Source: Myxococcota bacterium | GTDB taxonomy: Bacteria; Myxococcota_A; UBA9160; UBA6930 | Direction of reading: 5' to 3' | NCBI GenBank assembly: GCA_965223705.1 | Contig: OZ245015.1 | Span: 1,824,001 to 1,888,000 of the forward strand | Length of the DNA stretch: 64,000 nt | Shown: positions 1 through 64,000 of the stretch, piece after piece | Layout: each line of letters opens with the position of its first letter | Position numbering within the stretch: the stretch's first letter is position 1 | Program-made: the position numbers and the translations under genes | Notes under the pieces: model-generated | The model's database searches: none | What the model was told of the DNA's origin: nothing | What the model saw: the letters and a program-made list of their open reading frames with translations, nothing else

Positions 1-208
1 TCGCGCCGAACGTTCCCCCGATTGCGCCACCAGCGGCTGCGCCTTCGGGCGCTTTCGTGTTCTGCGCCATTTGGAAATCTCGACCTCGGGTGCCGTCCGA
101 CATCAAAAGGCTGATATCCGACCGATCGCACCCGTTTGCAATCAGCCGACCGACGGCGAGTTCCGCCTCGGCTCGGTTTGAGAACACAGACGTTACGAAG
201 TTTGACAT
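1..208 (-). CDS. general stress protein-like membrane protein (5' part; runs off the left edge of the window)
   Basis: Not in the ORF track. Manual translation MSNFVTSVFSNRAEAELAVGRLIANGCDRSDISLLMSDGTRGRDFQMAQNTKAPEGAAAGGAIGGTFGA shows the F..R..AE.AV..L...G....DIS pattern and a Gly-zipper. GGAGGAG RBS and a sigma54 promoter lie upstream. Confidence 0.75.
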   Translation of the reverse strand, partial: MSNFVTSVFSNRAEAELAVGRLIANGCDRSDISLLMSDGTRGRDFQMAQNTKAPEGAAAGGAIGGTFGA

Positions 209-241
209 GTGGGCTCCTCCTACGGTTGGTATGAGGATCAC

Positions 242-257
242 TGCAAGGCATGTGCCA
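242..257 (-). promoter_or_regulatory. sigma54 -24/-12 promoter
   Basis: TGGCACATGCCTTGCA on the minus strand, an exact TGGCAC-N5-TTGCA match 34 bp upstream of the ATG at 208. Confidence 0.75.
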
Positions 258-420
258 CCGGGAACTACGTTGAACGACGTCGCTAGTCGGACGAGTCAGT
301 CGATTGCCGGATCCGCCGCAGTAGCTCTTGCATCCATTTCGTAACGACTACAAGCAACGGAAGTCGCGAGGGCGCAGGCGGTGAACGGCCGCAACGTAGA
401 CGTGCACAAGAACCGCGTCG

Positions 421-801
421 TCACGACTCACCAGTTCCGAGTTCCATGAGTAAGCGAAAGAAATCCTCAGGGGCTGAATCAACTTGCACGCTGAAACCGC
501 TCTCGATGACGATCTTGGCCGAACGGTGGCTCTTTCGAACTCGGGAGACGCGTCCGATCACGGCGGCATCCGCGAGGCCTTCGGATCGAACGGTCACTTC
601 GATCCTCTGGTTCGCTTCCGGCACGATCGACGAGAGGATGTAAAGCCCTCGAGCGGAGACGTCGGCGACGAGCCCGGTGTGTCTGCGCCCGCCCTCGACC
701 CGGAACTCACAGCTCGCCCGGAAACGCATTCTCTCGAACTGGCGACGATCGCGGTCCACTGGCTGGCTCCGATTGTCCGCTGCCAAAGTAGCAGGTAGCA
801 A
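421..801 (-). CDS. PilZ domain protein (c-di-GMP receptor)
   Basis: RxxxR (RQFER) and DxSxxG (DVSARG) motifs; start uncertain. Confidence 0.75.
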   Translation of the reverse strand: MLPATLAADNRSQPVDRDRRQFERMRFRASCEFRVEGGRRHTGLVADVSARGLYILSSIVPEANQRIEVTVRSEGLADAAVIGRVSRVRKSHRSAKIVIESGFSVQVDSAPEDFFRLLMELGTGES

Positions 802-819
802 CTCGGCGAAGGCCGCGGA

Positions 820-1458
820 TCAAGCCACCAGCGAGTAATAGACCAGCGCAGCCGCTCCCGCGGAAACGGCGAGCCCAGCGACGGCAAGTAAACCATCGCG
901 TGCGGAGAGAGATAGTCCCAAGAGGAGCAGGCCGAGCGCCGGAAGATATGCGGCGAAGGGCAACAACTCGAGCGGCACCATCAATGCGGCGGCGACGAGC
1001 GCCAGTGCGCTAATCAGACGTTCCATCGCGCCCCGCGTGAACCACTCCCAGCGCGGTCGGATAACGCGATCGAAACGCCGGGCCCAGGGCCGCACGCGAT
1101 CGCGAGCGCTCTCCCATTTGTGTGTAGAGACGCCCCGCTCGCGCACGGCCTTCGGAACCCAGGGGTATCGGCAACCGAGCAAGTGCTGCACCGAGACCAG
1201 CACGACGAACAGCGCAAGAACCGACGGCACCGTTGGGATCGCGCCTACAGGCGTCAAGACCAAGAGGGCTGCAGCGGCGAGAAGGCCTCCAAATGCACGG
1301 CTGCCGAAGGCATCCAGAAGGTCTTGCACTTCGAGTTTGGCGTCGCCCCCGACCTCCGCATCAATTGAATCGAGTAGATCCTCTAGGTTTTGAGATCCCT
1401 GACGTTGCGGCACGCTAGCCGTCCATTGTCGACGTATGCGGGTCGTGAACCACGCCAC
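820..1458 (-). CDS. exoD: exopolysaccharide synthesis protein ExoD family
   Basis: LEDLLD...DLLDAFGSRAFGGLL, P...IP.V, PW.P and RPR motifs plus C-terminal RDG; several TM helices; start uncertain. Confidence 0.85.
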   Translation of the reverse strand: MAWFTTRIRRQWTASVPQRQGSQNLEDLLDSIDAEVGGDAKLEVQDLLDAFGSRAFGGLLAAAALLVLTPVGAIPTVPSVLALFVVLVSVQHLLGCRYPWVPKAVRERGVSTHKWESARDRVRPWARRFDRVIRPRWEWFTRGAMERLISALALVAAALMVPLELLPFAAYLPALGLLLLGLSLSARDGLLAVAGLAVSAGAAALVYYSLVA

Positions 1459-1472
1459 CCGTTCTCGTCGGA

Positions 1473-2090
1473 CTACCGGCGCCGGAGGGCCCTCGGAACG
1501 GTCTGGTGAATGGACAGGCCTTCATCGCGATGCTGGCCGCCAACGGTCGCGGCGAACCAAGCCGCGGCAGCGCCGACTGCGGCACCTGCGGCGGTCGCGA
1601 ACGCAAAAATGGTCGACACGTTCGCGGTGAGCCGCAGCACTTCATCGCTCACGTCGCGGTCGGCGGCAGAAGCGGCTACGTCCATACCGGCCGCTGATAG
1701 CGCCGCAATCAGGGCGGCGGCGATCCCGACCACGATGGTCGAGACACCCCAAACGACGAGACCGTGGACTCCGTCGCGGAATTCGGCTTCCGCTTCGACG
1801 GCGTCGCCCCATCGCGAGCGCATGCGGCCGGCGATGTAGCCACCCGCGGAGGCGCTCACCAGAGCGACGAGAGCAACCCAGAGGCCCGCGACGAGCACAC
1901 TCCACGAAGCACTTCCGTCATCCAGCGTGGGGGTCGCCGCCGCGACTCCCACACCAACCCCAAATTGGAGGAGAACAATCGACATCGCTCCGGCGACGGC
2001 CGTGCCGCCGAGCACGGCGCCCCATTCCAGGTATCCGGAACCGGGATCCGCAGGCCGGGCATCCGCCGTGATAGGTCGAGCACTCGCCAT
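1473..2090 (-). CDS. conserved multi-pass membrane protein (stress-cluster associated)
   Basis: WGAVLGG, GGYIAGRMR, E.EFRDG.HGL.VW and GG.HRD motifs; 4 TM segments. Confidence 0.7.
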   Translation of the reverse strand: MASARPITADARPADPGSGYLEWGAVLGGTAVAGAMSIVLLQFGVGVGVAAATPTLDDGSASWSVLVAGLWVALVALVSASAGGYIAGRMRSRWGDAVEAEAEFRDGVHGLVVWGVSTIVVGIAAALIAALSAAGMDVAASAADRDVSDEVLRLTANVSTIFAFATAAGAAVGAAAAWFAATVGGQHRDEGLSIHQTVPRALRRR

Positions 2091-2099
2091 GATCGCCAG

Positions 2100-2174
2100 C
2101 TACCGCAAACCGAGGACAGAGAGGATGAACATCACGACAACAAGAAGTCCGACGAGGTAAATAATGCTGTGCAT
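2100..2174 (-). CDS. 24-aa small membrane protein
   Basis: MHSIIYLVGLLVVVMFILSVLGLR*; AAGGAA RBS; lies between a sigma54 promoter and the next gene. Confidence 0.7.
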   Translation of the reverse strand: MHSIIYLVGLLVVVMFILSVLGLR

Positions 2175-2219
2175 CGAAGGGTTCCTTTCGAGCGCCAACG
2201 CGGCGACGTTCGGGGCCGG

Positions 2220-2235
2220 TGCAAAGACGGTGCCG
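2220..2235 (-). promoter_or_regulatory. sigma54 -24/-12 promoter
   Basis: CGGCACCGTCTTTGCA on the minus strand. Confidence 0.7.
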
Positions 2236-2347
2236 GCCGCGAATCACGCAAAACGATCCCCGGACAAGGTCTATCGGCGAGTTTTTCCACGATCGCTGTA
2301 AGAGTTACAGGCCTCGTCGCTCCGCGGCCATGTTGTCGGGCCTCGCT

Positions 2348-2363
2348 TGGCACAAGCATTGCT
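2348..2363 (+). promoter_or_regulatory. sigma54 -24/-12 promoter
   Basis: TGGCACAAGCATTGCT, exact consensus, upstream of the Usp gene. Confidence 0.75.
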
Positions 2364-2433
2364 CAGTGTGGCCGTCATGAAAGATCGATACGGCAGTTGC
2401 GATGACCGAGCCAAACCACGCCCGACGTTTCAA

Positions 2434-3024
2434 ATGGCGGAATTTCATGCGGTCGAAATCGGTGAGCTGATCGCCGGCTCTGGCGGCCGCGCGGGATCTG
2501 CCTCGATCATCGTCGCACACGACTTCTCCGAGAACGCTTGGGCTGCCCTCCGCGCTGCTGTCCGGCTCGGTAACTCCATAGGCGCAGAGATCACCCTGGT
2601 CTATGTGACGCAGCCGCTGTTGTCGAAACGCTCCGCCCGACGACGTCTGGAAGAGACGATTCGCGAGCTCGATCCGCCGCCCTCCCGAGCGCGAATCGAA
2701 GTCGCCGAGGGCACCGACCCGTCCCAATCCTTGTGCGATATCGCCACAAAGCTCGGAAGCGACCTGATCGTGATCGGTGCACGAGGCAGAGACAGACTCG
2801 AACTTCCGTCGGACGAGAGCGTGGCAGAACGCACGGCCCTCTCCGCGCCTTGTCCGATTCTGACGGTCCACGCTGCCAACGAAGGAGCCAACTGGCGAAC
2901 GACGTGGAGGCGGTACATCCGTCCGGCTTTGGGTACCCAAAGCTTCGACGGCACCCGTTTTGCTCTCACTTTCCCCAACCAAGATCTCAGGAGGTTTTAT
3001 GGAGACATCGAAGAATCAAGGTGA
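2434..3024 (+). CDS. universal stress protein (UspA family)
   Basis: IIVAHDFS...A, DLIVIGARGR and SVAERTALSAPCPILTV motifs; start could be 2377. Confidence 0.85.
   Translation: MAEFHAVEIGELIAGSGGRAGSASIIVAHDFSENAWAALRAAVRLGNSIGAEITLVYVTQPLLSKRSARRRLEETIRELDPPPSRARIEVAEGTDPSQSLCDIATKLGSDLIVIGARGRDRLELPSDESVAERTALSAPCPILTVHAANEGANWRTTWRRYIRPALGTQSFDGTRFALTFPNQDLRRFYGDIEESR
2949..2964 (+). promoter_or_regulatory. sigma54 -24/-12 promoter (internal to the 3' end of the Usp ORF)
   Basis: CGGCACCCGTTTTGCT, 35 bp upstream of the ATG at 2999, which has an AGGAGG RBS. Confidence 0.65.
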
Positions 3025-3172
3025 AGGCAACAAAAAAGCCGATCGGCGCTACCGAGAGGCCGCCTCGGAACACGCAAAGACCGAGGCATCTGACAAGGCG
3101 GCGCGCCGCGCCGCTGAAGAATTGGACGCAAATCGAGACGACTCGGAAACGGAGACCGCCGATGATCGCTAG
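2999..3172 (+). CDS. small hydrophilic hypothetical protein
   Basis: METSKNQGEGNKKADRRYREAA...; perfect AGGAGG RBS. Confidence 0.7.
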   Translation: METSKNQGEGNKKADRRYREAASEHAKTEASDKAARRAAEELDANRDDSETETADDR

Positions 3173-3326
3173 AAACACAACCAGGAACAGCATCCGACGC
3201 GGTCTGGCCACCTTCCTCGCGGCACTCGCTGTCAGCGTCGCACCGCTCGCCCTTGGAGGCTGCGACGACGACGATGCCGAGGAGGCCGTAGAAGAGATCG
3301 CGGATGAAATCGACGATGCGACCTAG
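3162..3326 (+). CDS. small acidic lipoprotein
   Basis: Signal peptide with LGGC lipobox followed by DDDDAEEAVEEIADEIDDAT; GGAG RBS. Confidence 0.7.
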   Translation: MIARNTTRNSIRRGLATFLAALAVSVAPLALGGCDDDDAEEAVEEIADEIDDAT

Positions 3327-3471
3327 CGCGTAGGGACCGGTCCGGATCCGACGGCGTTTTTCTACTCCGGCCCCGGCGTTCAGCTGCTCGCGCCCGAGGT
3401 GATCGCCGTCGGCCCACCGTCCGCCGAACGGCTTCGGAAACCTAAAGCCGTGCAATCACAGGAAGTAAGTC

Positions 3472-4920
3472 ATGACAAATTCGCAGAAGCCCACGACCAC
3501 CGACTCCGGGATTCCCGTACCCAGTGACGAACACTCTCTGACGGTGGGTCCCGACGGCCCCATCCTGCTCCACGATCACTATCTGATCGAGCAGATGGCC
3601 AACTTCAATCGCGAGCGGATTCCCGAACGGCAACCCCACGCGAAGGGGAGTGGCGCGTTCGGTCACTTTCAAACGACCCATGATGTCAGCTCGTACTCCA
3701 AGGCCGCCGTCTTTCAGCCGGACACAGAGACCGAGGTCGTGATGCGCTTCTCGACCGTAGCCGGAGAGCGAGGCAGCCCGGATACTTGGCGAGACCCGCG
3801 CGGTTTCGCAGTCAAGTTCTACACCACGGAAGGCAACTTCGACCTCGTGGGCAACAACACCCCGGTCTTCTTCCTTCGCGATCCGCTGAAGTTCCAGCAC
3901 TTCATTCGTTCGCAGAAGCGGCGCGCTGACAACAATCTTCGGGACCACGACATGCAGTGGGATTTCTGGACGCTCTCTCCGGAGTCCGCCCATCAGGTCA
4001 CTTGGCTGATGGGGGATCGCGGTATTCCGGAGAGTTGGCGCCATATGAACGGCTATTCAAGTCACACCTACATGTGGGTGAATGCGGACGGCGAGAAGTT
4101 CTGGGTCAAGTATCACTTCAAGACGAATCAGGGCATCGAATGGTTGTCCCAGCAGAACGCCGATCGCTTGGCCGGTGAGGACGGGGACTACCACACCCGC
4201 GATCTCTTCCAGGCGATCGAGCGCGGTGATTTCCCGAGTTGGACGCTCCACGTGCAGATCATGCCGTTTGCAGAAGCGGAGACCTATCGCTTCAACCCCT
4301 TCGACCTGACGAAGGTATGGCCTCACGCAGACTATCCGCTACAGCAAGTCGGTAAGCTGGTCCTCGATCGCAACCCGACGGATCACCACACGCAAATCGA
4401 ACAAGCGGCTTTTGAACCGAACAACATCGTGCCAGGAACGGGCCTTAGCCCGGACAAGATGCTGTTGGCTCGAGTGTTCTCGTACGCGGACGCGCATCGT
4501 GCCCGGATCGGGGTGAACTACAAGCAGGTACCGGTCAATCGCCCGATGTGCGAAGTCAATAGCTACAGCAAGGACGGCGCCATGCGAGTCGAGGCGGTCC
4601 GTGACCCTGTGTACGCACCGAATTCCAAGGGCGGGCCCCGGGCGGCGGAAGATCGAGACGTGGACAACGCCGGGTGGGAGACAAGCGGAGAGTTTGTCCG
4701 CCAGGCGTATACCCTGCGAAGCGACGACGACGACTTCGGGCAGGCGCGGACTCTCATCCGCAAGGTTATGGACGATGACGCACGCGACCGACTCGTATCA
4801 AACATCGCCGGGCACCTGGGAGCGGGTGTCTCAGAGCCCGTACTGACGCGAGCCTTCGAGTACTGGCACGACATCGATCCCGAAATCGGTGAGCGGGTCA
4901 AGAAGGCGATGAACCGCTAG
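3472..4920 (+). CDS. katA: monofunctional heme catalase (small-subunit type)
   Basis: [15 protein letters not shown] distal His motif, [16 protein letters not shown] and [10 protein letters not shown] proximal Tyr motif; 482 aa. Confidence 0.97.
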
Positions 4921-4943
4921 GCGAAGGCGGGAAGGGAGAACCG

Positions 4944-5102
4944 ATGGCTCAGCAATCCAGTGTCACTTGCCTCCACGCACCCTGTACGTGCCCGGCAGAA
5001 TCCGATCGTCCCTACTGCAGCGATCACTGCGAGAAGGAGCACCGAGACGGAAGGCTGCAGAAGGGTCCCTGCCACTGCGGGAACCCCGAGTGCGGGACCT
5101 GA
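4944..5102 (+). CDS. prokaryotic metallothionein-like protein (52 aa)
   Basis: Not in the ORF track. MAQQSSVTCLHAPCTCPAESDRPYCSDHCEKEHRDGRLQKGPCHCGNPECGT has 8 Cys and 4 His in C.H..C.C, YCS..C and C.CG...C patterns. GGGAGA RBS. Confidence 0.8.
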   Translation: MAQQSSVTCLHAPCTCPAESDRPYCSDHCEKEHRDGRLQKGPCHCGNPECGT

Positions 5103-5111
5103 GTCCGGTAG

Positions 5112-5255
5112 CTAGGCAGCCTCAGGTCGACTGAGGATCACCCACACCGCATGGACGATCCCCGGCACGTAGCCGAAGAGGGTCAGCAACAGGTTGAGCC
5201 AAAAGTGGCCCGTCAGTCCGACTTGGAGAAAAACGCCAACTGGCGGTAGAGCCAT
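5112..5255 (-). CDS. YqaE/Pmp3 (UPF0057) family small membrane protein
   Basis: Not in the ORF track. MALPPVGVFLQVGLTGHFWLNLLLTLFGYVPGIVHAVWVILSRPEAA; GGAG RBS. Confidence 0.85.
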   Translation of the reverse strand: MALPPVGVFLQVGLTGHFWLNLLLTLFGYVPGIVHAVWVILSRPEAA

Positions 5256-5365
5256 GATTTCTCCGGTGTGCAAAGCGAGGCGCAAATCGACCCACGAGAC
5301 GTTGGCAGCCCATCTCGTGGGTCGATGCTTCAGCGCCAGGTCGCGCTGACTGTGGGCGGTCCGCT

Positions 5366-5956
5366 CTAACGGCGCCGCCGCAGGGTACGAAGCGTCCCCG
5401 CAACCGCGGCAGAGCCCAAGCCCGTGACGACAAGCAGCGGAAGGAAACTCGCCGTGTCCGGGAGGCGAGCGTAATCCCGCTCTCGTTCCTGCGGGTCTCG
5501 TTCGGTGGGCGCAGCGGCAACGGGCTGTCGGTTCATCTCATCGCGAGCTTCCGATTCTCGGATCCTTGTTTCAGAGACACGAATTCGCTCGGAGCGGTCG
5601 ATCGAGTCCTTCTTCTGGACGAAATCGCGGTAAGCCGGATCGCTCTTGTCGAGAATCTCCACGAACTCGACGCGAGAGTCGACTGCGTCGGGAGCTCCCA
5701 CGAAGATCACGCGGACGGCATCACCCACCTCCAGGAAGTCCCGGCCCGTCAGTCCTCGGTTCTCCTTGGCAAAACGGGTCACGACGGTGTAGTCAACCTC
5801 GATCTCGCCAGCTTCCGTCAGCATGTGCGCCTCACCGGTCCCGCGATCGATCTTCGTGATCTCTCCTACCAACGTTTTCGATTCCGGTATCGCCTGAGCC
5901 AGAGCACCTGCGCTCATCAAGACTGCCAGCGCGCTGGCAAAAACTACAACTCTCAT
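5366..5956 (-). CDS. secreted protein with a C-terminal LPxTA/LPXTG-like anchor
   Basis: Signal peptide MRVVVFASALAVLMSAGALA; OB-fold-like middle region; ends LPDTAS + hydrophobic helix + RRRR. Confidence 0.7.
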   Translation of the reverse strand: MRVVVFASALAVLMSAGALAQAIPESKTLVGEITKIDRGTGEAHMLTEAGEIEVDYTVVTRFAKENRGLTGRDFLEVGDAVRVIFVGAPDAVDSRVEFVEILDKSDPAYRDFVQKKDSIDRSERIRVSETRIRESEARDEMNRQPVAAAPTERDPQERERDYARLPDTASFLPLLVVTGLGSAAVAGTLRTLRRRR

Positions 5957-6017
5957 CGTTTTGTTCTCCTTTGCGGGTTGCCGGGGGGCGATCCGCTCCG
6001 TTTCGAACGAGATGATC

Positions 6018-6033
6018 TGCAGGTTACGTGCCA
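6018..6033 (-). promoter_or_regulatory. sigma54-like promoter
   Basis: TGGCACGTAACCTGCA on the minus strand (GG-N10-GC). Confidence 0.6.
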
Positions 6034-6052
6034 AGGCTGCTCGCTGGTGCGA

Positions 6053-6068
6053 CGGCACGGGAAGTGCA
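6053..6068 (+). promoter_or_regulatory. sigma54-like promoter
   Basis: CGGCACGGGAAGTGCA (GG-N10-GC), divergent from the site at 6018-6033. Confidence 0.55.
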
Positions 6069-6108
6069 AGGAGAGTGGCAGAACTACATGACGGAGTCGC
6101 TTGTCTTC

Positions 6109-7092
6109 ATGAAACACGTTCTCGCTCTTTCCATTCTTGTCTTCGCTTTCATGCTTCCCACCCGTTCTTTGTCGGACGACTTGGGTACGTTGTCGCTCAC
6201 GGTCGAAAACGACGCCATCGCGGGTGGCACCGATCGCAACTACACAAGCGGCGTACGACTCGGCTACCTCACCGGGCCCGATCGCGTCTGGGGCATTGTG
6301 CAAGGGCTCGCGGGCTTTCTCCTGGCTGCAGAAGAGGAGGATGTGGTGCGCTTCGGCATCGCCATCGGGCAGAGCATGTTCACGCCGCAGGATATAGAAG
6401 AGGAAGCGCCGCTCCCCGATCAGCACCCCTACGCGGGCTGGTTGTACGCAGACCTTTCGATCCTGGTCGAGCGGGAACACACGCTCGACACGTTGTCGCT
6501 GCAGGGCGGGGTGGTCGGGCCCGATGCGGGCGGCGAGTGGACCCAGACGAACATTCACGAGCTGCTTCACTCAGACGAACCGAAGGGCTGGGATAACCAG
6601 CTACGTCACGAAGCGGGCGTCGTCGTGACCTTCGACCGGAAGTGGCGCGCGCTAGCCGAGTGGGAGGCGGCACGCCTCGGCATCGACATTACACCCAATG
6701 CGGGGTTCTCGGTCGGCAACGTGCTCACCCAAGCGACTGCGGGCCTGACCTTGCGAATTGGAAACGACCTCGCCGACGACTACGGGCCACCGCGGATTCG
6801 TCCGAGCCTCGCCGGCGGAGGATTTTTCAATCCGAGTGATGGCTTCGGGTGGTACGTCTTCGCGGGCGCCGCCGGCCGAGCTGTGGCCTACAACATCTTT
6901 CTCGACGGCAACACGAGGCGCGACAGCCTCGAAGTCGATCGACGTCCCTTTGTCCTCGACGTACAGGCGGGCATCGTGATTCAGCTCTTGCGCGCTCAAC
7001 TCGCGCTAACTGTGGTCGCTCGAACCGAGGAATTCGAGACCCAGGAAGAAGAGCAGATTTTCGGCGCCGTGAGCCTCTCCTTCAAACTCTAA
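6109..7092 (+). CDS. lipid A deacylase LpxR family outer-membrane protein (DUF2219)
   Basis: ENDA...DRNYTSG, GQSMFTP, PYAGWLY, GWDNQL, NIFLDG motifs; beta-barrel-type C-terminus. Confidence 0.9.
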   Translation: MKHVLALSILVFAFMLPTRSLSDDLGTLSLTVENDAIAGGTDRNYTSGVRLGYLTGPDRVWGIVQGLAGFLLAAEEEDVVRFGIAIGQSMFTPQDIEEEAPLPDQHPYAGWLYADLSILVEREHTLDTLSLQGGVVGPDAGGEWTQTNIHELLHSDEPKGWDNQLRHEAGVVVTFDRKWRALAEWEAARLGIDITPNAGFSVGNVLTQATAGLTLRIGNDLADDYGPPRIRPSLAGGGFFNPSDGFGWYVFAGAAGRAVAYNIFLDGNTRRDSLEVDRRPFVLDVQAGIVIQLLRAQLALTVVARTEEFETQEEEQIFGAVSLSFKL

Positions 7093-7133
7093 GAGGAATC
7101 CGATGACAGGAGTCAGGTCAGGGGAGCGCGTCA

Positions 7134-7409
7134 ATGGCTGAAGACAAGCAACAAGAGATCGCCAACTTGCTGGCGGCGTTTCGCGAGGCAACCCTCCAGA
7201 TCATCGTTGACGAGGACCTCGGACTCCACGTATTTCTCGTCCAGCCGGCAACTGCGGAACAGACTCTGCGGCTCGAAGTCGACGCCGATTGGTTGGATCG
7301 GCACGAAACCAAAACGATTCGTGACAAACTCAAACACTTTGACGTGATCGAGAAGCTTCGCACCTGTGGCGGTGTACCCGTCCGGATTGACGGAACGACC
7401 TGTCCTTAA
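7134..7409 (+). CDS. hypothetical protein
   Basis: 91-aa ORF with GGGGAG RBS and protein-like composition. Confidence 0.5.
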   Translation: MAEDKQQEIANLLAAFREATLQIIVDEDLGLHVFLVQPATAEQTLRLEVDADWLDRHETKTIRDKLKHFDVIEKLRTCGGVPVRIDGTTCP

Positions 7410-7527
7410 CCCAGTTCAGCACGCCCACACGATCCGCGAGTCATCGGTTGGTCGGCGCAGCCGTGCAATTCGTACAACCGGTGGAAGATTCTTCGCGCTC
7501 CTGCGTCGCTCTAAAGGCGTGCGGGCT

Positions 7528-7543
7528 TGGCACGATAGGTGCA
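7528..7543 (+). promoter_or_regulatory. sigma54-like promoter
   Basis: TGGCACGATAGGTGCA upstream of csbD. Confidence 0.6.
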
Positions 7544-7682
7544 CATGATTGTGGAGGTCCCCACGGTTGTGACCCGGACCGTTCGCGGAGGACCACCGGT
7601 CTCGCTGAAAGGTGCGGATGATCCATCTCTGCACTCAGCGTCAAGGGAACCCCAACGGGTCGAAAAAGGAGGTTCATCAGGG

Positions 7683-7880
7683 ATGAACTGGGATCAAGTC
7701 GAAGGCAACTGGAAGCAGATCAAAGGGAAGGTCAAACAGCAGTGGGGAAAGCTCACGGACGACGACCTCGACCGCATCGACGGAAAACGCGAAGAACTCG
7801 CTGGAAAGATTCAGGAGCGCCACGGTGTGGCGCGCGAGAAAGCAGAGGAGCAGATCGATCAGTTTTGCGAGCGGCTTTAG
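7683..7880 (+). CDS. csbD: CsbD/YjbJ family stress protein
   Basis: MNWDQVEGNWKQIKGKVKQQWGKLTDDDL...GKIQERHG. Confidence 0.95.
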   Translation: MNWDQVEGNWKQIKGKVKQQWGKLTDDDLDRIDGKREELAGKIQERHGVAREKAEEQIDQFCERL

Positions 7881-7913
7881 GAGGTGAGGGGAGCATCGAT
7901 TCGAACACGCTCT

Positions 7914-7929
7914 TGGCACGGCGTTTGCT
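7914..7929 (+). promoter_or_regulatory. sigma54 -24/-12 promoter
   Basis: TGGCACGGCGTTTGCT, exact consensus. Confidence 0.75.
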
Positions 7930-7984
7930 CCCATTGCAAGGCGAGCGCGCAAGCGATAGCGCGCCAGACAAGGGGAATACAAAG

Positions 7985-8335
7985 ATGATGCAACCGACTG
8001 TTCTGTCCGCGAGTTCTGTATGCGGAGATTCGGTGGTCAATAACGCCGGCGACGATCTCGGAAAAATCGAAGAGATCATGGTCGACGTCCACGACAACCG
8101 GATCGCCTATGCCGTGCTTTCCTTCGGAGGCTTCTTAGGAATCGGCGACAAGCTGTTTGCGGTGCCTTGGCAGGCGCTGGCGCTCGATGCAGAGAACAAG
8201 CGCTTCGTTCTCAACGAATCCAAGGAACGCCTCGAAAACGCGCCTGGCTTCGACAAGAACAACTGGCCGAATATGGCCGACCGCACGTTCGGCGGCCAGA
8301 TTTACGACTACTACAAGGCGGACAAGTACTGGTAG
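7985..8335 (+). CDS. PRC-barrel domain protein
   Basis: LSAS...GD.VVN..G.DLGKIEEIM...IAYAVLSFGGFLGIGDKLFAVPW...APGFDK.NWP. Confidence 0.92.
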   Translation: MMQPTVLSASSVCGDSVVNNAGDDLGKIEEIMVDVHDNRIAYAVLSFGGFLGIGDKLFAVPWQALALDAENKRFVLNESKERLENAPGFDKNNWPNMADRTFGGQIYDYYKADKYW

Positions 8336-8447
8336 TCGACGCTTATCGAGGTGCCGCGCTCCGCCCTCCGCAGCCAGCGGCGCCTCACGGGCTCGAGACG
8401 TATCTATGCGTCTCGGGCCCCCTGACGGCCTCTCGCGGCATCGTTCG

Positions 8448-8984
8448 TTACTTCACCTCGAGCTCGTTGCGCACATCCGATACGCCGCCGGTCGCTCGGG
8501 CGAGGCGTTCCGCTTCTCTTTTCGCAGATATGTCTGATACCACGCCACGCAGTGTGACAACGCCGCGGTCGACATCAACATCGATGTTGATGGCCGATAC
8601 TTGAGGATCGGCGGCGAACTTGGCTTTCACGCGGGTGGTGATTCGCGCGTCGTCCACGACTTCGGACGCGGTGAGATCCCCGATCTGGAGTTTGTTGACG
8701 ACTCTCGTTACGCCGTTTGTGTCTCGAGCGAGATCTTCTGCTTCGCTGCGCTCGATCTCCGTCTCAACGAAACCACTCAGGGTGACCACGCCAGCTCGGG
8801 TGTCGACGTCGATTTCGAATGGATTCACTTCAGGATCGGCCGCGAATTTAGCGTTGATCATCGATGTGATGGACGCGTCGGATACTTGCTCGCCGATCGA
8901 GCGGGTTGTCGAGCAAGCGGCTACCGTGATAGCGATCACAACGAGCGCGAGCTCCTGCGCAAACGCGTAACACTTCCTTGTCAT
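8448..8984 (-). CDS. dual BON-domain lipoprotein (OsmY-like)
   Basis: VAAC lipobox; two DA.IT..(I/V).AKF..DP.V....IDVD...GVVTL.G repeats. Confidence 0.92.
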   Translation of the reverse strand: MTRKCYAFAQELALVVIAITVAACSTTRSIGEQVSDASITSMINAKFAADPEVNPFEIDVDTRAGVVTLSGFVETEIERSEAEDLARDTNGVTRVVNKLQIGDLTASEVVDDARITTRVKAKFAADPQVSAINIDVDVDRGVVTLRGVVSDISAKREAERLARATGGVSDVRNELEVK

Positions 8985-9075
8985 TTTGCTTTCCTCATTG
9001 TTGATTCTTCAAACGTTGCTCAAAAAGCAAAGACATCTGAGCAACGGGGTCGTTGTTGCTTCCGAGCGACGGCTG

Positions 9076-9091
9076 TGCAAAGGACGTGCCC
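9076..9091 (-). promoter_or_regulatory. sigma54-like promoter
   Basis: GGGCACGTCCTTTGCA on the minus strand, upstream of the BON gene. Confidence 0.6.
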
Positions 9092-9114
9092 GACGTTGCA
9101 ACCGCTAAATGTGT

Positions 9115-9130
9115 CGGCAGCGAAGTTGCT
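9115..9130 (+). promoter_or_regulatory. sigma54-like promoter
   Basis: CGGCAGCGAAGTTGCT (GG-N10-GC) just upstream of the protease gene. Confidence 0.45.
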
Positions 9131-9144
9131 GCGAGGAGCCGAGA

Positions 9145-9882
9145 ATGACCGCACATCCAATCGTCGAATCTCTTCTAATCGCGACCGTCCGTATCGACAC
9201 CTTTCAAGGCGAGACGGCGCTCACGAACGGCACAGGCTTCTTCTTCGAGCGCGACGGGCGATTGTTCCTCGTGACGAGCCGGCACGTCCTCATCGACGAA
9301 CCGAGTGATCATCGACCCGACGCTGTAAGAATCGAGATTCACAACAACGCGGAGAACGTCGTTGAAACGAAGAGTTTTTCGATCCCTTTGTACCGGGACG
9401 GCACGAGCCTGTGGCGCCAAACCGGAGATTCTTCCGGAATGATTGACGTCGTTGCCCTCGAGGTGGATCGCGGCGCGCTTCCAAAGCCGGTGGTCTACGA
9501 CGTATTCACGCCCGAGCATCTCTTGGCCGACCTCGAGCAGGTCGAAGTCGGCGCGTCAGTACTGGTCGTTGGATTCCCGCTCGGCTTTCGTGACACCCTT
9601 CACCGGATGCCCGTTGCACGCCACGCGATCGTCGCATCCTCATTCGGGCTGCGATTTCAGGGCAACGGCTACTTTCTCACAGATGGGCGTACCCATCGCG
9701 GTATCAGCGGAGCACCCGTGGTGATGCGCGCCGAGGCTGATCTGGGAACTCTTCCTTGGGTCCTTTTGGGCATTCACTCCGCGCGCATCGACCTCGGCAT
9801 CCGGGACGCGGAACTCGATGAGCCGCTCGGACTCAATTGCGCTTGGTACGCAGATGTACTGCTGACGCTCACCGATGGTTGA
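9145..9882 (+). CDS. trypsin-like serine peptidase
   Basis: GTGFF, LVTSRHV (His), IDVVAL (Asp), VGFP, GISGAPV (Ser). Confidence 0.88.
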   Translation: MTAHPIVESLLIATVRIDTFQGETALTNGTGFFFERDGRLFLVTSRHVLIDEPSDHRPDAVRIEIHNNAENVVETKSFSIPLYRDGTSLWRQTGDSSGMIDVVALEVDRGALPKPVVYDVFTPEHLLADLEQVEVGASVLVVGFPLGFRDTLHRMPVARHAIVASSFGLRFQGNGYFLTDGRTHRGISGAPVVMRAEADLGTLPWVLLGIHSARIDLGIRDAELDEPLGLNCAWYADVLLTLTDG

Positions 9883-9907
9883 AGCGCGGGTAGCCGCGGA
9901 CCCGTTT

Positions 9908-11641
9908 CTAGTTGCAAGATGGATGGTCTCGTAGATCGTGGAGGGTCGTCCCGAGCGTGAGTGGTAGCCGGATTTGTCGCTCTGCTCGGGCCGGAACAAA
10001 AGGAACCAGTTGCCCCTCGGCGTCGACCGTGATCGTCGCGCCCTCGTCGTCTGCCCAGGTAGGGCTTGTCACATCCCAGGTCCCGATGTCGGTGTTCGTG
10101 ACCACTAGGAAGTCTTTGCCGAGCGTGGTGTCCTCGAACGAACCGACGTAGACGTTGCGGTCGTTCCGCAGGTGTTCCGGATCAACGATGAAATCAGCGG
10201 CTCGATCGGTGAGCAACAGCTCCCAGATCAGGGACCTATAAGAATTGATGTTGTTCCAGGTCTGCGCGAGTTCAGATAGGTAACCCCTTCGCCAGGCTTT
10301 GACAGCTTCCCCGTCCCAGTAGAACAACGTCGGCCGGGCGCAGCTATTGCCGGTTCCGCCTCCGGTGCACTTGCCTGTCCTCCAAGCCGTAGCGAGCTCG
10401 GTTGGGCCGTGATTTAGGACCGGTCCAGGCGACCAGAACATCAGTCCCTTGAAGCCCGCGGTGATCGCCAGCCAACTCTGGGCTCTCCACGAGTTCGTGG
10501 GCGCTTGGTGCTTGCTCCATTCAGCGCACCATTCGTCACCGTCTCGGGTGTGCCATGTGTAGGTGGGCGCCTTGGGAAGTGCCCCTTTTCTCGCGGCAAG
10601 GCACGCATCCCAGCTCTTGTTCGGCTTGTCGGGATCTGTGGAGGGCTCCGGGAAATCCAGGATTCCGGCCGCTGCTTCGACGCGAACTGCGTGGAGTGGA
10701 CCCCCGTCGGCAAGAACCTTCGTTGCGGCACGGGCGTAGACCTGATAGCGGTCGTAGCTTGCGCACATCCCATAATAGGGGGTGAACAGCTTCATTTTCA
10801 GGTCGCCCCCGGTTTCTCCGTCGCGACAGCGGAGGTTGGTATGACCGGGGCGGGTCGCCCAAAGCTGGTCGTTGAAGCCCAGGAAGTCGGGGAGCGGCGG
10901 GAGCTTCCTCTCGAGATCCGGCTCCTGGAGCGCGACGCTGTCGATCTGGAAAAGCCGAGCCTCCGGATCGATGGGCTCGTTCGTTTCGTCTCCGAGCGTC
11001 CACGCTCGCTTGTACTTCGAGAACTCCGCCTCGAAGCGCGCTTGGAGCTCTTCGGTAAGCTGCCAATATTGCTCGCCTGCCACCGTGTTGATCGCTGGCG
11101 ACAGGGAGCGCGCAACTGTTATGAGACGGGGTGTGTAACTTGGGTCGGCGGTCTCGCGCTTTGCATTCCAATAGTGCCATGGGTTCCAAAAGAGTCGCTT
11201 GGGCTGAAGGATGACCCGGTACCTCGGATCGATCGCGAGCGCTCCGTCGATGAATCGCTGAGCCTCCGACACGCCGTCACGATCGGGCTCAACGGCGATG
11301 TCCTGCGCCATCACGGTGGTGGCTCCGAAGTCCCTGTAGGCTCGAAGCATGGCCTTAGCTGCCACCTCTCGATCGAAGTCGGGCCGGTCCTTGGGCCAAC
11401 CGGTAATAAACCCAAACCAGAGGCTGTCATTGGGAATTTTTGGACCCGCGGGTGCGCCCAGGTCTTTGTAGACCTCGCGAACCTCACAAAGGGAAGCGGG
11501 GCCGCCCACAACGAGAATCGTCCCTTCACCCGGTCCGAGCTCCAGGCATCCGTCGGAAATCTCGCAGTCTGAGGTGCAAGAAAGAGAGCGTGCCAGACAG
11601 AAAGCCAAGATCAAGAGCGAAAGCATTCGATAGGTGTTCAT
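9908..11641 (-). CDS. secreted hypothetical protein, possibly glycoside-hydrolase-like
   Basis: 577-aa ORF with signal peptide; WTLGDE..EP and W.AI.AG.KG.MFW segments resemble clan-A GH barrels (weak). Confidence 0.6.
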   Translation of the reverse strand: MNTYRMLSLLILAFCLARSLSCTSDCEISDGCLELGPGEGTILVVGGPASLCEVREVYKDLGAPAGPKIPNDSLWFGFITGWPKDRPDFDREVAAKAMLRAYRDFGATTVMAQDIAVEPDRDGVSEAQRFIDGALAIDPRYRVILQPKRLFWNPWHYWNAKRETADPSYTPRLITVARSLSPAINTVAGEQYWQLTEELQARFEAEFSKYKRAWTLGDETNEPIDPEARLFQIDSVALQEPDLERKLPPLPDFLGFNDQLWATRPGHTNLRCRDGETGGDLKMKLFTPYYGMCASYDRYQVYARAATKVLADGGPLHAVRVEAAAGILDFPEPSTDPDKPNKSWDACLAARKGALPKAPTYTWHTRDGDEWCAEWSKHQAPTNSWRAQSWLAITAGFKGLMFWSPGPVLNHGPTELATAWRTGKCTGGGTGNSCARPTLFYWDGEAVKAWRRGYLSELAQTWNNINSYRSLIWELLLTDRAADFIVDPEHLRNDRNVYVGSFEDTTLGKDFLVVTNTDIGTWDVTSPTWADDEGATITVDAEGQLVPFVPARAERQIRLPLTLGTTLHDLRDHPSCN

Positions 11642-11946
11642 GGCTCACACCGATTTTGGCACCCAGCGCGTCGGCACAGTGGACGAATCTACTAGGGCGT
11701 CATTCCGTATCAAGCGCCGCGACGTTAGCTCCGTCCAAAAACCCGCGGCTTGATCGTCCGCACGCTGGCACCAACTTGGTGCGAACGGGGCACCGATGGC
11801 GAATCACCGACGTGCCGGAAGCGTCGGGTCGGCCGGTCCGGGCAAGCGGCGCGTGCGCTGGGCCCGAGGAGCGGGCGGCAGCAGGGTCGCCCGCGGCACG
11901 CGACAGGATGCTGCGTCCTTCCCGCGGACCCGAATCCTTCGGCCGC

Positions 11947-12447
11947 TTACCTCAACTCTCCAAGGTCGCGAACCCGCAGTCCGGCGCGACGATAGCGCCG
12001 CCATGGATCGCATAGTTCATGATGGTCTCCGAGACTCGCATGTTCGGCGTGAGTCACAACGCACGCGATGGCCAAACGATCTAGCAGCGCCCGTACATCA
12101 CGAGGCGAACTTGACTCGAGTGAAAGCAGTTGATCAAGAATCGCCCGTCGTGGGACCACGTGTTCATGGGCGAGACCATCGGGATCATCTTTCGCGGTGA
12201 CAATTCGTCCGCGTCGTTCGTAGGCCTTGAGGGCACCTTCGCTCCAGAAGCGTGCGCCACGATACTTGCCGGCAGCCTCGGTGAACTTCCACACGAGCTC
12301 GTCCAGGGCCGCGCGAATCACAAACTCGGCCTCCGGAGTCTCACAGGGGAGCAGAATGAGCGCCGAGATCACCTCGCAGACCGCTACCCGAACTGACTCA
12401 GTGTCCCGTCTTGCCAACGGTCCCCCAAAGAGCTCAGACCAACTCAC
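11947..12447 (-). CDS. hypothetical protein with an HNH-like HEHVVP motif
   Basis: 166 aa; LAHEHVVP...CVVT..EH..L...W.RY..AGL. Confidence 0.6.
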   Translation of the reverse strand: MSWSELFGGPLARRDTESVRVAVCEVISALILLPCETPEAEFVIRAALDELVWKFTEAAGKYRGARFWSEGALKAYERRGRIVTAKDDPDGLAHEHVVPRRAILDQLLSLESSSPRDVRALLDRLAIACVVTHAEHASLGDHHELCDPWRRYRRAGLRVRDLGELR

Positions 12448-12747
12448 ACCCCTAGGCGACGGTGCGCAACGTTGGCACCCCGATCATTACCCCCATTTTC
12501 CACACACCACTCGCACAACTAGCCGGAGACATTGCGATCCGCCGGGGCACCTTCCAAGCTCGGTCCTGAATCCCACTGTGATCATCCCGAAGCTCGCGTA
12601 GGTCGCCGCAATCTCGGCCAGGGTAGGGCTGAACGCGTCGTTCCGGTTGGCCAGTCGATGATCTCAGAGAAGTCGATCACGGTCCTAGGTCGCCACCGAC
12701 TAGCGAGACATCGCGGCTCCGCTTGCCTCCGCAACAAAAGTTGCGGG

Positions 12748-13263
12748 TCACGCGCGAGGGTGAAATCCGACCTCAGGGGACCAGTCATACGCAACGAACC
12801 GCCCTGGATCCGTTCGCTCAATCCTCTCAACGAGATCTTCGGGCAGTTGGCTTCGTCCGCCGGCGTCCCACCATTCCCGAACCCCTGGCCAGAAGTGAAT
12901 GAAACCCGCGACGTTCTCGATCTCAGACCGGAAGACCTCGTCAGAGATCGTCCCACGTTGGTGAAGATCTTGGACCACTTTCGCAGCTTGAATCGCTGTA
13001 TGGCACCAGAGCCCGAACTGCACCCAGTTCTCTTGGGTGAGCGCCCTCGAATCCTTGAGCCCGGCGCCAATGGCAGCCGACAAGTCCTTGCTTTGGGCGG
13101 GGAGACTTTGAACAGCGGAACGTGCCGCTTGCCAAGACTGCACGGCCGTTGCTTCCTGTGCGGCTGTGCCTTGTCTCACCTGCAGCGCCAGGTAAACCAG
13201 TGTTACGAGGACGGCCAGGGCGCCGACTACCTCCCCGATTGCTCCGACGGCTTCCCAGTTCAT
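12748..13263 (-). CDS. hypothetical protein with N-terminal TM anchor (paralog family, copy 1)
   Basis: MNWEAVGAIGEVVGALAVLVTLVYLALQVRQ...PGVREWW; AAGGGTG RBS. Confidence 0.8.
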   Translation of the reverse strand: MNWEAVGAIGEVVGALAVLVTLVYLALQVRQGTAAQEATAVQSWQAARSAVQSLPAQSKDLSAAIGAGLKDSRALTQENWVQFGLWCHTAIQAAKVVQDLHQRGTISDEVFRSEIENVAGFIHFWPGVREWWDAGGRSQLPEDLVERIERTDPGRFVAYDWSPEVGFHPRA

Positions 13264-13267
13264 CCTG

Positions 13268-13891
13268 TCACCCTTCCGACAATCCAGCGGCTCTTCGCCA
13301 CTCGCGATACCACACGACATGGCCGACGATCGTCGCCAGGCCACCGGTTACGATCACGAGAGCAGCGGTGCCCAACCCGATTCGACCTGCGTGCAACAGC
13401 CCGGCAAAGGGCAGCATGGCCGCGCCAGCAACTAGATGAATGAGACCGCTAGCTCTATGCGAGTCGACACCTCCCGGGATCTCGTCGTCCTCTGCGTAAA
13501 GCCGCCCGAAATCACGGAACGCTACCCAGGCGGTCATGATGAGGATCGGGGAGACGTACATCCACGCCACTGCGTGACCGGCACCTATCGTCGACACGAA
13601 GAAATTGAGCGCGACTGCCGCAATGATGGGGACCAAAGCGTGTCTAGGTGTGAACACCGGACGGACACAGGCAGCGTGCACAGACTGCGTGAACCAAAAC
13701 TCCAGTGGAGCAAACGTCAGCACGAAGAACTGTGCCCAAACGAAGATGTTCTCGGGAGTTGGCGATCCGAGGTCCCGGAAATCACCGAAGGCGCTCACTA
13801 GATTTTCGTACACCAGAGCGACGATCAAGCTGACCATCGTCATGAAGATCGCGGGGTAGTTCTCGCCGAGCCGGGCTTCGATGACGCTCAT
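13268..13891 (-). CDS. hypothetical multi-pass membrane protein
   Basis: 207 aa, about 6 hydrophobic segments; GAGG RBS. Confidence 0.7.
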   Translation of the reverse strand: MSVIEARLGENYPAIFMTMVSLIVALVYENLVSAFGDFRDLGSPTPENIFVWAQFFVLTFAPLEFWFTQSVHAACVRPVFTPRHALVPIIAAVALNFFVSTIGAGHAVAWMYVSPILIMTAWVAFRDFGRLYAEDDEIPGGVDSHRASGLIHLVAGAAMLPFAGLLHAGRIGLGTAALVIVTGGLATIVGHVVWYREWRRAAGLSEG

Positions 13892-13907
13892 GACGGCCGC
13901 CTCATGG

Positions 13908-14042
13908 CTATGCCACCTCCGCGGGGGCCTTCAGCCCGGCCTCAGTGAAAATGAACCGCACCTGCGCCGCCAAATACACCGAGGTCACGAGCGCCGCTCC
14001 GCCTATGAATTCTCCGAGGTGCGCGAGTTGTGTGAGGTTCAT
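13908..14042 (-). pseudogene. truncated copy (44 aa) of the TM-anchored paralog family
   Basis: MNLTQLAHLGEFIGGAALVTSVYLAAQVRFIFTEAGLKAPAEVA*; only the conserved N-terminal segment is present. Confidence 0.65.
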
Positions 14043-14044
14043 GG

Positions 14045-14554
14045 CTAGGCCTCCCCAACGTTCGGGCGGTAGTAGGGAAGGAGATCCGTGACCTTTGGGT
14101 ACTTGGATTTTTCGGACTCAATAAATGAGACAAAAGCAGGATCCAGACCGACTTTGATCGAATCCCACCAGGGGTGAACTCCTTCAACGTTAATCACGAT
14201 CGCATTGAACCCAATTGCAACGTTGAGGATGTCTGGGTCGCTCAAACCACGCTGCTTTAGCATGAATGCGGTCTGGGCAAGCATCATGTGAGTGATGAAC
14301 TGATGGCTGGCTGCCGTTTTATCGTCGTTGTTCAGAGCTTCAAAATCCACCATTGCCCGCCGAATGATCTTGCTGATACCCGGCCTCGCGCCCTCCCTCA
14401 TGACCGCGTTGTACTCGTGGAGGAATGATCGAACCGTTTCGGCACTCGCGAGCTTGTTACTGTGGCGCACTTGGAGCCCAACGAAGAGCAGCGATGCAAC
14501 CACCGCCACGCCCCCGACCAGTTCTCCGATCGCCCCGAGTTCCATGATGTCCAT
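14045..14554 (-). CDS. hypothetical protein with N-terminal TM anchor (paralog family, copy 2)
   Basis: MDIMELGAIGELVGGVAVVASLLFVGLQVRH...GVHPWW...F; GGAGG RBS. Confidence 0.8.
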   Translation of the reverse strand: MDIMELGAIGELVGGVAVVASLLFVGLQVRHSNKLASAETVRSFLHEYNAVMREGARPGISKIIRRAMVDFEALNNDDKTAASHQFITHMMLAQTAFMLKQRGLSDPDILNVAIGFNAIVINVEGVHPWWDSIKVGLDPAFVSFIESEKSKYPKVTDLLPYYRPNVGEA

Positions 14555-14682
14555 GTCGGCCTCCTCCCTTCGGATGAATGGAATTCTCGCATGGCGCGGT
14601 CGCTGGGCTGCAACTTCTCGATCGATGGCATGTCGCGCTGAAGCCCTAGGGGCGCAACGCCAGTTCCTCCCAGGAGCTCCCC

Positions 14683-14950
14683 CTATCTCGAGAAGTTTCG
14701 AGCTCCCGACTGATGGCTTACCGAGCGGGGTAGGCGATCGAGTGTTGGTGAGTCGACGTCGCGCCGCTTGGCGAGGCGCATGAGCTCGTCGAGTGCGGGA
14801 CGCATGTCCTTAACGCCGGAAGTGCTGTGGTCGGTAAACCCGTGAGTGACTGTGAAAGCCGCGAGCGGCCGAGTGCTGGCGGAGAGGTTCAATCTAGACT
14901 TCTGGGACCGATCGGTGGCGGAGACCCTGGCGTAGCGAGAGGCGCGTAAC
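14683..14950 (-). pseudogene. degenerate serine recombinase (resolvase/invertase) fragment
   Basis: RYARVSATDRSQ...FTDHSTSGVKDMRPALDELMRLAKRRDVD...LDRLPRS matches the N-terminal catalytic domain; the rest of the protein is missing. Confidence 0.75.
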
Positions 14951-15021
14951 GCGAAGTCGTGTAGGTGCCAAGTGGTTCGTGGCACACTTCCCCGAGTTCG
15001 ATGCGAAGGAGGATTGCGAAC

Positions 15022-15480
15022 ATGGATCTTAACCAACTAGCAAATGTGGGGGAGTTCATTGGCGGAGTCGCCGTCATCGTGTCGCTGCTGTTCGTCGGAT
15101 TCGAAATTCGTCAGACCAACGCGACTCTGAAGTCCACCACTAGCTATGAAGCGTTGAAGAACTTCAACGGACTGAACGAGGTGTTTATCGCAGATGCGTC
15201 TCTGTCCTCGCTCGTGTATCGACTCGAATGCGGGGAAGAGAATCTCGATGCCGACGAAAAGGCGCGCCTCCACTACTGCCTTCGCACTGCTTTTCAGCAC
15301 ATGGCGGCGCAGCAGTTCCTTCATCGTCGCGGACTCTTAGAAGACTCACTCTGGGAGCGATACATAACATTCGCTAGAGCGATTACGAGCACAGGGTATG
15401 GGGCTGAGTGGTGGGCCGCCGATTCGGTTCGTGCGCCCTATCCGCCGGAGTTCGTTCGCACATTGAACAAGAGAGCATAG
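15022..15480 (+). CDS. hypothetical protein with N-terminal TM anchor (paralog family, copy 3)
   Basis: MDLNQLANVGEFIGGVAVIVSLLFVGFEIRQ...GAEWW...PEF; AGGAGG RBS. Confidence 0.8.
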   Translation: MDLNQLANVGEFIGGVAVIVSLLFVGFEIRQTNATLKSTTSYEALKNFNGLNEVFIADASLSSLVYRLECGEENLDADEKARLHYCLRTAFQHMAAQQFLHRRGLLEDSLWERYITFARAITSTGYGAEWWAADSVRAPYPPEFVRTLNKRA

Positions 15481-15482
15481 TT

Positions 15483-15620
15483 GTGGCCGCGTTAGAGCTC
15501 ATAAGCCTCCGGGAGTTTGTCGGTGGTGTCGCAATGCTGGTCACGTCGGTCTACCTCGCGGTCCAGCTGGCGGGTAGGCATCATGTCGGGCCTAGCCGGA
15601 GGTTCGATGGACGAACTTGA
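15483..15620 (+). pseudogene. truncated copy of the TM-anchored paralog family
   Basis: VAALELISLREFVGGVAMLVTSVYLAVQLAGR..., then diverges and overlaps the next gene. Confidence 0.55.
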
Positions 15621-16548
15621 GGCAGGCCGACTCTACCCATGGGAAGAGCTTGGAGAGCTGTTTGGCTTCGCGCCCAACTACCTCGGGGCGGCCGGCGGCA
15701 TGGTCAGCCGTCCCAACCACAATGCGCTGCTTCTGATTTCTCATCCAGGCGGAGCAAAGTCGTTCGACTACGACGACTACTGGGACGGAGACGATCTCGT
15801 CTACACGGGTCGAGGGAAGACAGGAGACCAGAGACTAGAAGGCCAGAATCGAGATGTGGCTGAAAATGCCAAGCAACTCTTGGTTTTCGAGCCCGCGGGA
15901 AGCAGAAAGCTCTTATACCTAGGGATCTGTGTTTGCCTTGACCACTGGGAGGCAACCGGCACCGATGACAATGGGAACGAGCGAAAAATCCTTCGGTTCC
16001 ATCTTTCGTTCGAAGAGCCCATACCAAAGTCAAGTGAGGCGCTGAATTCCTCAGCTAGGCGACGGGATCCCCCGAGGCGCCGGCCCCGGAAGCTTCGAAG
16101 CTCGCTACCGGCACCCCCGAAGGCCAACACGAAGCATCAGAGTCGCGAGGAGACCCTGGCTCTGCAGGAGAAGGCCAACGAAAAGCACCACATGATGCTC
16201 TTGGCATTGGAGCAATGGCTCCAGGCTAGTGGTTGGACCGAGATCGAAGAAATTCCATCGGCTATCGACCTCTGGGCACGCCATCCAACGAAAGATGGAC
16301 GAGTCATCTTCGAAGCCAAAACGATCCACCTGGACAATGAGGTGAGTCAATCGCGATCTGGGCTCTCTCAGTTGCTTGAGTATCGGTTCTTCTTCGGATC
16401 TCCGGAAGACGAGCTCTGCTTGGTCTGCGATTCGACGCTTTCTGATAGCCGAATTCGGTTCCTGGAGGATTCGGGCGTCGCGGTTCTCAGCTGGAATGGT
16501 CAGTCGATGACGCCGGTCGGCGTCAGGTATCGGTCCATGCTCGCGTAA
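15607..16548 (+). CDS. putative modification-dependent restriction endonuclease (SRA-like domain + PD-(D/E)XK nuclease)
   Basis: N-terminal Y.D.W.GD.L.YTG.G..GDQ.L...N; C-terminal ID...IFEAKT...QLLEY; GGAGG RBS. Confidence 0.7.
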   Translation: MDELEAGRLYPWEELGELFGFAPNYLGAAGGMVSRPNHNALLLISHPGGAKSFDYDDYWDGDDLVYTGRGKTGDQRLEGQNRDVAENAKQLLVFEPAGSRKLLYLGICVCLDHWEATGTDDNGNERKILRFHLSFEEPIPKSSEALNSSARRRDPPRRRPRKLRSSLPAPPKANTKHQSREETLALQEKANEKHHMMLLALEQWLQASGWTEIEEIPSAIDLWARHPTKDGRVIFEAKTIHLDNEVSQSRSGLSQLLEYRFFFGSPEDELCLVCDSTLSDSRIRFLEDSGVAVLSWNGQSMTPVGVRYRSMLA

Positions 16549-16900
16549 GCCCCGTGACCGGACGCGGTCGAAGGCGGGGGAGGGCTAGACGCAAATTGTT
16601 CATGGGCGGCTATCTCCTAGTTGTACACGTCGTTGTCTGATCGAGACGCCCTGCGCACCCGAGGCTCGACGGGAAGGCCGAGAGGGCTGACGAACGAACG
16701 CACGACGTCGGAGGCTGGTGTGCTGCTGGTATCTTCGGCTGACGAAACTTGTGGCGCGAATCTGGCGCGAACTCATGCAAATAGTGCCAAAACGGGCCCG
16801 TAAGGTCCTGAGTTGACGTCGACGCTAAATCGCTGCAACGTATCGGTATTGCAAAGAAAAGGGGCTAGCTGCGCGAACCGCAAAGGGTTCAATAAAGACT

Positions 16901-16977
16901 GGGACGTTAGCTCAGTTGGCTAGAGCGCTGTGTTCACACCGCAGAGGTCACTGGTTCGAATCCAGTACGTCCCACCA
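16901..16977 (+). tRNA. tRNA-Val (CAC)
   Basis: GGGACGT/ACGTCCC acceptor stem, TAGCTCAGTTGG D-arm, CTGTG-TTCACAC-CGCAG anticodon arm, GGTTCGAATCC T-loop, encoded CCA. Confidence 0.97.
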
Positions 16978-17059
16978 CCACGGTCTGCGCGACACCTAGC
17001 TCTCGACCGACAGATTGATCGCATCGGCTCGGGCAGGCCGTGCTTATAATACGGCCCGT

Positions 17060-17617
17060 ATGCCCCCCGAAATCTCCCGACGCGACTTCCTCACAGTGAC
17101 CGCCGGCGCTGTGCTTGGACGCCTTGCCTTCAGCGCTGGGCCCGTTGCACTACTCGCGCCGACGACGACCTGGGCGCTTTCGCCGAAGGTGCTCACCGCG
17201 GAGGAAGCTGCGCAGTTGCTCTCGGTCGTGCGGCGTATCTATCCGCACGAAACCCTCGAAGACGCCGTCTACGCACTCGTTGTCAAAGACCTCGACGCCG
17301 AGGCGGGCGGCAACCCCGAAGTCGCGGCGTTGCTCAAGGAGGGGCTGGCGGAGCTCGACGCCGCCAATGAAGGGGGCTGGCGAGGTGCCGCCCCCGGGCG
17401 CCAACTGGCGCTTCTCAAGGAGCGCGAGACGACGCCCTTCTTTCAAAAGGTGCGGAGTACCGCTGTGGTTTCTCTCTACAACAACGAGCTGGCGTTCGCG
17501 CACTTCGGCTACGAGGGCGCCGCGTTCGAACAGGGCGGCTATCTCATTCGCGGTTTCGACGATCTCGATTGGCTGCCAGCGCCCGACGCCGCCGCAAGCC
17601 CGCCGAGGCCGGCATGA
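17060..17617 (+). CDS. Tat-exported gluconate 2-dehydrogenase subunit 3-like protein
   Basis: SRRDFL twin-arginine motif; YPH, FGYEG...GGY..RGFDDLDWLP; ATGA overlap with the GMC gene. Confidence 0.85.
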   Translation: MPPEISRRDFLTVTAGAVLGRLAFSAGPVALLAPTTTWALSPKVLTAEEAAQLLSVVRRIYPHETLEDAVYALVVKDLDAEAGGNPEVAALLKEGLAELDAANEGGWRGAAPGRQLALLKERETTPFFQKVRSTAVVSLYNNELAFAHFGYEGAAFEQGGYLIRGFDDLDWLPAPDAAASPPRPA

Positions 17618-19182
17618 CGCGCTTCGACCACGACGACAACTCGGTGGTGGTGGTGATCGGGTCGGGTGCGGGCGGCGGCACCCTGGCGAACGAGCTCTGT
17701 CAAAAAGGGATCTCCGTCGTTCTCCTCGAGGCGGGCAAGCGCGAGTCGCAGGCTTCCTTCGTGAACGACGAGTGGCCTTCCTTCAATCAGCTGGCGTGGC
17801 TCGACAAGCGCACGACCTCGGGCAGCTGGCGCGTCGCCAAGGACTTTCCCAATTTGCCCGCCTGGATCTGCAAGACCGTCGGTGGGACCACCACGCATTG
17901 GGCCGGGGCGAGCCTTCGCATCCGCGAGCACGAGTTCCGCGCGCGCAGTCACTACGGCGCGGTCGACGGCGCGAACCTCCTCGATTGGCCTCTCACGCTT
18001 GCGGAGCTCGAGCCCTACTACGCGAAGGCCGAGGCCAAGCTCGGGGTGACGCGCACCAACGATGTGGCGGGCCTACCGGGCAACAACAACTTCCGGGTGA
18101 TGTACGCCGGCGCGCAGAAGCTCGGGTACAAGAACTGTCACACCGGTCGCATGGCCATCAACAGTCGCCCGCGCGCCGGCCGCGCGTCGTGCCTCCAGCT
18201 GGGCTTCTGCTTCCAGGGCTGCAAATCCGGCGCGAAGTGGTCGACGCTCTACACCGAAATCCCCGCTGCTGAGGCGACGGGGAAGCTCGACCTGCGTCCC
18301 GAGAGCCACGCCTTGCAGATCACCCACGACGCGACCGGCAAGGTCACGGGCGTGGTCTATGCCGACGCGGACGGAAACCAGCACGCGCAACAAGCGCGCG
18401 CGGTGTGTGTCGCCGGGAACTCCATCGAAACGCCGCGCCTGCTCCTCCATTCGGCGAGCTCCATGTTTCCCGACGGCCTTGCGAACTCGTCAGGGCAGGT
18501 CGGTCGCAACTACATGCGGCACACGACGGGTTCGGTCTACGCGACCTTCGAGAACCCTGTTCACATGTACCGCGGTACGACGATGGCCGGCATCATCACC
18601 GACGAGAGCCGGCACGACCCGAGCCGCGGTTTCGTCGGTGGCTACGAGATGGAGACCATCGCGCTCGGTCTTCCGTTCATGGCGGCGTTCCTCGACCCCG
18701 GCGCGTGGGGAGCCGAGTTCACGCACGTGCTCGATCAATACACCCACACGGCAGGGATGTGGATCGTCGGCGAAGACATGCCGCGAGAGAGCAATCGCAT
18801 CACGCTCCATGCGACGGAGAAGGACGCGAACGGCGTGCCGATCCCGAACGTTCACTTCGACGACCACCCGAACGACGAGGCGATGCGCGAGCACGGTTTC
18901 CGCCAGGGAAGCGCCGTCTACGAAGCCGCGGGCGCGCGTCAGGTGGTGCGCACGCCGCCTTATCCGTCGACGCACAACCTGGGCACGTGTCGGATGAGCG
19001 CCGAGCCCAAGGACGGCGTGTGCAACCGCTTCGGCCAGACCCACGATGTGCCGAACCTCTTCATTTCCGACGGAAGCCAGTTCACCACCGGCGCCGCCGA
19101 GAACCCGACGCTGACCATCGTCACCCTGGCGATCCGCCAAGCGGATCACATCGCCACGCAGCTGAAACAGCAAGCGCTCTAG
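17614..19182 (+). CDS. GMC family oxidoreductase (flavoprotein subunit)
   Basis: IGSGAGGG FAD motif, KTVGGTT.HW, C.Q.G.C.QGC, ETPRLLL, GRNYM.H, HNLGTCRM, NPTLTI. Confidence 0.95.
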   Translation: MTRFDHDDNSVVVVIGSGAGGGTLANELCQKGISVVLLEAGKRESQASFVNDEWPSFNQLAWLDKRTTSGSWRVAKDFPNLPAWICKTVGGTTTHWAGASLRIREHEFRARSHYGAVDGANLLDWPLTLAELEPYYAKAEAKLGVTRTNDVAGLPGNNNFRVMYAGAQKLGYKNCHTGRMAINSRPRAGRASCLQLGFCFQGCKSGAKWSTLYTEIPAAEATGKLDLRPESHALQITHDATGKVTGVVYADADGNQHAQQARAVCVAGNSIETPRLLLHSASSMFPDGLANSSGQVGRNYMRHTTGSVYATFENPVHMYRGTTMAGIITDESRHDPSRGFVGGYEMETIALGLPFMAAFLDPGAWGAEFTHVLDQYTHTAGMWIVGEDMPRESNRITLHATEKDANGVPIPNVHFDDHPNDEAMREHGFRQGSAVYEAAGARQVVRTPPYPSTHNLGTCRMSAEPKDGVCNRFGQTHDVPNLFISDGSQFTTGAAENPTLTIVTLAIRQADHIATQLKQQAL

Positions 19183-19187
19183 GCGAC

Positions 19188-19937
19188 ATGAAGGACGCGG
19201 AACGCTCCCTCGTTCAGCAGGCGACGAGCCTCGAGGAGGGACAGCTCGACGCCGAAGAACTCGAGGCGCACCGCTCCGCACACGAGCGCTGGGTGGCCAG
19301 CGAGGGACGGGAGGGGAGGCCTCTCACGCTGCCGGGGGCGAACCTTCGCTACGCCATGCTGTTCGAAGCCTGCGTGCGCGGCGCCAAGCTGGCCGGTGCC
19401 GACCTCTTTCACGCGAATCTCCGCGACTGTGATCTGGAAGCGTCGGAGCTCCGCGGCGCCCAGCTCGAGGGCGCGAGCATGGTGAACACGAATCTCACGG
19501 GCGCCGATCTTCGCGACGCGAACCTCGATAAATGCGTCGCTCCCGGTTCGATCTTCCGCGCGGCGAACGCGGTGTCGGCGAGCCTTTGCGAGGCGAACCT
19601 GCTGGGCGCCGACTTGTCGGGCGCAGACCTCCGAGGCGCCGATCTGCGAGACGCGAATCTCGCCGGGAGCAACCTCGCCGGTGTCGACCTCCGCGAGGCC
19701 TGTCTCGAGGGCGCAAAGCTGATGATGGTCGATCTCAGTGGCGCGACCCTCAGGGGTGCGTCGCTCGACCGAGCCGTGATGTTCGGAACAACGCTCGCCG
19801 CGACCGATCTCCGAGGAACGGATCTCACGGGCGCGGAAGGCCTCACCCCGCCTCAGGTCGAGACGGCGCAGGGCGACGCGGAAACCCGCTTGCCCGAATC
19901 GCTAGGCGATGTTCGCTTACAGGGCGGAACCGAGTAA
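19188..19937 (+). CDS. pentapeptide repeat protein
   Basis: Long run of A(D/N)LxG-type repeats; ends T.LP. Confidence 0.9.
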   Translation: MKDAERSLVQQATSLEEGQLDAEELEAHRSAHERWVASEGREGRPLTLPGANLRYAMLFEACVRGAKLAGADLFHANLRDCDLEASELRGAQLEGASMVNTNLTGADLRDANLDKCVAPGSIFRAANAVSASLCEANLLGADLSGADLRGADLRDANLAGSNLAGVDLREACLEGAKLMMVDLSGATLRGASLDRAVMFGTTLAATDLRGTDLTGAEGLTPPQVETAQGDAETRLPESLGDVRLQGGTE

Positions 19938-20023
19938 ACCGCGGCGCTCATTGTACTTGGCCCCCTCGGTTGCAGGGGATATGATCGATCAGAAGCCCCT
20001 TTCTTGGGGCGTCGGAGGGCCGG

Positions 20024-21688
20024 ATGTCTGCATCACTCACACTCTCGAAGATCATCAAGCAGAAGGGGATCAGCCTCTCCGAGGCGACCCAGCGAATCGC
20101 CGATCTGGGTTGGGCTCCGTCGTACTTCGACGAGGTCTTGAAGTACCCGACCGACTACAAGATCGAGAAAGCCCCCAAGGACCCGATGAAGCAGGTCCTG
20201 CGCTCCTACTTCCCCATGCAGGAAGAGAAGGACAACCGCGTCTACGGCGCGCTCGACGCGGCGCTGCGCGGCGACATGTTCCGCAATGTCGAACCCCGCT
20301 GGATCGAGTGGCAAAAGCTCTTCCTCGGGATCATCCCCTTCCCGGAGATCTCAGCGGCGCGGTCGATGGCGATCGAGTCCCAGATTGCACCCGGTGAGAA
20401 CCTCCGCACCGGCTTTACGATGCAGATGATCGATGAGCTCCGGCACTCGACGATTCAGATGAATCTCAAGAAGTGGTACATGGAGAACTACATCGATCCC
20501 GCGGGCTTCGACATCACCGAGGAAGCCTTCGGCAAGTGCTACGCCACCACGATCGGCCGCCAGTTCGGCGAGGGTTTCATCACCGGCGACGCGGTAACCG
20601 CGACGAACATCTACCTCCAGGTAGTCGCCGAGACGGCCTTCACCAACACGCTCTTCGTCGCCATGCCCTCCGAAGCGGCTCGCAACGGCGATTACGCCCT
20701 GCCGACGGTGTTCCTCTCGGTGCAGTCCGACGAATCGCGGCACATCGGCAACGGCCACTCGTTCCTGATGTCGATCATCAAGGAGCCGGAGAACCTCGAG
20801 CTGATCGAGCGCGATCTCCGCTACTCGTTCTGGCAGAACCACGCCATCGTCGATGCCGCCATCGGCACCATCATCGAGTACGGCACGAAGGACCGCGACA
20901 AGAACAAGGAGTCCTACGCCGAGCTCTGGCACCGCTGGATCTTCGACGACTACTACCGGACCTACATGCTGCCCCTCGAGAAGTATGGGGTGAAGATCCA
21001 TCACGACGACGTCGAAGAGGCGTGGAACCGCATCGTGAAGGGCGACTACGTTCACAAGGTCGCCCAGTTCTTCTCGATCGGTTGGCCGGTTGCCTTCTGG
21101 CGCATCGACGGAATGACTGAACGCGATTTCGAGTGGTTCGAGGCCAAGTATCCGGGTTGGTACAACAAATTCGGCACCTACTGGGAGAACTACCGCAAGG
21201 CCAGCCTGCCCGAACAAGCGCCGCTCCTCTACCTCGACTCGGGGTACGTCTATCCGCACCGCTGCTGGAGCTGCAACGTTCCGTGTCTCATCCGCGAAGA
21301 TTTCTGCGTGGATGAGGTCGAGGGCGAGCTCTACACCTACTGCTCCGAAGTCTGCCGCTGGACCCACAAGGTGGCCTTCGCCGGCGAGTACAACGGGCGA
21401 CCGACCCCTGCGATGGGACGCTTCAGCGGCCGGCGGCAGTGGGAAGAGGTCTATCACGGTTGGGATCTCGCCGACGCGATCAAAGATCTGGGCTTCGTGC
21501 GATCCGACGGCGAGACGCTCATCCAACAGCCGCACCTCCACTTCGACGATTCGAAGATGTGGAAGCTCGAGCACGTCCGGGGGTTGGAGCTCCGCAGTCC
21601 GCTGCTCGATCTCCGGGCCATGTCGCCGGAGGAGCGCGAGCGACACATCGCGGAGTACCGGGCCGGCTTTACCGAAAAGCCGATCTAG
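20024..21688 (+). CDS. prmA: soluble di-iron monooxygenase alpha (hydroxylase large) subunit, propane monooxygenase type
   Basis: Two DExRH di-iron motifs (IDELRH, SDESRH); KDPMKQVLRSYFPMQEEKDNRVYG; YCSEVCRWTH; GRPTPAMGRF. Confidence 0.95.
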   Translation: MSASLTLSKIIKQKGISLSEATQRIADLGWAPSYFDEVLKYPTDYKIEKAPKDPMKQVLRSYFPMQEEKDNRVYGALDAALRGDMFRNVEPRWIEWQKLFLGIIPFPEISAARSMAIESQIAPGENLRTGFTMQMIDELRHSTIQMNLKKWYMENYIDPAGFDITEEAFGKCYATTIGRQFGEGFITGDAVTATNIYLQVVAETAFTNTLFVAMPSEAARNGDYALPTVFLSVQSDESRHIGNGHSFLMSIIKEPENLELIERDLRYSFWQNHAIVDAAIGTIIEYGTKDRDKNKESYAELWHRWIFDDYYRTYMLPLEKYGVKIHHDDVEEAWNRIVKGDYVHKVAQFFSIGWPVAFWRIDGMTERDFEWFEAKYPGWYNKFGTYWENYRKASLPEQAPLLYLDSGYVYPHRCWSCNVPCLIREDFCVDEVEGELYTYCSEVCRWTHKVAFAGEYNGRPTPAMGRFSGRRQWEEVYHGWDLADAIKDLGFVRSDGETLIQQPHLHFDDSKMWKLEHVRGLELRSPLLDLRAMSPEERERHIAEYRAGFTEKPI

Positions 21689-21703
21689 GGCACTAGCGAC
21701 ACG

Positions 21704-22747
21704 ATGGCGCACTCCGTTCGTCTGCAGCCCGTCGACATCGAGATGACTGTCGAGGAGGACGAGACCGTCCTCCAGGCGGCATTTCGGCAAGGCATCACCT
21801 TGATGCACGGGTGCAAGGAAGGACAGTGCGCGTCGTGCAAGTCGATCCTCCTGGAGGGCGACGCCGAGCATCTCGACTTCTCGACCTTTGCGCTCTCGGA
21901 GCCGGAGCAAGAGGAGGGCCACGTCCTCCTCTGCCGGTTGCAGGCCTACAGCGATCTCGAGATTGAGCTGCTGAACTACGACGAGGACGTGCTCACCACC
22001 TGGATCCCCGCCAAGCAGCTCACCGGAAAGGTCGCGTCGGTCGAGGCGCTGACCCACGATATCCGGAGGCTCGCCATCGATCTCGACGAGCCGCTGGTGT
22101 TTCGCGCGGGTCAGTTCGTCGACTTGACGCTCTCGGAGCCGAGCGTCACGCGCTCCTATTCCATGGCCAACCCGCCGAGCGATCCCGACCGCCTCGAGTT
22201 CATCATCAAGGTCTATCCCGACGGCGCGTTTTCGAGCCGGCTCGAGGCGGACGCGCTTGCGCCGGGTGCACCGATCGGGGTCGAGGGGCCGTTCGGAATG
22301 AGCTTCCGAGACGAGGCACACGACGGACCCGTTCTGCTGGTGGGTGGGGGCTCGGGGATGTCGCCGCTCTGGTCCATCTTGAACGACCTCGCCGAGAAGG
22401 CGCCGCAGAAACCGCTCCACTTCTACTACGGCGTCCGGGCGAAGCGCGACCTCTTCTACGCCGAAGAGCTCGCGTCCCTCGGCGAGAAGTTCGACGCGTT
22501 CCATTTCGTGCCCGCCTTGTCGGAGCCCGATCCCGGAGACGATTGGCAGGGGGAGACGGGCTTCATCCACGAGGTGGTGGCGCGCGATTTCCCGGGGGCG
22601 GGGGCGTATGCGCCGATGGAAGCCTACGCGTGTGGCCCTCCTCCGATGGTGGAAGCGGTCCTACCGGTCTTTCAACGCATGGGCATCCAGGCGGACCACA
22701 CCCACCTCGACAAGTTCACCCCCGCGGCGGATCCCAAGCGGCCCTAA
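21704..22747 (+). CDS. prmB: propane monooxygenase reductase (2Fe-2S/FAD/NAD)
   Basis: CKEGQCASCK...LC ferredoxin, RSYSMAN, GGGSGMSP, CGPPPMV. Confidence 0.93.
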   Translation: MAHSVRLQPVDIEMTVEEDETVLQAAFRQGITLMHGCKEGQCASCKSILLEGDAEHLDFSTFALSEPEQEEGHVLLCRLQAYSDLEIELLNYDEDVLTTWIPAKQLTGKVASVEALTHDIRRLAIDLDEPLVFRAGQFVDLTLSEPSVTRSYSMANPPSDPDRLEFIIKVYPDGAFSSRLEADALAPGAPIGVEGPFGMSFRDEAHDGPVLLVGGGSGMSPLWSILNDLAEKAPQKPLHFYYGVRAKRDLFYAEELASLGEKFDAFHFVPALSEPDPGDDWQGETGFIHEVVARDFPGAGAYAPMEAYACGPPPMVEAVLPVFQRMGIQADHTHLDKFTPAADPKRP

Positions 22748-22770
22748 GCGCGGAACCATAGGAGTCGGAG

Positions 22771-23838
22771 ATGGCGGAAAACACGGAACAATCGGGCGCA
22801 GCTGGGGCGAAGACCTTCGCCGGCTCCGACAGTCGCAAGTTCAACTACTTCGAGCCGGAAGGGCGCCGGGCAACCCTCTACGAAGATGTGACGGTCGACG
22901 TCCAGCCGGACCCGAGTCGCCACCTGCTGCAGGGCTGGATCATGTCCTTTGCGGACGGCAAGCCGAGCTATCACGAAGGCACGACATCCCTTCGCTCGAC
23001 CGACTGGCATCGATACCGCGCGCCCGATCAGGAATGGGAGCGCACCCACTACCAGCGCCAGAGTGAGATCGAGCGAACCATCAAGACTCTCGTCGAAAGT
23101 GCACGGGGCGCGGGAGCGCCGCAGCGCTTCGACAAAGACTGGGTGCGAACCCTCCAAGACCACGTGGGAGCCGTCAAGCACGCCGAGTTCGGCCTGGGCG
23201 TGGCCCTCTCTACCGCCCAGCGGGACGGCGTCACCCAGATGGTCAACAACTCCATTCTGACGAACGCCTCGTACAAGCTCCGACTGGCGCAAGACATCAC
23301 GCTCTACCTGGGCGACATCGGGCTCGACATCGATATCGACGGCGCCGCCGGAAAGGAGCACTGGCTCGAGGATCCAGCGTGGCAGGGGGTGCGCAAGGCG
23401 ATCGAGGGAATCATCGCGACGACCGACCACATGGAGGTGTATCTCGCGACGAACCTCGTCTACGAGCCGTTGGTGGGTGAGCTGCTCCGCACCGGGTTCT
23501 TCACCCGTGCCGCGCCGCTCCACAACGATTTCGTCACTCCGGGGCTGCTCGCCCCGGCGGCGATCGACTGCCAGCGGAACCTCGCGAACACCATGGCCCT
23601 GACGGAGATGTTGGTTCGCGACGCCACGCACGGCGAGGCGAACAAGAAGGTCGTCGCGGGCTGGCTCGAGACCCACGTGCCGCGCTGTGTCGACGCCGCC
23701 AAGACGGCGAAGTCGCTGTGGGATGCGGCCGCGTCCGACAGTGTCGACTTCGCCGCGGCTTACGGGGAGGCGACGCAACGTCTCGAGGACATCCTCTCCG
23801 AACTCGACATAGCCTTGCCCGACGGAGTTTCCCTATGA
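22771..23838 (+). CDS. prmC: propane monooxygenase beta (hydroxylase small) subunit
   Basis: RRATLYEDVTVDVQPDP.RHL.QGW, DWH.YRAPDQEWE, YKLRLAQD. Confidence 0.93.
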   Translation: MAENTEQSGAAGAKTFAGSDSRKFNYFEPEGRRATLYEDVTVDVQPDPSRHLLQGWIMSFADGKPSYHEGTTSLRSTDWHRYRAPDQEWERTHYQRQSEIERTIKTLVESARGAGAPQRFDKDWVRTLQDHVGAVKHAEFGLGVALSTAQRDGVTQMVNNSILTNASYKLRLAQDITLYLGDIGLDIDIDGAAGKEHWLEDPAWQGVRKAIEGIIATTDHMEVYLATNLVYEPLVGELLRTGFFTRAAPLHNDFVTPGLLAPAAIDCQRNLANTMALTEMLVRDATHGEANKKVVAGWLETHVPRCVDAAKTAKSLWDAAASDSVDFAAAYGEATQRLEDILSELDIALPDGVSL

Positions 23839-24173
23839 CCACCCAGACCTTTCACGATCTGAAACGCGAAGGCACCGTTTCGCACATGTGCGGCGTCACG
23901 ATGAACGACAGCGTGGACAGCCGCGTCATCGCCGAAGTGATGGGCGCGAAACCCGGCGTCACCATCACGAACTACCCCGCGATGATCCGCATCGACGGCG
24001 AGGACAAGCTCGTCTTCGATATGGAGGAGCTCGGCGACGCGCTGGGCAAGCCCTTCTCGCCGTACGATTTCGAGGTCGTCATGTCGACCCACTACGGTCG
24101 GATGGTCATGGAGGACGAGACCACCGTCATTTTGTTCGGAAACATGGAAGATGCCGCCGCCTACGAGGAGTAG
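23835..24173 (+). CDS. prmD: monooxygenase coupling/effector protein (MmoB/DmpM family)
   Basis: CGVTMNDS...PAMIRIDG...MSTHYGRMV; ATGA overlap with prmC. Confidence 0.93.
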   Translation: MTTQTFHDLKREGTVSHMCGVTMNDSVDSRVIAEVMGAKPGVTITNYPAMIRIDGEDKLVFDMEELGDALGKPFSPYDFEVVMSTHYGRMVMEDETTVILFGNMEDAAAYEE

Positions 24174-24204
24174 CTTTTTCCCTTAGCTGCCACGGACCCC
24201 CACC

Positions 24205-25839
24205 ATGCCGAAAATGATGCTCTTTCAGGAAGAGGCCCGCGCTGCCCTCGGGCGCGGTGTCGCCACACTCACCCGCGCTGTCGGCTCGACGCTCGGGCCC
24301 AAGGGCGGCAACGCGATCATCGACGTTCCCATCGGGACCCCCATCGTGTCGCGCGACGGCGTCAGCATCGCCGCCGAGATCGAGTTACAGGATCCCTTCG
24401 AGAACATGGGCGCACAGGTCGTGCGCGAGGTCTCGAAACGCACGAACGACGTCGCCGGTGACGGAACGACCACCGCCACGGTGCTCGCCAACGCGATCAT
24501 CCAAGAGGGCTTCGAGGCACTCGACGGCTCGGTCGCGGCGATCGAGCTCAGCGAGGGCATCGACGTCGCGGTGGATGCCGTGGTCGCCACACTGCGGGAA
24601 CGCGCACAGGCCGTCGCGGACGACGACGACGCGGTGCGAGCCGTCGCGGTGATCGCGGCGAACGACCAAGAGACGGGCCACCTCGTCGCGGAAGCGCTGC
24701 GCCGAGTAGGGCCGAGTGGCCTCGTCAGCGTCGACTTGAGCCTCACGGTCGATACCACCCTCGAAGTGATCGAGGGGGCCTCGTACGAGCGCGGTTACGT
24801 GTCCCATCACATGGTGACCGACGTCGACACGATGCAGGTGCTCTTCGACGACGTGGTGTTGCTCCTCACCGACCAGGGCCTCGCGACTCAGAGCGACGTC
24901 GACGGGCTCCGCGCACTCGCCTGCGAGGCGAAGAAGCCGATGCTCGTGATCGCCGAGGACTACACCCCGGAAGCCGTGGCGGCACTGCTGCAGCCGGCGG
25001 ACGGGCCGGCGATCGTCTGCGTGCATCCCCCGGAATACGGCAAGTGGCGACGCGCGATGATGGAAGACCTGGCCATCATGACCGGCGGCCGCGTTTTCGT
25101 GAAAGACCTCGGCCACCGCTATCAGGACGCCTCCTTGGCAGATCTCGGCACGGCGCGAGGCATCTGCGTTTCGGCCGATGCGACCGTGATTTCGGGAGGC
25201 GGCGGCGACCCTGAGGCGATTCGCGGGCGAATCGCTCAGGTGAGGCGCCAAGCCGACTTGAACGACATTCCCATCGAAGAGGACAAATTCAACGAGCGAC
25301 TCGCGAAGCTTTCGGGCGGCATCGCCGTCGTCTATGCGGGTGGTGCGACTCCCGTGGAGCAGAAGAGGCGTGAGCAGCTCATCGAGGACGCGCTCAACGC
25401 GACGCGGGCCGCTATCGAAGAAGGGGTCGTTCCGGGCGGTGGTACCGCCTTGCTGCAGGCCCAGGGCGCGGTGGATGCCGTGTGCGCAGGGCTTTCGCCC
25501 GGCCGGCGTCGCGGCGCCGAAGTCGTCCGCGTCGCGCTCTCGAAGCCGCTCACCTGGATCGCCGAGAACAGCGGCGTGGATACCAAACGCGTCGTCGATC
25601 AGGTGGTCGCCGCGCCGAAAGGCACGGGCTACGACGCGCGAAGCGGCGAGCTGGTCGACATGATCGCGGCGGGGATCGCCGATCCGTTTCGCGTAACCTC
25701 GCAGGCGCTTATCAACGCCGCTTCCGTCGCGAAGCTCGTGCTCACCACCCAGACATTGATCACCGACGCCCCCGAAGAGGACGACCCCACCGCGGAACCC
25801 GCCCGAGGTGGCGGCGCCGAACGGCTCGGGATGGAGTAG
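24205..25839 (+). CDS. groEL: GroEL-like chaperonin of the SDIMO operon (PrmG/MmoG-like)
   Basis: TLGPKG, DGVSIA.EI.L.DPFENMGAQ, AGDGTTTATVLA, ERLAKL.GG, EEGVVPGGG; divergent apical domain; no groES in the operon. Confidence 0.9.
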   Translation: MPKMMLFQEEARAALGRGVATLTRAVGSTLGPKGGNAIIDVPIGTPIVSRDGVSIAAEIELQDPFENMGAQVVREVSKRTNDVAGDGTTTATVLANAIIQEGFEALDGSVAAIELSEGIDVAVDAVVATLRERAQAVADDDDAVRAVAVIAANDQETGHLVAEALRRVGPSGLVSVDLSLTVDTTLEVIEGASYERGYVSHHMVTDVDTMQVLFDDVVLLLTDQGLATQSDVDGLRALACEAKKPMLVIAEDYTPEAVAALLQPADGPAIVCVHPPEYGKWRRAMMEDLAIMTGGRVFVKDLGHRYQDASLADLGTARGICVSADATVISGGGGDPEAIRGRIAQVRRQADLNDIPIEEDKFNERLAKLSGGIAVVYAGGATPVEQKRREQLIEDALNATRAAIEEGVVPGGGTALLQAQGAVDAVCAGLSPGRRRGAEVVRVALSKPLTWIAENSGVDTKRVVDQVVAAPKGTGYDARSGELVDMIAAGIADPFRVTSQALINAASVAKLVLTTQTLITDAPEEDDPTAEPARGGGAERLGME

Positions 25840-25863
25840 GCGGGCTCGAAGGGCGGCCTGGCG

Positions 25864-27825
25864 ATGAAACTCAGACGGCTGCGCGTTCACGCACTCAAAT
25901 CGATCCGCGCGCTCGACCATGTGTTCGGCGACAGTGGACTGACCCTCCTCGGCCGCAATGGCAGCGGCAAGACAACCGTCCTCGAGGCGATTTCGCTGCT
26001 GGGCCACGTCGGCGTGATGGCGCTGGCTCCGCTCCGGAAGGCTCCGGATGCGGGCGCGTTTGCGGCGACGCCGGGCGCGAGCCTTCTCAATGCTCTCCTC
26101 GAAGGCGACGATGCCGATGCGATTACCGGCGCGAGCCCCTCGCTCCGCGCGGCTTGCGACACCTTGGCGCGTCACTTCGGCGGCCGCGGCGATGCACTGG
26201 GTAAGCCCGAATCGAGCCGCGTGGCCGAGAGCTTTGCTGCGAGTCCCGGTGAGAATCCGGTCGAGCGTGCGTTCGAATCCCTCCGTCGCAGCGAGGGCGC
26301 CGCGATATCGCCCGCGTTGATCCTCCTCGATGTCGTCACGGAAGCGGGTGCACCGGTGTCGCTCCTCGTGCGACTCGCCCCGGGTGCCGATCTCACCGTG
26401 GTCCTCTCGCACGAATTCTCGGACCGGGAAACCGAAGCTGCGTTGACGCTCTACTTCGATGCCGAGTCGGAGCCCGCGCGCGATCTCATTTTGCGATCGC
26501 TCGCCTCACGCCCTGTGTCTCTCGGACGCAAAGGCACCAGTCGTGCGATTCCGCCTTGCCGCGCGCTGGCCGACGGGGCAGGGGTGGTGTCCTACGTCAA
26601 CACGGACCTGAACGACTTCGGTCGCGGCAACGATCTGCGCGAGTCGCCCAAGAACATCACCGACGATTTTGCGGCGGTGGTCACGCGCCTCTGCATCGAT
26701 ACGGAACGCATCCGCGCTCCCCTGAACGAAATCCTCTCGCGCATCCTGTCGCCCGACGATCGCCGCGGTTGGTCGATCGAGGAGCTCGCGGTCGAAGAGG
26801 GCCGGACCCGCCTGGTGATCACGGATCACTTCGGGAAACCCCAGCTGAGGAACCACTTGAGCGCCGGCGAGAACGAGATCTTCTTCGCGTTTCTGGTGCT
26901 TCTCGGCCTGCCGACGCGCGAGGGGATCGTGATCCTCGACGAGCCAGCGTTCCACGCGAGCCCGGAGACCGCTCCCGCCTTCTTCGATGAGCTATATGCC
27001 CTGTGCGAACGCAACGGCACACAGCTTTTCGTGGGCTCCCACAATGCGTGGTGCCTTCCCGAGACGGCGGACCAACCGACGGCAACCCTCGAAATCCCGC
27101 GGACGCCCGAAGCGGCCCACCGGCTCCTCGATCCCCTCGATTCACGCCAGCGCTTTCAAGCGCTACATCGCGACGCATTCGACCGGATCGAACGCTCCGT
27201 GAAGGGCGTTGAGCGGGCGACGCGAGACCGCGCGCGCTTGCTGGCGCATGCCGTGCGCGAAGACCTGGCCCCGCTGACGCGCCGTCTGTTCTTGGATCGG
27301 ATCGGCCTCTACGGCGGCCTAGCCGCCGCCGGCATCGTTTCGCTGCACGTGGCTACGACCGCGACGCTCCCCGTGATGTTGCTCGGTACCGGCGCTGCTG
27401 CCGCCGCGGCGGGTGTGCTCGTCTGGCTCGTCTTCAGCAACTTTGCGCGGCTTCACCGCGAACGGCAGCGCCTCGTCCAACAACAATTCGAGTCGCACTA
27501 CGCCGCGGCGGATGTACGGTCGAAGGAGCGCACACTGTTTCTCCGCGAGCTCGAAGACTCGAGCCGCTGGCAGCTTCGCGCATACCTCGGTGAAGAGCGC
27601 CTCCCGCTCCTCGAGTTTCTGCCGAACCGCGACGGCGGCGTTTGGCCCGCATTGAGCTTCACGATCGGTCACTTCTTGATCGCTGCCACGATCGTCTGGT
27701 GGTACACGGGCTCCTGGGCCCTCGGCGGCCAGGTGGCGCTGGTCGAGCCCGTCGTGAATGGCTTCTGGCACTACGCCAACGCCCACATCTGGCGGCGACG
27801 GCGGGCTGAGCGGCACCCGACCTAG
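25864..27825 (+). CDS. ABC-type (AAA_21-like) ATPase fused to TM helices and a C-terminal DUF2061-like membrane domain
   Basis: Walker A GRNGSGKT, signature LSAGE, Walker B IVILDEP, H-loop GSHN; 2 TM; C-terminal SFTIGHF.IA..IVW..TGS...GG.VALVEP..N..W.Y....IW. Confidence 0.7.
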   Translation: MKLRRLRVHALKSIRALDHVFGDSGLTLLGRNGSGKTTVLEAISLLGHVGVMALAPLRKAPDAGAFAATPGASLLNALLEGDDADAITGASPSLRAACDTLARHFGGRGDALGKPESSRVAESFAASPGENPVERAFESLRRSEGAAISPALILLDVVTEAGAPVSLLVRLAPGADLTVVLSHEFSDRETEAALTLYFDAESEPARDLILRSLASRPVSLGRKGTSRAIPPCRALADGAGVVSYVNTDLNDFGRGNDLRESPKNITDDFAAVVTRLCIDTERIRAPLNEILSRILSPDDRRGWSIEELAVEEGRTRLVITDHFGKPQLRNHLSAGENEIFFAFLVLLGLPTREGIVILDEPAFHASPETAPAFFDELYALCERNGTQLFVGSHNAWCLPETADQPTATLEIPRTPEAAHRLLDPLDSRQRFQALHRDAFDRIERSVKGVERATRDRARLLAHAVREDLAPLTRRLFLDRIGLYGGLAAAGIVSLHVATTATLPVMLLGTGAAAAAAGVLVWLVFSNFARLHRERQRLVQQQFESHYAAADVRSKERTLFLRELEDSSRWQLRAYLGEERLPLLEFLPNRDGGVWPALSFTIGHFLIAATIVWWYTGSWALGGQVALVEPVVNGFWHYANAHIWRRRRAERHPT

Positions 27826-27840
27826 CGCGGCCGGTCCAGG

Positions 27841-28983
27841 TCAGACGATGGCGCCGGCCTCGCGCAACGCGTCGAGTTCGTCTCGGCGAAAGCCCCAATT
27901 CAACAGCGCTTCGTCGGTGTGCTCTCCCGGGGCGGGGGCTCCGCGCTGAATGCTCGAGGGGGTTCGGCTGAAGCGCGGCGCTGGGGCCGGCTGCATGAAC
28001 CCGTCGCGTTCGATGAACGTCTCGCGGGCCTTGTTGTGAGGATGCTCGGGCGCTTCAGCCAGTGACAGCACCGGTGCAAAGCAGACCTCCTCGCCTTCCA
28101 TGATCGCGCACCACGCATCGCGCGTACGCGTGCGGAACACCGCCGCGAAGCGCTCGCGCATCTCCGGCCAATGGTCTCGGTCCTCCTGGGCCGGGAGATC
28201 CTCGTGGGCCAGCCCGAGGATCTCGAGGGTCCGCCGGTAGAACTTGGGCTCGTTCGAACCCAGGGAGACGTATTTTCCGTCGGCGGTTTCGTAGACACCG
28301 TAGTAAGGGGAGCCTGAATCGAGGCGGTTCGAACCCCGCTCGTCGCGCCACAGACCGGCGGCATACATGCCGTACGTGAGGTTCATGAGTGAAGCGCTGC
28401 CGTCGACCATCGCGGCGTCGACCACCTGACCCTCACCGCTGCTGCGGCACTCGAGAAGGGCGGCCAACATGCCGAGGGCCAAGTACAGCGCGCCGCCCCC
28501 GAAGTCGCCGGCCAGGTTGAGGGGAGGGACGGGCGGTCCGCCGGGCGAGCCGACCGCGTGCAGCACGCCGGTCAGCGCGATGTAGTTGATGTCGTGGCCC
28601 GGCGCATCGACCAACGGGCCCTGCTGGCCCCAACCGGTCATCCGTCCGTACACGAGTCGAGGGTTCGTCGCTAAGCAGGCGTCGGGACCGACACCGAGCC
28701 GCTCCGCCACGCCGGGCCGAAAGCCTTCGATGAGCCCGTCTGCCTCACGGATGAGCTTCTCGACCGCCGCGATCGCCTCCGGACGTTTGAGATCCATCGC
28801 TACCGAGCGCATGCCCCGATGGAGGAGCATGAACTTCGGATCCATCGGAAGCTCGCTGCCCAACCGCGCAACGCGGTCGATGCGGACAACGTCGGCGCCG
28901 AGATCCGCGAGCAGCGCCCCCGCAAAGGGCCCCGGCCCGATACCGCCCAATTCGAGAATCCTGATTCCGGCGAGGGGCCCCAT
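27841..28983 (-). CDS. CaiB/BaiF family CoA-transferase (alpha-methylacyl-CoA racemase-like)
   Basis: GPLAGIRILELGGIGPGPF, EGFRPGVAERLG, GHDINY, NLAGDFGGG, PAPAPRFSRT. Confidence 0.93.
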   Translation of the reverse strand: MGPLAGIRILELGGIGPGPFAGALLADLGADVVRIDRVARLGSELPMDPKFMLLHRGMRSVAMDLKRPEAIAAVEKLIREADGLIEGFRPGVAERLGVGPDACLATNPRLVYGRMTGWGQQGPLVDAPGHDINYIALTGVLHAVGSPGGPPVPPLNLAGDFGGGALYLALGMLAALLECRSSGEGQVVDAAMVDGSASLMNLTYGMYAAGLWRDERGSNRLDSGSPYYGVYETADGKYVSLGSNEPKFYRRTLEILGLAHEDLPAQEDRDHWPEMRERFAAVFRTRTRDAWCAIMEGEEVCFAPVLSLAEAPEHPHNKARETFIERDGFMQPAPAPRFSRTPSSIQRGAPAPGEHTDEALLNWGFRRDELDALREAGAIV

Positions 28984-29059
28984 CCCGACGATCTCCTCGG
29001 CGCCCGCCTGCCGCGTCGCACGACGCCGGGGTGCCGACGCCAATCTAACCCGCACAGCG

Positions 29060-30490
29060 CTAAAAGTTGTAATCGAACTCGAGACCGAGGAACTGGGACC
29101 AGCGTCCCGAACGGTGACCAAAGGCCGTGCCTGCTCGGAACAAGCTACCCACGATCTCGATCTCCCAATGGGTCCATTCCTCGAGGCCGATCACGAGGTC
29201 CCACCCTTGACCGATGGTTTTCCCGCGGCCATTGGGGGAGATGCGGAGCTCGCTGTCGCGCAGGAAGTCCGCGGCATGATCTTGTCGGTAGTAGTGGTAG
29301 AGGAGCTCGACCGAACTGTCCCGAAAAAGCGGATAGCCCACGCCGACGGTTCCCACGTGAAGGTTGGAAAGTTCGGGTCGAAGTAGCTCCCCGTAAAGTC
29401 GGAACCGATCCACGCCGCGGAAGCGACCATTGTTGTCCTGGAGGCCGGTCTGTCGAAAGGATCGGTCTGTTCCCTCGCCGTCATCGCCGCTTCCGTAAGC
29501 CCAACCGAGCGTCCAGGTCACGCCCCCTTTGCTACCGGGATCGAGGGTGACGCCTCCGTCAACCGCGAAGCCCCGCACGTCGATTTCGTCCACTTCGTCG
29601 AGAATCCGCACACCGGGCGAGCCGGCGATCCGGTCGTAGTCGAACCGCTTCTCGTCGCCCCACACACCGGCGAGGTCGAGCCAGTAGTAGAAGCGCCCGA
29701 ACGGATCGCGTTTGAGCCGCCCACGATTGCGGAGACCGAGCCAGGTGAGCTTGGCATCGATCTCGTCCTCGCGGCTGGTCGAGACCAAGCTCCCCAGCGC
29801 CCCTTCGCTCGATCGGTCGTCATGGCGGAGGAAGAACAGCTCGGTGGTCTTGCGCTCCGCCCAGTCCCAGCGCGCGTAGCCGAGGATCCGTCGCACCTTG
29901 TCTTCCGCGGGGTCGATGCGGTCATCGTGCCCGCGAACCCGCGCGAGCTCCTGGGCCACCGCGAGCTCGATCCGGAAGGGCTCGCTGTTCCAATGAAGCC
30001 GGACCGCGTCGAGATCGGCGTCCCACCAGAACTCCCGCTTGTCCTTGAAGTTCTGGCGCCCCACTTGAAGGGCGAGCGGGGTGTCGAGGATGTCGGCCCA
30101 ATAGAGCCAGGTTTCGCCGCGCTCGACGAACAACCGGTGGTGATCGCTCCCCCCGTCTGGGGCGCGAAAGAGCCAATCCCATCCGACCTTGACCTCGCCG
30201 AAGAGGATGAGATTCGGGTTGACCGGGTAGACGGCCTCGATCTCGAGCTTGTGGCTCGCATCGTATTCTTCGTCTTCCTCGCCGTGCTCGAGCTCGCGAT
30301 CGGCGCGGAAGTCCCAGCTCGATTCGATCTCTCCGCCGATGGTGATTTCCTCGCCGTAGATGCGCACCGTCTGCTGTTTGTCGGGGCGGTTTTCGTCATC
30401 GCGCCGCACGATGTCACGCGGGTTTGCGGCCAGAATGGGTGCCGCTGCAAGTTGAAGGGAGGTCAGGACCAAAGCGAGCAGCGTCTTCAT
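29060..30490 (-). CDS. alginate export family outer-membrane beta-barrel (AlgE-like)
   Basis: Signal peptide; GRQ...D.R..WWD.DLDA, FRQTGLQ.N..RF.G......YGE...PELSNL; C-terminal YNF. Confidence 0.85.
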   Translation of the reverse strand: MKTLLALVLTSLQLAAAPILAANPRDIVRRDDENRPDKQQTVRIYGEEITIGGEIESSWDFRADRELEHGEEDEEYDASHKLEIEAVYPVNPNLILFGEVKVGWDWLFRAPDGGSDHHRLFVERGETWLYWADILDTPLALQVGRQNFKDKREFWWDADLDAVRLHWNSEPFRIELAVAQELARVRGHDDRIDPAEDKVRRILGYARWDWAERKTTELFFLRHDDRSSEGALGSLVSTSREDEIDAKLTWLGLRNRGRLKRDPFGRFYYWLDLAGVWGDEKRFDYDRIAGSPGVRILDEVDEIDVRGFAVDGGVTLDPGSKGGVTWTLGWAYGSGDDGEGTDRSFRQTGLQDNNGRFRGVDRFRLYGELLRPELSNLHVGTVGVGYPLFRDSSVELLYHYYRQDHAADFLRDSELRISPNGRGKTIGQGWDLVIGLEEWTHWEIEIVGSLFRAGTAFGHRSGRWSQFLGLEFDYNF

Positions 30491-32757
30491 GCGTTCTCCC
30501 GGAGCGAGGCGAGCTTTTCATCGCAGAGCTTCAGCAGCTGTGGCGCTACCGACTCCCGCCCCGGAATCCGCTGGGAGATTCCGACGTGGCGCAGCAGCGT
30601 GAGACATTCGTGGAAACGCGCGCGCGACTTCGTTTTCGGGTCGACGCCGTAACCCCTCTCGAATCCTGAGCACACGGAAGCGAAGAGTCCGGGGCTACCG
30701 AATCGCCGCAGCCCCCACTCGATCAGATGGGCGGTGAAGTTTCCGAGATCGATCGCAGGGTCGCCGGCGCGGAATTGGTCGAGATCGAGGAGGATGACGC
30801 GCTCTCCGTCGAGCAGGATCTGGCCGGGATGGAAGTCGCGATGAAGCGTCGCGTGCGGGAGGGAGCCGTAACTCGGAGCCAACACCCACAGCGCATCAAC
30901 CAGCTCGCGCACGCGCTCCGGCGGCAGCTCGCGTCGCCCGTCGGCCAGCGAGAGCTGCGCACGCAACTCATCGAACGTGCTGTCGAGCGTTTGGCAGCGG
31001 TCGCCGCACGTGGCCTCCGCGTGAAAGCGCCGCAGCGCCGCACCGATCCGGCCAGCAGCGCTTTGCGCGCGGCTCGGTTGTCGGCGGTCGAAGAGAATCG
31101 TCTCCGCAGGAAGCCCGGGGACCGCCCGCTGCAGCGTCATGCCGCGCTCCGCCACGACACCGAGAGGCTCCGCGACCCCGATCGTGGGATCCCCGGACCA
31201 GCGCTCCCACAGCTGCCGCTGGAGCGTGTCGGTGCGAAGGTCTGGACCCCGTCGGTGCAACTTGCCGAACACGGCATCGGGTCGACCGTCAGCGTCCTGG
31301 GTGTCGTAGCGGACCACGGCGCGACGACCCATGCGATGTCGGACAACCCGCGCCTTCACGACGCGCGGTTCTTTGTGTCGCGTTGCGAGCGCGCGCTCGA
31401 CGGCTTGCGCTCCGAGATCGTTTCCCGCCGAGAGTGCGGCGTCATGGCTGACACCCCACGGATCGAGTGTTCGACACGGGGCGCACGCGGACCCGCTCTC
31501 GGAGAGTGTGAGAGCGCGCGAAACGCAGGCCGCCACATGGCCCGGCCAATCGGAGTGTCCCCGGCGAAACGCGCGAGTCGCCGTGAGCAGGAGTCCCAAC
31601 GCCGTCCACGCGCGGATTTCCGATGCGCGCGGCACGGACGCCCGGCCGGCGTAACCGGCGAGCAGGTGGGGCAGGACCTCAACCGCGGCCGGAGCCCGAT
31701 TCCCGTTGAGGAGCTGTCCCATCTCGAGATGCGCGGCGAACAGGCCGATGTCTTCCGCTGGGCGCCCGAGGCGCACCTGGTCGAAATCGATGAATCCAAT
31801 TCCTCGAGACGATAGGATCACCTGGCGGTCGTAGAAGTCGCCGTGGATCGGACCCGTTGGGCGACTCGACGCGAGTTGTCCGGCGATCCTCTCCGCGAGT
31901 TCACCCGCCCGCCTCGCCTCGCTCGGCAGAAGCCACGACACGGCGTGCACAGCTGTCGCGAGGCGCTCCTTCAGATCGAGCCCCGGGAGTCGAGTTACGG
32001 CGGGCATCGCGTGAAACTCGGCCAGCGCGTATCCGCATCGTTCGAGCTCACCGACGGAAATTCGGTTCGCGCGCAGGTCATCCGACAGGGGAATGCCCGG
32101 CAGCCACTCGTAACCAAACGCCCGGCGCTTCGGACTCACCCCCAGAAGCCGCGGGAGTCTCAGCACATCGAAGCAACCGTGCGGGCGAAGGGTTCGAACC
32201 GCTGCGTCGTATCCGCCCTCCGTGTAGAGGCGAAGGGTGCCCAAGATGCGGCCGTCGCCCCGGATCCTTCCGACGAACCGACGCTCCGCTTTGTACGCCA
32301 GGAGATCGACGTCGAGGTTGTCCGCTTCGCACCCGGCAAATTCTTTCACCAGTCGAGCACGCCCTTTCGCGTCTGCCAGCCGTCGCAGCGCCCGCACGCG
32401 TCGGTCGTTGGGGAAGAGCGAGAACAACAGCCCGCGCGCGGGGTCTTCGACGCGACCCGGCAGGTCGTCGGAACCGACCGAGACGCGGGTCCTCGCCTTC
32501 GCGAGTCGCAGTCCGGCGCTCTTGTCCCAGGCGCTGGCGTGTACGAGCAGCGAACGATCGCCGACACGAACCCGCCGCTGGACGAGGCACGAAGCCCCCG
32601 GCTTGTAGCGCGTGTAGCGCTCGCCGCAGAAACTCAGGTCGTCGCGCGACCACGCGGCAGCCAGGATCTCCGAGAGGATCTCGTCGTCGAGGAGCAGCGC
32701 CAGGCCGGGGATCTCGCGATCGCGAAGAACCAGCGCTTCGTCACCCCAAGAGAGCAC
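30487..32757 (-). CDS. tandem aminoglycoside-phosphotransferase-like (kinase-fold) protein
   Basis: Two repeats each with HxDF..xQ (HGDFYDRQ, HRDFHPGQ), D(F/L)D and D(I/L)G.F.AHL. Confidence 0.85.
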   Translation of the reverse strand: MLSWGDEALVLRDREIPGLALLLDDEILSEILAAAWSRDDLSFCGERYTRYKPGASCLVQRRVRVGDRSLLVHASAWDKSAGLRLAKARTRVSVGSDDLPGRVEDPARGLLFSLFPNDRRVRALRRLADAKGRARLVKEFAGCEADNLDVDLLAYKAERRFVGRIRGDGRILGTLRLYTEGGYDAAVRTLRPHGCFDVLRLPRLLGVSPKRRAFGYEWLPGIPLSDDLRANRISVGELERCGYALAEFHAMPAVTRLPGLDLKERLATAVHAVSWLLPSEARRAGELAERIAGQLASSRPTGPIHGDFYDRQVILSSRGIGFIDFDQVRLGRPAEDIGLFAAHLEMGQLLNGNRAPAAVEVLPHLLAGYAGRASVPRASEIRAWTALGLLLTATRAFRRGHSDWPGHVAACVSRALTLSESGSACAPCRTLDPWGVSHDAALSAGNDLGAQAVERALATRHKEPRVVKARVVRHRMGRRAVVRYDTQDADGRPDAVFGKLHRRGPDLRTDTLQRQLWERWSGDPTIGVAEPLGVVAERGMTLQRAVPGLPAETILFDRRQPSRAQSAAGRIGAALRRFHAEATCGDRCQTLDSTFDELRAQLSLADGRRELPPERVRELVDALWVLAPSYGSLPHATLHRDFHPGQILLDGERVILLDLDQFRAGDPAIDLGNFTAHLIEWGLRRFGSPGLFASVCSGFERGYGVDPKTKSRARFHECLTLLRHVGISQRIPGRESVAPQLLKLCDEKLASLRENA

Positions 32758-33010
32758 GACGCGTTCCTTCCCGGACTTCCGTCGACTCGCTCGGGCTCTC
32801 GCTGCGAATCGTTCCCTCGGAGATGTTGAGGACCGCGTCGCAACGCTTCGCCTCGTCCGCCCGGTGGGTTACGACCAGGATGGTCTGCGCGCCGCGGAGT
32901 GCCTCAATCGCCCGCCAGATTTCCTCGCGACTGGTCTCGTCGAGCCCGGTGGTCGGTTCGTCGAGCAGAAGGATGGGCACACGTCGAAGCAGCGCCCGCG
33001 CCAGCGACGC
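32741..33010 (-). pseudogene. 3' remnant of an ABC transporter ATP-binding protein
   Basis: SLARALLRRVPILLLDEPTTGLD...ILVVTHR: Walker B and H-loop only; the frame is closed upstream by the LLM gene stop, with no Walker A. Confidence 0.8.
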
Positions 33011-33040
33011 TCCTGTGGCTCCCGGCGCGAGCCTCCCGAA

Positions 33041-34045
33041 CTACCGGAAGCGCGGCATGACTTCCCGCGCGAACCGCTCGAGACTCTCGCTGAAGATCTC
33101 GCCCGGCACACCCGGCGAGGCTCCCCAGGTGATGAGGTCGGTGATCCCGAAGCGCGAAGTAAAGGCCTCGATCTCATCGCCGACCTGCTCTGGCCCGCCG
33201 ACGATGAGGTTCTGCGGGATGGCGTCGTCGCTGGGAGCACTGTGCAGCACTTCCTGATCGCCTGCCTCGCCGAGCCACTTCTCGTAGATGGAGAGGCGAT
33301 AGCGCTCGCCGGCCAAGACCTTTGGCATCACGGAATCCCGATCGTTCGTCACGATGAAGGGACGCAGGATGCCCACGCGATAGTCGGCCACGGAACCGCC
33401 TCGAGCCTCGAGCTCCTCGCGCCAGGGATCGAGCACGACGTGGCGGCGACCCTGGGGCAAGAGATGGGCGCCGAGCCGCGCGGCGCGTCGCGCTCCCGCT
33501 TCGCTCATCGCCGCGATCCAGAGGGGCGGGCCGCCGGGCTGGACAGGGCGCGGACGCACTGCGACATCCTCGAATTGGTAGCGCTTGCCGGCGAAGTCGA
33601 AGCGCTCTTCACTCCAGGCACGTCGCAGGATCTCGAGCCCTTCTTCGGTGAGCGAGACCCGGTTGCGGCGCTCGACGCCGAAGGCGCGAAATTCGTGGTG
33701 GGCGTAACCGAGACCGGCGCCGAGCATCATGCGGCCGTTGCTCAGGTTGTCGAGGACAGCGAGATCCTCCGCCAGCCGGACGGGATGATGGAAGGGCATG
33801 AGCAGCACGTTCGACGAGATCGCCACGCGTTCCGTGGCCGCCGCGACAGCTCCCGCCACCGCGACGAACGACGGCACGTAGCCGTCCTCGACGAAGTGGT
33901 GCTCGGTGATCCATACGCTGTCGTAGCCCCAGCGATCTACCGCGCGGATCTGATCGAGACACTCGCGGTAGATCTCGGGCAGGCTTCGTCCACTGTCCGG
34001 TGGATTGCGAAAGTCGTAAGCGACGCCGAAACGTAAGCCGGGCAT
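33041..34045 (-). CDS. LLM class flavin-dependent oxidoreductase
   Basis: GYDSVWITEHHF, HPVRLAEDLAVLDNLSNGR, PRPVQ..GPP.WI. Confidence 0.93.
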   Translation of the reverse strand: MPGLRFGVAYDFRNPPDSGRSLPEIYRECLDQIRAVDRWGYDSVWITEHHFVEDGYVPSFVAVAGAVAAATERVAISSNVLLMPFHHPVRLAEDLAVLDNLSNGRMMLGAGLGYAHHEFRAFGVERRNRVSLTEEGLEILRRAWSEERFDFAGKRYQFEDVAVRPRPVQPGGPPLWIAAMSEAGARRAARLGAHLLPQGRRHVVLDPWREELEARGGSVADYRVGILRPFIVTNDRDSVMPKVLAGERYRLSIYEKWLGEAGDQEVLHSAPSDDAIPQNLIVGGPEQVGDEIEAFTSRFGITDLITWGASPGVPGEIFSESLERFAREVMPRFR

Positions 34046-34066
34046 GTGCCCTCCTCCGAGCGCTAG

Positions 34067-34753
34067 CTACCAGTCGTGGCGCTCTCCGTTCCACTTCCAG
34101 AACCCGCCGGTGTTGTCGAGCGAGAGCTGATCGCAGACGGCGACGACACCTGCCGCGCTCTCTTGCGGCGTGATGTCGGCGTTCGCACCGCCCATATCCG
34201 TCTTCACCCAACCCGGGTGCACGAGGCCGACGGCCACGCCTTCCTTCTTGAGGTCGAGCGCGGCGAGGCGCATGAATTTGTTCACCGCGGCCTTGCTCGC
34301 GCAGTAGGCGTGCGCGTGAGCGATATCGAGAGAAAGGGCGCCCATCTGACTCGTCACGGTCATGACCTTCCCGGCATTCGCGGCTTTCAGGTTCGCCATG
34401 AGCGCTTGCATGAGACGGACCGGTCCCAGCGTGTTGACGTTGAACGTCTCCGCCCACCCGTCGAAATCCATGCGGAGCGCGGTCTGTTCGGCGAGCTCCG
34501 GCCCGACCATGCCCGCGTTGTTGATGAGAAGATCGATCGGGCGGCCAGCGAGCGAAGCGGCGAGCTGTTCGACCGATTCGTCTTCGCCCACGGCCAGTCG
34601 ATGGATCTCCGTCGGCCCGCCCACCGCGCTGAGGTCAATCGCCTGGTCGGGGTTGCGGCAGCAGGCGAGCACAGTGTCGCCCCGGCCGGCGTAGCGTTTC
34701 GTCAGTTCGAGGCCGACACCTTTGTTGGTGCCGGTGATCAGGACAGTGGCCAT
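34067..34753 (-). CDS. short-chain dehydrogenase (CsgA/C-factor-like SDR)
   Basis: ITGTNKGVG, NNAG, YCASKAA, HPGWVKTDMGG. Confidence 0.92.
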   Translation of the reverse strand: MATVLITGTNKGVGLELTKRYAGRGDTVLACCRNPDQAIDLSAVGGPTEIHRLAVGEDESVEQLAASLAGRPIDLLINNAGMVGPELAEQTALRMDFDGWAETFNVNTLGPVRLMQALMANLKAANAGKVMTVTSQMGALSLDIAHAHAYCASKAAVNKFMRLAALDLKKEGVAVGLVHPGWVKTDMGGANADITPQESAAGVVAVCDQLSLDNTGGFWKWNGERHDW

Positions 34754-34798
34754 GAAGTCTCCGCTCGAGTGAAGGCGGAGCATAGCGGGGGACCGAGG

Positions 34799-35998
34799 TC
34801 AGGCACGCTCCGACTGTCGCGCGGGAAGGGTCACCTCGAAACACGACCCGCCGCCCGCGCGGGGTTCGAACTCGAGTGAGCCTCCGTGCCGCTTCGCGAT
34901 CTCGCGCGCCAGCGCGAGCCCCAGCCCGACGCCTCGATCCGGCTGCGCCGAAGCGGAGGAACGAAAGAAGGGCTCGAAAATCCGCGCTCGGTCCGCCTCG
35001 GGAATGCCCGGCCCTCGGTCGAGAACGCGAAGGACGACGTCGTCCTTCCGCGCCGCCAGCTCCAGTTCTACCCGGTCGCCGGCGTAGCGTCGCGCGTTTT
35101 CGATCAAGTTCCGGACGAGGCGCCGCAATTCGCGCGGGCTGCCCGTCACGGGCGGGACCACACCATCCACTCGAAGCGGGAGTCCTTCGCTTTCACGTTG
35201 CACGAGAGCCGTCAGTTCCACGGGCTCGACTGGGACGTCGACGTCGGCGTCGAGACGCGCGGCGAGGAGCACTTCTTCGATGAGCTCGTCGAGCTCATCG
35301 ATGCTCGATGCGACGTCCGTCTGAAGATCCCGCCGGTCGCTTTCTTCCGCGAGGAGTTCCGCGGCGACGCGCAGTCGCGCAAGCGGCGTACGCAGTTCGT
35401 GGGAGGCGCCGGCCATCACACGTCGTTGCGCGGTCACCAGCGCTTCGATGCGGTCCGCCGAACGGTTCAAGCTCTTGGCGAGCTCGGCGACTTCGTCGCG
35501 GCCCTCGACGGGGACTCGCGCGGAGAGGTCACCACTTCCGAGTTGATCGACGCCATCGCGCAGGCGTTCCAAGCGCCGCGTGATCCGGCGGGAGACAGGA
35601 TACGCACCCGCGGCGATCGCCAACCCGAGCACGAGAAAACCCGCGGCCGGGCTGGGTCGTCGTCCCCGGGGTCCGGGACGTACGCGAAGCCAGCGCCCGT
35701 CCGAAAGTGCGATGCTCGCCGCGGCGGGCGCATGCAGGCGTCGATGGTGGGGCGGGCGAGGCTCTTCGTCGGTTGGGGACACCCGCGCGCGGACCCCGAG
35801 TTCACGGGCGCGTTCTCGGAGACCCTCGACTCCCCCTTGTTCAACGTAAGCGGCGAGCTCGCGAGCCGAACGCTCCAAGCGTTCCGAGGGCGGTTCGTGC
35901 ATCCAGACCGCGCGCCCGACGAGCGCGGCGAGCAGCACGACGACGATGGCGACGCCCACTACCGAGAGATAGATCTGCAGATAGAGGCGGTGCCTCAC
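34799..35998 (-). CDS. sensor histidine kinase (HAMP-HisKA-HATPase)
   Basis: SHELRTPL, NLIENARRY, DRGPGI, GLGL. Confidence 0.95.
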   Translation of the reverse strand: MRHRLYLQIYLSVVGVAIVVVLLAALVGRAVWMHEPPSERLERSARELAAYVEQGGVEGLRERARELGVRARVSPTDEEPRPPHHRRLHAPAAASIALSDGRWLRVRPGPRGRRPSPAAGFLVLGLAIAAGAYPVSRRITRRLERLRDGVDQLGSGDLSARVPVEGRDEVAELAKSLNRSADRIEALVTAQRRVMAGASHELRTPLARLRVAAELLAEESDRRDLQTDVASSIDELDELIEEVLLAARLDADVDVPVEPVELTALVQRESEGLPLRVDGVVPPVTGSPRELRRLVRNLIENARRYAGDRVELELAARKDDVVLRVLDRGPGIPEADRARIFEPFFRSSASAQPDRGVGLGLALAREIAKRHGGSLEFEPRAGGGSCFEVTLPARQSERA

Positions 35999-36690
35999 GT
36001 CGTTTCGGTGCCTTGGGGGGCGAGCTGGTAACCCACGCCGCGGACGGTCAGAACACGCTTCGGGCTTTTCGGGTCGTCTTCGATCGCGGCTCGAATGCGC
36101 GAGATGTGGACATCGATGCTGCGGTCGAAGGGGCCCAGCCGATCGCCGTTCACTTCACGCATCAGGCGATCGCGTGAGACGGGCCGGCCGGCGTTCTCGG
36201 CGAGGACCTGGAGGATTCTGAACTGGTGGTGGGTGAGATCGGCGCGTCGATTCTCGACACGCACCTCGAGGCGTTCGCGGTCGATGCGGAGGGCGCCGAC
36301 TTCGAGCACCGCGCTCGGATTCGTGGTGTCGCGGGTCTGTCGACGCAACACCGCCCGAATTCGCGCGAGGAGTTCACGGGGATTGAAGGGCTTCGGGAGA
36401 TAATCATCGGCGCCGAGCTCGAGCCCCACGATCCGATCCGTTTCGTCGCCGCGTGCCGTCAGCATGATGATGGGGACGTCCGATTCGGCCCGTAGCGTGC
36501 GACACAACTCGAACCCGTCTCCGTCCGGGAGCATGACGTCGAGGAGAATGACGTCGAAGGCTTGACTTCTCGCAAGGGCGAGCGCTTCGTGCACCGTCGG
36601 GCAGGCGCACAACTCGAAGCCCTGGCCTTCGAGGTATTCGACGACCAGGGCAGCGAGTCGTACATCGTCTTCGACGACGAGAATTCGCAC
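35995..36690 (-). CDS. OmpR-family response regulator (CpxR-like)
   Basis: LLDVMLP, LTARG, GADDYLPKPF, DRSIDVHISRIR, TVRGVGY. Confidence 0.95.
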   Translation of the reverse strand: MRILVVEDDVRLAALVVEYLEGQGFELCACPTVHEALALARSQAFDVILLDVMLPDGDGFELCRTLRAESDVPIIMLTARGDETDRIVGLELGADDYLPKPFNPRELLARIRAVLRRQTRDTTNPSAVLEVGALRIDRERLEVRVENRRADLTHHQFRILQVLAENAGRPVSRDRLMREVNGDRLGPFDRSIDVHISRIRAAIEDDPKSPKRVLTVRGVGYQLAPQGTETT

Positions 36691-36693
36691 GCG

Positions 36694-37179
36694 TTAGTGA
36701 CGCCCGAACCGGTGCATGCGCTCCTCCATGAGGTCGGCCAGCTCGATGCGCTGCTCCTGCGTCAGCACCGACCCGACGTCGCCGATGGTCGAAGCGATCC
36801 GCTGGGAAATCGCTTCCATCCGCAGCGCGTGCTCGGCCCGCAGGCTTTCGAGCTGCGCGCGGTCGACTTCTTCGCCGGTCAACGCGACACGGAGCTCCTC
36901 TTGGAGTTCCTTCCGGTCGGGACGCAGCTCGCGAATCTCGCCCATTGCGGTTTCGACGATCGCCTCGATCTCGTCTCGCTGGTCGTCGGTGGCGTCGACC
37001 GCACCCAACATCCGGTCGATCTTCCACAGCACGAACTCCGGCCCGTGTCCGCGGTGACGACCGCCGAAAGCGAGCCCGGGCAGGCTCGAAGCGAGCAGGA
37101 TGGCTGCGGTTGCAACGAGGACGACGCCCCCGGCCGCCGCGGCGCGCCAGCGTCGTTTTCGTGTGGCTTCTTGCGACAT
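36694..37179 (-). CDS. Spy/CpxP family periplasmic protein
   Basis: Signal peptide; ATDDQR and LTQEQR (LTxxQ) motifs. Confidence 0.85.
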   Translation of the reverse strand: MSQEATRKRRWRAAAAGGVVLVATAAILLASSLPGLAFGGRHRGHGPEFVLWKIDRMLGAVDATDDQRDEIEAIVETAMGEIRELRPDRKELQEELRVALTGEEVDRAQLESLRAEHALRMEAISQRIASTIGDVGSVLTQEQRIELADLMEERMHRFGRH

Positions 37180-37260
37180 CTCGGTTCTCCTGTTTCGCCC
37201 GGTGATTTCCGGGTCGATTGGGAGCATCGGGCGGCCGGATTGCTGGCGAATGTCCCCGAT

Positions 37261-37275
37261 GTAAAGAAGTGTAAA
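37261..37275. promoter_or_regulatory. CpxR-type binding box
   Basis: GTAAA-GAAGT-GTAAA, an exact GTAAA-N5-GTAAA repeat about 80 bp upstream of the cpxP-like gene. Confidence 0.7.
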
Positions 37276-37284
37276 GGCCGGCTC

Positions 37285-38412
37285 TCAGCGGATCCCGAGC
37301 CTTTTCAGCAAACGGTCGCGTTTGTCGAGCCACCAGCCGAACTCCGGCGGCCAGCTCGAGTAATCGCCGTCCACCAAGGCGCGCTTCGCGGCGAGCGGCC
37401 AGTTCGGCTGCTCGAGCAGTTCGCGGGCTAAGGCGATCGCATCCGCCTGGCCGCTTTCGAGGATGGCTTCGGCCTGCGCGGGCTGCCAGATGAGCCCGAC
37501 CGCGATCGTCGCGATCTCGGCCTCGCGCCGCAGTTGCGCGGTGCGCGAAGCCATGAACGCGGGGCCGAGGGGCATCTTCGGTTTGTGCGGCCCGCCGATG
37601 CCGCCGCTCGAGCAATCGATCGCGTCGACGCCGCGCCCTTTCAGTCGCTTCGCGAGCTCGACGGATTCCGCAAGCGTCCAACCGCCGTCGACCCAATCGG
37701 TGAGCGAGAGTCGGAAGACCAAGGGAAAGCGTTCCGGCCAGGTGCTGCGAATCGCGTCGGCGACTTCGAGTGAGAAGCGAATCCTTCCTTCGAAGTCGGT
37801 TCCGTACCCGTCGGTTCGGTCGTTGGCGAGCGGCGAGTAGAACTGGTGCGCGAGGAAGCCGTGCCCCGCATACACCTCGATCACGCGGAACCCGGCGTCA
37901 TCGGCCCGCTTTGCTGCGTCCGCGAAGGCTCGCAGCACGGTCTCGATATCCGTTTCGGTCATCACCTTGGGCTCGGGCCACGCGTCGCCGTAGCGGAGGG
38001 CGCTCGGAGCGATCGCTTGCCACGGGGCTTCGCCTCGGAGCGCGATGTCTTCTTCGGTGACCGGTGTTTCGCCGTCCCAGGGACGCCGCTCGCTCGCCTT
38101 CCGCCCGGCGTGTGCGAGCTGCACCCCGGGCACGGCGCCGTGTTCGGCAAGGAACCGCGTCACCCGCTGCAGAGGCTCGATCTGCTCGTCGCACCAGAGG
38201 CCGAGATCACCGTGGGTGCGGCGACCGCGTTCTTCAACCGCTGTCGCCTCCGTAAAGACCAACCCCGCGCCGCCCAAAGCGAAACGGCCGAGATGAACGA
38301 GATGCCAATCGTTCGCCACACCGTCGCGCGCCCTGTATTGGCTCATCGGGGAGACCACGATGCGGTTCGGAATTACAACGTCTCGCAGCTTGAGAGGATC
38401 GAACAATGCCAT
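37285..38412 (-). CDS. NADH:flavin oxidoreductase (Old Yellow Enzyme, YqjM-like)
   Basis: NRIVVSPM.QY, EATAV...GR, QLAHAGRKAS, N.RTD.YG..FE.R.RF. Confidence 0.92.
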   Translation of the reverse strand: MALFDPLKLRDVVIPNRIVVSPMSQYRARDGVANDWHLVHLGRFALGGAGLVFTEATAVEERGRRTHGDLGLWCDEQIEPLQRVTRFLAEHGAVPGVQLAHAGRKASERRPWDGETPVTEEDIALRGEAPWQAIAPSALRYGDAWPEPKVMTETDIETVLRAFADAAKRADDAGFRVIEVYAGHGFLAHQFYSPLANDRTDGYGTDFEGRIRFSLEVADAIRSTWPERFPLVFRLSLTDWVDGGWTLAESVELAKRLKGRGVDAIDCSSGGIGGPHKPKMPLGPAFMASRTAQLRREAEIATIAVGLIWQPAQAEAILESGQADAIALARELLEQPNWPLAAKRALVDGDYSSWPPEFGWWLDKRDRLLKRLGIR

Positions 38413-38490
38413 GTGCTAGACATAGCGCGGGTTCGGCCGGCGCGATGCGTGCAGGGCGCAGAGCGACCCGAGGGGTAACCTCTCTTCGCT

Positions 38491-39684
38491 ATGGCGGGAC
38501 CCCTCGATGGAATTCGCATCCTCGATCTGACGAGCATGATCTCGGGGCCGATGGCGACGATGATGCTCGGGGATCAAGGCGCCGACGTGATCAAGATCGA
38601 GCCGCCGGGTGGCGACCGGGCACGCGGAATCAGCCGCACCGGAACCACCAGCATCTTTCTCTCGGCCAATCGGAACAAGCGATCCGTTTGCATCGACCTC
38701 AAGCGACCCGGCGCCCTCGAACTCGTCCTCGACATCGCGAAAACCGCGGACGTGTTCGTCCAGAACTTCCGGCCGGGAGCGGCGGAGCGCGTGGGCCTCG
38801 GCGAGGCGGCTTTGCGGCAAGTCGCGCCGGACATCGTCTACGTATCGATCAGCGGTTTCGGCGAGCGCGGGCCCTTCGCCCACCAGCGCGTTTACGATCC
38901 CGTCATCCAAGCCCTCTCCGGCCTCGCCGATATCCAGGCCGACGCCGGAACGCGCCGGCCGCGCATGGTGCGAACGATCATCCCCGACAAGACGACGGCG
39001 CTCACCGCGGCACAAGCGATCACCGCAGCGCTCTTCGCGCGGGAGCGCGGAAGGCCAGGCCAGCACGTGCGGTTGGCGATGCTCGACGCGACGGTGGCGT
39101 ATCTGTGGCCCGAGGGGATGTCGGAACTGACGCACACCGGTCGCGAAAAAGATCCCGGCGAAGGTCACGTCGCTCACGACATGATCTACGAAACGAGGGA
39201 CGGCTACGTCACCGCCGGCGTGATTTCAGACGCCGAGTGGGAAGGGCTTTGCCGCGCGCTCGGGCGGGAAGACTGGCTCGAGCGCGAGGAGTTCCGAACC
39301 ATCGCCGGCCGTTTCGCGCATCGCGAAGAGCGTATCCACATGACGGCGGATGAATTTCAAAAGCGAACAACCGCCGACCTCCTCGAGCGGCTCGACCGTT
39401 GCGAAGTTCCCGCGGCTCCCGTGCTGCGGCGCGAAGAGCTGCTCGATCACCCGCAGATCGCGGCGAACGAGCTGCTCGAGATCCACCATGACGAGCACCA
39501 CGGACCGATTCGCCAGCCGCGACCCGCCGCGCGCTTCGAGGAGACACCGGCATCGATCCGCCGCATGGCGCCGCTGCTCGGCGCCGACAACGCCGCGGTT
39601 CTATCGGAGATCGGGCTCGGCGCGAAACAAATCGAAGACCTCGAGAGAGCCGGCATCATCGCGAAAGCGCGCCCGCCGAGGTAG
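38491..39684 (+). CDS. CaiB/BaiF family CoA-transferase
   Basis: PLDGIRILDLT...GP, NRNKRS, NFRPG, SISGFG, YD..IQA.SG. Confidence 0.93.
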   Translation: MAGPLDGIRILDLTSMISGPMATMMLGDQGADVIKIEPPGGDRARGISRTGTTSIFLSANRNKRSVCIDLKRPGALELVLDIAKTADVFVQNFRPGAAERVGLGEAALRQVAPDIVYVSISGFGERGPFAHQRVYDPVIQALSGLADIQADAGTRRPRMVRTIIPDKTTALTAAQAITAALFARERGRPGQHVRLAMLDATVAYLWPEGMSELTHTGREKDPGEGHVAHDMIYETRDGYVTAGVISDAEWEGLCRALGREDWLEREEFRTIAGRFAHREERIHMTADEFQKRTTADLLERLDRCEVPAAPVLRREELLDHPQIAANELLEIHHDEHHGPIRQPRPAARFEETPASIRRMAPLLGADNAAVLSEIGLGAKQIEDLERAGIIAKARPPR

Positions 39685-39696
39685 CCTGCCGCTCGT

Positions 39697-39773
39697 GGCC
39701 CGGTAGCTCAGCTGGATAGAGCGCCAGCCTCCGAAGCTGGAAGTCGCGCGTTCGAATCGCGCCCGGGTCACCA
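39697..39773 (+). tRNA. tRNA-Arg (CCG)
   Basis: GGCCCGG/CCGGGTC acceptor stem, CCAGC-CTCCGAA-GCTGG anticodon arm, GTTCGAATC T-loop, encoded CCA. Confidence 0.97.
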
Positions 39774-39786
39774 CGATGCATCACTG

Positions 39787-40740
39787 CTACCGCTGAACAC
39801 AGTAGAGACGGTTCAGCTCGGAACAGTCCTCGTCGACGGAGTCCAACCACCCGTCGTCCGTACCGACGGTGTTACCGATACGGCCCGAATCGTTGCTGTC
39901 GTCGCTTTCCCAATTCAGGCAAGCCATGTTGAGGCGATATCTGCCATGCCCCGTGGTTCCCGTCCAAACGCCGATAACACCGAGACTCTGGTAGGAGGCC
40001 CCGAGTTCGTCGTTCCCGATGAAATTCACCAGATGGGCGTTCTCGGTGTTGAACAGGTCCGGCGTGCTATGGGCCACCGGCAGACCTCGGGCGCTGATGT
40101 AAGGTCCGCCCGCCGGCGTGGGTCTCGTTCCACCATCGACCTGATCCGTCGACAGCAGCGCGACATACTCCCCTTTCGGCACGATCGAGGAGGGAGAATC
40201 CGCCAGGGATTGGCAGATCGCATCGGCACCCGTGAGCCCGCCCAAGTCTCCCGTGTGAGTGGTCGAGGTGACGAAGATGGTTTTGACGCCGGGCTTCCCG
40301 GGCTCGCTGGTGTTCCCGTAGCTTTCCGCTGTGCCCGCTGGTAGCCCGTCCGAAGAGTCGCTCACGTCACCGTTGAAAAAGACACGCCTGAAGGCCATGC
40401 GTATCTTGGCGCCCTGGGTGACCTTCTCTACCTCGCAGTAGGCGGCCCGTTTGTTCGCCGTGAGTGCTTGATACGGCAGCGTCAATGACAAGCCCGCCGG
40501 AATCACCACGCCGCTAGCAGAGTTGAGCGCATTGCTCGTTGCGGCGTCGATGATGAAGATCCCGACCGTGGCCGCATCGGTCCCAGCGTTCACCACAGTG
40601 CACTGGCCTTCGCCGAGGTAGTTGAGACCGATGGTGGCGGAAACCAAGCGCTCGGCGGAGGCGGAGTTCGAGGCGGTGAGTGCGGTCGCAACTGCGAGCG
40701 CTAGTCCAACTCGTGTCGGTACGAGAGAGCGGCTCAGCAT
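39787..40740 (-). CDS. secreted DUF1554 (endostatin-like) domain protein
   Basis: Signal peptide; IFVTS....GDLGGL.GADAICQ..A, WTGT, C..W, C......LYCVQ. Confidence 0.8.
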   Translation of the reverse strand: MLSRSLVPTRVGLALAVATALTASNSASAERLVSATIGLNYLGEGQCTVVNAGTDAATVGIFIIDAATSNALNSASGVVIPAGLSLTLPYQALTANKRAAYCEVEKVTQGAKIRMAFRRVFFNGDVSDSSDGLPAGTAESYGNTSEPGKPGVKTIFVTSTTHTGDLGGLTGADAICQSLADSPSSIVPKGEYVALLSTDQVDGGTRPTPAGGPYISARGLPVAHSTPDLFNTENAHLVNFIGNDELGASYQSLGVIGVWTGTTGHGRYRLNMACLNWESDDSNDSGRIGNTVGTDDGWLDSVDEDCSELNRLYCVQR

Positions 40741-40894
40741 CTAGAGGAGCCCCTGTCTGTCCACCTCCAACCCGCCAACGACGAGCATACATCCCGCCAG
40801 GGCCTATTGGCCAGAGCTCCATGCCTGCTCTCTGGCGTCGGTTGTCGGGGTCTTCAGGACCGCGCTCCGATCGCCCGAAATGACGGCACCAGGG

Positions 40895-42010
40895 TCAGTT
40901 CCCCGCGCAGACCGCGTATACGTGCGGCCCGCAGACGAGTTCGAGTTCTTCTACCCGTTCTACGCGTTCGGCCTCTTGGGCAGCTGCGAGATCCGCAATG
41001 GCCGATCCTCCGGACAACTCTTCCTCCTTGGCGAGGAGGCTCGCCTGAATTGTCGCGAGCTCTTCGGCGGTGCAGCTCGGATCTTCTGCACACTCTCCCG
41101 CTTGAAGCTGAAGGACGGTAATTTGCTGTCGCACATCGAGCTGTCGCCGCGGGTCGTTGATGTGCTCAAGCAGTGCTGCCATCGCAGCCGCGTGGGTGGC
41201 CAGTAGCTCACGGTATGCCGCCTGGGCGGCGGGGTCGCCTGCGCAGTCTCCGAGCCCCGGTGGTGTGATGCCAGACCGGGTGACCATCCATGAGTCGCCG
41301 GACGGGTAGCTTCCCGTTACATCTCGCAAGCCCGAAAAACCGCCGCCGATGGCCCGTTGCCCCTCGTCGCAAGAGGCCTGTAGGACCAGCTCATCCTCAA
41401 AACTCTGCGTTCGCACGTAGACGACCATCGGACCCCCCGGCGGTCCTGCCGGTCCAACCGGACCCGTTTCGCCCGCCGGCCCGGCCGGCCCCATCTCGCC
41501 CGTCGGACCGGTCGCTCCAGTCGGACCTGTCGGTCCAGTCGGACCCGTTGCGCCCGTCGCACCTCTGGGACCTTCGGGTCCGGTCGGTCCGATTGCGCCT
41601 GGCGGACCCGCCTCGCCCGGACGGCCGGCGGGGCCTTCGGGACCTTCCGGGCCGACCAACGCGCGGGGGTCGAGCAACGTGACCTCAAAGCTGTCGATGT
41701 GCCAGGGTTTCCAACCGGTCGACACCACCAGTCGATAGTCACCGTCGGGAAGGACAGGCAGTACGGCAAAGATCTCGGTCGGGCTCACGTCGAGAACGCG
41801 GAGCGGGCCGAACTCTCCAAGCTTCACGCGCAGGTGACGCCGCCCGCGATCGAAGTGCTTTCCCCGGATCTGCAATTGACCATCCTCGTGAAGCACAAAC
41901 ACTTCGTCGATCTGCACCTTGCGCGGGCGCCGGTCGTCCGCACGGCTACGCTCCGGGGCCGCGGCCAGGAGCAGCGAAAGGCAAAGTGAAAGCAACAGGA
42001 TGCGACACAT
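40895..42010 (-). CDS. secreted collagen-like protein
   Basis: Signal peptide [18 protein letters not shown]; Ig/IPT-like domain; 24 Gly-X-Y triplets; C-terminal C.....AIGGG...YAVCA domain. Confidence 0.85.
41438..41653 (-). repeat. collagen Gly-X-Y repeat (24 triplets)
   Basis: [24 protein letters not shown]...GPVGPAGPP. Confidence 0.9.
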
Positions 42011-42145
42011 AACGATTCCCTCGTCGAATCGGGGTTCGGGTCGGCGAGTGAGTGTCGCGGCAGGCAATTTCGTGACGGAAGCAACGCCGCGCTGTTTTGA
42101 GAGGTATCGAAGCAAAAACGCGATCCTACGAGAAAGGATCCTGTG

Positions 42146-42937
42146 ATGGCCCTCCGACAGGTTCTCTTTGCACAACTTGATCCAGAGGAATGGCGCGGGC
42201 CCGACGTATCGCCCCTCAATGCTTTTATCCTCGGCGTCGTCGCCATAAGTATCGCGGTTGCCGTCCTCCAATCGGAGGCGCAGCTCGAGGAGCAGTACCG
42301 CTACGCATTTCGCGTATGCAACTTTGCGATCGGGACACTGTTCTCGATTGAGTACGTCATGCGACTCTGGGCGATGGGCGAGAAGCCCCGATACTCCGGA
42401 GCCGCCGGACGATTCCGGTACGCCGCCACCTGGCCGGCGGTACTCGATCTGATCGCGACCTTGGCAATCTGGGTCGATTTGTTCTCTGGGATGGCAGGGG
42501 TCTACGGCGTTCTCTTGAGGCTTCTCCGGGCGATCCGAATTCTCACGCTGACTCGGAACAGTCGGTTCGGAATCGCGATTCGCTTGCTCGCGACGGCAGT
42601 TCGGGAGAGACGCATCGAGCTGACGCTGAGCCTGCTTCTCGCGATCTTGGTCTTGCTGCTTTCCGCTGTGCTCCTCTATCTCGTCGAGGGCCATCTCGTC
42701 GAGGGCCATGCCCAACCGGAGGCCTTCGGGTCCATTCCGAGAGCGGCTTGGTGGTCGATGGCGACGCTCACGACCGTCGGCTACGGAGACGTCTACCCGG
42801 TCACAACGCTGGGAAAGCTATGCGCTGGGATCACCGCTCTCTCTTCGATCGCGATCGTCGCGATGCCGGCGGGGATCATGGCGGCGGCGTTCTCGGACGC
42901 CTTTCAGAACCTGAGTCACACCGACGACTCAGCGTAG
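42146..42937 (+). CDS. voltage-gated potassium channel (ion transporter)
   Basis: S4 [11 protein letters not shown]; pore FGSIP.AAWW...TLTTVGYGD. Confidence 0.92.
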
Positions 42938-42946
42938 CTGACCGGC

Positions 42947-44248
42947 TCACGGAAAGACGCCGCGGCGTCGCTTCGCTTCGGCGACGCGCCCCACGCCCAG
43001 CATGAGGGCGGCCGTCCGCAGATTGACGTCTTCCGAACGTGCACGTTCGAGGACGCTTTTGAATGCGCGTTGCATCAGGGAAATGAGGCGATTGTTCACC
43101 TCTTCTTCCGACCAGAAGAACTGCTGAAGTCCCTGCACCCATTCGAAGTACGACACCGTGACGCCGCCCGCGTTGGCGAGGATGTCGGGGACGACGAAGA
43201 TTCCGCGGTCGTCGAGGATCGCGTCGCCGGCGAGATCGGTGGGGCCGTTCGCGGCTTCGACGACGATGCGACATTGCAGGCGCTCTGCGTTGTCCGCGGT
43301 GATCTGGTTTTGCACGGCCGCCGGGATCAGGACGTCGCACGGGAGCTCGAGAAGCGTGCGGTTGTCGATGGCCTCGCTGTCGGGGAAGCCTTCGACGAAG
43401 TCGTGCGCCTCGACCCAGCGCTCGAGACTAGCGATGTCGATGCCGGCCTCTCGGTGGATCCCGCTTTTCACGTCGGAGACGGCGATGACGCGCGCGCCCA
43501 AGTGCGACGCGATTCGGGCCGCCGCAACACCGACCTGCCCGAAGCCCTGGATTACGATACGCGCTCCCTCGAGCTCGAGCGATTTCGCGCGGCATGCCTC
43601 CACCAAGCAGGTCACGACGCCACGTCCGGTCGCCTCGGCGCGCCCCTGCGAGCCGCCGATCTCGATGGGCTTCCCGGTGACGACTCCCGGTACGGCGTGT
43701 CCTTTCTGCTGGGAGTACGTATCGAGGATCCAGGCCATCACCTGCTCATCGGTGCCGAGGTCGGGAGCGGGGATGTCCCGGTCGGGGCCGATCATGTCAA
43801 TGATTTCCGAGGTGTAGCGACGGGTGATGCGCTGGAGCTCCGTCCGCGAAAGGCTCCGCGGATCGACCCGCACGCCGCCCTTGGCGCCGCCGAACGGAAG
43901 GCCCATGAGCGCGCACTTCCAGGTCATCCACATGGCGAGTGCGGTCACCTGGCCGAGCCCCACGTCGAGGTCGTAGCGAAGGCCGCCTTTGGTGGGACCC
44001 ATCGTGAGGAGATGTTGCACGCGGTAGCCGTAGACCGTCTCGACGGTGTGGTAGTTGTCGCGTCGGAAAGGGAACGAGACGACCAACGCGCGCTGAGGCG
44101 CGCGCAGGCGCTCCCAGATGTTGTCGTCGAGACCCATCCGCTCTGCCGTGCGGTCGAGTTGGTCGACCGCCAACCGATGCATCGGTGAGTCCCACTCGGC
44201 CGGTTCTTCAGTCGTCGCCACCGGGGGCGGTATCGCTACGTCATTCAC
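42947..44248 (-). CDS. gdhA: Glu/Leu/Phe/Val dehydrogenase (glutamate dehydrogenase)
   Basis: GPTKGGLRY, MTWKCA...LPFGGAKGG, DIPAPD, VTGKP, NAGGVTVSYFEWVQ; start uncertain. Confidence 0.93.
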   Translation of the reverse strand: MNDVAIPPPVATTEEPAEWDSPMHRLAVDQLDRTAERMGLDDNIWERLRAPQRALVVSFPFRRDNYHTVETVYGYRVQHLLTMGPTKGGLRYDLDVGLGQVTALAMWMTWKCALMGLPFGGAKGGVRVDPRSLSRTELQRITRRYTSEIIDMIGPDRDIPAPDLGTDEQVMAWILDTYSQQKGHAVPGVVTGKPIEIGGSQGRAEATGRGVVTCLVEACRAKSLELEGARIVIQGFGQVGVAAARIASHLGARVIAVSDVKSGIHREAGIDIASLERWVEAHDFVEGFPDSEAIDNRTLLELPCDVLIPAAVQNQITADNAERLQCRIVVEAANGPTDLAGDAILDDRGIFVVPDILANAGGVTVSYFEWVQGLQQFFWSEEEVNNRLISLMQRAFKSVLERARSEDVNLRTAALMLGVGRVAEAKRRRGVFP

Positions 44249-44423
44249 GGTGGGGCCTCGCCTCCTCATGCGGCGCGCTAAGGTCGGGTCGACGAGATCA
44301 CCGACGCGTCACGCGCTTCGGGTGAACTTGATACCGTTCCAAGTGACCGCGGTCGATGTCGGCGTGGCCGAGTGCTCGCCGGGTCACCATCCTGCGCCAC
44401 GGCGTTTCGGGGAGTTTTGCGCC

Positions 44424-45572
44424 GTGGAGACGAGCCTTCGACCGAGACTGGCCATTGCGAGCGGCCTCGCGGCGCAAACCTCCGGAGCGTTGCCGATGGC
44501 GCTGGTGGGCGCGATCGCGCCGGAACTCCAGGCCGAATTCGCTTTTGGCGACTCGGAGCTCGGCATCATCGCCGCGTTGTACTTCCTTTCCGCCGCGCTC
44601 CTCGGCCCTTACGGCGGGCGACTCGTCGATCGCATGGGACCGGCGCTGGGTCTGCGCGCGACGGGTGCGATCGTCGCCACGAGTCTCGTCGTTCAGGCGA
44701 CCGCCGATTCCCTCGCGATGTTCGTCGTGGGTTCGCTGCTTGGCGCGATGTCGATGGCGCTCGCGACGCCCGCCTCGAACGTCGCGCTCTTGCACCACGT
44801 CGCGGAAGCGCGGCGCGGCTTGGCCTTTGGCGTCAAACAATCCGCGGTCCCGCTGGCGGCGACCTTGTCGGGGCTGGCCTTGCCCTTGGTGGCGCTGCGC
44901 GCGGGCTGGCGCTGGGCGTTCGCGGTGATGATCGTCTTTCCACTGGCGAGCTTGTTATTCGCTCCGAAGACGCCGGTCGAACACCGAGCGTACGGCGCGC
45001 GTCCCTCACAAAGACCGAGACCGCCGCGCACGTTGCTGATGTTGGCGGGCGTCGGTGTCTTCGCGGCGACGGCTGTCGGAACACTCAACCCGTTCCTGGT
45101 CCGCGCCGGAATCGAAGCCGGCTTCTCCACCGGAGCCGCCGGCGTGCTTCTCGGAGTGGCCGCCGCGAGCCTGATCGTGAGCCGTGTCCTCTGGGGCGCC
45201 GTCCTCGACCGCACGGGTATCGAACCGATCGTGGTGATCTTCGGGCTGCTCGGCGTCGGGGCGTTCGGGTACGCGTTGCTCGCAACGTCATCCCTCGTTC
45301 CTTTCGCGGTGGGTGCGGTGATCGCGTACGCGTTCGGCTGGGCCTGGCCGGGCGTTCAGTTCCTCGCCGGGGTTCGGCTGTGGCCTGAGAATCCGGGTGA
45401 AGCGAGCGGACTGTTGCAGATGGGGGCCTTTGTCGGAGCGACCGTCGGCCCGCTCGGGTTCGGTTTTCTCGCCGAGCGGACGAGCTTCGCCACGGGCTAT
45501 GCCGCGTCCGCTCTCTTCGCCGCCTTGGCAGCCGGGCTCGCTGCCCTCCTGGTCCGCAACGTCCGCCGTTAG
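44424..45572 (+). CDS. MFS transporter
   Basis: About 12 TM segments; GRLVDRMG motif A; RGLAFGVKQ. Confidence 0.9.
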   Translation: METSLRPRLAIASGLAAQTSGALPMALVGAIAPELQAEFAFGDSELGIIAALYFLSAALLGPYGGRLVDRMGPALGLRATGAIVATSLVVQATADSLAMFVVGSLLGAMSMALATPASNVALLHHVAEARRGLAFGVKQSAVPLAATLSGLALPLVALRAGWRWAFAVMIVFPLASLLFAPKTPVEHRAYGARPSQRPRPPRTLLMLAGVGVFAATAVGTLNPFLVRAGIEAGFSTGAAGVLLGVAAASLIVSRVLWGAVLDRTGIEPIVVIFGLLGVGAFGYALLATSSLVPFAVGAVIAYAFGWAWPGVQFLAGVRLWPENPGEASGLLQMGAFVGATVGPLGFGFLAERTSFATGYAASALFAALAAGLAALLVRNVRR

Positions 45573-46009
45573 GGCGCAGCCACCACAGCCACCGCTTCGA
45601 TCTCTACCCGCCATTCCGGAAGCGCCAGCGACTGCACACCGATGAGCGTACTCGCCGGCATGTCCGTGTCCCCCATGAATTCCTTGCGAACTGTGCGAAA
45701 CGCTTCGAGATCTTCCGGCCGGTAATCGACGATAAAGGTCGTGGTCTTCACGATGTCGGCGTAGGACGCGCCCGCTGCCGCGAGCTGCTCGCCGAGGCGC
45801 GTATAGACGGATCGCAGCTGTGCGGTCAGGGAGTCCCCGTCCCCAATCTGGCCCGAGATGTAGATCGTCTTCATCCCGCCGTGGGTGACGGCCACGGCCT
45901 GGGAGTAGCCGGTGGCGGGGTTGATGATCTGCCGCTTGATTCCGTTGGCGTTGGCGGCGAGGGGCCACAAAACGAGTAGGGGCAACAAGAGGTATCGATG
46001 GAGTCGCAT
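45569..46009 (-). CDS. RidA/YjgF family protein with signal peptide
   Basis: YSQAV, IYISGQI, PASTLIGV.SLA.P...VEIEA. Confidence 0.88.
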   Translation of the reverse strand: MRLHRYLLLPLLVLWPLAANANGIKRQIINPATGYSQAVAVTHGGMKTIYISGQIGDGDSLTAQLRSVYTRLGEQLAAAGASYADIVKTTTFIVDYRPEDLEAFRTVRKEFMGDTDMPASTLIGVQSLALPEWRVEIEAVAVVAAP

Positions 46010-46022
46010 CGGAGTTCCTTTC

Positions 46023-46394
46023 TCAATCGGGCAGGGGCGCAAAGCACGGCGTGCGGCCGTCGGGAAGTGCGTCGCAGCGCGCGATGCGACTGCGCGCATT
46101 CGGATCGACCGGAATCGTTACGGCGTAGACGCCATCGTCGCCGCAATCGATGTTCCAAAAAGCCTCGCGCGTTTTTCCGAGCCCCTGAAAGTAGATCCGA
46201 CGCGCGGCGGGACACGCCTTTCCGCTGGCCTCGAGAAGGCCGGCGAGGGCGACGCGGCGGTCGCCGCGAGGCGCTTCCATCAAGACATCGTGGACGATGT
46301 TGCCCGTCCGCTCCGAAGCGTTGCAAGCGGTGCAGCCGACGATTGCCAGGCCCGCGACGAGTCGAGCGATCTTTGCGCGGCGAACAGCGTGCAT
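46023..46394 (-). CDS. hypothetical lipoprotein
   Basis: Hydrophobic signal ending CTAC; Cys-containing mature domain. Confidence 0.6.
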   Translation of the reverse strand: MHAVRRAKIARLVAGLAIVGCTACNASERTGNIVHDVLMEAPRGDRRVALAGLLEASGKACPAARRIYFQGLGKTREAFWNIDCGDDGVYAVTIPVDPNARSRIARCDALPDGRTPCFAPLPD

Positions 46395-46454
46395 CTGCGC
46401 GACGATAACGCAACGAAATCGACCGCGAACGCGGTTACTGAAAGGGAGGTCGCC

Positions 46455-47183
46455 ATGGCGAAGCCGGTCTGCGTGTTGATTGGGGCGGGAGAGGGGCTCG
46501 GCCAATCCCTCGCCAAGAAGTTCGCCGCCGAAGGGTTTCGGATCGGTCTCATCTCTCGCTCCGAGGCGGGGAGCGGCGCCGCCCTTCGCGAGGCGCGAGC
46601 GGCCGGGGGCGATGATGCGGCGGCATTCTTCGCGGCGGACGCTCGGGATCCGGCTTCGATCGAAGCGGCGTGCGCCGAAAGCGCGAAACAGCTCGGGCCC
46701 GCGGAGGCGCTGATCTACAACGTGCGCGGTTACTACGCGCCAAAGTCGCCTCTCGAGCTCGCGTACGAAGAGCTCGAGATCAACTTCCAGGAAGAAGTGG
46801 TGGGGGCACTCGCCGCGGCGAAGGCCGTGATGCCGGCGATGATCGAAGCGGGTACCGGAACGATCATCTATTCGAGCGCGACCGCCGCCTTGCGCGGGTC
46901 GAAGAGCAATCCGCTGTACGCGCTCGGGAAGTTCGGGCTTCGCTCACTTTCGCAGAGCTTGGCCAAGGCCTACGCGTCGGACGGCGTGCACGTCGTCCAC
47001 GTGCGCCTCGACTGTACCCTCGATACGCCCGGAATCCGCGAGTACTACCCGAGCATCAAGACGGAAGAAATGTCGAACACGGATGACGTGGCCGAGACCT
47101 ATTACTGGGTCCATCGGCAACCTCGATCCGCTTGGAGCAACGAGATCGAGTTGCGGCCCTACACCGAGGAGTGGACGTTCTGA
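46455..47183 (+). CDS. short-chain dehydrogenase/reductase
   Basis: GAGEGLG, SATAALRG, Y..GKFGLR.L.QS.A, Q.RSAW..E.ELRP..E. Confidence 0.92.
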   Translation: MAKPVCVLIGAGEGLGQSLAKKFAAEGFRIGLISRSEAGSGAALREARAAGGDDAAAFFAADARDPASIEAACAESAKQLGPAEALIYNVRGYYAPKSPLELAYEELEINFQEEVVGALAAAKAVMPAMIEAGTGTIIYSSATAALRGSKSNPLYALGKFGLRSLSQSLAKAYASDGVHVVHVRLDCTLDTPGIREYYPSIKTEEMSNTDDVAETYYWVHRQPRSAWSNEIELRPYTEEWTF

Positions 47184-47196
47184 GCGTTCGCGCCCG

Positions 47197-49029
47197 CTAG
47201 CGGATCTCGCATCCCTCGAGCTCGCCGCTCTCGCGCCAGGCATCGAGGATCTGAAAGAACTTGATCGGGCCCGCACCGTAGCTTCCCGAAAAGAAGCCGT
47301 TCGGGTTCCCGGCCTTGCCCTCGTTGTTGTAGTAGCCCGGTGTGCACTCGGCGCGGAACTTCTCGCCGAGCTTGGCCTTGCTCTCCATTTCGCGCACCCA
47401 CGCTTCTTCGCCTTCGACGGTCGCCTCGACGAGCGTTCCGCCGCGACGCTTGGTCTCGTTCAAGATGTAGGTGACGTGGCGGGCTTGTTCGTTCAGCGCC
47501 ATCGGAACGTTGACGGTCACCGCACTCTGGGTGAAACCGAGGAAGAAGCAGTTCGGAAAACCATGGGTCTGCAGCCCGTGGAGCGTTCGCAGCCCTTCTT
47601 CCCATTTATCGCTCAGCGCCTGTCCGTCGCGGCCGACGATGTCGTAGCCCGCACGGCGCGTGTAGGACGTTCCGACCTCGAACCCGGTCGCGAAGATGAG
47701 GCAATCGAGTTCGTACTCGGTGCCGTTCGCGACGACGCCGCGCTCGTAGATGCGCTCGACGCCGCGGCCTTCCGTGTCGACGAGATCGACGTTCGGCAGG
47801 TTGAAGGTCGGCAGATATTCGTCGTGAAAGCACGGTCGCTTGCAGAACTGCCGGTACCAGGGCTTGAGCTGCTCGGCGGTCGCCGGATCTTCGACGATCG
47901 CCTCTGCCCGCGCGCGCACCGCGTTCATTTTCTTGTAGTCGGCGAGCTCCATCAGCTCCGCGCGCTCGCCCGGCGTGAGGCGTCGACCGAGCGTCCGCGA
48001 TGCCGTCTTCGCCGCGACACCCGTCAGGTTGCGAAAGATGTCCGTCCATCCGTCGGCGACGAGATCTTCGTCTTGGTCGCCGCCCGAGACGAGGGTATTG
48101 AAGTTGTGCATCCGGCGTTCTTGCCAGCCCGGTTGCAGAGACTCGGCCCACTCGGGATCGGTCTCGCGGTTGTTTCGCACGTCGATCGACGACGGGGTGC
48201 GCTGGAAGACGTAGAGATGTTTCGCCGAGGCTCCTAGGTGCGGAATGCACTGCACGGCGGTCGCTCCCGTGCCGATGATGCCGACGCGCTTGTCCCGCAG
48301 ACCCGTCAGGTTTCCGTTCGCGTCGCCTCCGGTGTATGCGTAGTCCCAACGGCTGGTGTGGAACGTGTGGCCTTGGAACCGATCGATCCCGGGGATGCCT
48401 GGGAGCTTCGGCCGAGAGAGCGGCCCGTTCGCCATCGCGACGAACTGCGCGGTCATCCGGTCGCCGCGGTCCGTCTCGATCGTCCAACGCCGCTCCTCCT
48501 CGTCCCATCGCATGCCCGTGACCGTCGTCTGGAGCAACGCGTTGTCGTAGAGACGGAAGTGTCGGGCGATCGCCTTCGAGTGCTCCATGATCTCGGGAGC
48601 GAACGAGTATTTGTGCTTCGGGACGTAGTTGAGCTCTTCCAGCATCGGCAGGTAGCAGTACGACTCGACGTCGCACATGGCACCGGGATAGCGGTTCCAG
48701 TACCAGGTCCCGCCAAAGTCGCCCCCCTGTTCGATGACCCGCAAATCTTCGTAGCCCGCTTCGCGCAGACGGCCGCCCATGAGGAGCCCGCCGAAGCCGC
48801 CGCCGATGATGACGACCTCGACGTGATCCGAGACCGGCTCGCGCGCGGTGCGTGCGCAGTAGGGATCGTCGACGTAGTTCGAGAAGTCGCCTTTGACCTC
48901 GATGTACTGATCGTTCGCGTCGTCGCGCAGGCGCCGATCGCGCTCTTCGAGGTAGCGCGCTTTGAGCGCGGCGGGATCGAAATCGATCTCGCCCAAGGTT
49001 TCGAGAAGTACGTCGTTAAGAGCTGTCAT
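47197..49029 (-). CDS. Baeyer-Villiger monooxygenase (long, cyclododecanone/PtlE-like type)
   Basis: GGGFGG, GGTWYWNRYPG..CD, fingerprint FQGHTFHTSRWD, GTGATA, ATGF. Confidence 0.93.
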   Translation of the reverse strand: MTALNDVLLETLGEIDFDPAALKARYLEERDRRLRDDANDQYIEVKGDFSNYVDDPYCARTAREPVSDHVEVVIIGGGFGGLLMGGRLREAGYEDLRVIEQGGDFGGTWYWNRYPGAMCDVESYCYLPMLEELNYVPKHKYSFAPEIMEHSKAIARHFRLYDNALLQTTVTGMRWDEEERRWTIETDRGDRMTAQFVAMANGPLSRPKLPGIPGIDRFQGHTFHTSRWDYAYTGGDANGNLTGLRDKRVGIIGTGATAVQCIPHLGASAKHLYVFQRTPSSIDVRNNRETDPEWAESLQPGWQERRMHNFNTLVSGGDQDEDLVADGWTDIFRNLTGVAAKTASRTLGRRLTPGERAELMELADYKKMNAVRARAEAIVEDPATAEQLKPWYRQFCKRPCFHDEYLPTFNLPNVDLVDTEGRGVERIYERGVVANGTEYELDCLIFATGFEVGTSYTRRAGYDIVGRDGQALSDKWEEGLRTLHGLQTHGFPNCFFLGFTQSAVTVNVPMALNEQARHVTYILNETKRRGGTLVEATVEGEEAWVREMESKAKLGEKFRAECTPGYYNNEGKAGNPNGFFSGSYGAGPIKFFQILDAWRESGELEGCEIR

Positions 49030-49059
49030 GACGGGAGGTTAGCAGAATCTAATACTCGT

Positions 49060-50298
49060 TCAAAAACGTGCGAGCGCCTCCAGGCGGGATGAGAACAAGC
49101 GTTTGACCGCCTCGTTGTCGGTCAAGTCGCGGGCGCGTTCATATTCGGTGCGGGCTTCTGCGTACCGCTCGAGACGCCGCAGGAGATCCGCACGGGCGGC
49201 GTGGAATTCCGGCGTCTGGTCGAGTGATTCCGCCAGCGCCGAAACGTCGTCGAGGACGGCGTCCGCCGGCTCGATCTGCGCGCGCGCGATTGCCCAATTG
49301 AGTTGCACGACCGGCGAGGGAGCCCGTTCGGCGAGCGCGGCGTACAGCCCCACGATTTGCGTCCAATCCGTCGCCTCGAAACTTTCCGCCTCGGCGTGGA
49401 GAGCGCTGATCGCGGCCTGGATCTGATAGGGGCCCGGTTGTCGGAACGCGAGCGCGTGGCGCAGCGTGGCCGTGCCGTCTTCGATTTTGTCGCGATCCCA
49501 CAGCGCGCGGTCCTGTTCGTCGAGAGGAACGATCGCGCCGTCCGCCGCCACGCGTCCTGGCCTCCGCGCTTCGTGAAGCGTCATCAAGGCGAATAAACCG
49601 TCGTTCTCGGGATGGGGAATGAACTGCCGGAGCAAATCTGCGAGCCGCAGGGCTTCGTGGCAGAGGTCCGCGCGGGTCGCCGCATCGCCGACCGTCGCGG
49701 AGTGACCCTCGTTGTAGATCAGGTACAAGACCGCCTGCACCGCGGCGAGCCTCTCGGGCAACGCTTCGGGCGGGGGCACGCGGTAGGGGATACCCGCGTC
49801 GCGAATCTTTCGCTTCGCCCGCACCAGACGCTGGGCCAGCGTGGTTTCCGAGACGACGAAGGCGCGAGCGATCTCGCGCGGGGTCAAACCGGCGAGGGTT
49901 CGCAGCGTCAACGCGACCTGGTGTTCCCGACGCAGGGCGGGGTGGCAGCACGTGAACATCAAACGCAGGCGCTCGTCGGGGATCCCTTCATCATCGTGCT
50001 CGTCGAGGAGCGCCTCTTCATGGGAAACCGCGTTCATCGCGGCCGCGCTCTTTTGACGTTGCGCGCTGCGCCGCATCCGGTCGATCGCGCGACGGCGAGC
50101 GACTGTCAGGAGCCAGGCGCCCGGTTTGCGGGGCGAGCCCTCGCGCCGCCACGTCGACAGCGCCTGGGACACGGCGTCTTGAAGCGCTTCCTCCGCGAGA
50201 TCGAAGTCTCCGAAGCGCGCGATGAGCGAAGCCAACACCTGGCCCGATTCTTCGCGAAAAACTCGGGCCAGGTGTTCGTCTGACGGCGATTCACTCAC
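49060..50298 (-). CDS. ECF sigma factor with C-terminal extension (ECF42-like, DUF6596/TPR)
   Basis: DFDLAEEALQDA, DERLRLMFTCCHPAL, YLIYNEG, GPYQIQAAI.A.H; coupled to a YCII gene. Confidence 0.92.
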   Translation of the reverse strand: MSESPSDEHLARVFREESGQVLASLIARFGDFDLAEEALQDAVSQALSTWRREGSPRKPGAWLLTVARRRAIDRMRRSAQRQKSAAAMNAVSHEEALLDEHDDEGIPDERLRLMFTCCHPALRREHQVALTLRTLAGLTPREIARAFVVSETTLAQRLVRAKRKIRDAGIPYRVPPPEALPERLAAVQAVLYLIYNEGHSATVGDAATRADLCHEALRLADLLRQFIPHPENDGLFALMTLHEARRPGRVAADGAIVPLDEQDRALWDRDKIEDGTATLRHALAFRQPGPYQIQAAISALHAEAESFEATDWTQIVGLYAALAERAPSPVVQLNWAIARAQIEPADAVLDDVSALAESLDQTPEFHAARADLLRRLERYAEARTEYERARDLTDNEAVKRLFSSRLEALARF

Positions 50299-50621
50299 GC
50301 GCTGACGAGAATGGGCCGGACTTCGATCGTGCCGCCTTGGGCGTCGGGGATGCGCGCGGCGATCTCGATCGCTTCGTCGAGGTCGCTGCACTCGAGGACG
50401 TAGTAGCCGCTCAGTTGCTCTTTGCTCTCAATGAACGGTCCGTCCGTCGTCATGGTGTTGCCATCGGCGCCAACCCGGACACACGTCGCGGTGCTCGCCG
50501 GTTGAAGCGCGTTCCCGGAGTGGAAGTTTCCCTTGGCGATGATGTCCTGGGTGAACGGCCCGTAGGCTTCCATCCCTTTATCGCTTTCGGGGTCGCAGAA
50601 GATCAGGGCGATGTACTGCAT
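50295..50621 (-). CDS. YCII-related (DGPF) protein
   Basis: TDGPFIESKEQLSGYY, EVRP. Confidence 0.92.
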   Translation of the reverse strand: MQYIALIFCDPESDKGMEAYGPFTQDIIAKGNFHSGNALQPASTATCVRVGADGNTMTTDGPFIESKEQLSGYYVLECSDLDEAIEIAARIPDAQGGTIEVRPILVSA

Positions 50622-50708
50622 CGTTTGGGTCTCCTATGCGGCGCGTTGTGGCGCCGTCAACGGAACGTCGCGCGAGCCCGGCGAAAAACGACACACGCCG
50701 CAGGCGGG

Positions 50709-51539
50709 CTAGGCGCCGCGGAAGTTCGGAGGCCGCTTTTCGAGGAAGGCTCGGACCGCTTCGCGGTGATCTTCCGTTTCCCGGCAACGAATGAGCCGCT
50801 CGGCTTCGCGACGCAGCGAATTGCGCAGATCGCCCCCAATCGCGTCGTTGAGATTGGACTTCATGTGCTGGAGAGCGATCGGGGGCCCGGCGGCGATCTT
50901 CGCGGCCAGCTCCTGGGTGTGCTTCTCCAAGTCCGCGTCGGGCACCACCGCGTTTACGATGCCCAGTTCCGCGCACTCGGCGGCAGGAACCCGTCGGGCC
51001 GTGAAGTAGAGCTCTTTGGCGATCGACGACCCGACGAGACGGGTCAGAAACCAGGTGCCGCCGTAGTCGCCGGAGAGGCCGATGTTCGCAAAGGCGGTCG
51101 TGATGAAAGCGCTCTCGGCTGCGATCCGGAGGTCGCAGGCGAGGGCGATCGACAGTCCGGCCCCGGCGGCGGCGCCGGGAAGGGCCGCAATCGTCGGCTT
51201 GCTGAGCTCGTGCAGACGGAGGCTCAGCGTCTCTTCCCCTCGAACGAGATCGCGAACCAACTCGTCGCGCGACCGGGTGGGTCGGGTGTCCGCCTGTCTC
51301 GCGCTCATGGCGGACACGTCTCCGCCCGCGCAAAAGGCGGTTCCGGCACCCGTCAACACCACGCAGCGCACTTCGGCGGATTGGTCGAGCTGAAGCAGGA
51401 TCTCGCGCAGCGCCGGCGTCAACTCGTTGGACAGGGCGTTGCGTTTTTCCGGGCGATTGAGCGTCACGGTCGCGACGCCGTCTTCGACGCGACACAAAAG
51501 TTGGTCGGTACCGGTGTCGAGGGATGTCATAGGATTCAC
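50709..51539 (-). CDS. enoyl-CoA hydratase/isomerase
   Basis: LNRPEKRNAL, AFCAGGD, AAGAG.S.ALACD, GLSGDYGG. Confidence 0.92.
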   Translation of the reverse strand: MNPMTSLDTGTDQLLCRVEDGVATVTLNRPEKRNALSNELTPALREILLQLDQSAEVRCVVLTGAGTAFCAGGDVSAMSARQADTRPTRSRDELVRDLVRGEETLSLRLHELSKPTIAALPGAAAGAGLSIALACDLRIAAESAFITTAFANIGLSGDYGGTWFLTRLVGSSIAKELYFTARRVPAAECAELGIVNAVVPDADLEKHTQELAAKIAAGPPIALQHMKSNLNDAIGGDLRNSLRREAERLIRCRETEDHREAVRAFLEKRPPNFRGA

Positions 51540-51564
51540 GGTAGCACCTCGGGAGAACCAAGAG

Positions 51565-52302
51565 ATGTACGACTATCTGAAGCTCGAGCGCTCGGACCGG
51601 ATCGCGACCGTGACGCTGAATCAGCCGGAGAAACGAAACCCGATTCACGAGGGCATGCTCGCGGAGTTCGAGCGGATCCTCGCGGAGCTGCGAGACGATG
51701 CGGAAACGCGGGTCGTCGTGGTGACGGGTGCGGGCCCGGCGTTTTGCGCCGGCGCGGATCTGTCGGTAATCGCCGATGTCGACGACCCCGAGGCGCGGCA
51801 GCGCTTGTTCGCGAAAGCGCGCAGCCGACGCATTCGGCTCATCGCGCGCACCTTCGGCATGCTCGAGCAGCTCGAACAGCCGACCATCGCCGCCGTGAAC
51901 GGCCCCGCCGTCGGCGGAGGATGGGGGCTGGCTCTGGCGTGCGATTTTCACCTCGCCGCGACGGGGGCGCGTTACTGGTTCCCGGAGGTCGATCTCGGGG
52001 TGCCGCTCAGTATGGGCTCTTGCGCCCGGCTGTTCGGAATGGTCGGCACCGCTCGGGCGAAGCGGATCGTCCTGACCTGCAGTCGTCATAGCGCCGAGGA
52101 GCTCGAGGCGTGGGGAATGATCCACCGCGTGGTACCGCCCGCAGAGCTCCAGGGCGCAGCCGTCGAGCTCGCCGAGCAACTTCTCGCGAAGGAGCCACGA
52201 GCGCTTACGACCTCGAAGCTGCACGTCAATATTCTCGCCGCCGTCGCCGCGCGCGAAGGCGGGGTCTACGACCCCGACGTGTTCATCCACAAAACGAGGT
52301 AG
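51565..52302 (+). CDS. enoyl-CoA hydratase/isomerase
   Basis: AFCAGADL, AAVNG.AVGGG..LALACD, FPEV.LG. Confidence 0.92.
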   Translation: MYDYLKLERSDRIATVTLNQPEKRNPIHEGMLAEFERILAELRDDAETRVVVVTGAGPAFCAGADLSVIADVDDPEARQRLFAKARSRRIRLIARTFGMLEQLEQPTIAAVNGPAVGGGWGLALACDFHLAATGARYWFPEVDLGVPLSMGSCARLFGMVGTARAKRIVLTCSRHSAEELEAWGMIHRVVPPAELQGAAVELAEQLLAKEPRALTTSKLHVNILAAVAAREGGVYDPDVFIHKTR

Positions 52303-52303
52303 C

Positions 52304-52729
52304 ATGCTGCGAATGGCCCGCCTCGACGAACTTCGCGCTGGAGATTCGCTCCCCGAGCGCACCTTCGAACCGAACGAAGTGGAGCTTTTCTTCTTCAACG
52401 CGTCGCTTTGGAACGGGCACCGCATTCACTACGACGCGCCCTACAGCGAAAGCGTCGAGGACTACCCAGCAATTGTCGTCGACGGGCCGCTCCAGGGTGA
52501 TTGGCTCAGTCAAGTTGTGACGGACTGGCTCGGTCCCGACGGGCGAGTGCTCGAGTTCGGTTACAGCAATCGAGGCGCCGCGTTCGTGGGCGAGCGGTTG
52601 ACAGCGGGGGGTGAGATCGAGTCGGTCGAGCCTCGCGCGCAAGAAGTGAAGCTTCGACTGACGCTTCGCAAAGACGACGGAACGCTGACGACGACGGGCG
52701 AAGCCCGCGTCCGTTTGGAAACGCCTTAG
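52304..52729 (+). CDS. MaoC-like hotdog-fold dehydratase
   Basis: N.HRIHYD..Y....E.YP..VV.GPLQ. Confidence 0.85.
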   Translation: MLRMARLDELRAGDSLPERTFEPNEVELFFFNASLWNGHRIHYDAPYSESVEDYPAIVVDGPLQGDWLSQVVTDWLGPDGRVLEFGYSNRGAAFVGERLTAGGEIESVEPRAQEVKLRLTLRKDDGTLTTTGEARVRLETP

Positions 52730-52741
52730 GCGAGGGAGTCG

Positions 52742-53524
52742 ATGGCCAACTACATCTCGGTAGAAGAAGCGCGAAATCGGACGGGACTACGCATTGTTGT
52801 GTCGCCCGGGCTCCCGGCACCTTGGACGGAATCGTGCAAGAACATCTATCAAATCAAAGGGCTCGATTTCGTGCTCGCGGCGCAGGAGTTCGGTCAGGAG
52901 AGAGGCGCACTCTACGACTGGTCGGCCCAGACGTCGGCGCCCGTCGTCGCGTGGGAATCCGAGCGCCCGCGCTCGACGTGGATCGAACAGCTCTACCTGG
53001 CCGAGAGACTGTCCGACACGCCCCCGCTCATCCCCGAAAGCACCGAAGAGCAGGTACAGATGTTCGGGCTGGGCCATGTCCTTCTCGGCGAAAACGGCTT
53101 CGTCTGGAATCGCCGGCACCAACTGATTGAGGATCTCAGGCGAGAGCCGGAGCTTCTCGGGGAGGCCACAGGTCCGCTCACCGACTACTTCGCAAAGATC
53201 TATCTCTACAACGACGCCGACGCGAAGGCAGCTCTGGGCCGCTGCGTCGCCGTGCTCGAGCTCTTCACCGCGCAACTCGAGCGCCAGCACGCGGCGGGCA
53301 GCCGATTCTTGGTCGGCGACAGGCTTTCCGCGCTCGATATCTACTGGGCGTGTTCAGCGACCCTGGTCGAACCACTGCCGGAAGACGTAAATCCGATGCC
53401 GGCGCATTTCCGCAAGATCTACGCGAATTCCGCGCCGGAAATTCGAGCCGCGGCGGAGCCGCTTTTGATGGCTCACCGCGACTTCATCTACCGGGATTTC
53501 TTGCGACTGCCCCTCGATTTCTAA
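52742..53524 (+). CDS. glutathione S-transferase family protein
   Basis: P.PW.E..K, SAPV, FLVGDRLSALDIYWA. Confidence 0.8.
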   Translation: MANYISVEEARNRTGLRIVVSPGLPAPWTESCKNIYQIKGLDFVLAAQEFGQERGALYDWSAQTSAPVVAWESERPRSTWIEQLYLAERLSDTPPLIPESTEEQVQMFGLGHVLLGENGFVWNRRHQLIEDLRREPELLGEATGPLTDYFAKIYLYNDADAKAALGRCVAVLELFTAQLERQHAAGSRFLVGDRLSALDIYWACSATLVEPLPEDVNPMPAHFRKIYANSAPEIRAAAEPLLMAHRDFIYRDFLRLPLDF

Positions 53525-53542
53525 CGCCTCAAGGAGAGCCCC

Positions 53543-53971
53543 ATGGCCTATTCAGCCTTACTCGAACGCACCTTGCCCAAGACCCGAAGTGAGGTCTTCG
53601 CCGCGCTGGCGGATTTCGGCGGAATCGGGCGAATCGTTCCCCAGATCGTGAAGAACGTCGATCTCGCGGGCAGCGGCATCGGTTCCTGCCGCACGGTCGA
53701 ACTCAATCCGGACAGCGGTCTTCGAGGGACCGTCGTCGAACGCGTCGAGGTGTCTCACGACGAGCGGATCTTCTCCTACTCGATCATCGGCGAAAGCCCG
53801 CTCCCGCTCTCGGACTACGTCGCCGTCGTCGAGCTCGAGGACGCGCCGAACGGCCAGTGCAAGGTTCGCTACGGAAGTAACTGGGTGCCCGACGGCCTCC
53901 CCGAGGCCGAGCTGAAGACCATGTTCGAAGGTCTCTACGGACAAATTCTCGACGGCATCGAAGCGCTGTAG
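53543..53971 (+). CDS. SRPBCC (polyketide cyclase/MxaD-like) family protein
   Basis: DFGG......P, G.G..R, ER......R..SY.I....PLP..DY.A. Confidence 0.85.
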   Translation: MAYSALLERTLPKTRSEVFAALADFGGIGRIVPQIVKNVDLAGSGIGSCRTVELNPDSGLRGTVVERVEVSHDERIFSYSIIGESPLPLSDYVAVVELEDAPNGQCKVRYGSNWVPDGLPEAELKTMFEGLYGQILDGIEAL

Positions 53972-53978
53972 AGCGGCG

Positions 53979-55232
53979 CTAACGGAGTGTGAGTCCGGCG
54001 AGGTCGATCTCGGGCTCGCGCCCCTCGATGCAATCCGCGAGAACGCGACCGGAACCACACGATAGGGTCCAGCCGAGGTGTCCGTGGCCCGTATTCACGA
54101 ACACGTTCGGGATCGGTGTCGCTCCGAGAAGCGGCGTCCCGCTCGGTGTCACGGGGCGAAGCCCCGCCCACGGCTGCGGGGTGCCGGCCGCATAGCACGC
54201 CGCAAACTCCGGGAACACCTCGATCGCGTTGTCGACGATGGCTCGGCAGCGCCGGGGATCCGGCGTCGCGTCGTAGCGCGTGACTTCCGCTGAACCGACG
54301 ACGCGCAGCCGGTCGCCGATGGGTGCCAGCGCGTAGAACCGGCTCTCGTCGATCACCGGCATTCGCGGCGGGCGTTCCCAAGCGGTTGCCTCCACCGTGA
54401 CCGACACGCCTTTTACGGGATAGACCGGAAGCCTGATTCCCAGAGGACGGAGGAGTTCCGGCGAATGAACGCCCGCGGCGACGACGACGCCGTCGGCTTC
54501 GATGCGATCGCCGTGGAGTATGACGCCCCGAACGGCGCCTCCCGAAACGTCGAGTCCGCGCACGCCGGTCTTCAGATGAAACTCAGCACCTTGCGCGCGG
54601 CAATAGTCGGCGACGGCGTGGGTGAACTTGTAGCAATCGCCCAGTTCGTCACCGGGGAAGTAGATTCCGCCCGCGAGCTGACTCGACGCACCATCGAGCG
54701 CGGGTTCGAGGCGAACGCAGGCCCCTCGGTCGAGCACTTCGAAACGCATACCGTGATCTCGCATCGACTCGCTGAGTTCGGCAGCCGCGTCGAGGGCGGA
54801 CGCTTCGGTATAGATCTTGATGCACCCCTCGGTGTTTAAGTCATACGCCGTACCGATGTCGTCGCGGACTTCGCGAAACGACTGCTGGCTCAGCAGCGCG
54901 AGGCGGAGGTTCGCGAGGGTGTTCGCGCGAAATCGCTTCGGTTGACACTCGCGCAGAAACGCCGTGCCCCAGCGGAGGACGTGGGGGATGGCGCGCGCCC
55001 GCAGGAGGACCGGCGCTTCTTCCTTGCCGAACCAACGCGCCAGTTGGAGCGGCATCCCCGGCTGCGACCAGGGCATGACCTCGCTCGCGTGAACGATTCC
55101 GCCGTTCGCAAAGCTCGCCCCCACGGCGAGGTCCTCCTCGCGCTCGAGGACGACGACGCGGTGCCCGCGCTTCGTCAAGTAGTAGGCCGTCATCGTTCCG
55201 ATGATGCCGGCTCCGACGACAACGACCTTCAT
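53979..55232 (-). CDS. dadA: D-amino acid dehydrogenase
   Basis: GAGIIG, SFANGG, GDCYKFT, YPVKG.S, WAGLRP.TP, NTGHGHLGWT..CGSG. Confidence 0.92.
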   Translation of the reverse strand: MKVVVVGAGIIGTMTAYYLTKRGHRVVVLEREEDLAVGASFANGGIVHASEVMPWSQPGMPLQLARWFGKEEAPVLLRARAIPHVLRWGTAFLRECQPKRFRANTLANLRLALLSQQSFREVRDDIGTAYDLNTEGCIKIYTEASALDAAAELSESMRDHGMRFEVLDRGACVRLEPALDGASSQLAGGIYFPGDELGDCYKFTHAVADYCRAQGAEFHLKTGVRGLDVSGGAVRGVILHGDRIEADGVVVAAGVHSPELLRPLGIRLPVYPVKGVSVTVEATAWERPPRMPVIDESRFYALAPIGDRLRVVGSAEVTRYDATPDPRRCRAIVDNAIEVFPEFAACYAAGTPQPWAGLRPVTPSGTPLLGATPIPNVFVNTGHGHLGWTLSCGSGRVLADCIEGREPEIDLAGLTLR

Positions 55233-55948
55233 GTCGCGCCTCCCGTTGCTTGGCCGAGCAGAACCCCGACGCCGAACGTGATGCCCCCGGCGAGCAAACC
55301 GAACAGCAACTGTCGGCCGGCTCCTTTCCAAACGGGCTGGTGCGTCACCCGGGTGGCAGCGGCTCCGACGGCGAGCAGTGCCGCGCAGGAAGCGAGCGCC
55401 GACGCGACGAAGGCGTTCTCGAGGATGAGCCACGGCAGGAGCGGCACGGCGGCGCCCGTGACAAACGAAAGAAACGAGTAGAGGGCGGCCCGCACCGGGG
55501 CACCGATTTCATTCGGATTGATACCGAGCTCCATCAGCGCGTGTAGGTGCAGCGCGCTCTCCTTCTTCTCGTGCACCGCGTGGGCCAAGTGGAACGCCAC
55601 GTCCGCGGACACTCCGTTGTCCAAGAGAAGCTGGGTGAGGTCGGCGCGTTCTTCGTCCGGGTAGGCTTCGAGGTGCTCGCGTTCGAGGGCGAGCTCACGT
55701 TGGAAGACCTCGCGCTGGGTCTGCATCGAGACGTACTCGCCCGCCGCCATGGAGCAGCCGCCGGCCAGAAGCCCCGCGACGCCCGCGACAATGACCGTAG
55801 CGGGGTCGCCTTGGCCGGCGGCGACGCCCATGACGAGGGCTCCGTTCGAGACCAAGCCGTCCGAGACGCCGAAGACGCTCGCTCGCAGAACGCCGTCGGC
55901 GCCTCCGGCGGAGTGCTCGCTTCGGTGCGGGTGGGGATCGTCGCTCAC
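55229..55948 (-). CDS. VIT1/CCC1 family iron/manganese transporter
   Basis: LRASVFG.SDGLVSN, AG..SMAAGEYVS, ELG. Confidence 0.92.
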   Translation of the reverse strand: MSDDPHPHRSEHSAGGADGVLRASVFGVSDGLVSNGALVMGVAAGQGDPATVIVAGVAGLLAGGCSMAAGEYVSMQTQREVFQRELALEREHLEAYPDEERADLTQLLLDNGVSADVAFHLAHAVHEKKESALHLHALMELGINPNEIGAPVRAALYSFLSFVTGAAVPLLPWLILENAFVASALASCAALLAVGAAATRVTHQPVWKGAGRQLLFGLLAGGITFGVGVLLGQATGGAT

Positions 55949-56007
55949 AGTGGGCCTCGTCCAATCGGAAGTCGCTCAGAGACCGTAGCTTTGCGTACTA
56001 TTGCGAA

Positions 56008-56463
56008 GTGGCCAGCTTGCTCACGTCGGAAATCCTCGATCACGTCGGTCGCGAGGCGCCGCCGCGGACCGAGACGGTCACGCGACGCGATATTCGCCGC
56101 TACGCGCTGGCCACGCGTCAGCGCGATCCCCGCTTCATCCGCGGGGACGAGGCGCCGCCGCTCTTCTACACCGCGCTCTTCTGGCCCGAAGCACCCCTCG
56201 ACAAGCTGCGACCCGACGGGTTGACTGCCGATGCCCTGCTGCCGGCCCTTCCGCTTCCCCGCGTGATGGCTGGGGGGAGTTCGGTCACGCCTGTTCGGAG
56301 CATCCGCCCGGGCGACGTCCTGGTCGCGACGAGGAAGATCACGGATATCCGCGAGCGGGAGGGGCGGACCGGCCCGCTGATCTTCGTCGAAACGGAAACG
56401 GCTATTCGAACGGCGGACGGCGAGCTGGTGCTCACCGATCGCACCACGATGATTGCGCGCTAA
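56008..56463 (+). CDS. MaoC-family dehydratase N-terminal hotdog protein
   Basis: V.R.DIRRYA.A, APP.F, I.PGD.L...R.I.DI.E..GR.G.L.FV. Confidence 0.82.
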   Translation: MASLLTSEILDHVGREAPPRTETVTRRDIRRYALATRQRDPRFIRGDEAPPLFYTALFWPEAPLDKLRPDGLTADALLPALPLPRVMAGGSSVTPVRSIRPGDVLVATRKITDIREREGRTGPLIFVETETAIRTADGELVLTDRTTMIAR

Positions 56464-56470
56464 GACCTCG

Positions 56471-56905
56471 ATGCTCGACGACTCCGAAGACGATCGCGAT
56501 CGACGCGCCGCCGAAGCAGCCGAGGCCATGATGGGCCGGGACCGAGCGTCTCGCGAACTGGGGATCGAGATCCAGGAGATCCGGGCGGGGTACGCACGGA
56601 TGACGATGTCTGTACGCCCCTGGATGCTCCAGGGAATCGGGGTTTGCCACGGCGGGCTGCTCTTCACCTTGGCGGACACCGCAATGGCCTTCGCGAGCAA
56701 CAGCCACGGGGAGACCCACGTTTCGACCGGCGGGACGGTCGAATTTCTCCGCCCGGGAGAAGAGGGACAGACACTCACGGCCGAGGCGACCGAGCTTCAT
56801 CGAAGCCGCCGAACCGCCGTGTACGACGTCCGCGTCACCGCGGACGACGGCAAGGTGGTCTGCCATTTTCGCGGACGCACGCTCACCGCCCAGGCCAAGC
56901 GATGA
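56471..56905 (+). CDS. paaI: PaaI family thioesterase
   Basis: CHGG.LFTLAD.A.AFA.NS, YDV.V......V..FRG. Confidence 0.85.
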   Translation: MLDDSEDDRDRRAAEAAEAMMGRDRASRELGIEIQEIRAGYARMTMSVRPWMLQGIGVCHGGLLFTLADTAMAFASNSHGETHVSTGGTVEFLRPGEEGQTLTAEATELHRSRRTAVYDVRVTADDGKVVCHFRGRTLTAQAKR

Positions 56906-56940
56906 GTACCGATTCCGCCCGAATCTGTTAGACCCTCGCC

Positions 56941-58749
56941 ATGGCTTCCTTCGGCGAATTGTGGTCCATGACGAAGACTCTGGCGCGCGCGGTCCGTTCG
57001 AAACCGCTCGATGAAGACGTGGCGATGTCCCTCGGCCAGCTCGTGGCCGACAACGCCGCGGCATTTCCCGAACGCCATTTCTTGTCGTGTGAAGGTGAAG
57101 AACTCACATGGCACGAATTCAACGCGCGTGCGAATCGCTACGCTCACAAGCTCCGGGGCGAGGGTGTCGCGCAGGGCGACGCGGTCGCTCTCATGGTCGA
57201 AAATCGGACCGAGTTCCTGACCGCGCTGATCGGCATCGTCAAAGTCGGTGCGGTCGCCGGTTTGATCAACACGCACCAGCGGCGCGATGTCCTACGCCAT
57301 TCGATCAACCTCGTCGAAGCCAAGCAGCTCATCGTCGGGGCTGAATGTCTCGACGCTGTGGCGGAAGTGCGGGAAGGGCTCGATATCGACGCCGGGGCGA
57401 CGCTCGTCATTCCCGATGGGCAGGATGTCCAAGCTCCCGCCTGGGCGACGCTCTTTCACAGCGCGACGGATGGCGGCCCGACAGGCGACCCTCCTGAGAC
57501 ACGGGGCGTCAGGCAACGCGATCCGTGCTTTCTCGTCTTCACTTCGGGGACGACCGGGCTCCCCAAGGCCGCGGTGGTGCGCAACGGGCGGTTGTTCCGA
57601 GCGATGGAGGGCTACGGGAAGATCTGCCTCAACGTCGGGCCCGACGATCGTCTCTACAACTGCCTCCCGCTGTACCACTCGACGGGCCTCATCGTCGGTT
57701 TCGGATCGATCGCGTACGGGGGCGCTTCGATGTTTCTCCGCCGACGCTTTTCGGCGTCGCGTTTTCTGCCCGAGGCCCGCGAACAGGGCACCAACACGTT
57801 CATCTACGTCGGGGAGCTGTGCCGTTACCTCATGAGTCAGCCGGAAGGCCCGGACGATGCGAACAACCCGGTGGTTCGCGCGATCGGAAACGGTCTTCGA
57901 CCGGATATTTGGATGGGCTTCAAACGCCGTCTGGGCATTGAAGAGGTGTATGAAATCTACGGCGCGTCGGAGGGCAACGCGGGCTTCGTGAACGCGTTCA
58001 ACAAGGATCGCACGATCGGTTTCGGCGTCACGCCCCACGTGCTCGTTCGCTATGACGTGGACCGCGACGAGATCGTGCGCGATGAAAACGGCCGTTGCCT
58101 CGAGGTCGAGGCCGGCCAGCCGGGGCTCTTGTTGACCGAGATTTCCGACAAGGCCCGCTTCGACGGCTACACCGACCCCGCTGCCAGTGAAAAGAAGCTC
58201 GTTCGCGGTGTGCTGAAGCCCGACGACGTGTACTTCAATACAGGCGATCTCATCCGGCAGATCGACGTCGGTTTTGCGTTCGGGCGCGTGCACTATCAGT
58301 TCGTCGACCGAACGGGCGACACGTTCCGCTGGAAGGGCGAGAACTGCTCGACGAACGAAGTGGCGGAAGTCCTCAACGGCGCCCCGCAAATCGCGACGGC
58401 GAACGTCTACGGGGTGCAGCTGCCCGGGTGCGACGGTCGAGCCGGAATGGCGACGATCACCCTCGAAGACGCGAAGGAAGGCGTGGAAGACGCCGACTGG
58501 GCCGGGCTCAGCGCCTACCTCGAGGAGCGGCTGCCACCGTACGCGCGCCCGGTTTTTCTGCGCGTCGTAGCGCAGCAACCGAGCACCGAGACGTTCAAAC
58601 TTCAGAAGACGAAGCTGCGCGAAGAGGCCTACCACCCTGCGCGCGTCGACGGCGACCCGATTCTGGTGCAGCTGCCCGGCTCCAAGGTGTACGAGCCCAT
58701 GTCCGACGCGGTCTATCGCTCCATCGAGTCAGCGGGCGCTGGGTTCTAG
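56941..58749 (+). CDS. long-chain acyl-CoA synthetase (FATP-like)
   Basis: FTSGTTGLPKAA, LPLYHS, YVGELCRYL, GNGLRPDIW, DRTGDTFRWKGENCST.EV. Confidence 0.95.
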   Translation: MASFGELWSMTKTLARAVRSKPLDEDVAMSLGQLVADNAAAFPERHFLSCEGEELTWHEFNARANRYAHKLRGEGVAQGDAVALMVENRTEFLTALIGIVKVGAVAGLINTHQRRDVLRHSINLVEAKQLIVGAECLDAVAEVREGLDIDAGATLVIPDGQDVQAPAWATLFHSATDGGPTGDPPETRGVRQRDPCFLVFTSGTTGLPKAAVVRNGRLFRAMEGYGKICLNVGPDDRLYNCLPLYHSTGLIVGFGSIAYGGASMFLRRRFSASRFLPEAREQGTNTFIYVGELCRYLMSQPEGPDDANNPVVRAIGNGLRPDIWMGFKRRLGIEEVYEIYGASEGNAGFVNAFNKDRTIGFGVTPHVLVRYDVDRDEIVRDENGRCLEVEAGQPGLLLTEISDKARFDGYTDPAASEKKLVRGVLKPDDVYFNTGDLIRQIDVGFAFGRVHYQFVDRTGDTFRWKGENCSTNEVAEVLNGAPQIATANVYGVQLPGCDGRAGMATITLEDAKEGVEDADWAGLSAYLEERLPPYARPVFLRVVAQQPSTETFKLQKTKLREEAYHPARVDGDPILVQLPGSKVYEPMSDAVYRSIESAGAGF

Positions 58750-58764
58750 CCCGCGTCGGTACGC

Positions 58765-59934
58765 ATGAAAGCGATCGTTCTCGACGGAGAGACCCGCGCC
58801 GCTCTGGCGGTAACGCGGTCTCTCGGCCGAGCGGGTGTCGACGTGACGGTTCTGGCCAGTGAGGCCCGCTCGCTCGCGAGTTCTTCTCGGTATGCCGCCA
58901 GGTCCCACCGTGTTCCCGATCCCAATGACGAGCCAGAGAGGTTCTGCGACGCGCTCCGCGCCTACTGCCGCGAGAGAGAACCCGCCGTGTGGCTGCCGCT
59001 CACCGACGCGAGCCTGACGTTGGTTTCAGCGATTCGCGGGTCGCTCGTCGGGGCCGCGTTGCCCTTTCCGGAGGACCACGCGCTCGCTGCGGCCTGGAAC
59101 AAGGAAGAAACGCTCCGGGTCTCCGCGGCCGCCGGGTTGGCGACTCCGCGCTACGACGTGCTCAGGTCGCGGCGCGATGCAGAAGCCGCGGCGGTAACCC
59201 ACGAATTCCCCGTCGTGTTGAAGCCGCGTTTCTCGCGCTGGCGCGCGCCGGACGGCTCGCTCCGGACCGGAACCGTGGCCCGGGTGGAGCGCGCGGAGGA
59301 CCTCGTACCCGCCTGGGAGAAGCTCCACGAGGGGATCCCCGATCCCCTCCTCCAACCGTTTATTCCCGGCTCGGGCATGGGTGTCTTTGCGCTCGCCGAG
59401 CGCGGCCATGTGGTCGCGACCTGCGCGCACCGCCGTTTGCGAGAGTTTCCGCCGAGCGGCGGCGTGAGCGTCTTGCGCGAATCGGTCCCGGTTCCGGAGG
59501 TTTTAGGACGAGCGACCACTGCGCTCCTCGAATCGCTGGCGTGGCACGGGGTGGCGATGCTCGAGTTTCGCGTCGACGCGCGCGACGGAACGCCTTTCGT
59601 CATGGAGATCAATCCCCGCTTTTGGGGCTCCCTTCAACTGGCGATCGACGCGGGCCTCGATTTCCCGCACTTGGTTTACCGTTTGGCCTGTGGCGAGCAC
59701 CTCGAGGGGCCGCTCACGGCGCGAACCGGTGTGCGAAGTCGTTGGATCCTCGGAGACCTGAACCATCTCTGGCTACGTTTGAAGGGCGACACGGACTCCG
59801 CCGGGACGACCCTGGGGCGCGCGTTTCTCGCGTTTCTCAACCCATTTGCCGGTCGACCTGAAGTGTGGCGCGCGAACGATGTCGGTCCTGGGTTCCACGA
59901 ACTGAAACTCTACGTGAGAGACCTCTTCCGGTGA
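58765..59934 (+). CDS. ATP-grasp domain protein (polysaccharide-modification associated)
   Basis: RSLGRAG, SSRY, FPVVLKPR, HRRLRE.P..GG.S, MLEFR.D, MEINPRFWGSL. Confidence 0.88.
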   Translation: MKAIVLDGETRAALAVTRSLGRAGVDVTVLASEARSLASSSRYAARSHRVPDPNDEPERFCDALRAYCREREPAVWLPLTDASLTLVSAIRGSLVGAALPFPEDHALAAAWNKEETLRVSAAAGLATPRYDVLRSRRDAEAAAVTHEFPVVLKPRFSRWRAPDGSLRTGTVARVERAEDLVPAWEKLHEGIPDPLLQPFIPGSGMGVFALAERGHVVATCAHRRLREFPPSGGVSVLRESVPVPEVLGRATTALLESLAWHGVAMLEFRVDARDGTPFVMEINPRFWGSLQLAIDAGLDFPHLVYRLACGEHLEGPLTARTGVRSRWILGDLNHLWLRLKGDTDSAGTTLGRAFLAFLNPFAGRPEVWRANDVGPGFHELKLYVRDLFR

Positions 59935-61025
59935 CTGACGCCCACGTTCTCAACATGATCGAAACGAGCGGGCCGGGCGGTGCGGAACGCGTGCTGATCA
60001 ATATCGCCGGGACCCTGATGCGCGATCCGGGTTTTCGATCGAGCGCAATTCTGCAGCGGGAAGGGTGGGTCGCGACGGAGCTTCGCGCGCAGGGCATCGA
60101 GCCGCGATTCCTGCAGCTTCGGCACATGCTCGATCTCGGTTTTGTTCGCCGAGTCGTCTCCCAGGTGAAGCGGGAACAGGTCGGTCTGATCCACGCTCAT
60201 GAGTTCGGAATGAATGTCCACGGCGCGCTGATCGCGCGCCTGGCGGGGATTCCCGCGATTGCGACGGTTCACGGCCGTACGTACTACGGCGACAACACGC
60301 GCCGCATTCTCGCGATGAGGGCGCTCCGGCGGTTGGGTGCGACGGTGGTCGCCGTGTCCGCCGACATTCGAGATCTCCTGGAACAGCTCGGGGTGCGCGA
60401 CGTGCGGGTGATCGCGAACGGGATCGATCTCTCGGTGTACGAGAACGTGGACGCTCTGCCCCGAGAAGCCCTCGGGCTCCCCGCGGACGCCAAGGTGATC
60501 GGCGCCGTGGGAAACCTCTACGAAGTCAAAGGCCACCGCGTCTTGGTCGAGGCACTCGCCGCGTGCGGTCGATCGGACCTCCACGCTGTCATCGCCGGGC
60601 GGGGAGACGAGGAGGAGCCCCTACGGCGGCTCGCCGAGGAGCGACATGTCGCCGACCGCGTGCATCTCTTGGGCTTCCGATCGGACGTGCCCGCGCTTCT
60701 CAAGACGTTCGACGTGTACACACTGCCCTCGTTTTCAGAGGGGCAATCGCTGGCATTGATGGAGGCGATGGCAGCGAGCTCCGCCATTGTCGCGACCGAC
60801 GTCGGAGGGAACTCCGAAATCGTACGGACCGGGCGCGAGGGTGTCCTGGTGCCGGCGGGGGATCCCGAAGCTTTAGCTCGCGCGATCGAGCGGCTGGTCG
60901 ATTCTCCCGAGGAAGGGACGCGCTACGGGGAGGCGGCGCACGCGCGCGCGCGCGCGGAGTTCAGCTTGGACGCCATGATCGCGGCGTACCGCGCGCTCTA
61001 CCGAGAGCGGGGCGTCACGGATTAG
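59931..61025 (+). CDS. glycosyltransferase family 4
   Basis: GGAER, I.NGID, KGH, LGFRSDV, EG....LMEAMA. Confidence 0.92.
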   Translation: MTDAHVLNMIETSGPGGAERVLINIAGTLMRDPGFRSSAILQREGWVATELRAQGIEPRFLQLRHMLDLGFVRRVVSQVKREQVGLIHAHEFGMNVHGALIARLAGIPAIATVHGRTYYGDNTRRILAMRALRRLGATVVAVSADIRDLLEQLGVRDVRVIANGIDLSVYENVDALPREALGLPADAKVIGAVGNLYEVKGHRVLVEALAACGRSDLHAVIAGRGDEEEPLRRLAEERHVADRVHLLGFRSDVPALLKTFDVYTLPSFSEGQSLALMEAMAASSAIVATDVGGNSEIVRTGREGVLVPAGDPEALARAIERLVDSPEEGTRYGEAAHARARAEFSLDAMIAAYRALYRERGVTD

Positions 61026-62496
61026 CGCGCTCGCGGATGCGCCAGATGTCGAGACGGCGGACATGGCGGTCGACCCGACGCGCCCAACGCGTCTCCATTT
61101 TTTGCGCGTTCGCGATCAGCCAGTTCTCGAGGCCCCGTGCGTAGCCGCGGCGGCCGACTTCGTAGACGAACCAGGTCGCCGGACTCCTGTCGAGCTCTTC
61201 GGACCACGGGTATTCCGCGTCCCAGACTTCGCTTCGGTAGTCGGAGATGGTGACCTCATCGCCAAATCGCAGCTCGATGTTGGTCTCGACGATGTCGCCC
61301 TTGGAAGCGCGATCGACCACGTACGCGTAGGCCGCCGCGTACGAGATGGCCGACCGCTCGATGAAGTAGGACGCTGTTGCGGGCAGTGATGCTGCGACCA
61401 GCAGGCCGAGCGGGGCGAGAGCCCCGATGGATCCGACGGTTTTCCTCGTCTCATCGTAGATTCCGCCGCAACACATGCCCGCGGACAGGTAGAACCACGG
61501 AAAGGCGACCGTCACGTAGCGCGGCACGACATTCATCAGGTACCCAGCGATCGCCAGGACGGGAAGAGTCACCCCGACAGCGATGAGGGCGAGCGCGGCC
61601 ACGTGGCGGTCCGCACGGCGCCACAGCCACCAGAGGCCGAACCCGACGGCGGCCGTCACCGCGAGCGTCAGGTGATCGAGGGTGAGGACCGGGATCTGGC
61701 GCCACGGCGGTGTCTTCCAGGGCTCGTACCCGAGCCACACCGAGAAGAGGCGGATGACGATCGGCGAGGCCGCGAGCGCTCCGACCGCGCCGAGCCCCAA
61801 GCTGATGGCGAAGGTCTTCCGCACGCGCGGCTCCGGCACGAGGGCGTCGAGCCGGAGCGCGAGCAGGCAGTAGAGACCGGTGATCACGAGCGAGAGCGAG
61901 GCCACGAAGTGACTGCTCGTCGCCGCTGCGGCGCACACCAACGCGAGAATCCAGTCGCGGAGGTTCGCATGGCGCAGATACCGGAGGAAGAAGCCGAAGT
62001 GGAGCGAGCCGAAGAGAAAGACGGTCGCGTAGTAGCGGGCGAACTGTGAGATCTCGACGTGGAACGCGCTCACGCAAACGAGCGCCGTACCGCAGGTCGC
62101 GCCGACACGGCCGATCGCCTGACGCGCGAACCAGTAGAACGCGAACAGGCCGAGGATCCCCGAAATGATGGCCGGGAGCCGACCGGCCCAGGCGCGATCG
62201 AGGGGGAGCTCGAGGAAGACGCGGGTGATGTAGTAATAGAGCGAGAACAGACCGCGGGCACCGGGATTTTCCAGCGCGGTCGCCAAGGTGATCGGCTCGT
62301 CGCCCCGGATGTCCCACGTGCCGGCTCCGTAGACGCGCAAGATCGCGCCGACGACCAGCGCGCCTACGAGGACAAGCGTGATGATGACCTCGCGCCGCTC
62401 TCCCGTTTCGGCGGCGGCTCCCGGGTGTGACTGACTCAAGCTCGTGGGCCTCGTGCGGTGGATAGGCAGCACAGCGGACGCTCGCCGGCGCCGCAA
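61015..62496 (-). CDS. membrane glycosyltransferase (GT39/ArnT-PMT-like)
   Basis: LR.......I..DE, RLP....G, SQFARYY; many TM segments; start uncertain. Confidence 0.8.
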   Translation of the reverse strand: MRRRRASAVLPIHRTRPTSLSQSHPGAAAETGERREVIITLVLVGALVVGAILRVYGAGTWDIRGDEPITLATALENPGARGLFSLYYYITRVFLELPLDRAWAGRLPAIISGILGLFAFYWFARQAIGRVGATCGTALVCVSAFHVEISQFARYYATVFLFGSLHFGFFLRYLRHANLRDWILALVCAAAATSSHFVASLSLVITGLYCLLALRLDALVPEPRVRKTFAISLGLGAVGALAASPIVIRLFSVWLGYEPWKTPPWRQIPVLTLDHLTLAVTAAVGFGLWWLWRRADRHVAALALIAVGVTLPVLAIAGYLMNVVPRYVTVAFPWFYLSAGMCCGGIYDETRKTVGSIGALAPLGLLVAASLPATASYFIERSAISYAAAYAYVVDRASKGDIVETNIELRFGDEVTISDYRSEVWDAEYPWSEELDRSPATWFVYEVGRRGYARGLENWLIANAQKMETRWARRVDRHVRRLDIWRIRERANP

Positions 62497-62602
62497 CCGC
62501 AGCTTCGGTGAATTCCTCTACCTTCGTAGAAAGAAACGATCTTTCCAGTCAAGTGCGAAATAGGTCAGGACGATGGGTTTTTCACCACGCAGGAGCTGTG
62601 TG

Positions 62603-62690
62603 CTCCTCGAAGAGGCAAACCTGTGGAAACGCAGGGACGCAAAGCCGTTGCCCTCGCTCTGTGCAGGGTCGAACGGCCGTCGAAGGGAGA
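62603..62690 (+). ncRNA. c-di-GMP-I (GEMM-I) family riboswitch aptamer
   Basis: CG-AAGA-GGCAAAC-CTGTG-GAAA-CGCAG-GGACGCAAAGCC core; second helix GCCGTT/AACGGC and GCCCT/AGGGT; P1 closes with CG..GGGAG. Confidence 0.8.
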
Positions 62691-62694
62691 ACGG

Positions 62695-62781
62695 ATGCCT
62701 TTTTTGCTCCTGGGCCTGCTCGGCCTGCTCGGCCTGACGCTCGCGGGTTCTCGCTATGCGGAGCTCACGACGCGCCGCTAG
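62695..62781 (+). CDS. 28-aa hydrophobic peptide downstream of the riboswitch
   Basis: MPFLLLGLLGLLGLTLAGSRYAELTTRR*; AAGGGAGA RBS 4 nt upstream, overlapping the riboswitch P1. Confidence 0.5.
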   Translation: MPFLLLGLLGLLGLTLAGSRYAELTTRR

Positions 62782-62793
62782 CGACCGCGCCGA

Positions 62794-63807
62794 CTACGCC
62801 TTCGCCGGAATCCACGGGGACACGTACACGCGTACGGAGCCACCGATGCCCTTGAGGTCGTCGGCGTCGATCAACATGCGAAACGAGTGGAAGAGATCCG
62901 GGTTCGACACTTCGGTCTCGTCCAGAACCGGTTGGGTGGCCACGATGCCGGCCGCCGGCGCGAGTTTGAGAATCCGCGAAGCCCGTGGGACACAGGGGCC
63001 GATCAAACCGACCCCGCGGCGAAAGCGGCTGCCCACCATGCCGACGACGACACGACCGTGATCGAGTGAAAGCCTCGGGAGCGGCAACGCGGGGTTCTTG
63101 TCGCGCAGGGCGACCAACCGACGGCGCATTTCGAACGCGGCAGGGACGGCCTCTCCGGGACCTTCGAAATAGAGCAGGGCGCCATCTCCTTCGAAGTCGT
63201 GGACGTCGCCGCAGTGGTAGACGCCGATCTCCGCGACGGTCTCCATGAACTCCTGAACCAGCGCGAGCACGTCGGGCGGCTCGAGTTCCATGACCAGCGG
63301 TGTCGAGTCGACCATGTCGACGAACAGCACCGTCAGGTCGCGCTGAAACGGAAGCTCGCGCCCGTGGAGGAACGAGCGATCTTCGAGGCTCGAGAGAAAC
63401 GGGTCGCCGCCCCCGGCATCGAGCTCCGGAGGCGAGTCGCCCGCCACCCAGGTGTACGAATCGCGGCGGCTCGCGTCGACGTTGGGTGTGTCCTGTCCCG
63501 CGAGGGCCCATGCGGAATAGCCGCCCGCGAGGACCGCGACGTCTCGGTAACCCAGGCTGAGGAGGAGCCGCGCCACGCGCGAGCTTGAAGACTCGCCGCT
63601 TCAGAGGCAGTACGCGACGATCGGCGTGCCCCGATCGATGTCGGGCAGCAGGATCGGATCGTCGTCGAGAAAAATCGGGACCGCATTCGGCAAACCCTTG
63701 GGCAGCTCCTCGAAGCCTTTCCGTCGCCGGACATCGAGCACCAGAGGTGCGTCGCTCGAGGCGAGCATCGGAGCCAGCAGGGCCGGCGTGAGGGTGTGGA
63801 TCGACAT
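62794..63807 (-). CDS. rhodanese-class III nucleotide cyclase fusion, probable selenoprotein (UGA at 63601-63603)
   Basis: ORFs 63601-63807 and 62794-63576 are in the same frame, separated only by TGA. Read-through gives LDVRR...IVAYCL-U-SGESSSSRVARLL..LGY.DV..LAGGY.AW (complete rhodanese fold), then LFVDMVDST...GDG...G...G...ASR (cyclase). Confidence 0.8.
63566..63585 (-). promoter_or_regulatory. putative bacterial SECIS hairpin
   Basis: At +16 to +35 after the UGA: AGC-U(bulge)-CGCGC-GUG(loop)-GCGCG-GCU, with the apical loop starting GU at +25. Confidence 0.55.
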
Positions 63808-63854
63808 GTTTTCTCCTCCCCGGAACGGTAGCGGTCCGCGCTACGCTCCGGCCT

Positions 63855-64000
63855 ATGCGCAGGTTTTTTGCCGCTGTTCTCGCCATCGCCTTCCCGGTAG
63901 CCGCTCCGGCCGTCGATTTTCCGATCGAAGACGCCGAAGTGCGTTCGTGCATCGATCGCTCTCTGCCCGAAAAAGCGATGACGCAGGAAATCGAGGTCCA
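63855..64000 (+). CDS. secreted protein, 5' partial (possibly LolA-like lipoprotein-sorting family)
   Basis: MRRFFAAVLAIAFPVAAPA signal peptide, then ...EVRSCIDRSLPEKAMTQEIEV; open to the window edge. Confidence 0.55.
   Translation, partial: MRRFFAAVLAIAFPVAAPAVDFPIEDAEVRSCIDRSLPEKAMTQEIEV

Follow-up and report, generated by a model that had tools for sequence, protein, structure and literature searches.

A natural G20/U92 variant of the GEMM-I riboswitch ahead of a 28-codon reading frame in a Myxococcota bacterium

Predictions of the cyclic dinucleotide that a GEMM-I aptamer senses draw on its positions 20 and 92. An element near the end of the window (the whole stretch of DNA analysed, 64,000 nucleotides) was originally predicted to be a GEMM-I riboswitch with G20 retained and U at the position of C92, and this raises the question whether such a natural pocket still answers to c-di-GMP, accepts another ligand or marks a decaying copy. 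A cmscan run of the window returned RF01051 (c-di-GMP-I, GEMM-I) at 62604-62684 (+) with 48.1 bits (cut-off 35, E 2.5e-6) and an alignment covering the full model (positions 1-87), which upheld the proposed identity. Two natural pocket variants belong to the same clan, CL00126. RF03167 (c-di-GMP-I-GGC) scored 43.2 bits, below its cut-off of 59, and c-di-GMP-I-UAU was not reported at gathering level in the window, the listing leaving out lower-scoring clan overlaps; position 20 is G. The GGC and UAU names presumably give the bases at 20, 47 and 92, and the window RNA, G-A-U, matches neither. The features of the locus are as follows.

62588..62609, +, upstream hairpin that takes up all of the P1 5' strand (predicted ON state, ligand absent; folding against shuffles)
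62603..62689, +, c-di-GMP-I (GEMM-I) aptamer (RF01051 score, pair list, subfamily covariation)
62603-62609 with 62681-62682 and 62685-62689, +, P1 with two A's looped out (pairs read from the window)
62612 and 62614, +, G18 (two bases 5' of G20) and G20, the alpha-base reader (window letters)
62615-62640, +, P2 (pairs read from the window)
62626..62629, +, GNRA tetraloop (GAAA) of P2 (window letters; GNRA in 140 of the 141 subfamily members listed)
62641, +, A47, intercalating between the ligand bases (Rfam alignment and window letters)
62644-62677, +, P3 (pairs read from the window)
62650..62673, +, P3 core GCCC/GGGU with bulged G83 (62671) and no UAA past the C-G pairs (window, subfamily alignment)
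62680, +, U92, variant beta-base reader (RF01051 alignment and window letters)
62685..62689, +, Shine-Dalgarno-like GGGAG, the 3' strand of P1 (window letters)
62695..62781, +, 28-codon ORF with a leucine-rich hydrophobic first half and a basic end, the only candidate target (reading frame; translation predicted)

The Vc2 numbering was moved over via the Rfam consensus and verified with the residue lists given in the accessible parts of PMC3764141 and PMC6140456. G20 is indeed retained (62614) together with A47, and U stands at 62680, which RF01051 aligns with the first C conserved on the 3' strand, as had been claimed. The pocket is thus G20/U92, neither the canonical one with C92 nor A20 with C92 as in GEMM-Ib. 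No register puts C at position 92 with P3 and the G14-C93 pair both intact. Misalignment or assembly error was ruled out by the RF01051 alignment, by the second U92 copy in the genome and by an independently assembled contig of public run X3 that spans the stretch with 0 differences (X3 is probably the source sample, and this contig excludes an assembly slip only). The pairs G21-C46, C22-G45 and G14-C93 (C93 at 62681) are present, and C 62638 and G 62671 are in place for the C44-G83 tertiary pair. Two deviations had escaped the original prediction: A49 faces C (62678, C90) rather than U, giving an A49-C90 mismatch, and G occupies 62612, two bases before G20. The remark that the canonical tetraloop receptor was not evident holds for the UAA bases, which are replaced by UCG, but not for the C-G pairs, which are kept (CCC/GGG); the three bases after these pairs differ widely across the subfamily described below. 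Unconstrained folding formed P2 and P3 and not P1 (z -0.78, no better than shuffles), as expected of a junction that ligand stabilises.

Vc2 of Vibrio cholerae, the RF01051 prototype (PDB 3IRW, 3MXH), has in common with the window aptamer the three-way junction, G20, G21-C46, C22-G45, A47, the GNRA loop, the C44-G83 contact and the G14-C93 pair. The window aptamer differs in U92, a four-base J1/2, the A49-C90 mismatch and a P3 core that reads GCCC/GGGU-CGAA and lacks the UAA of the receptor; the conserved receptor contact is given as A35-G79-C59 in the portion of PMC3764141 available. The G20/U92 pocket is that of the engineered Vc2 C92U mutant (PDB 3MUR, 3UD3; Smith 2010, Shanahan 2011; PDB entries of Vc2 mutants in the available parts of PMC7288161 and PMC10671752), but the window RNA carries it as a natural, inherited change in another scaffold. 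According to the accessible part of a review citing Shanahan 2011 (PMC12032345), C92U lets Vc2 bind 3'3'-cGAMP. In vivo, as far as the accessible text of 10.1101/617340 goes, Vc2 C92U gave 30-fold less small RNA, partly restored by a diguanylate cyclase, and its response to raised c-di-GMP persisted. G20 and C92 are described as less conserved than A47 in the available part of PMC9049102, and the available parts of PMC8835794 and PMC7266159 contain nothing on U92. No paper on the present subfamily or testing natural U92 or G92 aptamers was found, and primary surveys and their supplements may list or test such RNAs; in the literature found, U92 has so far been measured only as an engineered mutant.

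The genome holds two RF01051 matches, and the other copy (L001), which precedes a PilZ gene, has the G20/U92 pocket as well. Smith 2010 reportedly counted C92U among natural variants, with an about 1000-fold loss for c-di-GMP. RF01051 matches were found in 12 of 41 genomes, the host included, and had in common a P3 core that departs from the Rfam consensus. Searching with a pattern built on that core yielded at least 119 loci in genome_contigs, in records from Myxococcota, Deltaproteobacteria, Cellvibrionales and other gammaproteobacteria. Addition of the relatives' loci and removal of 12 duplicates left 122 distinct aptamers, 120 of them with both pocket bases assigned; among these matches listed, 67 were G20/C92, 24 A20/C92, 20 G20/U92 and 9 G20/G92, and none was A20/U92 or had A92. 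A metagenome scan limited to non-C at position 92 gave 27 loci with 22 new aptamers (17 G/U, 5 G/G), among which neither A20 nor A92 occurred. In an order-wide scan the pattern occurred in 38 of 193 genomes, and 30 of 53 matches were fetched as loci; viral contigs gave 0 matches. The survey of relatives showed U92 to be recurrent and common in the subfamily, not a one-off.

The comparisons below use a pool of 141 aptamers among the matches listed (63 G/C, 38 G/U, 26 A/C, 14 G/G), obtained with a slightly different pattern and enriched for non-C by design. A at 92 and the A20/U92 combination were both missing from this pool, and the C93-G94 dinucleotide was kept in 38/38 U92 members compared with 53/63 canonical ones (matches listed), which argues that the position is constrained rather than decaying. 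Covariation was assessed in 66 pooled aptamers hand-picked across the pocket types. The named structure had 95% of its cells paired, against 30-42% in slid controls, and two-sided changes were seen in 10 of 26 pairs, all in P1 (4/7) and P2 (6/6). C44-G83 was present in 66/66; the invariance of the P3 core follows from the construction of the search pattern, which contains these bases, and is hence uninformative.

Several arrangements were recorded during this survey. One genome (G028) carries all four pocket types (L007, L015, L017, L018, L019), among them L018 (G92) and L019 (U92) before paralogous LamG-like genes 4.7 kb apart. Tandem aptamers lie about 290 bases apart at L123 (U92 followed by C92) and at L218 (U92 twice). 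Three RF01051 matches with altered 5' junctions, having a P2 insertion or no GGCAAA core (L012 in G035, L013 in G033, L266 in G041), are possibly further variants or broken copies.

The genes downstream of the pooled aptamers (matches listed) were grouped by family with Pfam naming, 42 aptamers, the window copy among them, having no assigned family. A PilZ gene followed in 11/11 cases a U92 aptamer, L001 included, and so did an HDOD gene in 3/3. EAL-HDOD genes were preceded by 4 U92 and 3 C92 aptamers, the U forms making one branch beside the C forms in the tree; pilin genes by 2 U92, 4 C92 and 1 A20/C92; genes for an 'LNPNQ' protein by 2 U92 and 5 C92; and genes for a 160-aa protein of Cellvibrionales by 1 U92, 16 C92 and 1 A20/C92. 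Three small families also mix U92 with C92, so that seven families in all hold both G20/U92 and G20/C92, and a LamG-like pair has one U92 and one G92. This spread over gene families indicates, from sequence comparison, that U92 arose several times and is inherited, mostly alternating with the canonical pocket.

The position of the aptamer suggests how it could act. The ATG at 62695 opens the 28-codon ORF, and the Shine-Dalgarno GGGAG lies 5 bases upstream of it, inside P1; 117 of the 141 subfamily members listed have a Shine-Dalgarno-like motif no more than 14 nt past G94. The product had no Pfam match and was absent from the protein collection by exact look-up. The upstream hairpin has a predicted energy of -11.8 kcal/mol (z -3.22; 2/200 shuffles as good), and the 7-nt P1 strand pairs with upstream bases with a probability of 0.94 against 0.65 in shuffled sequence. 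Such pairing exceeded shuffles in 98 of 133 members with enough upstream sequence (matches listed), the mean excess being modest (0.51-0.57 against 0.40-0.50 shuffled, by pocket type) and drawn from kin that are not independent. Transcription attenuation was set aside, as neither a terminator-like site nor a sigma-70-like promoter was detected within 62380-62900. A translational OFF switch based on competition between P1 and the upstream hairpin is the predicted mode, modelled from folding, and we infer its direction and its target as follows. With no ligand, the hairpin would hold the 5' strand of P1 and leave the Shine-Dalgarno free; bound ligand would close P1, sequester the Shine-Dalgarno and silence a 28-codon membrane peptide. 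Upstream lies a PMT_2 glycosyltransferase gene in divergent orientation and downstream a convergent gene, and neither of these neighbours stands beside any other fetched aptamer. No RNA data for the locus were listed among public runs.

We favour, with a probability of roughly 0.55, the reading that the window aptamer is a functional GEMM-I translational OFF switch for c-di-GMP with a higher threshold and reduced selectivity. G20 would read a guanine, and U92 would swap the three-bond G-C pair for a weaker contact, so that the switch would answer mainly to c-di-GMP at a higher concentration and discriminate poorly against 3'3'-cGAMP. A retuned c-di-GMP sensor is preferred on two grounds: U92 alternates with C92 in the seven families, and no cGAMP synthase was found in gammaproteobacterial carriers of U92. 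In addition, the U92 targets PilZ, HDOD and EAL-HDOD are typical parts of c-di-GMP networks. Against this stands that some PilZ-type and GEMM targets are able to serve either signal, and the gene context of the window copy itself gives no clue to the ligand.

The strongest competing reading, tentative and on balance unlikely, is that G20/U92 is a second natural solution for 3'3'-cGAMP, driven here mainly by the product of a Hypr-type GGDEF enzyme. In GEMM-Ib, the c-AMP-GMP riboswitch (Geobacter Gs1761, PDB 4YAZ), which has the same fold and is represented by 24 of the 120 subfamily members (A20/C92, matches listed), A20 is combined with C92 and the adenine lies in the alpha site; the accessible parts of PMC6140456 and PMC5888326, which set out the roles of G20, A20 and C92, describe many A20 aptamers as bispecific. 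Since the window RNA is G20/U92 and not A20/C92, it could bind cGAMP only in the opposite orientation, with guanine on G20 and adenine Watson-Crick paired to U92. Inverted cGAMP orientations are reported for a class II aptamer in the available part of PMC13715770. The original suggestion that U92 could favour adenine gains from the cGAMP binding of engineered Vc2 C92U and matters in a host that encodes a Hypr-type GGDEF, but the comparative evidence, namely U92/C92 swaps before the same gene families and 7/17 U92 genomes without the Hypr pattern, leans to a weaker c-di-GMP sensor.

The host enzymes were examined in this connection. In the window genome, 17 genes account for 19 GGDEF matches; there are 2 DAC matches, and SMODS gave none. 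One REC-GGDEF protein (G000:C1:1093709-1095136 (+), L181) has Ser at the Hypr signature, as taken from the available part of PMC6456294, with the GGDEF motif kept. It is likely a 3'3'-cGAMP synthase by its predicted activity, and by this signature the genome has the Hypr GGDEF expected of a GEMM-Ib host. One such copy is found in most relatives carrying the subfamily. The genome has no A20 aptamer, both its GEMM-I copies being U92, which favours the cGAMP reading over the c-di-GMP one. In 81 carrier genomes the Hypr DNA pattern accompanied A20/C92 in 22/24, G20/U92 in 10/17, G20/G92 in 5/5 and G20/C92 in 19/51, and its occurrence tracks lineage more than pocket type. The gammaproteobacterial U92 carriers G041, G046 and G052 had no Hypr hit, even with a looser pattern. 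Two lenient matches in G041 proved not to be GGDEF genes, and the Hypr match of G093 looks atypical. U92 in genomes without a Hypr hit speaks against cGAMP, but a missing pattern is only a weak to moderate argument because the genomes are incomplete, because a SMODS enzyme is present in G041 (none was hit in G046 or G052), and because G041 and G055, neither with a Hypr hit, carry A20/C92 aptamers too.

The most direct sign of a cGAMP-reading U92 comes from an SLT lytic transglycosylase gene, which is preceded by 23 A20/C92 aptamers and 1 G20/U92 (L210) and never by G20/C92 (matches listed), a double swap that also counts against the c-di-GMP reading. L210 is, on the other side, a single metagenome contig of 1096 bases. 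It has in common with the window aptamer the rare G18 and C90, and a tree of 18 of the 24 riboswitch-linked proteins (fragments below 150 aa excluded) places its protein within the A20/C92 members without resolving a sister. The closest SLT homolog in the window genome has no riboswitch upstream. The A20/C92 riboswitches before SLT genes (L006, L007, L009, L014 and 19 more) belong to Myxococcota-type genomes, nearly all with Hypr GGDEF, which makes the SLT lytic transglycosylase a candidate cGAMP target outside Geobacter. A20 was found in 24 of 91 C92 aptamers and in 0 of 51 non-C92 ones (matches listed), with p 9e-6, a value that overstates the exclusion because 23/26 A20 aptamers belong to one gene family. 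Such exclusion favours the cGAMP reading but would be equally expected if two weakening changes abolish binding, and U92 is mixed with G20/C92 in the seven families but with A20/C92 alone in just one. The more general proposal of one GEMM-I scaffold with a four-letter pocket code (G20/C92 for c-di-GMP, A20/C92 for cGAMP, G20/U92 for flipped cGAMP or truly dual, G18/G20/G92 for another ligand), under which the window aptamer would be a natural riboswitch for cGAMP bound in the flipped orientation, appears quite unlikely.

It is improbable that the window copy is the decaying remnant of a switch whose gene has been lost, in which U92 would be one of several damaging changes. Rare features do point this way: no bulged A follows GCC (1/141), UCG follows the receptor pairs (1/141) and the A49-C90 mismatch is uncommon (11/141; matches listed). 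The Rfam score is low, the target is an orphan 28-codon ORF, and the subfamily pattern is absent from two same-genus genomes, 87% and 75% complete. On the other hand, P1, P2, P3, the Shine-Dalgarno spacing and the competing hairpin are all intact. The locus was also recovered without gaps, at low depth and with base 62680 not displayed, in contigs of three other studies: X5 record 9 (62519-62764, 11 other letters), X6 record 18 (62503-62670, 6 other letters) and X7 record 25 (62430-62690, 19 other letters). L056, with the same G18, G20 and U92, likewise precedes a hydrophobic ORF, of 29 codons, its likeness to the 28-codon one being one of length and hydrophobicity.

A pocket type marked by G18 with G or U at 92, having a different ligand (e.g. 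a purine-pyrimidine cyclic dinucleotide) or a rearranged beta pocket, is highly improbable for the window copy: G18 occurs in 10/14 G92 aptamers across several unrelated targets, against 2/63 G20/C92 and 0/26 A20/C92 (matches listed), and L220 (G18, G92, C90) is close in sequence, but only 3/38 U92 members (the window copy, L056 and L210) have it (p 0.36, not significant), shared ancestry of the G92 aptamers could explain the covariation, and the genome has no SMODS-family cyclase. A preference for c-di-AMP was discarded as unlikely despite the 2 DAC matches. It is the G20A/C92U double mutant that binds c-di-AMP (accessible parts of PMC7288161 and PMC9049102), G20 is kept here, and A20/U92 is the combination missing from the pool.

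The G20/G92 type was noted as such in 14 of 141 aptamers (L017, L018, L074, L079, L085, L088, L129, L134, L138, L201, L205, L206, L208, L220; matches listed). Its targets are unrelated (subtilase, LamG-like, DUF4124-aspartyl protease, beta-propeller), and no description of it was found in the literature. The value of the finding lies in this matched natural panel, the G20/G92 type with its covarying G18 included: four pockets on nearly identical scaffolds, in part within one genome or before the same gene, would allow retuned sensitivity and switched ligand to be told apart by comparing a few RNAs. Should U92 read cGAMP, cGAMP regulons have been under-counted, PilZ and HDOD genes included; if it does not, U92 offers a simple route to a higher c-di-GMP threshold.

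The gene adjoining the 28-codon ORF (62794-63807 (-)) has an in-frame TGA at 63601-63603, within the active-site loop of a rhodanese domain (Pfam, E 1e-9), and by sequence it probably encodes a selenoprotein. The TGA aligns to Cys in L185, a 54% identical homolog, and to TGA in the homolog L187, and SelA and tRNA-Sec are present in the genome. At 63566-63585, 24 bases past the TGA, there is a bulged hairpin capped by a GUG loop (z -1.8 alone, not significant in longer context). The domain past the TGA, which had no Pfam match, is taken by us from its motifs to resemble class III nucleotidyl cyclases, presumably with unusual residues at the substrate and catalytic positions. The genome has another rhodanese-like gene that contains an in-frame TGA, at G000:C1:146102-146413 (+).

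Follow-up and report, generated by a model that had tools for sequence, protein, structure and literature searches.

A predicted selenocysteine-containing rhodanese joined to a class III nucleotide cyclase-like domain in a Myxococcota bacterium

Rhodanese-fold proteins with a C-x-U motif are already known as a predicted selenoprotein family, represented by the NCBIfam model NF041203 ('rhodanese_LYCAU') and by 'form 3' in the main text of a 2026 review (PMC13188914); judging from the model name and the 'CxU' entry in that review, the family motif would read L-Y-C-A-U. Among the entries seen in the selenoprotein review tables, most are redox-type proteins, and the 2026 review, supplements aside, nowhere uses 'sensor', 'signal transduction', 'second messenger' or 'cyclase'. 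Bacterial class III nucleotide cyclases usually have the sensor at the N-terminus and the cyclase after it, as in OaPAC, and a copper-activated member of the class has been published, the YHS-domain enzyme of Mycobacterium phlei (PMC4626032). Here we analyse a gene that has the same sensor-then-cyclase order. We consider it likely that it encodes a selenocysteine (Sec) rhodanese with a cyclase-like domain, in which a Cys-x-Sec pair acts as a switch on a nucleotide-messenger output.

The gene lies on the minus strand of the window, by which we mean the whole 64,000-nucleotide stretch of DNA that was analysed, and has the following features.

63819..63813, minus strand: Shine-Dalgarno sequence GGAGGAG, read off the sequence, 5 nt before the ATG at 63807
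63807..62794, minus strand: whole gene, 337 codons plus a TAG stop (ATG 63807..63805, TAG 62796..62794)
63768..63505, minus strand: rhodanese homology domain, residues 14-101 (Pfam PF00581, E 1e-9, 39.2 bits, cut-off 22.2)
63609..63607, minus strand: Cys67 codon TGC, first of the C-x-U pair; TGA in 13 related loci (U-x-U)
63603..63601, minus strand: in-frame TGA, codon 69, very probably read as Sec; aligns with the canonical rhodanese catalytic Cys
63585..63566, minus strand: SECIS-like hairpin at +16 to +35 from the TGA, with a 7-bp stem, one bulged U and the loop CGUGG, inside the codons for SSSRVAR
63504..63355, minus strand: linker, residues 102-151; residues 127-146 are of low confidence in the structure model, and a conserved FLP...LP.RR precedes the cyclase fold
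63354..62815, minus strand: class III nucleotidyl cyclase homology domain, residues ~152-331, from profile and fold matches, with Asp164, Asp208 and Arg278

ORF calling lists this gene as two minus-strand frames, 63807..63601 (68 aa, ending at the TGA) and 63576..62794 (260 aa). The initial annotation had taken them for one gene split at a single TGA, and we recovered both ORFs in one frame, with the TGA of codon 69 as their sole separator and a read-through product of 337 residues whose local sequence is IVAYCL-U-SGESSSSRVARL. Full-length orthologues of 315-351 aa align with this product from end to end, and an alignment of 16 orthologues is unbroken across codon 69, with coding conservation on both sides of the UGA. 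As to a possible error at 63601-63603, none was seen: positions 63400-63807 are identical, TGA included and with 0 differences, in the contigs of four runs that were assembled separately and come from one sample, which is probably the source sample, so that the four are not independent of the source. Their identity argues against an assembly slip at the TGA.

Tabulating codon 69 across relatives, we observed a consistent alternation between TGA and Cys. Among 17 full-length orthologues found by genome search, the codon is TGA in 13 and TGT or TGC in 4. A second set, which overlaps with the first, was drawn from species-representative genomes and holds 78 related loci, of which 30 are C-x-U, 13 are U-x-U and 26 are C-x-C, and nine have no usable rhodanese part and are unscorable. 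Hence codon 69 is TGA in 43 of the 69 scorable loci, all from different species, and Cys in the remaining 26. Both sites are Cys in 115 of 115 full-length homologues from databases; the commonest motifs of these homologues, VAYCLCSGEASSSRVA and VVYCLCSGQASSTRVA, agree with the earlier statement that related domains carry YCxCxxExxS. For the five closest relatives (65-91% identity), the database ORFs start just past codon 69, as expected for miscalled Sec forms. Since gene callers and NCBIfam truncate or mis-start such genes, protein databases do not reveal their Sec forms. One copy, in genome G025, runs into a stretch of N after residue ~168; its TGA is counted, and the gene may be incomplete. 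The same genome has a separate cyclase-only match ~125 kb from the interrupted copy. A tree of 69 rows, made by a 'quick' method and leaving out L075 (a 104-aa translation), contains at least four Sec/Cys switches; in it the branch of the window's protein is long (1.47, where the median is 0.2), and that of locus L134 is extreme (10).

The genome also holds the machinery that the initial annotation had proposed to look for, every component scoring above its curated cut-off: selA (486 bits, cut-off 267.9), selB (320.7 bits, cut-off 242.25), selD (269.6 bits, cut-off 125) and a tRNA-Sec (78.2 bits) that ARAGORN calls as tRNA-SeC with anticodon UCA. Among genomes that belong to the same order or class, selA is present in 12/12 of the TGA form and 4/4 of the Cys form. 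It is also present in 5/5 U-x-U genomes, and thus in every TGA-form genome examined (17/17 and the window's own genome), and in 0/5 cultured Cys-form gammaproteobacteria.

In the bacterial SECIS consensus, a stem-loop stands shortly 3' of the UGA and has G/U in its apical loop. A hairpin with a bulged U and a GU-bearing loop had been pointed out at +16 to +35, and it is present at that place: its pairs are, in order, A-U, G-C, C-G, the bulged U, C-G, G-C, C-G and G-C, and RNAfold recovers it. The 71-nt fold after the window's TGA has a z of +0.95, a value uninformative alone, and its minimum-energy structure picks another hairpin; in 41 of 200 synonymous-codon resamplings the sequence folds as well as the window's hairpin does. 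The hairpin is thus unexceptional by itself, and its weight derives from the orthologues. Over +13 to +45, the mean energies are -15.1 kcal/mol for C-x-U (n=31), -14.6 for U-x-U (n=13) and -11.0 for C-x-C (n=26), with mean z against synonymous-codon resampling of -1.16, -1.45 and -0.22, respectively; at most 10 of 200 resamplings fold as well in 10/31, 3/13 and 2/26 of the loci. The homologous helix is 89.7% paired across 40 Sec-form orthologues and shows compensatory changes, compared with only 18.6-62.5% in slid registers. One of its pairs is C-G in 22, U-A in 14 and U-G in 3 of these forms and is never unpaired, the changes falling at synonymous third positions. Cells changed on both sides of the helix number 17, against 6.0 +/- 2.6 in shuffles (0/500 as high). 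Some Cys forms fold as well (e.g. L074, at -18.3), and the S-R-V-A-R peptide in GC-rich codons tends to give hairpins regardless of Sec. Because Cys and TGA alternate at an invariant site, the Sec machinery is present and the SECIS-like hairpin is conserved, we conclude from the sequence evidence that this is very probably one intact gene for a 337-residue selenoprotein, with UGA codon 69 decoded as Sec.

The TGA had been placed in the rhodanese active-site loop, and profile alignments locate it there. In PDB profile searches the rhodanese domain matches 1yt8 (3.4e-24) and 6mxv (1.3e-16), and Sec69 is aligned to the catalytic Cys of domain 2 of the former and of both domains of the latter; the alignment with 3tp9 differs, pairing the catalytic Cys with Cys67 by way of a 2-residue gap. 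NF041203 is the best NCBIfam match for the window's protein and for 4/4 relatives compared, with scores (47.4 bits for the window, 53-63.5 for the relatives) below its cut-off of 115, and the Y-C-x-U/C motif of that model is present in the window as A-Y-C-L-U. The second-best match is the chromate-resistance rhodanese model ChrE, NF033833 (26.3 bits for the window, 42.6 for a Cys-form relative). The match to TsoB, NF045694, is marginal (13.1 bits, E 0.018).

The C-terminal half is harder to recognise. Pfam gives no PF00211 match on the whole protein, and on the C-terminal 198 residues the score is 17.4 bits, below the cut-off of 21.9, so that a profile and fold search was required; some database homologues carry a precomputed PF00211 match. 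The orthologue profile matches OaPAC (3e-12) and CyaC (1e-11), and the structure model (pLDDT 84.7) matches 4yus with a Foldseek E of 6.6e-14 and has target-normalised TM scores of 0.78 to CyaC (1wc4_A) and 0.85 to Ma1120 (5d0e_B). By this model, the fold of the C-terminal half is that of a class III cyclase. The metal-binding residues, aligned to those of OaPAC and Ma1120, are Asp164 (120/121 sequences) and Asp208 (121/121), and Arg278 is kept in 116/121; Cys199 is invariant. Of the six canonical catalytic positions, three deviate in the window. Class III cyclases select the base with Lys in adenylyl and Glu in guanylyl enzymes, together with Asp/Thr or Cys/Gly. Asp204 occupies the Lys/Glu base-selecting position, as does Asp in 121/121 sequences, and aligns with the Lys of 'EVTKFIGD' in OaPAC. 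The Asp/Thr position is Gly267 in the window and Ala or Ser in most relatives. Finally, the Asn position is Pro274 in the window and Pro in its five closest relatives; at this position there are 72 sequences with Asn, 31 with His and 17 with Pro among the 121, and 42 loci with Asn, 5 with His and 3 with Pro among the 50 of 70 family loci parsed by motif pattern. Given the invariant Asp at the Lys/Glu site and Pro for Asn, cyclase activity stays putative. From its sequence, the domain may be a weak enzyme, an enzyme acting on another substrate, or a non-enzyme. Any product is probably not ordinary cAMP, since the base-selecting residues are Asp and Gly/Ala/Ser instead of Lys and Asp/Thr. The suggestion that a Sec-containing sensor gates a cyclase therefore stands in part: the Sec codon and the fusion of a rhodanese with a class III fold are borne out, while cyclisation, with Asp, Gly and Pro at key positions, is not.

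The neighbourhood offers some indication of output and signal. A divergently oriented LolA-like gene adjoins the gene at a distance of 47 nt, and after it comes a gene for an MMPL transporter that carries a cNMP-binding domain at its C-terminus (E 1e-12). At locus L122, the orthologue is followed by a cNMP-gated ion channel gene. A Fur-family gene lies three genes from the window's gene. None of the LolA-like, MMPL, cNMP-binding tail or PMT_2 glycosyltransferase proteins has a match at E <= 1e-5 among 93 orthologue loci, the best being that of the cNMP domain with L122 (1.3e-4); the synteny of the window is thus not conserved. Copper or heavy-metal genes (counting multicopper oxidase, DUF411, MerR, HMBD/YHS P-type ATPase and MerB) occur near 8/12 C-x-C, 3/15 C-x-U and 0/7 U-x-U loci, and no copper gene was found adjoining the window's gene. 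For the Sec forms, nearby genes thus give little weight to a metal link. No sulfur-oxidation or persulfide-handling gene adjoins any of the 34 loci examined. The copper and heavy-metal neighbours of the Cys forms make soft-metal sensing at least as likely as redox or persulfide sensing. Our leading guess, itself tentative, is that the protein senses a soft metal, Cu(I) first of all; an oxidant or sulfane sulfur is only slightly less favoured, and some other signal is less likely again.

On the computational evidence, the SelA/SelB/SelD/tRNA-Sec system very probably decodes the UGA of codon 69, with the coding-sequence hairpin ~16-35 nt downstream as the likely directing element. The N-terminal rhodanese then presents Sec69 as the chalcogen at the catalytic position, with Cys67 as a second thiol two residues upstream, and a ~50-residue linker joins it to the C-terminal cyclase homology domain. 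We hypothesize that the Cys67-x-Sec69 pair may be a chalcogen switch that captures a thiophilic ligand or forms a selenenylsulfide or persulfide; the switched pair would alter the dimerisation of the cyclase-like domains and so the nucleotide second-messenger output. With considerable reserve, we extend this to a selenium-based ligand sensor of Cys-x-Sec type (Sec-x-Sec in relatives), which would respond to Cu(I) or some other soft metal, or else to reactive species of sulfur or oxygen, and act on a non-canonical class III cyclase whose non-cAMP messenger would be read, in this genome, by the neighbouring transporter with the cNMP domain.

Three other readings have to be weighed against this one. 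Were the TGA a real stop, it would have to be explained by a pseudogene, by an error in sequencing, or by a pair of separate genes, one for a 68-residue rhodanese stub and one for a cyclase; standard ORF calling does split the gene, and database gene callers do begin the closest relatives past the TGA. However, the stub would terminate within the rhodanese active-site loop, conservation continues across the TGA, the codon recurs in 43 of 69 species' loci with Cys elsewhere, the four run-level assemblies concur and the Sec machinery is there. On these sequence grounds the reading appears close to refuted, and we regard it as very improbable. A reading that touches only the C-terminal half is that the cyclase-like domain is not a cyclase, serving instead as a dimerisation or nucleotide-binding module or making an unusual product, in a protein that is mainly a sulfur or selenium transferase or a metal handler. 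The universal Asp at the Lys/Glu position, the Ala, Ser or Gly at the Asp/Thr position, the variable Asn position with its Pro in the window and five relatives, and the sub-threshold PF00211 score all fit that view. Yet very few sequences depart from the two metal Asp residues or the transition-state Arg, the GDVxDFEGDGA block is retained in full, as it is in active enzymes, proteins that bind cNMPs are encoded beside the window's gene and beside L122, and the Pro variant itself is kept at 65-91% overall identity, indicating that it is under selection. We consider a non-cyclase unlikely.

The remaining reading accepts the switch and specifies its signal: Sec69 would take up sulfane sulfur, or be oxidised and resolved by Cys67 as a selenenylsulfide, and thereby gate the cyclase. 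A redox or persulfide signal had been proposed at the outset, and what stands of it is that Sec occupies the canonical persulfide-forming position; the signal itself is not established, with eight of 12 Cys-form loci lying beside copper or heavy-metal resistance genes. In its favour, the resolving Cys two residues away is invariant, the U-x-U forms could make a diselenide, and most Sec-form loci have no metal genes nearby. Rhodanese-loop Arg and Lys residues usually hold thiosulfate-type anions, and against this reading the active-site loop here, S-G-E/Q-A/S-S-S, has no Arg or Lys; the 34 loci lack sulfur-oxidation and persulfide genes, and Cys-form orthologues are located in copper-resistance clusters. 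The motifs of known selenoproteins, by contrast, speak for it: in the table of the 2026 review most of them are redox pairs, with CxxU and UxxC as examples. We hold a redox or sulfane-sulfur sensor to be possible, with confidence that falls short of even.

If the extended reading of a selenium-based ligand sensor is true, this would be the first selenoprotein acting as a signal-transduction sensor and not as a redox enzyme, and linking a Sec-bearing sensor domain to a second-messenger output would give selenoproteins a new functional class. The natural C-x-C, C-x-U and U-x-U series occurs in no fewer than 69 species-level genomes and amounts to a comparison of sulfur with selenium in one switch, and cultured hosts of the Cys form exist for genetics (Sinimarinibacterium, Solimonas, Hydrocarboniphaga and Spectribacter). 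We stress that the C-x-U rhodanese selenoprotein is not new; the fusion appears to be the undescribed part. The initial annotation knew of no selenoprotein nucleotide cyclase, and likewise none was found in selenoproteome reviews, main texts only, or in literature searches. In these same sources we found no description of a rhodanese-cyclase fusion or of U-x-U forms, and their supplements could list more rhodanese selenoprotein forms.

How, then, does the protein compare with its nearest described counterparts? It shares with NF041203 the rhodanese fold, the Y-C-x-U motif and the Sec/Cys alternation, and is, like that family, a predicted selenoprotein; unlike this single-domain model of 126 positions, it adds a cyclase-like domain of ~180 residues. 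U-x-U forms are not listed for NF041203 ('UxU' has 0 occurrences in PMC13188914, supplements aside). E. coli GlpE (1gmx) and ChrE have the same fold and catalytic chalcogen position, but they carry Cys in place of Sec, no Cys at -2, another loop composition and no output domain. TsoB, 'form 5' in the main text of PMC13188914, is likewise a Sec-bearing rhodanese fused to a second functional module; however, its motif is UxxxxU and, in what resembles a rhodanese/DsbD fusion, its partner is a membrane thiol-disulfide transporter. From the cyclase side, OaPAC (BLUF-CHD, 4yus/5x4t), CyaC (1wc0-1wc6) and Ma1120 share the catalytic fold (Foldseek E ~1e-13), both metal Asp residues and the Arg. The M. 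phlei YHS cyclase (PMC4626032) sets a precedent for coupling a thiol-rich metal sensor to a cyclase; in that enzyme the sensor is C-terminal. Unlike these four enzymes, the protein described here has a putative activity, with Asp in place of Lys, Gly, Ala or Ser in place of Asp/Thr and, in the window, Pro in place of Asn, and its predicted sensor is a Sec rhodanese.

The standard ORF listing divides this minus-strand gene into pieces of 68 and 260 residues because a TGA at codon 69 interrupts what is otherwise one frame, just as the initial annotation had described it: two halves sharing a frame, with a single TGA between them. The read-through product has 337 residues and reads IVAYCL-U-SGESSSSRVARL around codon 69 (U, selenocysteine, Sec). 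The features of the gene and its surroundings are:

63807, minus strand: ATG of the gene, start of the frame that ends at TAG 62796..62794
five bases upstream of ATG 63807, minus strand: GGAGGAG
63603..63601, minus strand: TGA codon 69, the sole in-frame interruption
63585..63566, minus strand: hairpin of 7 bp with a bulged U and the loop CGUGG
63855-64000, continuing in segment L048:1856-5357, plus strand: LolA-like gene, divergent from the selenoprotein gene, and then an MMPL/RND-type transporter ORF
L048:5378-5944, minus strand: Fur-family regulator, after the transporter ORF

A sequencing error at the TGA would have undone this reading; positions 63400-63807 are identical across contigs of four separately assembled runs, all from one sample that is probably the source of the window. 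The Sec machinery on which the proposal depended is present in the genome searched, of which the window is C1:1824001-1888000: selA (486 bits, cut-off 267.9), selB (320.7 bits, cut-off 242.25), selD (269.6 bits, cut-off 125) and a tRNA-Sec (78.2 bits; anticodon UCA by ARAGORN).

Six-frame searches (E <= 1e-20) covered 193 genomes of the order, 14 of which have a full-length homologue, and a sample of 401 from the phylum, with 8; both figures count the window's own genome. The 32 other genomes searched in its family have none. Among 17 copies from relatives, the aligned codon is TGA in 13 and TGT/TGC in four. A wider scan, which took one genome per species and overlaps this set, yielded 78 loci, named here by codons 67 and 69 (U for TGA, C for Cys): 30 are C-x-U (TGA at codon 69 only), 13 are U-x-U (TGA at codon 69 and at the Cys codon two upstream) and 26 are C-x-C, the rhodanese part being unusable in the other nine. 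In the 69 scorable loci, TGA and Cys are the only alternatives at codon 69. In a large protein database, Cys occupies both motif positions in every one of the 115 full-length homologues, and the annotated ORFs of the five closest relatives (65-91% identity) start just downstream of codon 69, which is how gene callers treat Sec genes. Within the same order or class, selA was found in 12 of 12 TGA-form and four of four Cys-form genomes; it was also present in all five U-x-U genomes tested and in none of five cultured Cys-form gammaproteobacteria. A quick-method tree of 69 copies (locus L075 left out), based on the part downstream of the motif, shows at least four exchanges between Sec and Cys and has C-x-U and U-x-U copies intermingled. 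These observations support the codon-69 TGA as a Sec codon and the gene as a predicted selenoprotein.

The U-x-U orthologues (L097, L098, L103, L104, L105, L112, L114, L116, L121, L124, L127, L128 and L136) have the vicinal double-Sec motif 'Y-U-T-U-P-E-D-A-S-S-A-R', in which two UGA codons 6 nt apart would have to share one hairpin.

The bulged-U hairpin noted earlier downstream of the TGA is indeed there. Taken alone it is unremarkable (the 71-nt fold has a z of +0.95, and 41 of 200 versions with resampled synonymous codons fold equally well). The other Sec forms have a clear helix at the homologous position, with loops CGUGC, CGGGC, CGGGU or GGU. Folding of +13..+45 gave mean energies of -15.1 kcal/mol for C-x-U (n=31), -14.6 for U-x-U (n=13) and -11.0 for C-x-C (n=26), with mean z of -1.16, -1.45 and -0.22, respectively, against synonymous resampling. 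Aligned without gaps, 40 Sec forms have 89.7% of helix cells paired, compared with 18.6-62.5% in slid registers. Changes on both sides affect 17 cells; shuffles gave 6.0 +/- 2.6, and 0 of 500 reached that number. One pair is C-G in 22 forms, U-A in 14, U-G in three and never unpaired, its two changes both being synonymous, at the third position of a Ser codon and of an Ala codon. Hairpins are favoured anyway where GC-rich codons encode S-[AS]-R-[AV]-A, and some Cys forms also fold well; we therefore regard the hairpin as supporting Sec decoding without deciding it.

Residues 14-101 match Pfam Rhodanese (39.2 bits). Sec69 aligns with the catalytic Cys of solved rhodaneses (1yt8 domain 2 and both 6mxv domains), and in these alignments the loop U-S-G-E-S-S-S overlies C-x-G-x-x-R-S; one profile alignment instead places Cys67 on the catalytic Cys, with a gap. 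Cys67, Cys/Sec69, Ser74, Ser75 and Arg77 show little or no variation.

For the C-terminal half, Pfam gave no match on the full protein and 17.4 bits, below the cut-off of 21.9, on that half alone. A profile of 16 orthologues matches class III cyclases (OaPAC, 3e-12; CyaC, 1e-11; also Cya2, CyaB and Ma1120), and Foldseek places the AlphaFold model (pLDDT 84.7, pTM 0.71; linker residues 127-146 disordered) among them, with E of about 1e-13 and target-normalised TM of 0.78-0.85. Alignment to OaPAC and Ma1120, with counts over 121 family sequences, gives the catalytic positions:

Asp164: metal-binding Asp, kept in 120 of 121
Asp208: metal-binding Asp, kept in 121 of 121
Arg278: transition-state Arg, kept in 116 of 121
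Asp204: base-selecting Lys position, Asp in 121 of 121
Gly267: Asp/Thr position, mostly Ala or Ser in the family
Pro274: transition-state Asn position, Asn in 72, His in 31 and Pro in 17 of 121

Pro274 is common to the window's copy and its five closest relatives. Directly ahead of the GDV motif stands an invariant Cys, Cys199. The proposed fusion of a rhodanese to a class III nucleotide cyclase thus holds as regards architecture and fold, but the base-selecting Lys and the Asn are replaced (Asp204, Pro274). Membership of the class III cyclase fold is secure and catalysis only putative; since the base-selecting positions hold Asp and Gly/Ala/Ser, ordinary cAMP is an unlikely product. Sequence and model together support a protein that joins a rhodanese domain with Sec to a domain of the class III cyclase fold.

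In such a protein the Cys67/Sec69 pair would be the input and the cyclase-like dimer the output. The start codons of the selenoprotein gene and the divergent LolA-like gene are 47 nt apart, and the latter is followed by the transporter ORF (932 codons), whose C-terminal cyclic-nucleotide-binding domain (E 1e-12) makes it a candidate receiver. On the opposite side lie PMT_2 and GT4 glycosyltransferases, an ATP-grasp protein and an AMP-binding enzyme. None of these neighbours recurs beside the orthologues, to judge from a search of 93 orthologue loci for the LolA-like, MMPL, cyclic-nucleotide-binding and PMT_2 sequences at E <= 1e-5. A separate Pfam survey took in 150 flanking ORFs at 34 orthologue loci. 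In it, a gene for a cNMP-gated ion channel comes after the orthologue at L122, and a PilZ gene after the one at L126.

As to the signal, we tentatively favour a thiophilic ligand, copper first, because of the Cys-form gene context, the non-basic loop and literature precedent. Copper/heavy-metal genes (including multicopper oxidase, DUF411, MerR, HMBD/YHS P-type ATPases, DUF326, a cation-efflux protein and a ZIP transporter) adjoin eight of 12 C-x-C loci; the surveyed figures are three of 15 for C-x-U (MerB at L067, HMBD/YHS proteins at L106 and L108) and zero of seven for U-x-U. The precedent is a characterised class III cyclase that copper activates and that bears a Cys-rich YHS sensor (PMC4626032). 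Sensing of an oxidant or sulfane sulfur by the same pair, via a selenenylsulfide or persulfide, is a possibility nearly as likely as copper.

In Nevskiales and related gammaproteobacteria (L068, L070, L072, L074, L084, L089), the Cys-form gene lies within same-strand copper-resistance clusters of multicopper oxidase, cytochrome c, methyltransferase, Cys-form gene, DUF411, MerR and P-type ATPase. The Tn3-family transposase near the L074 gene suggests a mobile island there.

By tree path, the window's copy is nearest to Myxococcota Cys forms; its branch is long, and Leu replaces the nearly invariant Trp81. Together with the lack of a full-length homologue in the 32 other family genomes, this is consistent with either gain by transfer or rapid divergence.

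Several copies are irregular. In genome G025 (L059/L047, L029/L092), a TGA-form copy enters a run of N after about residue 168, and a cyclase-only match (56% identity) about 125 kb away could be explained by a split gene, by a second copy or by an assembly artefact. L129:3001-3769 reads 'VVAYAYC' before the frame is lost and looks like a frameshifted or decayed member. Copies from bins titled 'uncultured Enterobacteriaceae', 'Spirochaetales' or 'Cytophagales' (L101, L104, L110, L127, L128, L136, L065, L108, L134) nest among Binatia or Myxococcota on the tree, and these metagenome titles are probably unreliable as labels; L134 also stands out by its extreme branch length and unusual composition.

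Outside the window, the same genome encodes a second TGA-bearing rhodanese (L002, G000:C1:144602-147913; gene about L002:862-1821, plus strand), with the TGA at the same site ('LVCT-U-PSEASSARVA'), a similar hairpin after it (7 bp, loop CGGGU) and an N-terminal DedA/VTT membrane domain (Pfam VTT_dom 4.5e-12, Rhodanese 1.4e-10). It scores 63.5 bits, below cut-off, against NF041203.

That NCBIfam model, 'rhodanese_LYCAU, rhodanese-related (seleno)protein', is also the best for the window's protein (47.4 bits against a cut-off of 115), and four relatives score 53-63.5 bits, all under the cut-off. PMC13188914 lists the same family as 'form 3, CxU' and PMC9312934 as 'COG0607 form 2'; a C-x-U rhodanese selenoprotein is accordingly an already known predicted kind. 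We found no described selenoprotein nucleotide cyclase, in agreement with the initial annotation: 'cyclase' does not occur in the main text of either review, nor do 'UxU', 'sensor', 'signal transduction', 'DedA' or 'VTT' in that of PMC13188914, and literature searches combining rhodanese or selenoprotein with cyclase returned nothing relevant among the matches listed. JGI annotates Cys forms as 'class 3 adenylate cyclase/rhodanese-related sulfurtransferase', so that, as far as we found, the fusion has been picked up by annotation pipelines and not studied in the literature. The window's domain shares its CxU with the NF041203 rhodaneses while scoring under their cut-off; what appears new here is the predicted selenoprotein's rhodanese plus cyclase-fold architecture, and the U-x-U form.
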